40,245 nucleotides of DNA from the NCBI GenBank assembly GCA_947178015.1, contig CAMWWW010000001.1, positions 1 to 40,245 of the forward strand, written 5' to 3'. The DNA comes from an uncultured Clostridia bacterium (GTDB lineage: Bacteria > Bacillota > Clostridia > Lachnospirales > Lachnospiraceae). The translations under genes and the position numbers were made by a program. Below the pieces are notes generated by a model that did not search any database, had not been told where the DNA came from, and saw only the letters and a list, made by a program, of their open reading frames with translations. Positions 1 to 40,245 of this stretch are shown here, piece by piece. The first letter of the stretch is position 1; each line of letters opens with the position of its first letter.

Positions 1-170
1 CAAGGCACCTATTGAAAAACGTCGGCAGTTAGCGAGGTAGTTCACGAGCTTAGTGCCCGCTACGTTTTTCACTAAGCGAGAGCGGGGTGACGGAGGACTA
101 TAGGCGATTCTCTGCGCGGACCCTTTCCGAAAATGACTATACAACTTATCTTTACAAAAACTTATACGTT
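1..170 (-). repeat. Structured interspersed repeat, copy A (reads 170->1 on the minus strand; cut by the window edge)
   Basis: The reverse complement of 1-150 aligns with 39812-39960. The two share the 5' flank ataagttgtatagtcattttcgg and a 92-nt core that differs at 9 positions. The 25-nt arm at 93-117 is the exact reverse complement of 40214-40238. Confidence 0.85.
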
Positions 171-241
171 TAGGTAACTTCCATCGCCCAGTAAAAGGCA
201 ATTAAATTAGATCCGACAAATAGAATATCTCTCAAACTATA

Positions 242-1336
242 TTAATCCCCGCCAAGTCCGCTGTCACTCTTAATCTTGCTGCTTATCTCCTTTACTTTTT
301 CTGACACCTGATACTCCTGTGCGCCAAACAGCCACTCATGCAGTTTGCTCACATTCTTCTCCAGATTCAGAGGTATTACACAATCTCCTTTACTTCCCAT
401 ATCTTTGCTCTGCAAATCAAACGGGAAACCCGTATTATCCACCAGCTCATATTTAGCAGCATCTTTTGCAAGATTATAGATCTCTGTCACCTCAAGGCTG
501 GTTGATACATTAGGCAGCACCTTATCAATCAAGGAATTTAATGTGAGCAGATCCGCCTTCTTCGCTTTCTCCACAATCTTTGAGATTACCAGTCGCTGAC
601 GTTCTGTTCTTCTGTAATCGTCTCCTTTGGTCTGTCGGATTCGACAGTAGGAAGTTGCCTGAAGCCCATTTAGATGCACAAGCCCTGATTCATTGAGCGG
701 CACGATCTCCTTCCCTGTAATCTTGCTTGTCTCTGTCATATATCCGTTTATATACTGGCGCTCATAGTCATTAATTTCTATATCAATGCCGCCAAGTGCG
801 TCAATTGTGTCAATGAGAGCAGAAAAATTCACGGACACAAAGTCTGTAATATCTAAATCCAGATTTGTATTTAGCAGATTGATGGACATCTTCGGTCCGC
901 CATAGAAATAGGCAAGATTCGCTTTGTCATACCTAATATCCTCATCTCTTGGAATCATAAGATAAGAATCTCGGTATACAGATACCAGCTTTACCTCATG
1001 CGTCTTATTGTTAATACTGGCGACTATCATCGTATCACTTCGATTTCCATCATCCAAACTCTCATCTCTGGAATCTATTCCAAACAGTGCAATATTGGTG
1101 TACTCCTTTAAGGTCGTATTGTCCTTCACCTGAGGATTAAAATGAATGTCCTTGTCTGCATTAATCGGCGTGATATTCAGCTTGTCAAACTTTAGTGCCA
1201 CATAGGCCCCCACCAGCAGCACAAGGATTAACAGCCCCTCAAACAACAAAAGTATCCGCTTTCTTCTTTTCCTTCTCGCCTTTTTCTTTGCAATGCGAGC
1301 CCTTCTTCGCTCCTGTTCACGTTCCCTCTCAGCCAT
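242..1336 (-). CDS. LytR-CpsA-Psr (LCP) family cell-wall glycopolymer ligase
   Basis: 364-aa ORF with a basic N-terminus and one TM helix. The LCP core motifs are present: FGIDSRD...RSDTMIVASIN...YRRTERQR. Confidence 0.9.
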   Translation of the reverse strand: MAEREREQERRRARIAKKKARRKRRKRILLLFEGLLILVLLVGAYVALKFDKLNITPINADKDIHFNPQVKDNTTLKEYTNIALFGIDSRDESLDDGNRSDTMIVASINNKTHEVKLVSVYRDSYLMIPRDEDIRYDKANLAYFYGGPKMSINLLNTNLDLDITDFVSVNFSALIDTIDALGGIDIEINDYERQYINGYMTETSKITGKEIVPLNESGLVHLNGLQATSYCRIRQTKGDDYRRTERQRLVISKIVEKAKKADLLTLNSLIDKVLPNVSTSLEVTEIYNLAKDAAKYELVDNTGFPFDLQSKDMGSKGDCVIPLNLEKNVSKLHEWLFGAQEYQVSEKVKEISSKIKSDSGLGGD

Positions 1337-1350
1337 GTTGTATATCCTCC

Positions 1351-2751
1351 CTAATAGGCATTTTTATTGATAAATCCCTTAAATAATGTAAGAAACAATA
1401 TCTTTACGTCAAATCCCATCGTCCAGTTTTCAATATAATACAGATCGCAGTCAATGCGCTTGCGTATGGAGGTATCTCCACGATACCCATTGATCTGCGC
1501 CCAGCCCGTCATGCCCGGACGTACCTGATGCTTGACCATATAGCGCGGTATCTCCTCGCGGAATTTCTCTACATAAAAGGGGCGCTCCGGCCTTGGCCCC
1601 ACAAGGCTCATATTTCCAATGAGTACATTGTAAAACTGCGGCATCTCATCAATACTGAACTTACGGATTATCCTTCCTATCGGCGTGACGCGGGGATCGT
1701 TCTGCTTTGTCCAACCATTTTTCTCCTCCTTCACTTCCATTGAGCGAAACTTGTACATCTTAAATGCTTTATTGTGAAGCCCTACTCGCTCTTGAGAATA
1801 GATCACAGGTCCGGGAGAAGTCAGCTTAATTAACAGCGCAGCCGTGAGCATAATGGGGGAGAACAGGATCAGGCAGCCAATCGCTCCCACAATATCCATC
1901 CCGCGCTTTATCACCATATTCAGCGTGTTGGTCAGCGGGACATGGCGTATATTGATCACAGGAAGCCCCAGCAGATCCTCTGTATATGGCTTTGTTGGTA
2001 TAATATGGTTATAATCCGGGATAAACTTCGTATGTACACCGGATTTTTCACACATATTTACAATCTCCTCCAGTCTCGCATATTCCGAGATACTCAGCGT
2101 GATCGCTATCTCATCCAGCTTATTTTCTGGCAGAATCACCATTAGATTGTCGATGCAGCCAAGCACTCTCACTCCTTTGTACTCTGTTCCTGCCGGAACC
2201 TTATCATCGAGAATTCCTCTCACAACATAGCCCCACTGTGGATTCGACTCAATCCGGTCAATATATCCCTCCATCGCGCGGCTGTAGCCGACCAGCAGGA
2301 TGTGCTTCAGATTAAAGCCCCTCTCCCGCATGGAGCGGAGCACATAGCGGATGGCATTTCTTCCTAATGTCTCCAGCACAATATTTATGGCGTAAAAGAT
2401 CGCGATCATCCATCTGGAAAAATCTGGCATCTCAATCAGATATAATACGACGATAAAGATAGCCAACCCCACTGTATTTGCCTTGACTATATTGGAAAAT
2501 TCCAGTCTTCTTCCCTGTACGCGCTTTGGTGTATAAAGACGAAATGCTGTGTACAAAATCAAGTAAGCAGGAATTATCAAAGGAAGAGGGAACATATAGA
2601 CCGCCGTACTCAGACGCTCCTCCGCCCCCGTAACTGGAAAAATTCCTGACTCCAGACGGATATAATATGCCAGTATATAGGAAATAGCTATGATGCACGC
2701 ATCCATCACCACATGGAACCTGTTAAAATACTTCTGGTTATCCTTTATCAA
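1351..2751 (-). CDS. Polyprenyl-phosphate sugar-phosphate transferase (priming enzyme, WcaJ/EpsL-type bacterial sugar transferase)
   Basis: 466 aa with N-terminal TM helices. The C-terminal signature is PGPVIYSQERVG...FKMYKFRSM...DEMPQFYNVLIGNMSLVGPRPERP. TTG start with AGGAGA about 10 nt upstream. Confidence 0.9.
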   Translation of the reverse strand: MIKDNQKYFNRFHVVMDACIIAISYILAYYIRLESGIFPVTGAEERLSTAVYMFPLPLIIPAYLILYTAFRLYTPKRVQGRRLEFSNIVKANTVGLAIFIVVLYLIEMPDFSRWMIAIFYAINIVLETLGRNAIRYVLRSMRERGFNLKHILLVGYSRAMEGYIDRIESNPQWGYVVRGILDDKVPAGTEYKGVRVLGCIDNLMVILPENKLDEIAITLSISEYARLEEIVNMCEKSGVHTKFIPDYNHIIPTKPYTEDLLGLPVINIRHVPLTNTLNMVIKRGMDIVGAIGCLILFSPIMLTAALLIKLTSPGPVIYSQERVGLHNKAFKMYKFRSMEVKEEKNGWTKQNDPRVTPIGRIIRKFSIDEMPQFYNVLIGNMSLVGPRPERPFYVEKFREEIPRYMVKHQVRPGMTGWAQINGYRGDTSIRKRIDCDLYYIENWTMGFDVKILFLTLFKGFINKNAY

Positions 2752-2860
2752 GCTCTCACCGTCTCCTTTCCCTTATTCCGTACTATCATACATCTTTCGC
2801 CATAAAAGTACAATCAAAAAAAGCTGTCTCAATTCTTAATATTTGATTAAAGTTACCAAA

Positions 2861-3838
2861 TTAGACATGAAGCTTCCTTCTTATAAGCTCATATAGATAC
2901 AAAAAAAGGTTGCCGAAAAGCTCTATTTCCAGCATAATGTAGTTTTTTATATGTTTTTTGCAAAATGGCACCTTCTTCACTCGATCCAGAGTGCGAAAAC
3001 CCTCAAACAACCCTTCGATATAGGTGCTTCCAAAGCCTATTTTGGCAAAATAAAGCCATTTTACAAGCCAGCCGGAAAGCAAAGCCGGAAAATTTAGGAT
3101 AAGCTGTACAAGCGGCATATTCTTATAATTTAGGTACACACTATTGCGGGAGGAATGGCGCACCTTAAATTCATTGTATTTCGACCCGCTTGTCGCACTT
3201 CCGACATGATACACCACGGCGGACGGACAGAACAGATTTTTATATCCATAGATCTTGGCGCGATAGCCAATGTCCATGTCCTCCAGATAGGCAAAGTGAT
3301 TTTCGTCAAAATATCCTATCTTCTCAAATACCTCGCGCCTGTATATCGCCGCTCCTGCGCAGGAGGAAAACACAGAAGCTGCCTTTTGATAATATTTTGC
3401 CTCGCGCCCTACGCCGCGCTGGAACTGCCAGCCGACAATGCTGTACATATCCCCGGCATCATCCATAAGCTCCCTGTGATGATAATTCAGCATCTTGCTG
3501 CTGACGGAGAAAATCCGCCGATCTTTTTTGATCATGCGGTACAGCTCTTTCACAAAGTCTTTGTCTGCCTCTGTGTCATTGTTCAGCAGGAGCACATATC
3601 TCGTTTTTGACATGTGGATTCCCGTGTTTACTGCATTGCAGAAGCCATAATTTCTGTCTCTCTCAATCAGCTTCACCCATGGATATTCCTGCCGTATATA
3701 ATTGACACTTCCGTCTGTGGAGCCATTGTCAACCACCATCGTCACAAAATCAGCCCTGCTCTGTGCTTTTATGGAATCCAGACAGGCCTTTAACAAATGC
3801 TTTCCATTATAATTTGGAATAATTACCGTCACGTCCAT
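2861..3838 (-). CDS. Glycosyltransferase family 2
   Basis: 325 aa with the GT2 N-terminus VTVIIPNYNG...VVDNGSTDGS...LLNNDTE. Its start overlaps the stop of the upstream gene by 10 nt. Confidence 0.9.
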   Translation of the reverse strand: MDVTVIIPNYNGKHLLKACLDSIKAQSRADFVTMVVDNGSTDGSVNYIRQEYPWVKLIERDRNYGFCNAVNTGIHMSKTRYVLLLNNDTEADKDFVKELYRMIKKDRRIFSVSSKMLNYHHRELMDDAGDMYSIVGWQFQRGVGREAKYYQKAASVFSSCAGAAIYRREVFEKIGYFDENHFAYLEDMDIGYRAKIYGYKNLFCPSAVVYHVGSATSGSKYNEFKVRHSSRNSVYLNYKNMPLVQLILNFPALLSGWLVKWLYFAKIGFGSTYIEGLFEGFRTLDRVKKVPFCKKHIKNYIMLEIELFGNLFLYLYELIRRKLHV

Positions 3839-5718
3839 TCTCTGCCGCTCTCCTTCTCTACCTCTTTTCTCACAAGCTCCATATAATACCCCGTCGGCTT
3901 TAAGCGCTCCTTTTTTGTCTTTAAGGAAAAATCAGCCCTCTCAAGCGTCAAATTTGGATTATAATATGGATCGCCCTTTTGTACTATTTCCTTCCAGCGT
4001 TCCCCAAAGATCAAGATCTCCTTATGAAAACGAAGCACCTTCTCCGGTGTGTCCTCCGCGCCTCTGGACTTTGACTCATAGTGATATGCCTCTGCATATG
4101 GATTATATACGATAAGCTTGCCCCGTTCTCTTAATTTCATGCAATAATCAATATCGTTAAACGCCACAGAAAGCTCCATGCTCAGACCGCCCACGCTTCT
4201 ATAATCCTCCGCCCTCGTCAGCATACACGCCGCCGTCACTGCGCTGTAATCCTGCTGACACATCGCGCGGGCAAAATATCCCAGCTCCTCCCGCCTCTGA
4301 TTGACAAAAGCATGGCCTGCGATCCCGCCAAAGCCGATTACCACACCTGCATGCTGGATGGTATTATCTGCAAAATAAAGCCTAGCTCCGACGGCACCAA
4401 CCTCCTGACGCATCGCAAAGCCCATCATCTCCCGCAGCGTCTCCGTTCCAATCAGCTCAATATCGTTGTTTAATAATAGCAGATACTCTCCCTGCGCAAA
4501 GCCAGCGCCGAAATTATTAATGGCAGAATAATGAAAGCCGCCCTCGCCCTTCCATGTCACCACCTTCACCTGCTTGTTCTCTTTTTCCAGCTTTTTATAG
4601 TAAGCGAAGGTTTCTGCATTTTCGCTGTTATTTTCGATAATGAGTATTTCCTTATTCTGGTAAGAAGAACGCTCAAGGCTCTGTAAGCATTTCTCCAAAT
4701 CCTCAATGTGATCCTTATTGGGGATCAACACCGATACCAAAGGCTCTCTGTCCCATTGGTATCTTGTCCGATAAATGCCGGGAGAGATGCCATCCTCCGG
4801 CACTGCCGGCAGCCCAAGCCTTTGATAATGCGCAAGAAGCGCTTTTTTGCCTGCCTCAAAGGCATATCGTTTGCTCTCTGGGTTCTCTGCCGTCGAATTC
4901 TCATGTGCACGCCAATGATAAAGAACCTTTGGAATGTGCACAATATGCTCTGTCTGCTCGACAGCGCGCAATATATAATCATAGTCCTGCGCTCCGTTCA
5001 TTTCTGGCAGAAAGCCGCCTATCCTGTCCGCAAGCTCTTTTTTTATGATACATAAATGACAAATATAATTTACGCTCCGCAGCAGATCTATATTAAAATC
5101 TGGCTTAAAATGCGGCATAAAATATTTTCCTGTTCGAATATCGAGCTTATCCTCATCGCTGTACAAAAGCTCTGCTCCATTCTCCGCCGCCTTAGCCGCC
5201 TCATATAACGCATCCTCTGACAAGGTATCGTCATGATCCAAAAAAACAAGATACTCCCCTGATGCGAGAGCAAGCGCCTGATTGGTATTTTCCGGTATGG
5301 GAAGCGCTTTATCAGAACGGATATAGCGGATATTGGGATAACTTCTGCGATACTCCTCCACTATCCGCTCCAAATCAGCCTCCTCACCCGCTGCCGTCCC
5401 TGAACCGTCGGAAAGGCACAGCTCCCAGTTGGAATAAGTCTGTCGTATCACGGACGCAATCATCTCTCTCAGATACTTCTCCGGCGTGCGATAAAGCGGC
5501 ACAATAATGCTGAAAAGCGGCATGGTCTCCCATGTCGCATTTCTCTGCCTGTCAAGCTCCTCCTTGGACGGTCCATTCTCTTCCTGCCATTTGTGATATT
5601 CTATGGCAGGTCGAAGTCTGGCCTTAAGCTTTTTATAAAAGGCTGCCACTCCCTCCTCCCTCAAAGTCTGAAATCCTTTTACAAAGGTCTGGGCTGTCAG
5701 CTTTTCTGCCAGTTTCAT
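3829..5718 (-). CDS. Two-domain glycosyltransferase (tandem GT2 modules)
   Basis: 629 aa with two GT2 cores. The first is FSIIVPLYRTPEKYL...FLDHDD. The second is VSVLIPNKDHIEDL...LLLNNDIE. Confidence 0.9.
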   Translation of the reverse strand: MKLAEKLTAQTFVKGFQTLREEGVAAFYKKLKARLRPAIEYHKWQEENGPSKEELDRQRNATWETMPLFSIIVPLYRTPEKYLREMIASVIRQTYSNWELCLSDGSGTAAGEEADLERIVEEYRRSYPNIRYIRSDKALPIPENTNQALALASGEYLVFLDHDDTLSEDALYEAAKAAENGAELLYSDEDKLDIRTGKYFMPHFKPDFNIDLLRSVNYICHLCIIKKELADRIGGFLPEMNGAQDYDYILRAVEQTEHIVHIPKVLYHWRAHENSTAENPESKRYAFEAGKKALLAHYQRLGLPAVPEDGISPGIYRTRYQWDREPLVSVLIPNKDHIEDLEKCLQSLERSSYQNKEILIIENNSENAETFAYYKKLEKENKQVKVVTWKGEGGFHYSAINNFGAGFAQGEYLLLLNNDIELIGTETLREMMGFAMRQEVGAVGARLYFADNTIQHAGVVIGFGGIAGHAFVNQRREELGYFARAMCQQDYSAVTAACMLTRAEDYRSVGGLSMELSVAFNDIDYCMKLRERGKLIVYNPYAEAYHYESKSRGAEDTPEKVLRFHKEILIFGERWKEIVQKGDPYYNPNLTLERADFSLKTKKERLKPTGYYMELVRKEVEKESGREWT

Positions 5719-5798
5719 AATGTTTTATACCCTCTAATCTGTTCTATCGTGCACTTGTCATGCTTGTTATCGTCTATTTCTGCCACTGCCACTTTCAT
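5715..5798 (-). CDS. Possible 27-aa leader/small ORF (MKVAVAEIDDNKHDKCTIEQIRGYKTL), below the ORF-track cutoff
   Basis: The ATG at 5798 is preceded by GTGAGGAAC 3-4 nt upstream. Its TGA stop overlaps the ATG of the dual-GT2 gene as an ATGA junction. There is no homology evidence. Confidence 0.25.
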   Translation of the reverse strand: MKVAVAEIDDNKHDKCTIEQIRGYKTL

Positions 5799-5878
5799 AT
5801 GTTCCTCACTTTCTCCTAGCTTTTTCTGCTAGTCAACGCAGATATTCCCTATCCGTCCCGCCGCCTGCTCATAATCTA

Positions 5879-7156
5879 TCAGCCATATACTTCCTTTTCA
5901 CCACATGCCTCATTTTTCTTAAGCTGCTTGTATACGGGAAAAGCTAACATAAAAAATCGCGCTGTATTTGCTGCCAGCGTGCCCACTGCAAGCCCCGTAA
6001 GCCCAAAGCTTCCCGCTCCGATATACGCCGAGGCGATAAAAAGAACCGCATAACTTACCTCCACCTTTACCTGAAGCCTCATCGGACATAAGCGAATCGC
6101 CAGCATATTTACAATGCTGCAACTATAATATACGATTTGCGCCAAATTTCCAATATCCATAATAGGCAGACATGCCAGATAAGAGGAGGGGTACAATACA
6201 TATACCATCACTCTTGAGACGACAAGGCCCGCCGTAAAAAATAAAAGGATCGCGCCCAAAGAACCTGCAACTACTCGGTTCACCATGCGCCTGTCAAGAG
6301 GCAGAAGCCCCTTGGAGATATTGCTTAAAAGCACCGCCGTAATGGGAGGAATCACCAAAGCCACACATTTCCCATAGGTGGTGGAGATATAATAGATGCT
6401 TACCAGCTCATCGCTTAACAGCCACGCTACTAGAAAACGATCCAGATAAATCAATGCATAGCTTACCAGATAGGAGGATGTCAACGTCATGGTATTTCTT
6501 GCAATCTGACGAAATCTTTCAGAAAACTCCCCGGCCGCACTGCGCACATGCCGCACTGCAAACGCCTTCCCCGCTATACCTGCATACAGAACGGCTGCCG
6601 CCTCTCCCAGTATTAGAATGAGATACCACGGCGCACCCATGGTAAAAAACCAATATCCTGCCAGATATCCTGCCGCCATCAGAATGGAGGACAAAAGAAT
6701 CCTTCGGTAATTTATCTCAATCCGAAACATACATTCTGAATACAAACGAAGCATCATCAGCGCGCCAGCAAGGCCCAGCATAGCGCCATTTACCATACTC
6801 TCCTGTTCCAGCGCCACCGCATAAAAAAACAGCACAAAAAACGTGACAGCCGCCTCCACCGCGGCAATCACGCGGTATCCCGCCGCACGGCTCTCATCCT
6901 TGGACTGATTCAGCACGCGAATATGATTCAGCGCCTCTCCAAAGCTGTAAGCAAGGATACTGATATATCCCAAAACCAGCACATAATGCCCAAAACCAGA
7001 ATCCCCCATGCGGACATTCATCCACGGTTCAATCAGAAACTTTAACACAAGGAAAAAAATTACCTTGGCCCCAATCGAAAGTACTCCATCTTGAACCATC
7101 TTATTTGTCAGAAGTGTCTTGATCCTCTTCAAAATTAATTCTCTCCTCTTCCACAA
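5879..7156 (-). CDS. Polysaccharide/oligosaccharide flippase-like polytopic membrane protein (Wzx/MOP-like)
   Basis: 425-aa ORF that is hydrophobic throughout, with roughly 10-12 predicted helices, in a glycan-locus context. The start is uncertain. A TTG at 7132 follows AGGAGA by 8 nt, and there is an ATG at 7099. Confidence 0.7.
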   Translation of the reverse strand: MWKRRELILKRIKTLLTNKMVQDGVLSIGAKVIFFLVLKFLIEPWMNVRMGDSGFGHYVLVLGYISILAYSFGEALNHIRVLNQSKDESRAAGYRVIAAVEAAVTFFVLFFYAVALEQESMVNGAMLGLAGALMMLRLYSECMFRIEINYRRILLSSILMAAGYLAGYWFFTMGAPWYLILILGEAAAVLYAGIAGKAFAVRHVRSAAGEFSERFRQIARNTMTLTSSYLVSYALIYLDRFLVAWLLSDELVSIYYISTTYGKCVALVIPPITAVLLSNISKGLLPLDRRMVNRVVAGSLGAILLFFTAGLVVSRVMVYVLYPSSYLACLPIMDIGNLAQIVYYSCSIVNMLAIRLCPMRLQVKVEVSYAVLFIASAYIGAGSFGLTGLAVGTLAANTARFFMLAFPVYKQLKKNEACGEKEVYG

Positions 7157-8060
7157 CCAGCGGCCGCTTCATAATGCGTGCGTTCATGGTCAAGATATAT
7201 TCCCCAAGCAGCCCAACAAAAAATAACTGTATCGATCCCAGCACAAACATTCCTATCAGCACGGGCGCCATCCCTGCCGTAAACCAATCCCAGTAGATCA
7301 GCTTCATCACCAGATAAACCACAGCGATTATCATGCTGATCACAGAACAGATACATCCAAAAAATGTGGCAAGCCGAAGCCCTGCCTTTGTGTACGAGGT
7401 AATACTTAGCATGGCTGCATCATAGAGGCGGTAAAAATTATTGCTGGTCTTGCCGGCGCGGCGCTTTGGCTGCTCGTATTCAATATCCTTCCTGCGAAAT
7501 CCCAGCTCCGCCACAATTCCCCGAAGAAAAGGCGTCGGATCGTCTAACTGCTTTAATACCTCTATAAATTTTCTGTCATACAATCCAAATCCCGTAAAAT
7601 GCTCTATCTGTTCCACATCGGACAGCTTCTTAATAAGCTTATAATAACAGCTTCGAAGAAAGTACATCATCTTATTTTCCTTGCTGCTGGTCTTGATGCC
7701 GGAAACAATCCGAAACCCTTTCTCCCACTCTGCGACAAATCGTGGGATCAGCTCCACGGGGTCTTGAAAATCCGCCACCAGCAATATCGCGCAATCTCCT
7801 GTCGCCTGCAAAAGCCCGTAATACGGCGACTTAAACTGCCCAAAATTCTTGGCGTTTAGTATCGCCTTAATCCTATGATTCTTTTCGCACAATCCCCGCA
7901 GCAATTCCCTTGTACTATCCTGAGAATCATTATCTATAAATATAATTTCATAATCATATTGTGGAAGAGATTTCTTAAATTCTGCTATCACTGCCTCACT
8001 AATAGGACCTACATTCTCCTCCTCATTATAACATGGAATTACCACACTGATTTTCTTCAT
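7101..8060 (-). CDS. GT2 polyprenyl-phosphate glycosyltransferase (GtrB/ArnC/CsbB-like)
   Basis: From MKKISVVIPCYNEEENV the protein has a GT2 core followed by two C-terminal TM helices, as is typical of GtrB-type enzymes. The ATG at 8060 is preceded by GAGGAA. The longer ORF-track start at 8180 overlaps the upstream gene. Confidence 0.85.
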   Translation of the reverse strand: MKKISVVIPCYNEEENVGPISEAVIAEFKKSLPQYDYEIIFIDNDSQDSTRELLRGLCEKNHRIKAILNAKNFGQFKSPYYGLLQATGDCAILLVADFQDPVELIPRFVAEWEKGFRIVSGIKTSSKENKMMYFLRSCYYKLIKKLSDVEQIEHFTGFGLYDRKFIEVLKQLDDPTPFLRGIVAELGFRRKDIEYEQPKRRAGKTSNNFYRLYDAAMLSITSYTKAGLRLATFFGCICSVISMIIAVVYLVMKLIYWDWFTAGMAPVLIGMFVLGSIQLFFVGLLGEYILTMNARIMKRPLVVEEERINFEEDQDTSDK

Positions 8061-8067
8061 CTTTTCC

Positions 8068-9060
8068 TCATTTCTGCGCCGCTCTTTCACGCTCCACCGC
8101 TCCGGCCGCCGCCTGCACGACAGAGCGCTTCCACGCAACCGTTTCCCGAATTCCCTCCTCAAAGGTATAGTTTGGCACAAAGCCTGTATCCTTTGTCAAT
8201 TCACGAATATCTGCACACAGATACATCACCTGTCCCGGACGGTAGGGAAGCTCTCCTATTCCAAGCGCAGCAGACGGCTCCACCGCATCGCGGAGCTGCG
8301 TGATATAGTTTTTTAACTGCTTCACCTGCCCGCTGCCAAGTGGATAGACACTCCCATCCTTCCCCCTCACAGAGGCAAGATAGAGCGCCCGCGCCGCGTC
8401 TTTTACATAGAGATAATCCCAGAGCTGCTCACCCTTAGAAAATACTGGCCTTTCGCCCCTTATCAGAGCGTCAATGGCAGACATCACCATCGTCTTCTCT
8501 GTATCCCACGGTCCATAGATACTTAAGATCCGCATCCAAATATGGCTTATTCCCAGCTCTCTGCTATAAATTCGGCTCATTTGTCCCGCGGCAAGCTTGG
8601 CGATCCCATAGCCATTTTCAGGAAAGGCAGGCGTGTCCCCCGCAAGGCGCACCCCATCCTTCACTCTCCCGTATTCCGCCTGAGAACCAGCGCCCACAAA
8701 CACCTGACAGCCAAGCCGGCTGGCAAGCTTGACTGCATCCAGCGTACAGCGGATATTTTGGTTTTGAAGAAACATCTGATTTCTCTCCTCTCCAAAAGTT
8801 CCCGCCCATCCCAGATGGAAAAACGCATCCGCCGAACCAACCACATCCGAAAGCTGCTCGAATGTTCTTTCTTCCTTTAAGTCTTCCAGCTCTATCGCAA
8901 TCTTATGCAGCTTATCTGACTCCAAAAGCCTTGCCGCTTTTTTTGAGCCCGGACGGACACATGCTGCCACCGTGATGCCCTCGGCGCAGAGAAGCTGCGC
9001 CAGTGCCGTCCCTATCATTCCAGTCGCCCCGGTAATTACGGCTGTCTTTATCTCTCTCAT
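8068..9060 (-). CDS. NAD(P)-dependent epimerase/dehydratase/reductase (extended SDR)
   Basis: 330 aa with the Rossmann motif VITGATGMIGTAL and the catalytic YGIAK (YxxxK) motif. Confidence 0.9.
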   Translation of the reverse strand: MREIKTAVITGATGMIGTALAQLLCAEGITVAACVRPGSKKAARLLESDKLHKIAIELEDLKEERTFEQLSDVVGSADAFFHLGWAGTFGEERNQMFLQNQNIRCTLDAVKLASRLGCQVFVGAGSQAEYGRVKDGVRLAGDTPAFPENGYGIAKLAAGQMSRIYSRELGISHIWMRILSIYGPWDTEKTMVMSAIDALIRGERPVFSKGEQLWDYLYVKDAARALYLASVRGKDGSVYPLGSGQVKQLKNYITQLRDAVEPSAALGIGELPYRPGQVMYLCADIRELTKDTGFVPNYTFEEGIRETVAWKRSVVQAAAGAVERERAAQK

Positions 9061-9085
9061 AAAATTCCCTGCCCAACAAAACGAT

Positions 9086-10936
9086 TTAATGTCCTATCAC
9101 TGGAATGAACATATTTTTCCTTAGCTCTTCCTCCGGCAAAAATGGAGCAAGATCCTCAAGCGGCGGAGATACCAGCGTGCCGTCCGGCAGACGCTTCGTC
9201 GCCGATTTCGGCTCAAAATTCTGATCCGTTGTCACCATAATCTCACAGATATAGGGGCCTTCTGCCTTTAGCACTTCATCCAGTACCCCCGCAAGCTCCT
9301 CATTTTTCTCAATTCTCTTATAAGGATAGCCATATGCAGCCGCGAGTTTGCTCATATCTGGAAAGCTCAAATCTCCGCTGTCATAACCAATCCCAACAAG
9401 CGGCTCCCCAAAGAAATTCTTCTGCGTCTGCCGAATAGAATGATACCCTTGATTATTAATCAAGAAAATCTTAATCGGCAACTTATGATGAATAATGGTC
9501 TGCAGCTCCTGCAAATTCATCTGGATACTTCCTTCTCCTGTCACCAGAATCACATCCTGAATCCCTTCCATCCCGCCGTTTTTCTGCAATACGCGGTTTC
9601 CATACTCACCAAGACACGCTCCTATCGCCGCCGGAAGATCGTAGCCCATGGAAGCCACCGCAGAATTAATAATAAATCTCTGCCCCTTCTTAATGATATA
9701 AGCATGACTGCCCACCACACAGGCAGATCCATTCCCAACTACCGTCACCTGCCCCTCAGAAAGCCTTTTGCTCAGCTCATGGATCAATGCATAGACATTT
9801 GCCCTGTCCCCTGCTTGATAATGCTTCTCCTGAACTACAGGATATTGTTCCTTCCATCCGCGGCACGCAGAAAGCCATTCCTCCCCTGCAAAGCGATCCG
9901 CATCGGACAGCTTACTTATAAGCTTCTCAAGAAAATCCTTCGCATCGGCATGAATTGGCAGCTCCACATGTAGCGTCGGCTTTCTAAGCTCCTCCGCATC
10001 GGCATCTACCATAATCACCTTAGCCTCTCGCGCCCACGTGGTATAATTATAACCAACCTGACGGATACTTAACCGATTTCCCACCGCCAAAACCAGATCA
10101 CTGTTCTGCACGGCAAAATTTCCAGCACGATCCCCCATAATACCGCCCCTTCCCACATAAAGCGGATGGTCATTATAGATAGCGTCAATACTATCCCAGC
10201 CCGTCACAACGGGAATATTTAATTTCTCTACAACTTCCATAAAGGATGCATGTGCGCCCGCAATGCGGATTCCATTCCCCGCATAAAACACGGGGCGCTC
10301 CGCCTGCCGAAGCATCGAAAGGGCAAGCTCGACAAGCTCCTCTGATACTTCTGGCACCTCCTTATCCAATTCTTTTGGATCAAAGCCCACAAGCTCTTCT
10401 TCCTCCACAAAAGCTCCCTGAACATTGAGCGGAATATCCAGCCAGCACGGTCCCGGCCTGCCTGTCTGCGCCAGATACAATGCTTTCTCCAAGGCATAGC
10501 GGATGCGCGCAGGATCAACCACCATCTCGCAATATTTCGTCATGCAGCCTACCGCCAAGGTTATATCAAACTCCTGATCTCCCATAGCGCGAAGCTTAAG
10601 CCCCGTACTTCTGGCAGTTGTATCATATCTTACCTGCCCAGACAATATCAGCATTGGGATCGAATCCAGATAACCGCCAAGCACGCCCGTGATCGCATTG
10701 GTTCCGCCGGGCCCTGTCGTCACACAAACGGCTGCGATTGTATTATGCAGCCTTGCATAGCTCTCCGCCGCAATCGCACACGCTTGTTCATGATGATTAT
10801 AGATACAAGTCAGACCCGGTTCATGCCCAAGACCATCATTTAGATGCATGGCTCCTCCGCCCGTCACAGAAAACACATGCGTAATCCCCTCCTGTACCAA
10901 CCTTTTCGCAATATAATCAGAAACCTTAATTTTCAT
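9086..10936 (-). CDS. Thiamine-diphosphate-dependent enzyme, acetolactate synthase large-subunit-like
   Basis: 616 aa. The N-terminal ThDP pyrimidine-binding domain carries HEQACAIAAESYAR...TTGPGGTN. The C-terminal ThDP-binding motif is GEGSIQMNLQEL...NNQGY. Confidence 0.85.
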   Translation of the reverse strand: MKIKVSDYIAKRLVQEGITHVFSVTGGGAMHLNDGLGHEPGLTCIYNHHEQACAIAAESYARLHNTIAAVCVTTGPGGTNAITGVLGGYLDSIPMLILSGQVRYDTTARSTGLKLRAMGDQEFDITLAVGCMTKYCEMVVDPARIRYALEKALYLAQTGRPGPCWLDIPLNVQGAFVEEEELVGFDPKELDKEVPEVSEELVELALSMLRQAERPVFYAGNGIRIAGAHASFMEVVEKLNIPVVTGWDSIDAIYNDHPLYVGRGGIMGDRAGNFAVQNSDLVLAVGNRLSIRQVGYNYTTWAREAKVIMVDADAEELRKPTLHVELPIHADAKDFLEKLISKLSDADRFAGEEWLSACRGWKEQYPVVQEKHYQAGDRANVYALIHELSKRLSEGQVTVVGNGSACVVGSHAYIIKKGQRFIINSAVASMGYDLPAAIGACLGEYGNRVLQKNGGMEGIQDVILVTGEGSIQMNLQELQTIIHHKLPIKIFLINNQGYHSIRQTQKNFFGEPLVGIGYDSGDLSFPDMSKLAAAYGYPYKRIEKNEELAGVLDEVLKAEGPYICEIMVTTDQNFEPKSATKRLPDGTLVSPPLEDLAPFLPEEELRKNMFIPVIGH

Positions 10937-10999
10937 ACATTAACCTCAATTCCGCGCCAAACCGCATATAATCAGGAAAATCCCTGTCCTTATCAGGTT

Positions 11000-11028
11000 A
11001 TTATACCCTGACTTACTATAAAAAACAA
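11000..11028 (-). promoter_or_regulatory. Candidate sigma-A promoter of the polysaccharide operon
   Basis: The minus strand reads TTGTTT-N17-TATAAT, about 60 nt upstream of the ThDP-enzyme start codon. Confidence 0.4.
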
Positions 11029-11054
11029 GAGGAATCCCAAATTCTGGGATTCCT
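11019..11054 (-). terminator. Rho-independent terminator downstream of the MCP gene
   Basis: A perfect 10-bp stem (aggaatccca/tgggattcct) with a 5-nt loop is followed on the minus strand by CTTGTTTTTT. Confidence 0.8.
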
Positions 11055-11126
11055 TCCTTATCTTTCTATTCTTTCTATTCCATTCTCGCTGTTCTCAAAC
11101 AAAGCTCTTCTCAAAGTCCTATGCTC

Positions 11127-12626
11127 TCAAAGATACTTATCCATTCTCTCTGTTGTCTGATTTATGGTATCCAATGCCGTTTGCGCCTCCGATGCGTGTT
11201 CCAGATTTTCCTTAGAAATCATCGCAGCCTGATCCGCGCTCGCTGTGATCTCCTCCGTCATAGCGGATAGCTGTGATATACTTTCTACAATTCGATTATT
11301 GGAATCGGACAGATGGGAAATCCGTCCATCTATTTCCTTGATTTCCTGTAACAAGACCGCTATATTATTATCCAATTTCTGAAAATCCTCTGCGGCAGTG
11401 AGAATCATCTTATTCTGCCTTCCTGCTGCTTGAATGGAATTTTCTACTTTTTCCACCACTTCCTCTGCATTATGATTTAGCTCAATAACAATTTTCGAAA
11501 TGTTTTCTGTCGATTGTCTTGTCTGTTCCGAGAGCTGGCGAATCTGTTCCGCCACTACTGCAAAACCTCTCCCCGCCTCTCCTGCCCTTGCACTCTCGAT
11601 GGAAGCGTTGAGCGCCAGCAGATTTGTCTGGCTGGATATACTGAATATAATACTGGCTATTTCTTTTACTTCCTCTGTTTTTTGCTGTAGCTTTCCCATA
11701 GATTCTGTGACCTTTTCGTTGGTCTGGGAGATATTCTCCGCCTGTGTTTTTAATTCATCTATGGTTTGTATATTCGTCTTAATATTCTCATTGGACTCTC
11801 CTGCTATCTGCACCATACGCTCAGAGCGTCTTACCGTCTCCTCGATCGCCTCCTGTATGGAATGTGTCATATTATTCTGCTCAACGACATTTTCTGCCGT
11901 CGTGTTGGTTGCAGAGGTTATCTCCTGCATATTCTGATTGACGGTATCAGAAGATTGATACAGACTGTCAAGCAACGTCTTCGCTCTCTCTGCCTCCCCC
12001 TTCACTTCACGGGAAATATTAAGAACATCGGCAAGCATCTCCTTTTGACGCTCTCCCTGCTCCTCCTGTTTTCCCAGCGAATCATCACTAAATTGCTTTC
12101 CTACAGAGCTATTCTGATATAATATAATTAATACCATATAGATAATAATAATTTCTGCCATGGTATTCATGTTTAATTCAACAATTCCCTTACTATATTG
12201 GATACTAAAACAGATAAAATATAGCCCGCCATATAATGCTACAAGATTACGCTGAAATTTCCTGTCATAGAAAAGTGATGTTACCACCAATATTCCGATC
12301 AATGCAAATTTCTCAAATGTCGCATCGGATTGAACAGAAATTAAAAAATATTCCAAACCTATCTCAGCCACAAGAATATATCTAAAATGCTTCCATTTTT
12401 TATTTTTATAAAATAGCGCTGTGTCCAGTATGATAAATATAAAACATAGGACGATATTGCCATATGCGGTAGAAGATGATATGCTGTTTGTCATTAACCT
12501 GTTTATCAGATAGATAACCAGAACTCCCAAGCTCTCTAAGCTAATAATCCAAAGCATCTGGTTCACACGTATACAGCGCTCCGCCATGTCGTTAAAGCGA
12601 TATTTTTGTTGCGTTTTCTCTTTCAT
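11127..12626 (-). CDS. Methyl-accepting chemotaxis protein with a polytopic membrane N-terminal module
   Basis: The signalling domain carries [32 protein letters not shown]. The N-terminal roughly 190 aa are multi-TM. The ATG at 12626 is preceded by GGGGGA. The longer start at 12740 would run into the upstream terminator. Confidence 0.9.
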
Positions 12627-12721
12627 GTTGCATCCCCCTTTTCCTTTCTCCTCAAATCCTTGTCTCTCTACATAGTATAATGCATTTTGGAGCATCAGCA
12701 CAAGAGATTTTATAAAAAACT

Positions 12722-12761
12722 TAAAAAAAACAGCCCACATTTTCTACTTTCCTGTGGGCTG
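12722..12761 (-). terminator. Rho-independent terminator at the end of the flaG-fliD-fliS-fliT-like unit
   Basis: A 9-bp GC-rich stem (cagcccaca/tgtgggctg) is followed on the minus strand by T8. Confidence 0.8.
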
Positions 12762-12770
12762 TCTGTTTCA

Positions 12771-13253
12771 TTATTTTTTCTTATCCATAAATACTGGCTG
12801 CACATTTTGCAGCTTATTCATGCTTTTATAATAATTACTTGTCGCATCGCGGCTTGCCTTAAACTGGCGAATCTCTTTTTTGTAGGTGGCAAAATGTCCT
12901 GCGATTGCCTGACGATTTCGCTCCTCCTCTGCTTGGATTGCCACACTCTTATCTGTGATCTCACTGATAAGCTGTTTTAATACGGCAATTCCTTCTTTAT
13001 GTTTTTCGGGCTCTCCCTGAAGGCTCGGCTTCACTCTGTCGTAAATAAGCTGAAATCCTTCATCTAACTTATTCAGCTCGTCAATATAGTCTGATTTTCT
13101 TTTTACTGTCTCATCTAGCTGATCCAAATCCAGCTTCTGCGCCGCTGCCAGTTGTCTCTGTTCTTCATCTATCTGAATAATTTTATCCAGAAGCTTCACT
13201 TTCTTCTGCAGACTGTCGATCAATACCTGAACGTAATCCACACTATATTCCAT
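12771..13253 (-). CDS. FliT/FlgN-like flagellar chaperone candidate (coiled-coil protein downstream of fliS)
   Basis: About 160 aa and predicted all-helical. It occupies the position of fliT in the B. subtilis order fliD-fliS-fliT. The ATG at 13253 is preceded by GGGGGT. The assignment is positional only. Confidence 0.55.
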   Translation of the reverse strand: MEYSVDYVQVLIDSLQKKVKLLDKIIQIDEEQRQLAAAQKLDLDQLDETVKRKSDYIDELNKLDEGFQLIYDRVKPSLQGEPEKHKEGIAVLKQLISEITDKSVAIQAEEERNRQAIAGHFATYKKEIRQFKASRDATSNYYKSMNKLQNVQPVFMDKKK

Positions 13254-13342
13254 CCTTATACCCCCGCATATTGCAAACCCTGTCTGCAATACTGCTTTTC
13301 CTCCTGTATATCACAGGATCGATCGTGATATTACAATCATCC

Positions 13343-13726
13343 TTATACACTAGGATGCTTTCCCTGTTTCATTACTTCCTTCCAAGTATCTCTCATTGTA
13401 CGCAAATGCTTCAAAACCTCTTCTAATATTTCCTTATCTTTTTTGAGATTTGCCTCCACCAATCTGTCATATAAATATTTATATACTTCGTCAAAATCCT
13501 TCGCCACCGGATATTTAAAATCCAGTGTGGAACGAAACTCTTCTATAATTGCTTCTACCTTTGTGATATTCGTGTGTGCCTTTGGAACATCATTCTGCTC
13601 AATTCCCATAATTGCAATATTGCAGAATTTGATCGCCCCCTCATAGAGCATTAAAGTTAATTCCGCAGGACTTGCCGTCATAACCTTATTGTTCTGATAA
13701 GCGGAATATCCTGTAGGCATTGCCAT
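13343..13726 (-). CDS. fliS: Flagellar export chaperone FliS
   Basis: 127 aa. The motifs YQNNKVMTASPAELTLMLYEGAIKF and LYDRLVEANLKKD are typical of FliS. Confidence 0.9.
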   Translation of the reverse strand: MAMPTGYSAYQNNKVMTASPAELTLMLYEGAIKFCNIAIMGIEQNDVPKAHTNITKVEAIIEEFRSTLDFKYPVAKDFDEVYKYLYDRLVEANLKKDKEILEEVLKHLRTMRDTWKEVMKQGKHPSV

Positions 13727-13744
13727 AATGGTATCCTCCCTCTA

Positions 13745-15628
13745 TCAACTGCCCAGTAAGCCCGATAATGCGCTGGTGCTGGACTGAAGCTGTGCCAATG
13801 CCTTCTCCATCGCAGTAAACTTACTATACCAGAATTCCTCCTGCTGCGATACATAATCTTCCCATTTGCTGATCTGCTTATTAATCTGATTCATCTCAGA
13901 AGTCATCTGCTTATCATTGTAAACGGTAAAGGCACTGCTCAGTGTGGTACCTCTCATTTTCTCATTCAGCTCATTGTACAGATTTGTGGTAAACTGGGAG
14001 AAGAAATCTGCCACACCGTCTGGATCTGCTGCAATCGCTTTCTTCAGCTTATCTTCATTAGCAGAAACGGTAGAATCATCTGGATCACCATCAATATGGA
14101 ACGCATTTTTCTCATTGTCCTTAGTAGTAAAATAGTTTCCAGTCAGTATTCCAAAAGTTGACAAACTCATCTGCTGTCCATTGACAGTAAAGCTCTTTAA
14201 CATTGCTGTCTTCATCATGGAAGATATACTGCTCAAAGTGGTATCGCGTCTAAGAAGAGATTTTTTAATCTTCTCCTCCCACTTCTCCACCTCTTTCTCT
14301 GACATCGCTTCCTTCTCTTCATCTGTCAGAGGCTCGTAATCCTTCGCCCTGTCTGCATTGTACAGAGAATCCATCTCATTGATCAGCTCATTATACTGCT
14401 TAATGAAATCCTTGATTGTATTGTAGATCCCATCTACATCCGTATCTGTTACTATCTTAACCTCATTATAGCCGCTTCCGTCCGCCTTTGCGGTCGTCTC
14501 TTTAATATTAATAGATAAGCCATTGATGTTAAAATTATTGGTATTTGATTCAAAAATAGCACCGTTCAGCTTAATTTGAGCATCTGCGCCGTCAATCTTG
14601 ACCCCAGCTCCCTTTGTGCTGATATCTACTCCAGCGGCACTCTCAAATCCCAGTATCTTCAAAAGTGATGTAGCAGGGTCACCAGCACTAGGGTTCGTAG
14701 AATCATATGCCTCAGCTGTTGAAAGCTTATCAGCACCTTTAATTACAAATCTCTGATTTTTTTCATCAAAGCTTGCCTCTACACCACCTTGATTAAGAAA
14801 ATCAACCAAATCAGCAACCGTCGCATTTTCTGTTTTTAATTCCATGGGTGCATCCCCGGAGGGCTGCCACTTAATCGTTTTCGGGAATCCTTTTGTTGTA
14901 TCTCCATTCACGCGCAAATCTGACAATTTGGTAGAATTTGTTATATTATAGCCATCTTTCTTCCAAGTCTCTCCGATCCCATAAGCATAATCTTCTGCCA
15001 AAATTCCCAGCTTCTCCATCGCATCTGAATCTCCTGAAAGCTTGAAATCCTTCTCCTTACCCGTATCCGTTGACATCAGGAAGAACCTCTTGTTCTCCTC
15101 GTCAAAATTCGCATTGATCCCTGCCTCATTAAACTGTTTTACCAAATCGCCGATGGTGGTATCTCCTGACATGGTAATTGTCTGCATATCTCCATCACCC
15201 ACCTGAATATTGATGGAAGTCTCATCTACAATACCAAGCTCTCGCAAATTAGTTTTTGTGGATAAATCATTCAATCCATAAATATCAATCTTACTTCCTG
15301 TCAAATACCCAGAAGCTGCCACTTTATGAATCTCCAATGACTGCGTTCCCTTTGCTGCATTGGCAGCCGTTGTTATCGTCGCCTTTGACTCATCTGATAT
15401 AGAGGTTTTTTTCTTATTATAAGCGCTGCTAAAACGCAGTGTGCCAAGCGTGCGGCTGTAAAGATCGTAAATCTTTGTATTTAGATCCTTCCAAGTCTCC
15501 TGCTTCCACTCAAGCTTTGTTTTGTCCTTCTCATAGCTTTCTGTCTTTTTGCTGTATGCGGACACTAATTCTTTTACAATAGCATCGGTATCAAGTCCTG
15601 ATACCATGCCAGATAATCTAATTGACAT
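13745..15628 (-). CDS. fliD: Flagellar filament cap protein FliD (HAP2)
   Basis: The N-terminus reads MSIRLSGMVSGLDTDAIV. Two flagellin-IN-type repeats are present (DLVKQFNEAGINANFDEENKRF and DLVDFLNQGGVEASFDEKNQRF). The C-terminal coiled coil is also present. AAGGAG lies 6 nt upstream of the ATG at 15628. Confidence 0.9.
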   Translation of the reverse strand: MSIRLSGMVSGLDTDAIVKELVSAYSKKTESYEKDKTKLEWKQETWKDLNTKIYDLYSRTLGTLRFSSAYNKKKTSISDESKATITTAANAAKGTQSLEIHKVAASGYLTGSKIDIYGLNDLSTKTNLRELGIVDETSINIQVGDGDMQTITMSGDTTIGDLVKQFNEAGINANFDEENKRFFLMSTDTGKEKDFKLSGDSDAMEKLGILAEDYAYGIGETWKKDGYNITNSTKLSDLRVNGDTTKGFPKTIKWQPSGDAPMELKTENATVADLVDFLNQGGVEASFDEKNQRFVIKGADKLSTAEAYDSTNPSAGDPATSLLKILGFESAAGVDISTKGAGVKIDGADAQIKLNGAIFESNTNNFNINGLSINIKETTAKADGSGYNEVKIVTDTDVDGIYNTIKDFIKQYNELINEMDSLYNADRAKDYEPLTDEEKEAMSEKEVEKWEEKIKKSLLRRDTTLSSISSMMKTAMLKSFTVNGQQMSLSTFGILTGNYFTTKDNEKNAFHIDGDPDDSTVSANEDKLKKAIAADPDGVADFFSQFTTNLYNELNEKMRGTTLSSAFTVYNDKQMTSEMNQINKQISKWEDYVSQQEEFWYSKFTAMEKALAQLQSSTSALSGLLGS

Positions 15629-15732
15629 GCTGCTCCTTTCCATGCACCTGATACTTTTATGCGATGATATCTCTCGCTCTTACAGTATACCATGTTGTAT
15701 GATAAATACAATGTGCATTGACCATTTTCTTT

Positions 15733-16170
15733 TTAAAGCTTTTCATCCACAAGAATACCTGCCAGCTCCCATGCCTTTGCAATCATCTCAAGTGTCTCTT
15801 CTGGCGGAAATTCCTTGATCACCTTCTCGGTATCTTTATCTACAATCTTAATTGTAACACGATTCGTCTTGTCATGAAAGCCGTATTGACATTCTGTGTG
15901 GGAAAGCTGCTTATTAATTGACTCCAATGCTTTCCTAATCTTCTCTTGGGAAACTTCCTCGTTTCCCTCCGCATAGGTATCTTCCCCTGCCTGCCTCTGC
16001 TTATCTTGTGGTTTTACCACAGCAGATTTTTTTACTGTCGCAGTATCTGTCGTTGCGGCGTCCGTTGCCTGTTCCATCACTTTTGAGTCTGTCGCAGCAG
16101 GCTGTACAATCTGTACCTGTTGTGCCTGATATGCACTCGCCCCCGCTCCTGCTAATTGATTTACTCCCAT
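15733..16170 (-). CDS. flaG: FlaG family flagellar protein
   Basis: The C-terminal motif is VTIKIVDKDTEKVIKEFPPEETLEM. GGAGGTG lies 6 nt upstream of the ATG at 16170. The track start at 16179 is a GTG inside the Shine-Dalgarno (SD) sequence. Confidence 0.85.
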   Translation of the reverse strand: MGVNQLAGAGASAYQAQQVQIVQPAATDSKVMEQATDAATTDTATVKKSAVVKPQDKQRQAGEDTYAEGNEEVSQEKIRKALESINKQLSHTECQYGFHDKTNRVTIKIVDKDTEKVIKEFPPEETLEMIAKAWELAGILVDEKL

Positions 16171-16223
16171 GATATCCACCTCCGTGTGTTATGCTTAATA
16201 ACTTCCCTTTCTACTCTATATTT

Positions 16224-16250
16224 ATATCGACAGCTTCTTCTGCTTTTTTA
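16224..16250 (-). promoter_or_regulatory. Sigma-28 (SigD/FliA) type promoter upstream of flaG
   Basis: The minus strand reads TAAA-N15-GTCGATAT, against the B. subtilis SigD consensus TAAA-N15-GCCGATAT. It lies about 50 nt upstream of the flaG start. Confidence 0.7.
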
Positions 16251-16278
16251 ATAGTATACTTAGCCTATCCAAAAATTT

Positions 16279-16494
16279 TTACAACAGCTTCCTTAATCTG
16301 GAAGCCTCCGCACCGCTTGCGGCCTCCTCATTCTCCTCCTGTATTTGCAGATATACCTCTTTCCGATAGATAGGAACAGTCTTAGGAGCCGAAATGCCGA
16401 TCTTCACCTGATCGCCCTTAATTTCCAGAACGGTAAGCTCAATATCGTTATTCACCACAATGGCTTCGCCCTTTTTTCTTGATAATGCCAGCAT
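16279..16494 (-). CDS. csrA: Carbon storage regulator CsrA (flagellar-type)
   Basis: 71 aa reading [14 protein letters not shown]...[16 protein letters not shown]. It sits directly after fliW. Confidence 0.95.
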
Positions 16495-16524
16495 ATAAAC
16501 CTCGCTTCCGCTGCCTCGCAGCTT

Positions 16525-16992
16525 CTATTTTTCTGTCTCCCTTTCTTCCATTCTGCTCTTAAGCAGCTCATATACAGGGACACGAACCGCATAGCTGCTA
16601 TCCTCCACAATAATCTGACAGCCCTTCTGTGTTGTTACATTGATGACAATCGGCGCTTTTAGATTAATGGTCATCTGCGTAATATCAGAAGGTACGCGGA
16701 TTGTCGTAAATACTGCATATTCATCCTCTATCTTCCCCAATGATGTCAGCAGATCATCATCTATTGTAGGATTATAATCAGGTCTTATAACCAACGGATC
16801 AATTACCGGCAATGCAAAACACTCATCATCTGCTGACTGTAGCCAATGAATCGCCCCCTTTGATTCTTTCTCGATATCATACAATAGAAAAAATTCTCTA
16901 AAATCTGGATAGCCAATAATACCTTGTTCAAAAACCAGTTTCTTGCTCTCGTCGATCTCAATTTCGCCAAATATTCTCGTTTTTAGCTTCAT
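16525..16992 (-). CDS. fliW: Flagellar assembly factor FliW
   Basis: 155 aa. The motifs IEIDESKKLVFEQGIIGYPDFREF and LKAPIVIN match the FliW family, and the gene is adjacent to csrA. Confidence 0.9.
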   Translation of the reverse strand: MKLKTRIFGEIEIDESKKLVFEQGIIGYPDFREFFLLYDIEKESKGAIHWLQSADDECFALPVIDPLVIRPDYNPTIDDDLLTSLGKIEDEYAVFTTIRVPSDITQMTINLKAPIVINVTTQKGCQIIVEDSSYAVRVPVYELLKSRMEERETEK

Positions 16993-17028
16993 GCATCCTC
17001 CCTAGCTTTCTTGTTACCCTCTCCTATT

Positions 17029-18747
17029 TTATAAATAGTCCAAAAGGCTCTTGGTAATCACCTTGCTTGCCGCCGATAATGATGCGTCATAAACCATAGA
17101 TGCCGCTGAGAGCTGAATAATTGTCTCTGGCAAATTAATATCTTCATTGCTGGACTTCAAATCCTCCAGCGTTGTCTTCTGATTTGTCAATCTTGTTTTA
17201 TTTAATTTTAATCTGCTGTCACGGCTTCCGATATCCGCAATCTCTGCATCCACTGTTGCCTGATGTTTAGAATATAGAGAAATACTCTTCTCATACCCCT
17301 TCTGCACGATGTCTCCCTGCAAAGCCCGCTCCTTCTCAGCAGCCTCCTTCATGGATTTCAGCTTTTTCTGGTCTTCCTCACCTGCATAGCCGGGATCCGC
17401 TAACATCTTATCAATATTTTTAATCTTATCTTCAATCAGCTCAAGCTCATTTAAGCCAGCAATTAGATCATCCAAATCTCGTATAACATCATGAGAAAAG
17501 AAATTCTTTCCCTCGGAATTCACTTTAAGCTTCTGGTTGAAATTCACCGTATAATTAATATCCTGCTGATGAGCATCGAATTCAACATCTATTGCTCCCG
17601 TTTCTGTATACCGTGTACAATCAAAGAAATGCTCTGGACGCAAATCTCCTTTGTCAAAACTTGTTTTGGTATATTCAACGGTAATATCTTCATTTTTTAA
17701 TGCCTTGTAAGCATTGGTACCAAAAATTATTTCACCTGTATCACTTAAGAAATAAATCTCATTATCTCCCGGTCTATATGGATCTAATTCTGTTGAATAA
17801 GTCGCCTTGTCTCCATCTTGATAATATTTCCCATCTGTATCAGGCGCTACTACCTTAAAATTATCTGGTAGAGTTATCTTTTGACCGCCTATGGTAATTT
17901 CCGTTTTGTCAGATGGATTCGGTGATGCAATAACCGATCCGTCTGGTCCAATTAGTTCTCCTGATGGACTCTTTATCTTGCTTCCCTCTGGAATTGTCTG
18001 CACAGCACCTCCCACTGACACAGTTGCTCCCGTCGGCACAGTAAAAGTAAGATTAGGTTGTAATATTTTTCCATTTGCATCCTTTTCCAATAGCCCCTCA
18101 TAAGCAAGACGCAACCTATGAATATCTGTTTTATCATCTGGGCTAGGTTCCCCGCCATTTGCTGCTGCATCTGCAGCATTTGTCGACGAATCAATATAGT
18201 AAGGCTCTTTTGTTATATCTACTTTATTATATACTTTACTAATCGTGTCAAAATCATTATAATTTAGCTTCTCCGTAATCTTATATTTTACATTTTCGTT
18301 AGTTGCGAAGATCATATCTGTATCCGTCTTATATCCTGAGAAAATTCGTCTTCCAGCAAAATCATAATTTGCATCCTGATAGATCTGATCTCGATATCCC
18401 TTTAATGTCTTTATAACTGCCCCTCTATCCTGTGTATCCAGTGGATCATTGGCACCCTGATCAAGATATTTCTGCATACTGGACAAAGTATCGCTGACGC
18501 CTGATAAAACCTCCTCAGACAAACTTAACCAAGACTCTGCATCCTTCACATTTTTGTCAAGATAATGTGTGATCTCCGCCAACTGACTGCGAAAACGAAG
18601 CGCACGAATCGCAATAATCGGATCGTCGGATGGTCTTTGAATCTTCTTTCCGGTAGATTCTTGTGTGCTGTACTTATCCATATTTAACTTATTTAAGTTA
18701 ATATGAGACAATGTATTATTGGTCATCATTCCATTTGTAATTCTCAT
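17029..18747 (-). CDS. flgL: Flagellar hook-associated protein 3, FlgL (enlarged)
   Basis: The N-terminus is MRITNGMMTNN...GKKIQRPSDDPIIAIRALRFR, and a flagellin-like C-terminal helix is present. AGGAGG precedes the ATG. The length is 572 aa, against about 300 aa in B. subtilis. Confidence 0.85.
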   Translation of the reverse strand: MRITNGMMTNNTLSHINLNKLNMDKYSTQESTGKKIQRPSDDPIIAIRALRFRSQLAEITHYLDKNVKDAESWLSLSEEVLSGVSDTLSSMQKYLDQGANDPLDTQDRGAVIKTLKGYRDQIYQDANYDFAGRRIFSGYKTDTDMIFATNENVKYKITEKLNYNDFDTISKVYNKVDITKEPYYIDSSTNAADAAANGGEPSPDDKTDIHRLRLAYEGLLEKDANGKILQPNLTFTVPTGATVSVGGAVQTIPEGSKIKSPSGELIGPDGSVIASPNPSDKTEITIGGQKITLPDNFKVVAPDTDGKYYQDGDKATYSTELDPYRPGDNEIYFLSDTGEIIFGTNAYKALKNEDITVEYTKTSFDKGDLRPEHFFDCTRYTETGAIDVEFDAHQQDINYTVNFNQKLKVNSEGKNFFSHDVIRDLDDLIAGLNELELIEDKIKNIDKMLADPGYAGEEDQKKLKSMKEAAEKERALQGDIVQKGYEKSISLYSKHQATVDAEIADIGSRDSRLKLNKTRLTNQKTTLEDLKSSNEDINLPETIIQLSAASMVYDASLSAASKVITKSLLDYL

Positions 18748-18758
18748 AAATAATCCTC

Positions 18759-20582
18759 CTATACACCAGTCTGATTAATCAGCCTGTCATATATCTCATT
18801 CATCACACTAATTACCTTAGAAGAAAGCTCATACATATGCTGATACTTTACCAGTGCAACTGCTTCCTCTTCTTTATCAACACCCATCACAGACAACCGC
18901 TGATTGATAATAGCATCTCCAATATTTCCGTGATTTGTGTACATATCTCTCGCCGATTCTGCATCAATGGAAGCTACGGACAAAAGACTCTGTACCCATT
19001 CCTCCGGCATACCGCCGCGGAAAGTCTTCTGCTTACGAAGATTTGCTAACTGTGTCGCAACATCTGGTGTTTCCACACCATCCTTAATCGTGCCTGCTGT
19101 ACCCATCTTACGATTATCTTGAATCAAGTCAGGATTCACACAGACATTTTCAGCTGTAATATTATCCGAGATATAATTTACAATATGCTCCGTTGTAATC
19201 TGCTCTTTTTTTGTGATTGTCATAGTGACAAGAAAGCCTTCCTCTTTCATAAGCTTTTCTACATCTGCATCTGTAGCACCATCTGGGACCTTATTAGCTG
19301 ACTTATATTCAGTTATATATTCGTTTAATATCTGGGTTTTTATATCAGCATCTGGTAATGTCGAAGTTGGGTTATTTTCTCTATAATTCTTAATCAGTTG
19401 ATCCCATTGCGCATTTGTGCCAGTATAAGTGATCAATGCTCCTGTTTTTACTATCTCATCCTTCATCTGATCTACTGTCATATTTTTAATAGTGAAAAAC
19501 GGAACCTCGGCTGTCGAATTTCCATCTAGGTCCTGCCCGTTCATATGAATCGTATTAAACTGCCTTGCATACTCAGCCACAAATTGATTTGTCTGCTCCA
19601 TATAATATGGCACACCTTTGTAGTCTACAGCTTGACCCGTACCAGTTTTTGGCCATATTGGCGTTACCAGATTATCTCCATCTCTTATCTGTATGTACCC
19701 CATCAGCTCGCCGCTCAGAGTCTCATTATAAGTGTCAAATACCTGACCATGGCTCCACTTAATCTCATAAAGTCCCGCCATATCCGTGTCATGGCGCTTC
19801 TCATCGGATGGCTTCGCCTCCACATGCAACGTATGGTATTTTGTTCCATACACCAACGTCTGATTCGCGATCTTGATATCATAATATGTACTTCCTGTAG
19901 GAGAGTCCACTTCTTTGATCGAGATCCCGGCAAGCCCTGACAGCTCATCCACCAGCGTGTTTCTCTTATCACGCAAATCGTTGGCAAACCCACCATTCAT
20001 CTCCAATGTGCTAATCTGTCCATTTAAAGAAGCGATATTCTCTGCAATGGTATTAATTCTGTCAAGAACCATCTTAATCTGAGAATTTGTTTCATCCTGA
20101 TAAGACATAAGATTTTGCGCTATATTATTAAAATAATCCGCCAGAGTCTGGCCTCCCTCGATCGTCTGATTTCTAAGCTCAATCTGCGAAGGAGTAGCAG
20201 ACAGAGAATCCAGTGAATTACAAAAATTTCCATAGTATTTTGTAAAGCCGGAATCTGTCATCTCATTATAATAAAGCTCCTCAATCTGCTTTGTATAATG
20301 ATGCTTGATATTGTGTTCACCGGTCTGTTTATTGTTATTCCAGTATTTATGATCATAATAAGAATCTCTGATCTGTTTTACACTATTGACCGCCACACCA
20401 CTGCCCTGCATCCCATAATGAGAATACATTCTGAGAGCATCTGCCGCCGTCGCATCAATTTTCTGTCTGGAATACCCTTCTGTCTCAATATTTGCAATAT
20501 TATGCGACGTTGTATTCAATGCAATATTCGCTGCATTTAATCCACTTGATCCTATCGTTAAGCCAAAAAACGTATTCGGCAT
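18759..20582 (-). CDS. flgK: Flagellar hook-associated protein 1, FlgK paralogue 2
   Basis: 607 aa. The N-terminus is FGLTIGSSGLNAANIALNTTSHNIANIETEGYSRQK and the C-terminus is EEAVALVKYQHMYELSSKVISVMNEIYDRLIN. Confidence 0.9.
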   Translation of the reverse strand: MPNTFFGLTIGSSGLNAANIALNTTSHNIANIETEGYSRQKIDATAADALRMYSHYGMQGSGVAVNSVKQIRDSYYDHKYWNNNKQTGEHNIKHHYTKQIEELYYNEMTDSGFTKYYGNFCNSLDSLSATPSQIELRNQTIEGGQTLADYFNNIAQNLMSYQDETNSQIKMVLDRINTIAENIASLNGQISTLEMNGGFANDLRDKRNTLVDELSGLAGISIKEVDSPTGSTYYDIKIANQTLVYGTKYHTLHVEAKPSDEKRHDTDMAGLYEIKWSHGQVFDTYNETLSGELMGYIQIRDGDNLVTPIWPKTGTGQAVDYKGVPYYMEQTNQFVAEYARQFNTIHMNGQDLDGNSTAEVPFFTIKNMTVDQMKDEIVKTGALITYTGTNAQWDQLIKNYRENNPTSTLPDADIKTQILNEYITEYKSANKVPDGATDADVEKLMKEEGFLVTMTITKKEQITTEHIVNYISDNITAENVCVNPDLIQDNRKMGTAGTIKDGVETPDVATQLANLRKQKTFRGGMPEEWVQSLLSVASIDAESARDMYTNHGNIGDAIINQRLSVMGVDKEEEAVALVKYQHMYELSSKVISVMNEIYDRLINQTGV

Positions 20583-20600
20583 ATTTTCACCACTTTCTTT

Positions 20601-22589
20601 TTATAATCTTGTCACCAGATGCTCCAGCATCTCATCTACCACATTGATATATCTAGAACAAGCATTGTATGCAGCTTGGAACTTAATCAGATTCGTCAGC
20701 TCTTCATCCGAAGATACCCCTGTGATGCGCTGACGCCCGTCATTAATGCCCGTTGTCAAATCGTCCTGATAATCAATCATATTTGTATACATATCTCCGG
20801 CATTAGCCATCTGCCCGGTAAATTCTGTATAATAATCTAAAAACTTCTTCTGCGTATTATAGGATGGTGTCAGCTTTAAGGATGCATTATCCCAAGCCTC
20901 TCCCAACGCTTCTGCGCGGGCACGATCCTCGCCGCCGTCCTTGGTCGACAATGGAAGAAGAGTAAAATCATGAAGCAAATCAGGATTGACACTAATATTG
21001 CCAAGTGTATATAATGACTCATTACCAAATTTATTGAAATCATTATACACATAAAATGTCTGACCATTCACTGTGATCTCAGAATAACGGCTTACATCGT
21101 CTCTGACAAACAGCTCTGTCATAGATGGCTTTCCCTGATTTAGCGCACAGCCATAACCTGCCTTCTCAACGTCAAAAAACTTCGTATCCTTTGTAATCAC
21201 CCTCGTTACACCGCTGGGATCAACATACGTCATACCAATCAATGGTGTTCCAGCTCCTGCCTTTTGATCCAGCGCCTCTGCTGTAATATTCGGGCACAGC
21301 ACATCATTCATGGATTCCACCATGGCATTGACCATCTGATCAAACTCTGCCATTACTGTCTTAATGGAAGAAGGCTCTATTTCCTCCTCATATGTTTTTA
21401 AATCTCGTTTAAATGCAACACTGTCCTTACCATTTCCATAGTCCCCAGCATTAATCCCTGCTGTTGTTAATATAAGCGATGCTTCTGCTTTCACAGCAAC
21501 CTCATAATCGGCGTCCGTTCCATAATCTGTTCTTTTTAGCTTGGAAGCTGCTTCTTGCATAGCATTGTTGTATAATCTCTTATATGCAGGGCTTTTTGTT
21601 CCATCAACAAAACCATTCGCATCAGGTTCAACATAATAATCATCCGCATCTGGTATATCCAGATAATTCGCCGTGCAATTTCCCCTTGCCAAAAGAGTCG
21701 CATGAAGAGAACCAATATCATTATTATTCTTTGTAGAAACTGGCGCTTTGAGATTATATACTGGATTATCCTTCAAATACGGCCACACAGGAGTCAGAAG
21801 AACAGAATCCTTATCCGTGTCGAGCATCTTTGTTCCCATATGATGCACATTGGATTCTGTCACAAAGCTTACGCCCTCCACCTTCACCGTCACAATATGG
21901 CTTAATGGGTCTTCGGCATATCGAATGGAAACCATGCTGCTCAATTCATCTAAGGCATTATCACGCTGATCTCTAAAATCATTCGCATTTTCCACATCGC
22001 CCGCCTCAGCCTGACTGATCTTTTTATTAAGAGCATGGATCAGATCGCCTAATTCATTAATCCGATTAACCTTATTCTCCACCTCTGTGTTCAAGGTATT
22101 CTGATAAGTCTCCAAATTATTATAAATAGCATTTGCACGGGAAAGGAACGAATATGCCTTCTGTACCAACTCGGAGCGCGTCACCTGACTTGCAGGGTCT
22201 TTTACAATCTCCTGAACCGCCTCATTAAAATCCGTCAGATATTTCTGAAAGGCAACCCCCTCCAGCTCTCCAAACGCCTCCTCAATCTCAACGATCGCAT
22301 TATATTGCGATTGATAAAATTGCATCCTGCCATTCTCCACACGGTATGCCTTGTCAAGCAAGGTATCACGGATATGCCGTACCGCGGCGAGGTCAGTTCC
22401 AATACCCTTTTGGTAGATATATAAAGAACTTCTTCCAAGCTCTATATAGTTGGTATCCGAAAAGATCGGCTGCTGCCTGACAAATCCTTCTGTATCAACA
22501 TTTGCCAAATTATGCGCTGTCGTATTAATCGCATGCTGATTTGCCTTCAATCCAGATACGCCAACCGAAAGCGATGTAAAACTACTCAT
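20601..22589 (-). CDS. flgK: Flagellar hook-associated protein 1, FlgK paralogue 1
   Basis: 662 aa. The N-terminus is SLSVGVSGLKANQHAINTTAHNLANVDTEGFVRQQ and the C-terminus is EELTNLIKFQAAYNACSRYINVVDEMLEHLV. Confidence 0.9.
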   Translation of the reverse strand: MSSFTSLSVGVSGLKANQHAINTTAHNLANVDTEGFVRQQPIFSDTNYIELGRSSLYIYQKGIGTDLAAVRHIRDTLLDKAYRVENGRMQFYQSQYNAIVEIEEAFGELEGVAFQKYLTDFNEAVQEIVKDPASQVTRSELVQKAYSFLSRANAIYNNLETYQNTLNTEVENKVNRINELGDLIHALNKKISQAEAGDVENANDFRDQRDNALDELSSMVSIRYAEDPLSHIVTVKVEGVSFVTESNVHHMGTKMLDTDKDSVLLTPVWPYLKDNPVYNLKAPVSTKNNNDIGSLHATLLARGNCTANYLDIPDADDYYVEPDANGFVDGTKSPAYKRLYNNAMQEAASKLKRTDYGTDADYEVAVKAEASLILTTAGINAGDYGNGKDSVAFKRDLKTYEEEIEPSSIKTVMAEFDQMVNAMVESMNDVLCPNITAEALDQKAGAGTPLIGMTYVDPSGVTRVITKDTKFFDVEKAGYGCALNQGKPSMTELFVRDDVSRYSEITVNGQTFYVYNDFNKFGNESLYTLGNISVNPDLLHDFTLLPLSTKDGGEDRARAEALGEAWDNASLKLTPSYNTQKKFLDYYTEFTGQMANAGDMYTNMIDYQDDLTTGINDGRQRITGVSSDEELTNLIKFQAAYNACSRYINVVDEMLEHLVTRL

Positions 22590-22613
22590 ACTATATAATC
22601 CTTTCTATTATTT

Positions 22614-22892
22614 TTACAGAGACAACTCTTCATAGCGAGCAATTAATTTTGCCGCAAAGCTGTCTGCATTAACCTGATAGGTTCCTGCCTCCATGCTCTG
22701 CTTAATGGCGCTCACTTTGTCCTCACGAATATCTGGGACCTGCGCAAGCGCCTGCCTTGCTGTCTGATAATCCCTAGCTGTCTCCGAGATAGTCAGCTCA
22801 TCGCGCTCACTGCCCTTTGCTGCCTCTCTCGTTCTCATCTTCTGATTTGCCTGATATACCTGACCAATCTTACTGTAAGCCTCTACACGCAT
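22614..22892 (-). CDS. flgM: Anti-sigma-28 factor FlgM
   Basis: About 92 aa with the C-terminal motif REDKVSAIKQSMEAGTYQVNADSFAAKLI. GGAGGAAGG lies directly upstream of the ATG at 22892. Confidence 0.85.
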   Translation of the reverse strand: MRVEAYSKIGQVYQANQKMRTREAAKGSERDELTISETARDYQTARQALAQVPDIREDKVSAIKQSMEAGTYQVNADSFAAKLIARYEELSL

Positions 22893-22906
22893 ATGTCCTT
22901 CCTCCT

Positions 22907-23422
22907 TCACTGTCTAGCATCAAATGCCGCTCTGCGAATAATATGCTCCTCCGTATTGGCGGCTTTGCTATCATAATTTGCCGTAATTGGCGCCTGCTTC
23001 ATACTATTCATCAAGGTAATGTCAAAATTTACCAAATCAAGCGCTTCCTTCAGCAATCCCTGATTCATATCATTAATTTTTACCATCTGCGCCATGGTAT
23101 TATGCAGCTTGTCATGAATTTCGCCCAATCTTTTTTTCACCGCCGGCTGGCTGTCCATCAGCTCCATCAGACGAGTAAGCGTCAGCGACTCCTCTGGACG
23201 ATTTATCACAGTTGCGATATCCTTCGTGTATTCCATCCTCTTTTTCTCCAAAGGAGTAATACGGTCGACCACAAGCTGTTCCTGCTCAACCAATTTCTGG
23301 AGGGCGTTGACATCATTACGGATAATGATCCCTGTCTTTTCCTGAGAAAGCTTTAAAAGTACCTGATACTCCTCATTCTCCTTCTCCAGTGTATTCATCA
23401 GTTCATCAATCAGTCCTGCCAT
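22907..23422 (-). CDS. flgN: FlgN family flagellar chaperone
   Basis: About 171 aa and helical, starting LIDELMNTLEKENEEYQVLLKLSQEK. It is adjacent to flgM and flgK. GGAGAGG precedes the ATG at 23422. Confidence 0.75.
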   Translation of the reverse strand: MAGLIDELMNTLEKENEEYQVLLKLSQEKTGIIIRNDVNALQKLVEQEQLVVDRITPLEKKRMEYTKDIATVINRPEESLTLTRLMELMDSQPAVKKRLGEIHDKLHNTMAQMVKINDMNQGLLKEALDLVNFDITLMNSMKQAPITANYDSKAANTEEHIIRRAAFDARQ

Positions 23423-23463
23423 TTTCACCTCTCCATTTCTAGCATATCATTTACCTATTTATT

Positions 23464-23490
23464 TTATCGGTAATTTTTCGCGGAACATTA
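23464..23490 (-). promoter_or_regulatory. Sigma-28 type promoter upstream of flgN-flgM-flgK
   Basis: The minus strand reads TAATGTTC-N11-ACCGATAA, against the enteric sigma-28 consensus TAAAGTTT-N11-GCCGATAA. It lies about 40 nt upstream of the flgN start. Confidence 0.75.
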
Positions 23491-23597
23491 GAGCAATTTC
23501 GATTTTTCACAATAGTGACAGGTCCACTTACACCAAAAACCTGAAAAACAATCCTGAATTATTCTATAACTTACCAGATTACAACTTTTTGAAAAAA

Positions 23598-23770
23598 CTA
23601 TAAGTTTCTGTATCAACGATTTGTGTCATCATTTTCGAGGATGGTCCGCATAGACAGCGCTGCTATTTCCTCCATCACCCCGCTACGTTTTTCACTAAGC
23701 GAGAGCGGGGGGTGACGGAGGACTATAGGCGATTCTCTGTGCGTACCACTCTAGAAAATGAATATCGAGC
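23598..23770. repeat. Structured interspersed repeat, copy B (chimeric head-to-head fusion of two 5' halves)
   Basis: The left part resembles the copy-C flank, arm and catcaccccgc. The right part is nearly identical to 59-150 of copy A (tacgtttttcactaagcgagagcgggg..gaggactataggcgattctctg). The 3' half of the core is missing. Confidence 0.8.
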
Positions 23771-23841
23771 AGAGAAAACTTTCCTCCCTGCCCGATTTAT
23801 AAACCCTATATTATTGTCATCCTATCTGTTCTGTCTGTTTT

Positions 23842-24264
23842 TTAATGTTTGTCGTTATTCAAAAATCTCATCTTGCCCTTCGAAGTATTCTGCTGCTGGG
23901 GCTGCAGTACTACCTTCGGCTTCTCATAGGCATTTCCAAGGTTGTGCGCCATCTTCTCCTTACATCTTGCACAATACTTTCCCGTGGTAATGGGAACCCC
24001 GCACAGCACACACTGAATACCGGAACCCTCCGCATTTGTGAAAAGCAGCCTCTCTTCACGCACCCACTGTTTAATCTGCTCCACAGAAACATCCTTCTCC
24101 CGTGAAACCTCCATAATGCTCACATTCGGATTCGCCCTAATATAATCTCTTACTTCCAAGAACTTATCTTCCAGAGCCTTCTCGCAATCCGGGCAGATCC
24201 TTCTTGATGTAATCTGCTGGAAAATTCTTCCGCACTTTTTACAATTTATAATATTTAATGCCAT
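23842..24264 (-). CDS. YvyF-like flagellar operon zinc-ribbon protein
   Basis: 140 aa from MALNIINCKKCGRIF, with two CxxC pairs (CKKC..CPDC and CVLC..CARC). It occupies the same position as B. subtilis yvyF, between comFC and flgM. GGAGGG precedes the ATG at 24264. Confidence 0.8.
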   Translation of the reverse strand: MALNIINCKKCGRIFQQITSRRICPDCEKALEDKFLEVRDYIRANPNVSIMEVSREKDVSVEQIKQWVREERLLFTNAEGSGIQCVLCGVPITTGKYCARCKEKMAHNLGNAYEKPKVVLQPQQQNTSKGKMRFLNNDKH

Positions 24265-24277
24265 AATACCCTCCTTC

Positions 24278-24970
24278 TCAAAAGCCGCTTCCAATACACA
24301 GACACAACAGATAGACCTGCTCTGCCCCACCATCTTTTAACACCCCTGCACAGGCATCCGCTGTACTTCCAGTCGTATAGATATCATCCACTAATATAAT
24401 TTTCTTATATTGTACCACACTTTTCTTAACCTGAAAAGCATCTTGTAAATTTTTTACTCGTTCTTTTGTATTCAGTGATTTCTGCGCTGTTGTCTTCTTT
24501 GTCCTTATAAGCAGCCTGCTGTCCACAGGAAGCTCGATGTATTCTGCAAGGCTGTCCGCCAGAAGCCCCGCTTGATTATATCCCCTTTTTCGGTAACGAC
24601 TTTTATGGATTGGAACAGGAATAAGCACCTCGGCTCCCCACCGACTTATCTGCCTGCCAAAAACCCTTGCAAGTTCTCTGCCGTACAGCCTTGCATACTC
24701 TTGTCTGTTTTTATACTTAAACGCGCTGACGGAGCGCTGCATTACCTCATTGTATGCCAAAAGCGCTCTGCCCTCGGTATAATGATGTGGTATTCTCTGA
24801 CAGTCACTGCAATATTCCTGCTCTCTTCGCCGTATTTCCTTGCCGCAGCATTTGCATATCGGCTCCTTGATATAGGGAAGCTTATGTCGGCAGCGCTCAC
24901 ATATCAGCTCGCCCTTTGGAGTTACAATATCATCACACACGGGACAGCGGGCAGGATACAAAAGTGACAC
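24278..24970 (-). CDS. comFC: ComF family protein (ComFC-like phosphoribosyltransferase-fold competence protein)
   Basis: 230 aa with the N-terminal zinc finger CPVCDD...CERC and the PRTase motif IILVDDIYTTGST. The start codon is uncertain (GTG). Confidence 0.85.
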   Translation of the reverse strand: MSLLYPARCPVCDDIVTPKGELICERCRHKLPYIKEPICKCCGKEIRRREQEYCSDCQRIPHHYTEGRALLAYNEVMQRSVSAFKYKNRQEYARLYGRELARVFGRQISRWGAEVLIPVPIHKSRYRKRGYNQAGLLADSLAEYIELPVDSRLLIRTKKTTAQKSLNTKERVKNLQDAFQVKKSVVQYKKIILVDDIYTTGSTADACAGVLKDGGAEQVYLLCLCIGSGF

Positions 24971-25019
24971 AATTTCTTCTAATACTTTTGATTGGATAAT
25001 GGTTCCTCCTTGATGGCGT

Positions 25020-27233
25020 TTATTCTATCTCTTGTATTCTGTCATACAGCCCAGAATATCGTTTTTGCTCTCTCTGATTTTCAACCATCTCATAAAACGT
25101 GTCTGTGCTCCCCACCAGACAAACGCATTTTTTCGCCCTTGTCACTGCGGTATAGAGCAGATTTCGGTTCATCAACAACTGCGGTCCCGTAAGCAGGGGC
25201 AAAATCACAGCAGGATATTCACTTCCCTGTGATTTATGGATAGTAATGGCATAGGCAAGCTCAAGCTCCTCAAGCTGCTTATAGGAATATTCGACAAATC
25301 TTCCCTCGTCAAATTCCACTGTGATCAACTCTGAGAATTCATTAATGGTTCGTATCACACCCGTATCTCCATTAAAAATTCCTGCGCCGCGCTCCACGGC
25401 AATTCCACGGCTGGATCGAACCTCCCATTCTAACTGGTAATTATTCTTAATCTGCATCACCTTATCGCCCTCGCGGAACAGCCCGCCCGCCAGCTCCTTC
25501 TCCCGTTTATCCTTAGCCGGCGGATTTAGGTATTGTTGGAGGATGACATTAAGCCTCTCCACGCCAAGCTGACCCTTGCGCATTGGCGTCAGCACTTGAA
25601 TATCCAGCTCTCTGGCATTTACATAATTGGGCAGCTTTTTCTGGATTAAGGTAATCATAACACTGATAATAACATTGACGTCGTCACGCTTTAAAAACAG
25701 AAAATCCTTACTGTGATTATCAAGCATGACTCGCTCTCCTCTGTTAATCTTATGTGCATTTACCACAATATCGCTCTGCGTCGCCTGACGGAATATCTTG
25801 GTAAGGCACACCACCGGAAACATCTCCGAACGGATTATATCTTTGAGAACATTGCCCGGTCCCACAGAGGGAAGCTGATTGACATCCCCCACTAATATCA
25901 ATCTTGTCCCGATGTGAATTGCTTTTAGCAAAGCATGCATCAGGCTGATATCAACCATGGACATCTCGTCAATAATAATGACATCTGCTTCCAGAGGATT
26001 CTGCTCATTTCTCTCAAATATTGCATTTCCTGTCGCCTCGCTGCTTCCTCCGTTAAGCTCCAAAAGCCGATGGATGGTTTTCGCCTCACATCCTGTAGCC
26101 TCTGTCATGCGCTTCGCCGCTCTGCCGGTGGGAGCCGCCAAAAGCACCTCCAGATATTCTTCCTCAAAATATTTTATAATGGCGTTAATCGTTGTTGTTT
26201 TTCCTGTTCCCGGACCGCCTGTGATAATGGTTAATCCATGCTTAACCGCTTCTATCACGGCGCGTCTTTGAAGTCCGTCAAGCTCAATCTTGGACGCCTT
26301 CTCTATCACAGAAAGCTTTTTCTCAATCTCCTGCTCTGTTATATCCGCCTCAATATTGAGATCATGCAGAAGCCTTGCAGAATTCAACTCCATATAATAA
26401 TACGCCGCTGTGTAGATAAGAGTGCGATCCTCCCGCTCCTTTATCACAATCTTCTTATCGATCGCCAAATCCATCACATGCTTTTCAATCGAATCCAACT
26501 CCACCTGAAGCAGTCTGCCTGTGCACGCCGTCAGCTCATCCATTGGCAGATATACATGCCCGGCCGAGGATGCCCGCATTAAGCTATAAAGAATTCCGCT
26601 TTTTATGCGAAAATCCGAATCTGCATGAATTCCCGCACGCATCGCTATTTCATCCGCGATGCGAAAACCCACTCCAGAAATATCATCCGCTAAGCGATAT
26701 GGATTGTTTTTCAGAACGGTATAAAGCTCCGGTCCATATTGATTGTAGATCTTGACAGCGAGGCTTGATGTGATGCCGTATTGTTGTAAGAAGATCATAG
26801 CTGCGCGCATATCCTTCTTTTCCTGAAGCTGATCGGCAATCTCCATCGCCTTTTTCTGGCTGATTCCTTTTACCTCTGTCAGCCGCTCCGGCTCCTCCTC
26901 AATAATACGGAATGTATCCTTCTTAAACCGCTTCACAATCCGGGACGCCATTACTGCGCCGATCCCTTTGACGGCTCCTGAAGCCAGATAACGCTCAATT
27001 GCCGCTGTATCCTCTGGGGCCTTGATCTCATATCGATTTACCCTAAACTGATCTCCATAGGTTGGATGTGCTATGTAGTCCCCTTCTGCCTCCATGCACT
27101 CGCCCTCGCCGATATACTGGAAGGTCCCCACACAGGTAACTTCCTCCCCATCCTTTGCAAGCGTTAGCACCGTGTAGCCATTATCTTCATTTCGAAATAC
27201 AATTTTCTCCACACAACCTTCTACTACTGCCAT
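25020..27233 (-). CDS. recD2: RecD2-type SF1B ATP-dependent DNA helicase
   Basis: 737 aa from MAVVEGCVEKIVFRNEDNGYTVL. The Walker A motif is ITGGPGTGKTT, followed by IIIDEMSMVD, LILVGDVNQLPSVGPG and the C-terminal YAITIHKSQGSE. Confidence 0.9.
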   Translation of the reverse strand: MAVVEGCVEKIVFRNEDNGYTVLTLAKDGEEVTCVGTFQYIGEGECMEAEGDYIAHPTYGDQFRVNRYEIKAPEDTAAIERYLASGAVKGIGAVMASRIVKRFKKDTFRIIEEEPERLTEVKGISQKKAMEIADQLQEKKDMRAAMIFLQQYGITSSLAVKIYNQYGPELYTVLKNNPYRLADDISGVGFRIADEIAMRAGIHADSDFRIKSGILYSLMRASSAGHVYLPMDELTACTGRLLQVELDSIEKHVMDLAIDKKIVIKEREDRTLIYTAAYYYMELNSARLLHDLNIEADITEQEIEKKLSVIEKASKIELDGLQRRAVIEAVKHGLTIITGGPGTGKTTTINAIIKYFEEEYLEVLLAAPTGRAAKRMTEATGCEAKTIHRLLELNGGSSEATGNAIFERNEQNPLEADVIIIDEMSMVDISLMHALLKAIHIGTRLILVGDVNQLPSVGPGNVLKDIIRSEMFPVVCLTKIFRQATQSDIVVNAHKINRGERVMLDNHSKDFLFLKRDDVNVIISVMITLIQKKLPNYVNARELDIQVLTPMRKGQLGVERLNVILQQYLNPPAKDKREKELAGGLFREGDKVMQIKNNYQLEWEVRSSRGIAVERGAGIFNGDTGVIRTINEFSELITVEFDEGRFVEYSYKQLEELELAYAITIHKSQGSEYPAVILPLLTGPQLLMNRNLLYTAVTRAKKCVCLVGSTDTFYEMVENQREQKRYSGLYDRIQEIE

Positions 27234-27287
27234 AGGGATTTCCTTTCTGCATGTGTTGCTGCACGACCGTGCATATAAGATAAGACG

Positions 27288-27339
27288 AAAAAAAGAATAA
27301 ATACATTCTCCCAGCCGAAATCCTGCGGATCTCGGCTGG
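27288..27339 (-). terminator. Possible terminator region after the flgF-flgG-flgJ-like genes
   Basis: An 8-bp GC-rich hairpin (ccagccga/tcggctgg) is followed on the minus strand by a weak AT hairpin and T7. The geometry is non-canonical. Confidence 0.3.
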
Positions 27340-27402
27340 ATGAACTGCAATGCTCAGGAATGGCTAAAAATAATTTTTTTAACCATTCCTTATTATCAGA
27401 GT

Positions 27403-27756
27403 TTATAAATCGTAATTTCTCTTCATCTGCTCGAAGAGCTGCTGTGCTAAACCAAGCTGACCGCTGTCTGCCGCCTGCTTTGCATACTCCTGATACAGAG
27501 TGCCCTCAAACATGCTGAGCGCTGACGAGGAGCTGTTCTCCTCCTTCGGCACAGTCGCCTCCATCGCCTTAAATACCTGCTCTATAAAATATGCTTCAAA
27601 CTCCTTACAAGCCTCATATAGCTCTTCATCTGTGGCGTTTGTATAATCTTTATTTGCAATATCCGCAGCGGCGTTGGCGTTCGCCTGACTTTTCATATTA
27701 TCCAAGTATGTACTGGTGTACCCAGTTAATGCATCCAGTCCTGTCATCTCTATCAC
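27403..27756 (-). CDS. Rod-binding protein (FlgJ N-terminal domain-like)
   Basis: 117 aa. The motif CKEFEAYFIEQVFKAMEATV...LYQEYAKQ...GLAQQLFEQM is typical of the Rod_binding family. The gene follows flgG. Confidence 0.8.
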   Translation of the reverse strand: MIEMTGLDALTGYTSTYLDNMKSQANANAAADIANKDYTNATDEELYEACKEFEAYFIEQVFKAMEATVPKEENSSSSALSMFEGTLYQEYAKQAADSGQLGLAQQLFEQMKRNYDL

Positions 27757-27769
27757 TCCTGTCTATTTA

Positions 27770-28585
27770 TTATCTGCGCAGCGAATTTGCTTGGCTCAGC
27801 ATCTCATCGGATGCCTGAATGGCCTTGGAATTCATCTCATATGCGCGCTGTGCAATAATCAAATCTACCATCTCATCTGCCACCTGAACATTTGAAGATT
27901 CGAGATAGCCTTGGCGAAGCTCACTCTTCGTGATCTCTGTGTCTGTGTGTTCTGGTCTAGGATCTCCTGACGCGTCTGTCACTTTATATAAACCAGAACC
28001 CTCTTTTTCCAGTCCCGCAGGATTCGGGAACTGTACCAGTCCCAATGTAATGCCCATAGGAACCGGATTCTTCGACTCATCGGGATAGCACAGCTCGCCT
28101 GTGCTGGATACTGTGATCTTCGCCGTATCCAGACTGGAATCAAACACAATGGTTCGCCCATTTGTATCCAAAACGGGGCGTCCATCCTGATCGGTCAGCA
28201 TCGTGCCGTTTGTCGCCATAGAGATACGGAAGGCACCATTTCTTGTATAATAAGTCCCTCCATCTGCTCCCTGAACCTGAAAGAAGCCCTTGCCATTAAT
28301 CGCAAAATCAAAGGTATTCTCTGTCGAGGCAAAATTTCCCTGACGGAAAATACTGGTGATAGCAGAGTTTCTAACACCAAGACCCACCTGAGCGCCTACT
28401 GGCTTTAGTTCTCCATTTTTTGTTGTTGTTTTTGCCTGAATCGTCTGATATAAAAGATTCTTAAATTCGGCATCTTCTGTCTTAAAACCTGTCGTATTGA
28501 CATTCGCCAGATTGTTGGCGATTACATCTACGGTTGTCTGCTGTGTCTTCATGCCAGAAGCAGCAGTCCACAAGGAACGCATCAT
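27770..28585 (-). CDS. flgG: Flagellar basal-body rod protein FlgG
   Basis: 271 aa. The N-terminus is SLWTAASGMKTQQTTVDVIANNLANVNTTGFK and the C-terminus is GYLESSNVQVADEMVDLIIAQRAYEMNSKAI. Confidence 0.9.
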   Translation of the reverse strand: MMRSLWTAASGMKTQQTTVDVIANNLANVNTTGFKTEDAEFKNLLYQTIQAKTTTKNGELKPVGAQVGLGVRNSAITSIFRQGNFASTENTFDFAINGKGFFQVQGADGGTYYTRNGAFRISMATNGTMLTDQDGRPVLDTNGRTIVFDSSLDTAKITVSSTGELCYPDESKNPVPMGITLGLVQFPNPAGLEKEGSGLYKVTDASGDPRPEHTDTEITKSELRQGYLESSNVQVADEMVDLIIAQRAYEMNSKAIQASDEMLSQANSLRR

Positions 28586-28647
28586 GGTAATTCCACCTTT
28601 CTTATCCCACTTTTACCTGTTTTTTACCTACAATATATTATATCGGC

Positions 28648-29415
28648 TTACGAGTTCGCCAGATTAACATCTTTCTCCAAAGTCTCATCCATCGCCTGAA
28701 CAAATTTCTGATTTGTCTCAAATGCGCGGGTGATGGTAATCATCTCCACCATCTCACTAATTACATTTGCGTTGGACGCCTCCAGATAGCCCTGCTGAAT
28801 CAGGAATTCTCCCTTCTTTTCCGTATAGCCATCCACCTTGTCGTACATGTTCTCGCCGAATTTTTTCAAATAGTTGTAGTCCTCAAAATCTACAATCTTA
28901 ATCGTATCCACCAGCCTGTCGTTCTGGTAAATATTTCCCAGCTCATCGACAACGGTATCTACCTTGGTAGAAATCTGAATATTTCCATCGCGTCCCTGAA
29001 CAAAATCTCCGTCCTTTGTAACCAAATATCCTTCGTTTGTGACAGTAAAAGAACCATCTCTTGTATACTTAAAGGATTGCTCATCTGCTTTATTTGTATA
29101 AGAAATCTCAAAAAATCCATTCCCAGTGATTGCCAGATCGTAAGGATTATCGGTTATCTTCAAGTTTCCCTGTGTGTAATCTGTATAATTCTCGCCAATC
29201 TTTACGCCAAGGCTTGCCTTCCCTATGCGCTTATCAATATAATCCTCCGATCCATCCTTTACCTTAATGATAAACATATCGTCGAACGCCCTCGATGTAG
29301 CGCCTTCTTTCTTATATCCTGTCGTCGCTGAGTTTGCCAGATTGTTCGTAATTGTGTCCAGCATATGCTGCTGATTTAACATTCCTGTATACGCTGTGTA
29401 TAGTCCTTTTACCAT
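28648..29415 (-). CDS. Flagellar basal-body rod protein, FlgF/FlgG family (FlhO-like)
   Basis: 255 aa. The N-terminus is GLYTAYTGMLNQQHMLDTITNNLANSATTGYK and the C-terminus is GYLEASNANVISEMVEMITITRAFETNQK. Confidence 0.9.
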   Translation of the reverse strand: MVKGLYTAYTGMLNQQHMLDTITNNLANSATTGYKKEGATSRAFDDMFIIKVKDGSEDYIDKRIGKASLGVKIGENYTDYTQGNLKITDNPYDLAITGNGFFEISYTNKADEQSFKYTRDGSFTVTNEGYLVTKDGDFVQGRDGNIQISTKVDTVVDELGNIYQNDRLVDTIKIVDFEDYNYLKKFGENMYDKVDGYTEKKGEFLIQQGYLEASNANVISEMVEMITITRAFETNQKFVQAMDETLEKDVNLANS

Positions 29416-29447
29416 ATCTACACTCCTCTTATTCTTGTATAAAACTA

Positions 29448-30437
29448 CTAATCTCTTTTTCCACTTAAAAACTCTATAAATTTGCCTGTCCCAATCGCAA
29501 CTGCAGTCATAGGGTCCTCCGCAGTCATCGTATTGATGCCAGTTTTTTCCTCAATCAATTCCTCCAAGCCCTGAAGCAGACAGCCTCCTCCTGTCAGCAC
29601 GATGCCGCGATCCGCAATATCCGCTGCAAGCTCCGGCGGCGTCTTTTCTAACACGCTGTGAACCGCCTCCACAATCTGGGAGGTTGTCTCCTTCAGCGCT
29701 TCCTCTGTCTCCTCCGAGGTCACAGTGATCGTCTTGGGAAGTCCTGTCACCAGATTTCTTCCACGAACATCCAGCGTCGCCACTTCTGGGCGCCTGTAAG
29801 CGGAGCCTATCTTAATCTTAATCTCCTCCGCGGTGCGCTCTCCTATCAAGAGATTGTGCTTCTTTCTCATATAGCGGACAATTGCCTCGTCAAAATCATC
29901 TCCAGCAATCTTTATCGAAGTGCTGACCACAGTACCGCCAAGAGAAATCACCGCGATATCCGTCGTTCCTCCTCCGATATCCACAATCATATTGCCGCAT
30001 GGTTTTGAAATATCAATGCCTGCGCCAATCGCAGCCGCGATCGGCTCCTCAATAATGGCAACCTCCCTCGCACCTACCTGATACGTCGCATCCTCCACCG
30101 CTTTCTTCTCAACCTCTGTGACGCCGCTTGGCACACACACGCTGATGCGCGGCTTTTTAAATGTTCTCTTTCCAAGTGCTTTGCGGATAAAATGCTTTAA
30201 CATCTTCTCCGTAACGGTATAGTCGGAGATCACTCCCTGCCTTAAAGGACGAACCGCCACAATATTGCCCGGTGTACGTCCTATCATCAGCCTTGCTTCC
30301 TCCCCGATTGCCTTGATCTTATTTGTATCTCTATCAAATGCCACTACCGATGGCTCCTTTAATACCACACCTTTGCCTCTTACATAAACCAGAATACTGG
30401 CAGTGCCCAAATCAATTCCGATGTCTGTTGATAACAT
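29448..30437 (-). CDS. mreB: MreB/Mbl actin-like rod-shape protein
   Basis: 329 aa with the motifs IGIDLGTASILVY, DIGGGTTDIAV and GIVLTGGG. It lies upstream of two rod-protein genes, as in the B. subtilis order mbl-flhO-flhP. Confidence 0.9.
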   Translation of the reverse strand: MLSTDIGIDLGTASILVYVRGKGVVLKEPSVVAFDRDTNKIKAIGEEARLMIGRTPGNIVAVRPLRQGVISDYTVTEKMLKHFIRKALGKRTFKKPRISVCVPSGVTEVEKKAVEDATYQVGAREVAIIEEPIAAAIGAGIDISKPCGNMIVDIGGGTTDIAVISLGGTVVSTSIKIAGDDFDEAIVRYMRKKHNLLIGERTAEEIKIKIGSAYRRPEVATLDVRGRNLVTGLPKTITVTSEETEEALKETTSQIVEAVHSVLEKTPPELAADIADRGIVLTGGGCLLQGLEELIEEKTGINTMTAEDPMTAVAIGTGKFIEFLSGKRD

Positions 30438-30482
30438 GCGAATCCCCTTTCTAAATTTCCATCATCTTTCATTATATACAAT

Positions 30483-31919
30483 TTATTCCGATTTTAAAAG
30501 AACTTTCTCAATTATTTTTTCAATGACGGTAAAAAGCCAAAGGTATTCTTCCTCCCAGACGCGCGCCTCACCAATCTCCTGAAAACACAAAAAGCCTTTT
30601 TTTCCGCTCCATTCTATCGGTATCAATACCGCTGCGCTGGCATACAGATCATTCATGGTATCCAGCCATTCCTTGGGAACTCGTATGCTGTTTAACACCA
30701 CCATCTCCTGATCCTTCAATAAATGGTAGGGATCAGGAAGTGCCTGAACGGAATACATCTCCCTCTCGGTTTCATTCCATGATGCCTCTTGCGTCATCCA
30801 CGAAGAAACACAGCGGGTATAGACACTTCCAGACACTGTCTCATACAAAGCACACCTGCCGCTGTTGCTGGTTTCTCCTGCTTTTTTTAGACATAAAGCC
30901 AACTTTTCTGCTGGTGTTTTCTCCTCTATCTCCTCGTAAAGCTCCAAAACCTTCTCCTGCATCATCACCTTTCTTTGTAGACGATAGCGCTCAAAGGCGC
31001 TTCCTTTCACGGAGGCTTCTCCTGCAAACTGATTGTAATGCTCGGTAATTACCTCCGACATAATGCGCATAAATTCCAGTATCTTAAGGATATCCTCGAC
31101 CTGTTTTCCTTCCAGACAACTAATCACCCATGTCGCCGCATACTCCTCTTTATAGAAAATAGGCACCCCAGATATCTTGATACCCGGACTTTTCATGGAC
31201 AAAATGACATTGCGCTGGCCAGAATCCAAAATCTCCTCCAGTCTTTTGATTTTCCTGCGGAAGCTGCCAAGCTCTGCCACATCATAAAATATCCCCTCTT
31301 CCTCCTTCGGCCCTGTCATATGGGTGTAGAAATAATAATCTCTTCCTATAATAGCTGCATGAATCCCATATATATCACAAAAAGCAGCCTGAAGAACCTC
31401 AATCTTCTGCTCCTTCAACAGATCGATCAGAGCATCCTTAAAACTTCTCTCCATTCTAGATTCCATATAACTAAAAATCTCTTTTTGGAGAGATTCCTGA
31501 TTTTCCAGCAAAGCCCATTCCTTATTTTTGCCCTCCGTGATATCCCGAATGATCGTCTCCACATATGTATTTTCGTCCGCTTCTCCCTTAATATAACAAG
31601 AATCTGCCTCTACCCAGAGCATCTCTCCCGCCTTCGTCATCACTCTGTACTCTTGACGAAGATTCTCCGTAGCACGGAGAAGAAAATCACAAGCCTCATG
31701 ATTTACGCGGCTTCTGTCCACCTCGCTTACCAGTTCCATCCAGTAGATCTCGTTTTCCAAAAATTCCTCTGCCTTATACCCATACTTGCAGATATTTTCT
31801 GAAACATATTCCAGACACGGATAACCATCCTCCCCCTTCATATTCCACAAAAACACTACTAATCCATGTCTATCGAGCATATCGTTCCATATTAGCAATC
31901 CCTTTGGCATATGTTCCAT
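30483..31919 (-). CDS. PAS-domain sensor protein with no recognisable output domain
   Basis: 478 aa. The N-terminal PAS-like segment reads YVSENICKYGYKAEEF...EYRVMTKAGEMLWVEADS...IIRDITE. The C-terminal roughly 150 aa look GAF-like. I see no kinase, GGDEF, EAL or HTH motif. Confidence 0.6.
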   Translation of the reverse strand: MEHMPKGLLIWNDMLDRHGLVVFLWNMKGEDGYPCLEYVSENICKYGYKAEEFLENEIYWMELVSEVDRSRVNHEACDFLLRATENLRQEYRVMTKAGEMLWVEADSCYIKGEADENTYVETIIRDITEGKNKEWALLENQESLQKEIFSYMESRMERSFKDALIDLLKEQKIEVLQAAFCDIYGIHAAIIGRDYYFYTHMTGPKEEEGIFYDVAELGSFRRKIKRLEEILDSGQRNVILSMKSPGIKISGVPIFYKEEYAATWVISCLEGKQVEDILKILEFMRIMSEVITEHYNQFAGEASVKGSAFERYRLQRKVMMQEKVLELYEEIEEKTPAEKLALCLKKAGETSNSGRCALYETVSGSVYTRCVSSWMTQEASWNETEREMYSVQALPDPYHLLKDQEMVVLNSIRVPKEWLDTMNDLYASAAVLIPIEWSGKKGFLCFQEIGEARVWEEEYLWLFTVIEKIIEKVLLKSE

Positions 31920-31950
31920 ATCTCCACACCTCTTTCCTCTGTGCCGTCCT

Positions 31951-33936
31951 CTATTCTTCTACCTGAAACTGGTTTGATGTCTTCCTCAAATGTTCCACCA
32001 CCTGATTTAACTGTTCTACCGTCTCTTTCATCCTACTGACAGAATCCAAATTCGCACCCGTTGACTCTCTCACGACCATAACCGTAGATGTCACCTGCTC
32101 CACTCCCGCCATCTGTTCCTGCGAAATAGTGGCAAAGGTATGCGCGCTTTCCTCTACTTGCTGAATCTCTGTCAAAATCCCTTCCATCCTGTCATGAATA
32201 TTATCCACCGCCCCAGCTATAACAGCAAAGCTTTCCTTTGTATTATCCACAACCGCCACGCTCGCTTCTATCCTATTGACATTCTCTTTTGTCTGGGAAA
32301 CGGTTATGTTGACAATCTGCTCTACTTCCTTGATCAGTCTGACGATATCCTCTGCTGACTGTGCAGAATGGTCGGCAAGATTTTTTATCTCCCCCGCCAC
32401 CACAGCAAAGCCTCTGCCCGCTTCTCCTGCCCGCGCCGCCTCAATGGAAGCGTTGAGCGCCAGCAGATCCGTCTCAGACGCTATCTCCTGTATCACAGTA
32501 ATAATACTGCTGATCCGTGCGGCAAGCGCTTCTACCTTGCCCACCGTAATGGCAAGCTCCGTCATGGCATCCTTCACTCCCGTGATCTCCTGCGAAGCCG
32601 CCATAATGCTCTCCTGTCCCTTTACTGTGGCGTCCATGGTAGAATAAAGAGCGGTCCTTGAATCTTCCCCTTTCTCAAGAATGGCTCCTACCGCCTCGCT
32701 TACTTTCTCTGCCATCTGTGCAACGGTAGTGGCGGAGCCTGAGAGCTGATCCATATTCTCTGCGATCAGCTCAGAGGAATAATTAATGGAATTTGACTGT
32801 CCTTCCAGCACACCGACCGCTTTCTGACATTCCTCCGTCTCATCCTCCAAATCGGACACCGCTTTCTTAATATCTGTCACCACACCCTTTATGCTGGACA
32901 CACTCTCATTCACTGCCCTAACCATGCTGCCTATCTCAGTTCTGCTCTTAATAGAAAGGCTGCCCGTCAGATCACCCCGCGCAACTCCCTTCATATACTC
33001 ATCCACGCGCACAATTGGTTTTGTGATCCTACCAATCACAATGAATAAAACCACAAGAAGCATCACCATCGCCACACCAAAGCAAAGCGCCGACACCTGC
33101 GCAAGCTGATAACAATCCTCCAATATCACACTTTCTGGAATTATCACCAATAACTGCCAGCCAAGCTCCTCCACCTGCTGTGTTGTCACAAAACACGCTA
33201 CACCATCCAGCGTATATTTCTCAGACGAACCGCCTGCTGCCAGATCCTGCGCAAGCTGAGGATAAAAATCAGATAAAAATCTGCCCTGCTTATCTTTATC
33301 TGTCGTACCAATCACTTCTCCCTCAGAATTGACAAGAATTGCCTGTCCATTCTGCAACTCCATATCAGAAAGCACCTGATCAATATCCAAAAGAAATACA
33401 TCTGCCCCCAGCACACTAGAACCGTCCTCCAGCATACACGACAACGTGACGCACACCTTGCCCGTCACACTGTCCACATATGTGTTTGTATAATGAATTC
33501 CGGGGGACTGGGCTGCTATCTGATACCATTCTCTGGAAGCAAGTCCTGTAATCCCTGCTCTCTCTTCTTTTGAAATACCGGGATATATCAGAAAATCATC
33601 CTCATATCCTATATATATGCCATAGGGAATACTGCCAAAGTCCCCCTTCACACTTTCCAAATAAGTGCTTCTCGCTGCTTTCGAGGGACGCTCATTCGCA
33701 TAACTCACACACACTTTCACGCTGTACTCATTCAGCTCCATCCAGCTTTCCAAGCTTAATCTGCCCTCCGATGCCATACTATTCATCCATCTGGTGGCCG
33801 CCTGATAAAGAGAACGATATGCCATAAACAGGCTGATGCCCGATATAATTAACATCGCAATCCCTGTCAACAGCCCGGCTGTCAGAAGCAACTGATTTTG
33901 TATCTTCCCTGTATGTAGCCTGCCTTTTCTGCTCAT
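31951..33936 (-). CDS. Methyl-accepting chemotaxis protein with an extracellular Cache-type sensor and HAMP domain
   Basis: 661 aa with two TM helices flanking a sensor of about 260 aa (REWYQIA...TGKVCVTLS). The signalling motif is [40 protein letters not shown] precedes the ATG. Confidence 0.9.
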
Positions 33937-34088
33937 ACGCGTCTCCTCCTGCTATCTGGAACATAATCCATCGCATATAGAGTCAGTATAACATCTTTTA
34001 TGATAAAAAGAAAGAGTATCCTTTATATTTTTCACGACAATCGCATGAAGGAATATTTTTCTGCATACTATTTCCACCATCCCTGAAC

Positions 34089-34117
34089 GAATACTTATCC
34101 TATCTCCTGCATACATT
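34089..34117 (+). promoter_or_regulatory. Sigma-E type sporulation promoter upstream of spoIIID
   Basis: The sequence GAATACT-N14-CATACATT matches the B. subtilis SigE consensus (ZHATAxx-N14-CATACAHT). It lies about 30 nt upstream of the start codon. Confidence 0.6.
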
Positions 34118-34146
34118 GTAACAACTAATATCTCAGAGGTTTTCTT

Positions 34147-34407
34147 TTGAAAAGCTATATTGAAGAGCGGGCTGTGGAAATAGCCAATTTTATTATTGAC
34201 AATAATGCCACTGTGCGCCAGACAGCCAAGCAGTACGGCATCAGCAAAAGCACAGTACATAAGGATATGACAGAGCGTCTTTATGAGCTGAATCCTTCGC
34301 TTGCAGGGCAGGTGCGGAAGGTTTTAGATGTCAATAAATCAGAGCGCCATATCCGCGGTGGTCTGGCTACCAGAGAAAAGTACCTATCCAAACACAAAGA
34401 AATGTGA
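34147..34407 (+). CDS. spoIIID: Stage III sporulation protein D (mother-cell transcription regulator)
   Basis: 86 aa reading YIEERAVEIANFIIDNNATVRQTAKQYGISKSTVHKDMTERL, with a C-terminal basic helix. TTG start with GAGG upstream. Confidence 0.9.
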   Translation: MKSYIEERAVEIANFIIDNNATVRQTAKQYGISKSTVHKDMTERLYELNPSLAGQVRKVLDVNKSERHIRGGLATREKYLSKHKEM

Positions 34408-34442
34408 TATGATAGGAGCAAACAAAGGAAAAGAGGGAAGCT

Positions 34443-35264
34443 ATGTACAACTATAGCCTGTTTCAGTGGATGATGTTTTTCTTCGTTTATTGCTTCTTTG
34501 GCTGGTGCATTGAATCTACCATTGTCTCAATAAGCAAGCGTCAATTGGTCAATCGTGGATTTCTGCGGATTCCCATGCTGCCGCTTTACGGAACTGGAGC
34601 TGTTTTAATTCTGTTTCTCACCATTCCAGTTAGGGAGAACATAATAGCAGTCTATCTGGTGGGACTCACCGGAGCCACTATTCTGGAATATATTACTGGT
34701 ATGATTATGGAATCCCTGTTTAAGATGAAATACTGGGACTACAGCCATCATAGATTTCAGCTTCATGGGCGCATCTGCTTAAGCTCCTCCCTGTTCTGGG
34801 GAGTTTTGTCCGTTGCCCTCATGGAATCGATCCATCCGCCAATTGAGCGCTGGATACTAAGCTTAAATCCGATCGCTGTATCCATCGGGGTGTGCATAAC
34901 CGCCTGTCTTATGCTTGCAGATACCATTGTCTCCGCAAGAGCAGCGCTTGATCTTGCCAAAGTTCTGGAACATCTATCTGCGGCGCGGGAGGAGATCGAA
35001 CGCCTTGGTTTACAGCTAGACGAGCTTAAAGAAACAGCGCAGCAGCAGATTGAAGATATCAAAGAGGGGAAAGATAAGATCAAAGAGCATATTGAAGAAA
35101 TTAAGAAGCAGCTAAGCGAGCTGTCAACTGCGCGGGAATCCGAGATCTCGCATCTAGGCTTTTTTAAACTGGAGTTATTAAAAGGGCATCCCACTGCCTA
35201 CTCAAAAAAGTTCAATCTTACTCTGCGAGAGCTAAAAGATCGCATATACACGAAAAAAAGATAG
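34443..35264 (+). CDS. Polytopic membrane protein (DUF1113 / putative ABC-transporter type IV-like) with a C-terminal coiled coil
   Basis: 273 aa. The N-terminus is FFFVYCFFGWCIESTIVS...GFLRIPMLPLYGTGAV. The last roughly 90 aa are charged heptad-like sequence. Confidence 0.65.
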   Translation: MYNYSLFQWMMFFFVYCFFGWCIESTIVSISKRQLVNRGFLRIPMLPLYGTGAVLILFLTIPVRENIIAVYLVGLTGATILEYITGMIMESLFKMKYWDYSHHRFQLHGRICLSSSLFWGVLSVALMESIHPPIERWILSLNPIAVSIGVCITACLMLADTIVSARAALDLAKVLEHLSAAREEIERLGLQLDELKETAQQQIEDIKEGKDKIKEHIEEIKKQLSELSTARESEISHLGFFKLELLKGHPTAYSKKFNLTLRELKDRIYTKKR

Positions 35265-35285
35265 CCTTATAAGCTATCTTTTTTC
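35253..35285 (+). terminator. Rho-independent (potentially bidirectional) terminator
   Basis: A 7-bp stem (agatagc/gctatct) is flanked by A7 upstream and T6 downstream. It overlaps the stop codon of the membrane-protein gene. Confidence 0.65.
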
Positions 35286-35527
35286 GCGTGCAAGGGAGAA
35301 AGCATTTTCCTTCTTGAATCTATAATCACAATTAAACATATCAATTTCGGGGGGATAGAGGAAGCTCCCCAGAGAGCTTCCTCCAGAGTTATGAAAATGT
35401 TAAGTTATCATATCATCTCTTCGATGATATGCCTCTATCATAAAGGATAAATGTGTCTATTGTTTGTCCATTCTCTTAACTAATCATAAAATCCATAAAG
35501 AAACTTTCCCTGAAAAATAAAATTTCT

Positions 35528-36523
35528 CTAAATTTCTACCGCCTGATCCAAAAGAAATTCCAACACTTTATTATAAAGAAGATTATCTCTTATCTGATCT
35601 TCTCCTCCATAATATTCCAAAAGTGCATCCCGCTCCATACTGCTCTGGCCCACCGCCTCGTCAATCTCCTGATTTAGCTCCTCATCGCTCACGCTGATAT
35701 TCTCTTCCTTGGCTATCATCTCCAGAATCATATATTTTGCTGTCTCCTCTTGCCCATAAGACTCACAATCCTTATTAAAATCTGCCTCCGACATATTATT
35801 GGCTGCAAGCAGAGTGGTCAGATCAATGCCATACATAGCTGCAAGACTCTGATAATAGCTTTTCATCTCATCTGCGTATTTTGTCACCTGCTGTTGCGGA
35901 TATCCCTTTATGGTCGTATTATTTTTTACAACCTCCCATATCTGATTTAACTTCTGATTATCCTTGGCAAGCTGCAACTCTTTCTTCACATTCTCTGAAT
36001 ATGCCGCTACCGAATCAAAAGAGGTATTCGCTGTCACTACCTCCTCGGTAAGCTCCGCGCCGACCACGCCATTAATACCATTTACCGTCACAGTAAATAC
36101 CACTGGTTTTCCAGAAAAATCTGGATTGGGATCATATGGCTCAGGAAAATTAAGGTTTAATTCTACAGTTGATCCAAGCTTTGCGCCAACCAATCCTTCC
36201 TCAAACCCATCAATATACCGGTTTGAGCCGATTGTCAAAGACTGATTTTCCGCCGTTCCACCATCAAAAGCTACCCCATCCATCGTGCCAACATAATCAA
36301 TGATCACCGTATCGCCGTTTTCCACCGTATCACGGAAGCGACTGGCAAGCTCTGCATCGATCTCCTCCTGCGTAACATCTGGTATGGCAGTGATCTCGAT
36401 GCCTTTATACTGTCCCAGCGTTACATATTTGCTGTAATCCTCTGAATCTGTCTTCTTCCCGCAGCCAGCCAGCACAAGCACTGCACACAGAGCGGCTGCC
36501 GCTATCTTCATCCTTTTTTTCAT
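35528..36523 (-). CDS. Lipoprotein with a trigger-factor-type FKBP peptidyl-prolyl isomerase domain
   Basis: The signal peptide carries a lipobox (VLAGC). The FKBP-like segment is GDTVIIDYVGTMDGVAFDGGTAENQSLTIGSNRYIDGFEEGLVGAK. A trigger-factor C-terminal-like helical domain follows. Confidence 0.8.
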   Translation of the reverse strand: MKKRMKIAAAALCAVLVLAGCGKKTDSEDYSKYVTLGQYKGIEITAIPDVTQEEIDAELASRFRDTVENGDTVIIDYVGTMDGVAFDGGTAENQSLTIGSNRYIDGFEEGLVGAKLGSTVELNLNFPEPYDPNPDFSGKPVVFTVTVNGINGVVGAELTEEVVTANTSFDSVAAYSENVKKELQLAKDNQKLNQIWEVVKNNTTIKGYPQQQVTKYADEMKSYYQSLAAMYGIDLTTLLAANNMSEADFNKDCESYGQEETAKYMILEMIAKEENISVSDEELNQEIDEAVGQSSMERDALLEYYGGEDQIRDNLLYNKVLEFLLDQAVEI

Positions 36524-36554
36524 TTATTCTCTCCTCTTTATTTTCGTACAGCAC

Positions 36555-36980
36555 CTATGATAGATATTTTTTAATTCTTGCAATCAATTCTTCATATTCC
36601 GCATCTGCAAGCGTCGTTCTCGCCGGATTCATCTCAAACACGCCTCCCCATTCATAGCCATCCTTATATTTCGGCACCAGATGAAAATGAAGGTGATGTC
36701 CCGTATCACCATATGCGCCATAATTGATCTTGTCCGGGTGAAAAGCCTCTCTCAACGCTCTTGAAACCTTTGCGACGTCTGCAAAATAATCATTTCTTTC
36801 CTCATCCGTCAATTCTGTCATATCACCAATATGTGTTTTATGTGCTACAATCACTCTGCCCTCATGGCTTTGCTCCTTAAAAAGATACACCTTCGACGTC
36901 TTCAGCTCGCAGATCTTAATTCCAAATTTCGCCACCAGCTCGCCTTCCATGCAGTATGCACAATTATTATCCACTGTCAT
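36555..36980 (-). CDS. HIT (histidine triad) family nucleotide hydrolase/transferase
   Basis: 141 aa with the histidine triad HLHFHLVPK and an N-terminal CxxC. Confidence 0.85.
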   Translation of the reverse strand: MTVDNNCAYCMEGELVAKFGIKICELKTSKVYLFKEQSHEGRVIVAHKTHIGDMTELTDEERNDYFADVAKVSRALREAFHPDKINYGAYGDTGHHLHFHLVPKYKDGYEWGGVFEMNPARTTLADAEYEELIARIKKYLS

Positions 36981-37035
36981 ATACTTCTCTCTCCTTATTC
37001 TTTTCTTTGTATTATAACCGTTCTTTTCATTTTTT

Positions 37036-37656
37036 TCAATCTTTTACGAGGATAAAGTCCGCCGCGTAGGGAAGCGTCTCTATCCAGCTACAGAAAACAT
37101 GCCATTCTGCAAGCTTATGATTCTTTCTGGCATAATACATACTGGACGCATTTTCATAATTCATTGTCACCGTGCGCATCTGATTATAGCTGCTGGGGAG
37201 AAGCTGAATTAAATCATACCAATCCTGCTTTTCCTTTGTTTCCAGATACCGCTGCCGAACCTTCTCCAAATAGGCAATCACCTGCTCCATAAAAGCCCTT
37301 GTATCCTCCGTCATCTGATCACAGCTAAAATCCTCCAGTCTAAACTCCCCGCTGTGTATCTTATGCATGGTACTGGTGGAATTGGCCACTGTTCCCACCT
37401 TATACGTATCAAATTCCTTCCACCAATACAAAGGCGCTGTGATGTCAACAGAAATAAAAATCTGACGAATAAACTTTCTATGATCGGTGCCCGCCTTTGC
37501 AAGCCTGTTTCCAAGCTCCTTATCATTTTCTCCCAAAATAAAATTTCCCTCTTCATCATATGCACTGTCCATCCTTGCCCAGCTATTCAGAGGATTCCTC
37601 GCGCCGCGAATGGCGTTTTCCATATTCATCACCGATGTTCTCTCTAAACGTATCAT
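37036..37656 (-). CDS. ThyX-fold (Thy1-like) protein lacking the canonical RHR motif
   Basis: 206 aa. The segment DHRKFIRQIFISVDITAPLYWWKEFDTYKVGT aligns by eye with ThyX ...FEHxxFTFxIxxPIFVARQWFRHRIAS. The C-terminal part (LLPSSYNQMRTVTMNYENASSMYYARKN) parallels the ThyX segment LPLNLYT..NARSLMNFLNLR. AGGAGAG precedes the ATG. Confidence 0.5.
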   Translation of the reverse strand: MIRLERTSVMNMENAIRGARNPLNSWARMDSAYDEEGNFILGENDKELGNRLAKAGTDHRKFIRQIFISVDITAPLYWWKEFDTYKVGTVANSTSTMHKIHSGEFRLEDFSCDQMTEDTRAFMEQVIAYLEKVRQRYLETKEKQDWYDLIQLLPSSYNQMRTVTMNYENASSMYYARKNHKLAEWHVFCSWIETLPYAADFILVKD

Positions 37657-37827
37657 TTCATCTCTCCTGTCTATCTTTTTTATCCTATTATACCCGATAC
37701 TTCCATCTGTTACAATGTCGACTTTTACTATCTATTATGATATGATAGAAAAAACACAAAACCTGCTATCCGCGCTGTCTTGGCAGGCTTTGTCATCTAT
37801 TTAAAGCAGCGCAGAAATGAGGACTGC

Positions 37828-38775
37828 ATGAATAAAAAAATAGTTCGACGAATTCTTTTTCCTATTGTTCTGGTTGTTATCATCCTTTTTCTTGGTCTAA
37901 ATTCCGTCTATACCATACGAGAACAAGAACAGGCTGTTCTGACCACCTTCGGCATTGCAAGCGCCGTGACAGACCCCGGACTACATTTTAAAATTCCCTT
38001 TATCCAAAATGTCAAAAAAATAAACACCACCATTCAGGGCTTTTCCATTGGCTACGATTCCAGCAATTCATCCAATGAATCCGAATCCTTGATGATCACC
38101 TCCGACTACAATTTTGTCAACGTAGATTTCTTTGTGGAGTATAAAGTAGCCGATCCGGTCAAAGCACTCTATGCCTCCGAAGAACCCGTATTAATTCTGA
38201 AAAATATAGCCCAAAGCTGCATACGAACCGTGATCGGCAGCTACGACGTCGACAGTGTCCTAACCACAGGAAAAAATGAAATTCAATCCGTAATACGAGA
38301 ACGAATCATCTCTCAGCTTAATCTGCACGACATCGGCATCCAGCTCGTCAATATCACCATTCAGGATTCCGAGCCGCCCACGGCTGAGGTAATGGAAGCA
38401 TTTAAGGCAGTTGAAACCGCCAAACAGGGAAAAGAAACCTCCATCAACAACGCCAACAAATATCGCAATGAAAAACTTCCTGAGGCGGAAGCGCAAGCAG
38501 ATCAGATTCTTCAAAACGCAGAAGCCGCCAAGGAACAGCGCATCAACGAAGCCAACGGACAAGTAGCACGATTCAATTCCATGTACGAAGAATATATTAA
38601 AAATCCGGTTGTCACCAAGCAGCGGATGTTTTATGAAGCGATGGAAGATATCCTTCCCTCACTGAAGGTCGTTATCAATGGTACAAACAGCACCATAGAC
38701 ACAATCCTTCCTCTGGAGCCTTTCTCCACAAGCACCAGCCCAGAAAGCTCTGTGCAGCAAGAAGACGCCGAGTAA
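37828..38775 (+). CDS. hflK: SPFH/band-7 protein HflK (FtsH modulator)
   Basis: 315 aa from MNKKIVRRILF, with one TM helix followed by an SPFH domain (YTIREQEQAVLTTFG...GLHFKIPFIQ). GAGGA precedes the ATG at 37828. It is paired with hflC. Confidence 0.85.
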   Translation: MNKKIVRRILFPIVLVVIILFLGLNSVYTIREQEQAVLTTFGIASAVTDPGLHFKIPFIQNVKKINTTIQGFSIGYDSSNSSNESESLMITSDYNFVNVDFFVEYKVADPVKALYASEEPVLILKNIAQSCIRTVIGSYDVDSVLTTGKNEIQSVIRERIISQLNLHDIGIQLVNITIQDSEPPTAEVMEAFKAVETAKQGKETSINNANKYRNEKLPEAEAQADQILQNAEAAKEQRINEANGQVARFNSMYEEYIKNPVVTKQRMFYEAMEDILPSLKVVINGTNSTIDTILPLEPFSTSTSPESSVQQEDAE

Positions 38776-38884
38776 AAACACCTTTTTCTCCTGCACGCCC
38801 CACCCATCGTCTCATATTTCTAGCAGGCTTATGCCAGCACAGCACCACAAGCTCATAACCTACACCACACAGAAGGAGGCTACT

Positions 38885-39754
38885 ATGAAAAAAATATTAT
38901 CCATATTTGTCGTTTTTGCTATAATCGCACTATTTCTTTTATCCACCTCTATTGTGATCACACAGGAAGATGAATATAAATTAATTCGTGAATTTGGAAA
39001 GGTCGACGCAGTGATCACAGAACCCGGCATCCACTTTATGGTTCCCTTTATTCAGAGCGCAGACACACTTCCAAAACAAATACTAATCTATGATCTAGCA
39101 TCCTCTGATGTTATTACCATGGACAAAAAAACTATGATCACAGACAGCTATGTACTTTGGAGAATTCACGATCCCCTACTATTCTCCCAAACACTCAACT
39201 CTTCCATAAGCAATGCCGAAAACAGGATCGACACGGTTGTTTACAACGCCATAAAAAATGTAATCAGCAGCATGTCACAAAATGATGTTATCAGCGGGAG
39301 AGACGGTGAATTAACAGACGCCATTATGAACAATATAGGCACTACCATGGAACAATACGGCATCTCACTGCTCACGGTGGAAACAAAACAGCTTGATCTG
39401 CCCTCAGACAATAAGGCTGCCGTATATGAGCGCATGATCTCAGAACGAGACAAGATTGCCGCCACCTACAGCGCCGAGGGAAACTCTGAAGCTCAGATTA
39501 TCCGCAATGCCACGGACAAAGAAATTAGCATTATGCTCTCCACCGCCAAGGCAGAAGCGGAGCGCATCATTGCAGAGGGCGAGGCGGAATATATGAGAAT
39601 ACTATCTCAGGCATATGCCGATCAATCCAGAACCGAATTTTACTCCTTTGTGCGGGCACTCGACGCGGCAAGACTGTCCCTAAGCGGAAAAAATAAAACC
39701 CTGATCCTCTCTCCCGACTCACCGATCGCCCAGATATTTAACGGCACTCCATAG
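38885..39754 (+). CDS. hflC: SPFH/band-7 protein HflC
   Basis: 289 aa from MKKILSIF, with one TM helix followed by an SPFH domain (ITQEDEYKLIREFGK...GIHFMVPFIQ). AAGGAGG precedes the ATG at 38885. Confidence 0.85.
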   Translation: MKKILSIFVVFAIIALFLLSTSIVITQEDEYKLIREFGKVDAVITEPGIHFMVPFIQSADTLPKQILIYDLASSDVITMDKKTMITDSYVLWRIHDPLLFSQTLNSSISNAENRIDTVVYNAIKNVISSMSQNDVISGRDGELTDAIMNNIGTTMEQYGISLLTVETKQLDLPSDNKAAVYERMISERDKIAATYSAEGNSEAQIIRNATDKEISIMLSTAKAEAERIIAEGEAEYMRILSQAYADQSRTEFYSFVRALDAARLSLSGKNKTLILSPDSPIAQIFNGTP

Positions 39755-39811
39755 TGGGTGTCTAATCAAGGGGATCACAAGGACCTGTACTTTTTAAAAT
39801 TTATTCATAAT

Positions 39812-39996
39812 ATAAGTTGTATAGTCATTTTCGGAAAAGGTCCGCATAGCCAGCGCAGCTATTTCCTCCGTCACCCCGCTCTCGCTTAGTGAAAAACGTA
39901 ACGGATGCTAAGCTCGTGAACTACCTCGCTAAGCACCAACGTTTTTCAATAGGTTCCTTGAGGAAAATAGCTGCGCTGGCTATGCTGCTTTTGTTG
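39812..39996 (+). repeat. Structured interspersed repeat, copy C (complete)
   Basis: The 5' flank occupies 39812-39843, the left arm 39844-39868 and the 92-nt core 39869-39960. The right arm at 39960-39985 is the reverse complement of the left arm with one extra A. A T-rich tail (tgcttttgttgg) follows. Confidence 0.85.
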
Positions 39997-40090
39997 GTAT
40001 TCTAAACACGTTTGTTTTTACTTGGCACTACCGTCTCCCACCGCGTCATAGTCCATTACAGTATTCTAAACGCGTTTGTTTTTTTACTTG
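39997..40090 (+). repeat. Two imperfect 28/30-bp direct repeats separated by 36 bp
   Basis: The repeats are gtattctaaacacgtttgtttttacttg (39997-40024) and gtattctaaacgcgtttgtttttttacttg (40061-40090). The second contains the perfect palindrome aaacgcgttt. Confidence 0.7.
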
Positions 40091-40199
40091 TTCTTGTAAT
40101 CTTATCTATATTATTGGATATAGTTTTGTTCTTTGGTTTTCTGATTCGCATATTATTAGATTAACTCTATAGAAGAAGAAAAACCGACGTACCTAACAC

Positions 40200-40245
40200 A
40201 ACAGAAAAAAACAGCGCAGAGAATCGCCTATAGTCCTCAAGGCAC
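40200..40245 (-). repeat. Structured interspersed repeat, partial copy cut by the window end (3' arm plus U-tract when read on the minus strand)
   Basis: 40214-40238 (gcgcagagaatcgcctatagtcctc) is the exact complement of arm 93-117. It is followed by aaggcac, the first bases of the core as at 2-8, and preceded by A7 (T7 on the minus strand). Confidence 0.8.

Follow-up and report, generated by a model that had tools for sequence, protein, structure and literature searches.

An apparently undescribed family of non-coding hairpin repeats, arranged as tail-to-tail doublets, in some gut Lachnospiraceae

What is the long hairpin repeat at 39812-39996 of this 40,245-nt stretch of Lachnospiraceae DNA (the whole stretch is called the window below), and in which form might it act? 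The first-pass annotation had described two full copies of a repeat with a conserved core inside a covarying stem, and had read it as a candidate novel structured RNA or an element of operon 3' ends. As judged from sequence comparison, the feature is a member of a previously undescribed, non-coding family of hairpin repeats of about 150-190 nt, taxonomically narrow and present in some gut Lachnospiraceae.

The complete copy (copy C, 39812-39996) consisted of a 25-bp outer stem (P1) enclosing a 92-nt core, and all parts of the layout first proposed (flank, arms, core, extra A and T-rich tail) were recovered in place. The conserved 5' flank (39795-39843, plus strand; ..TAAGTTGTATAGTCATTTTCGGAAAAGGTCC) was an inverted match to 116-166, with an approximate outer boundary, and contained a -10-like box and a TTTC..GAAA dyad; a homologous 5' flank was found across all main-family copies. 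The 5' arm of P1 (39844-39868, plus strand; GCATAGCCAGCGCAGCTATTTCCTC), placed by the repeat search and by covariation columns 5-29/122-146, was of the type that begins GCATAGCC... (C-type). The core (39869-39960, plus strand), placed by folding, covariation and paralogue core identity, comprised in order an asymmetric internal loop (CGTCACCCCGCTCTC), an invariant helix (TGAAAAACGT/ACGTTTTTCA), covarying inner helices and an apical loop. The 3' arm of P1 (39960-39985, plus strand, starting at 39960 or 39961) was complementary to the 5' arm except for one extra A: 21 nt paired at 100% and the remainder paired across the bulge (repeat search). A T-rich tail followed the right arm.

The second module (A) lay on the minus strand, divided between the two ends of the window. 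The 3' arm of its P1 (40214-40238) and the last 8 nt of its core occupied 40214-40245 and continued at window position 1, followed by the core (1-92), the 5' arm (A-type, GCGCAGAGAA...; 93-117) and the conserved 5' flank with the outer end (..TATAAGTTTTTGTAAAGATAAGTTGTATAGTCATTTTCGGAAAGGGTCC; 118-183), the last being an inverted match to the C flank with an approximate outer boundary. The A arm was unrelated in sequence to the C arm and paired with 40214-40238 at 25 of 25 positions. The A core differed from the C core at 9 of 92 positions (1-97 against 39864-39960, 91% complementary), and the covariance model matched 1-119 with 115.8 bits. The repeat search agreed with the earlier counts for both the core and the arms. 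The core and arm patterns had an expected count by chance of 0.00 (shuffles), and the window repeat folded much more stably than shuffled sequence, with z of -6.1 on the plus and -8.0 on the minus strand for RNA, and of -6.2 and -7.9, respectively, for DNA.

The ends of the window overlapped by 8 nt (caaggcac at 40238-40245 and at 1-8; the source contig has 40,248 nt), which the first-pass annotation had overlooked. With the ends joined, copies C and A become adjacent, with C on the plus strand, a 228-nt spacer and A on the minus strand, tail-to-tail. What had been described as two copies behind two operons (one after hflC, the other after an LCP gene) is, as read from the overlap, one tail-to-tail doublet that spans the window ends and lies between convergent genes. 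The AT-rich spacer (39986-40213) had T-rich tails at both ends, and a search for a conserved ORF in it found none. It also carried a direct repeat of 28-30 nt (gtattctaaacacgtttgtttttacttg; 39997-40024 and 40061-40090), which included a motif that other genomes have in the tail behind their C-type modules and so may be the remnant of another module tail.

Joining of the ends gives a 40.2-kb circle. The genes of the window (exopolysaccharide genes, a late flagellar operon, recD2, comF and hflKC) were ordinary chromosomal content, and the gene after hflC differed in close relatives, so that the circle is probably an artefact of assembly induced by the repeat, and two identical A modules may have closed the loop. 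Such a possible loop leaves the anatomy of the doublet unaffected. Another repeat in the window, an 88-nt direct repeat with 82% identity (11542-11629 and 32387-32474), is separate from the element and corresponds to a paralogous signalling domain within two genes for methyl-accepting chemotaxis proteins.

A third copy, also overlooked by the first-pass annotation, was an internally deleted doublet at 23621-23765, delimited by the repeat search and by arm and core patterns. A C-type flank, arm and core start (23621-23684, plus strand) was joined to an A-type core start, arm and flank (23685-23765, minus strand) at a 6-nt direct repeat (CCCGCT); everything between the two CCCGCT was lost and the outer doublet ends were kept. 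A similar collapse, through ACGTTTTTCA, was found at locus L007, and decayed, truncated and deleted copies occurred in the family.

The proposal of a repeat family with a conserved core proved genuine beyond the window. The exact core 19-mer was found at 35 loci in five Lachnospiraceae or Clostridia MAGs (185,579 species genomes searched), and a degenerate pattern matched 11 metagenome contigs. A covariance model built on 32 copies and then run over the loci gave about 40 matches in the loci of MAG MGBC164205 and about 16 in a second MAG, many of them at contig ends, and diverged family members were found outside those two MAGs. Plasmids, phages and viral contigs gave no module match (BLAST; pattern scans for viral contigs). 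Six related metagenome copies are called group Y below, and four others (L046 and L051-L053) group X.

Adjacent modules were arranged plus-then-minus, tail-to-tail, in 17 of 17 pairs, and head-to-head in none; the sole same-strand neighbours were a truncated and a partial copy in L013. Doublets recurred at seven MGBC164205 loci, in the second MAG (L033) and in the distant loci L047 and L055 (spacers of 5-60 nt) and L016 (about 110 nt). The tail-to-tail rule was kept in distant lineages with spacers of 5-60 nt, and spacer length in the family ranged from 5 to about 420 nt (L004). No pair had the same arm on both modules: one bore a C-type arm (G[CT]ATAGCC...) and its partner an A-type arm (GC.CAGAGAA or GCCCGGCGAA). 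Single modules without a partner were conserved in distant lineages. At one locus (L002, 4074-5593), two tandem MvaI/BcnI-family restriction endonuclease paralogues lay between two modules.

All modules were intergenic. The genes around doublets and single modules were convergent, tandem or divergent, and the modules faced either way relative to their neighbours, so that the family is not an operon 3'-end element as had been proposed. A host transcription insulator, in which two back-to-back terminator hairpins would halt transcription from either side, would agree with the exclusively intergenic placement, with the position of the window doublet between convergent operons and with the T-rich tails that face the spacer in the main family. 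It is nevertheless very improbable: a terminator needs no 92-nt conserved core, some doublets lay between divergent genes, the terminator scan called 0, and the T-tract began 3 nt past the stem and paired with the A-rich flank (folding). The T-tract, which the first reading had noted at the end of both copies, was present after the stem in the main family and group X and missing in group Y, L018 and L056. A simple intrinsic terminator was rejected on the same scan, on distant members without a T-tract and on the mixed orientation and context.

Drift of the stem sequence with its pairing kept, first noticed between the two window copies, held on 32 or more copies with shuffle and slide controls. 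In 32 distinct copies, 25 of 48 predicted pairs changed on both sides, and the outer-stem columns had up to six pair types each. Cells in standard pairs amounted to 96.6%, versus 82.7% with shuffled partners (0 of 500 shuffles reached the observed value) and 33-42% when partners were slid by 1-3 columns. The inner helices also covaried (columns 60/101, 67/97, 68/96 and 73/91); the switches from C-G to U-A and from A-U to G-C reported for the core corresponded to columns 67/97 and 68/96 and recurred across the 32 copies. Distant members (group Y, group X, L018, L056, L016 and L027) had wholly different, nearly perfect arms of 30-33 bp around the same core, and apical hairpins of variable length that were compensatorily replaced. 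Copies from different samples with both flanks in common formed a series from A-T through A-C to G-C, as of a compensatory change under way, and indels in one arm were matched by indels in the opposite arm.

Among mismatch cells on the proposed strand, about 31 were A-C, about 16 G-U and about 20 of transversion type. The unpaired cells resemble new mutations that have passed no filter, and G-U is preferred on neither strand. Part of the covariation may come from template-switch correction acting on the palindrome as DNA, as is suggested by the long, nearly perfect stems, the compensated indels and the lack of bias among mismatches.

Within a single genome, five paralogous doublets had mean identities of 67-76% in the outer flanks, 75% in the spacers, 82-90% in the arms and 94-98% in the cores, and core similarity between genomes about equalled that within one genome. 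Cores this similar beside spacers this diverged, and equally alike between genomes, indicate old copies with the interior kept; the family appears not to be a recent burst of a decaying repeat.

A structured non-coding RNA could also produce strong covariation of outer and inner helices, and apical hairpins of variable length with compensatory replacement are seen in many RNAs. The modules would then be either small-RNA genes in many copies, each transcribed from a promoter of its own within the 5' flank, or UTR or intergenic elements with a long duplex that is processed (e.g., by RNase III) or that protects mRNA ends. Both window modules followed genes in sense orientation, and a doublet places the sense module first for every incoming transcript. 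A -10-like box (TATCAT/TATAGT/AACAAT) preceded the stem on one side only, at a constant distance of 13-15 nt, and no other sequence feature hints at transcription as strongly; together with the main-family T-tract the box is compatible with transcription units, and is counted against the reading favoured below. Promoter scans, however, gave no excess over shuffles, terminators were not called, T-tracts were not general, and orientation to neighbouring genes was mixed. The excess of A-C over G-U cells argues against an RNA read on the strand proposed by the first-pass annotation, as does the greater RNA stability of the opposite strand in 37 of 38 modules (one tie; mean 8.5 kcal/mol), a bias that comes largely from a G-rich loop common to the modules, which are not independent observations, and so is not independent evidence. 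Near-perfect stems of 25-33 bp with compensated indels also exceed the usual need of an RNA. A structured RNA is on these grounds a possible explanation, and on the whole an unlikely one.

A search of Rfam (Rfam 15), suggested in the first-pass annotation for a candidate RNA, matched no family (0 matches at the gathering score, and no genuine one with an E-value threshold), and the sub-threshold matches were by chance only (mir-71 and MIR2655). The animal mir-71 precursor matched the inner hairpin with 23-31 bits (gathering score 50) at 39883-39954 of the window (minus strand), at 910-981 of L016 and at 440-524 of L047; the likeness of UGAAAAACG to the miRNA is fortuitous, and automated annotation could be misled by it. 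A promoter-like site in the C-type arm (TTGAGG-N16-TATACT) was missing from A-type arms and was rejected. No small ORF was conserved, and a 32-aa frame across some MGBC copies and the spacer peptides were likewise not conserved.

The outer flanks of the doublets were inverted copies with a sharp start (TATAAC(A/T)TCTTGTA; CAGGACAAAC in group Y) and with repeated (G/C)TTGTA motifs near the doublet ends; a TA was possible on both sides, inseparable from the repeat itself. These ends would be expected of an ordinary MITE of a DDE transposon, in which the doublet would be the element, the outer flanks (TATAACATCTTGTA...) would be its TIRs, and the hairpins would be incidental or kept by template-switch repair of quasi-palindromes. 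Group Y doublets of only about 400 bp and the truncated and deleted copies point in the same direction, as does a 9-bp direct repeat (AAATAGTCA) that flanked the L019 doublet. The L047 doublet had a direct repeat of 5-10 bp at its flanks and the remaining doublets had none, so that no target-site duplication was consistent across 14 doublets. No autonomous insertion sequence with matching ends was found in the loci examined, and no clean empty site that would define the element ends was found. The conservation profile is also the reverse of that of a MITE: the interior core was the most conserved part and the termini were less conserved, partnerless single modules persisted in distant lineages, and conservation of the core across genera was far beyond neutral decay. 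An ordinary MITE is therefore considered improbable, and the earlier exclusion of plain transposase-bound TIRs was supported. Several features of mobile repeats were present, in that the family is dispersed, has inverted outer flanks and includes deletion derivatives as well as decayed remnants; a consistent target-site duplication and an autonomous partner were not found.

No transposase (Y1/HUH or other), RAYT or reverse transcriptase was present among the ORFs of the window or of about 50 loci (about 8 kb per copy), in which the recurrent neighbour genes were only large housekeeping families (e.g., ABC ATPases and two-component systems). Twelve arms tested as phage-derived spacers gave no match.

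Among known systems, the closest design appears to be that of the REP, REPIN and BIME repeats, a group of short proteobacterial palindromes that RAYT tyrosine transposases mobilise; the host of the present family is a member of the Firmicutes. The BIMEs of Escherichia coli are built from two REP types in alternation, each inverted relative to the next. The present family is likewise extragenic, with tens of copies per genome and a palindromic unit that forms inverted doublets around a spacer. REPINs are described as hairpin-forming inverted doublets with compensatory changes, of which single units are remnants (PMC3116915), and the family resembles them in its hairpin-preserving compensatory changes, remnant-like single units and long persistence in lineages (PMC3116915). 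It differs in size, as REP units have 20-40 nt and the modules 150-190 nt, about five times as large; in its conserved interior and variable stem, whereas in REP the stem is conserved; and in the lack of a conserved 5' tetranucleotide, whereas REP has a 5' GTAG-type signature. In REPIN systems a single-copy RAYT (Y1 transposase) gene is flanked by the units, and none was seen in the DNA around the present copies; the family is not filed as REPIN, RAYT having been sought only around copies. To our knowledge, REP/REPIN-type repeats are well studied in proteobacteria and hardly at all in gut Firmicutes.

ERIC/IRU, Correia (CREE/NEMIS), RUP and BOX-type repeats and MITEs are similar to the family as imperfect palindromes of about 100-200 nt that are dispersed between genes and co-transcribed with their neighbours. 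The processing of mRNA, RNase III cleavage included, is influenced by the hairpins of Correia and ERIC elements, and a duplicated TA accompanies Correia and RUP elements. Unlike the present family, ERIC, Correia, RUP and BOX-type elements and MITEs have conserved terminal inverted repeats, and neither a pair rule with two arm types nor an interior core conserved across genera; no sequence similarity to them was detected.

Integron attC sites share with the family a single-stranded hairpin in which structure is kept over stem sequence, and the extra arm base of copy C recalls them. They have, in contrast, a variable centre and lie in same-orientation arrays behind cassettes, whereas the family has a conserved centre and tail-to-tail pairs. 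attC was rejected because the modules had no R''/R' boxes and the extra base was found only in copy C and was not kept between copies. The ssoA origins of rolling-circle plasmids fold into long hairpins specific to one strand; their stems are poorly conserved and short motifs are kept, with RSB at the stem base and CS-6 in the terminal loop. Using the RSB and CS-6 motifs of PMC4598088, the flank sequence CCGAAAAT was faintly like RSB and a minus-strand TAGCGA was like CS-6. This candidate was rejected, the motif likeness being weak and the order and position wrong on either strand; there were no plasmid or phage matches, and the element is chromosomal, with tens of copies. A retron msr-msd was also rejected: a1/a2-like arms exist, but a reverse transcriptase was not in the window or the neighbours, and there were tens of copies per genome. 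Resemblances to 6S RNA, a CsrA sponge, parS and cre were judged by eye and dropped as weak.

The favoured explanation is a REPIN- or BIME-like palindromic unit with a folded single strand as its active form, which is the likeliest single account and is held tentatively, at a little under an even chance. The module consists of the conserved 5' flank, an outer stem of 25-33 bp that is free in sequence and almost perfectly paired, and the conserved core, in which an asymmetric, highly conserved unpaired loop and an invariant 10-bp helix are joined by further covarying helices; modules are normally paired tail-to-tail, with two arm types. As a consequence of tail-to-tail pairing, either DNA strand, or a transcript from either side, carries one module per orientation. 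The folded form may be an extruded or replicating DNA single strand or a read-through transcript. A trans-acting factor would recognise the invariant loop and helix, and the outer stem would only need to zip up and present the core. What the sequences show directly is the module anatomy, the spread of copies, the pair rule, the covariation and the core constraint; single-strand recognition, the trans-acting factor and mobility, past or present, are inferred.

Several results count against this explanation: no transposase was found near the copies, no target-site duplication was consistent, no clean empty site defined the ends, and REP units are short with conserved stems. The existence of old paralogues with diverged spacers yet intact cores also speaks against it. 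It suggests that each old copy is under selection, which would fit a host function better than a purely selfish replicator. In a host-maintained class of structured elements, the 20-40 copies per genome would each be kept by selection, a dedicated protein would bind the invariant loop and helix, and the copy-specific stem, perfectly paired over 25-33 bp, would carry information, for example as copy-specific small RNAs processed by RNase III or as the ssDNA site of an undescribed Firmicutes recombinase or nuclease. That class is regarded as decidedly improbable.

The design of the family is unusual in its interior conservation across genera, its drifting yet perfectly paired stem, its two arm types and its strict tail-to-tail pairs, and the apparent constraint on each old copy suggests a host function or an undescribed structure-specific enzyme. 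In practical terms, the family makes contigs of Lachnospiraceae MAGs break or close into false circles, and its module sites coincide with gene-order breaks within the clade.

The element was present or absent at orthologous sites among relatives. Downstream of hflC, a 93%-identical relative had a decayed module of a different arm type and an 84% relative had an ordinary terminator only. Upstream of flgN, a 94% relative had a truncated half-module in the same place and orientation with a different arm type, and relatives at 85-87% had no module. Relatives at 84-87% protein identity were too diverged for the comparison of empty sites at hflC and flgN to fix the element borders. Gene order was broken at both module sites (after hflC and before flgN) in some relatives (L036, 1990-2100; L057, 905-975; L043; L045), and the presence of different arm types at the same site indicates that modules coincide with rearrangement points. 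A sigma-D-type promoter-like block (..CTCTAATGTT..N..ACCGATAAAATAAATAG) was conserved just upstream of flgN across all relatives (window 23360-23440, L057, L060 and L062), and the deleted doublet at 23621-23765 lay directly upstream of it. In L027, a 38-nt inverted repeat outside the module arms (6056-6093/6338-6375, 89% complementary) included the last codons of the upstream gene, as if a palindrome had extended into the DNA beside it.
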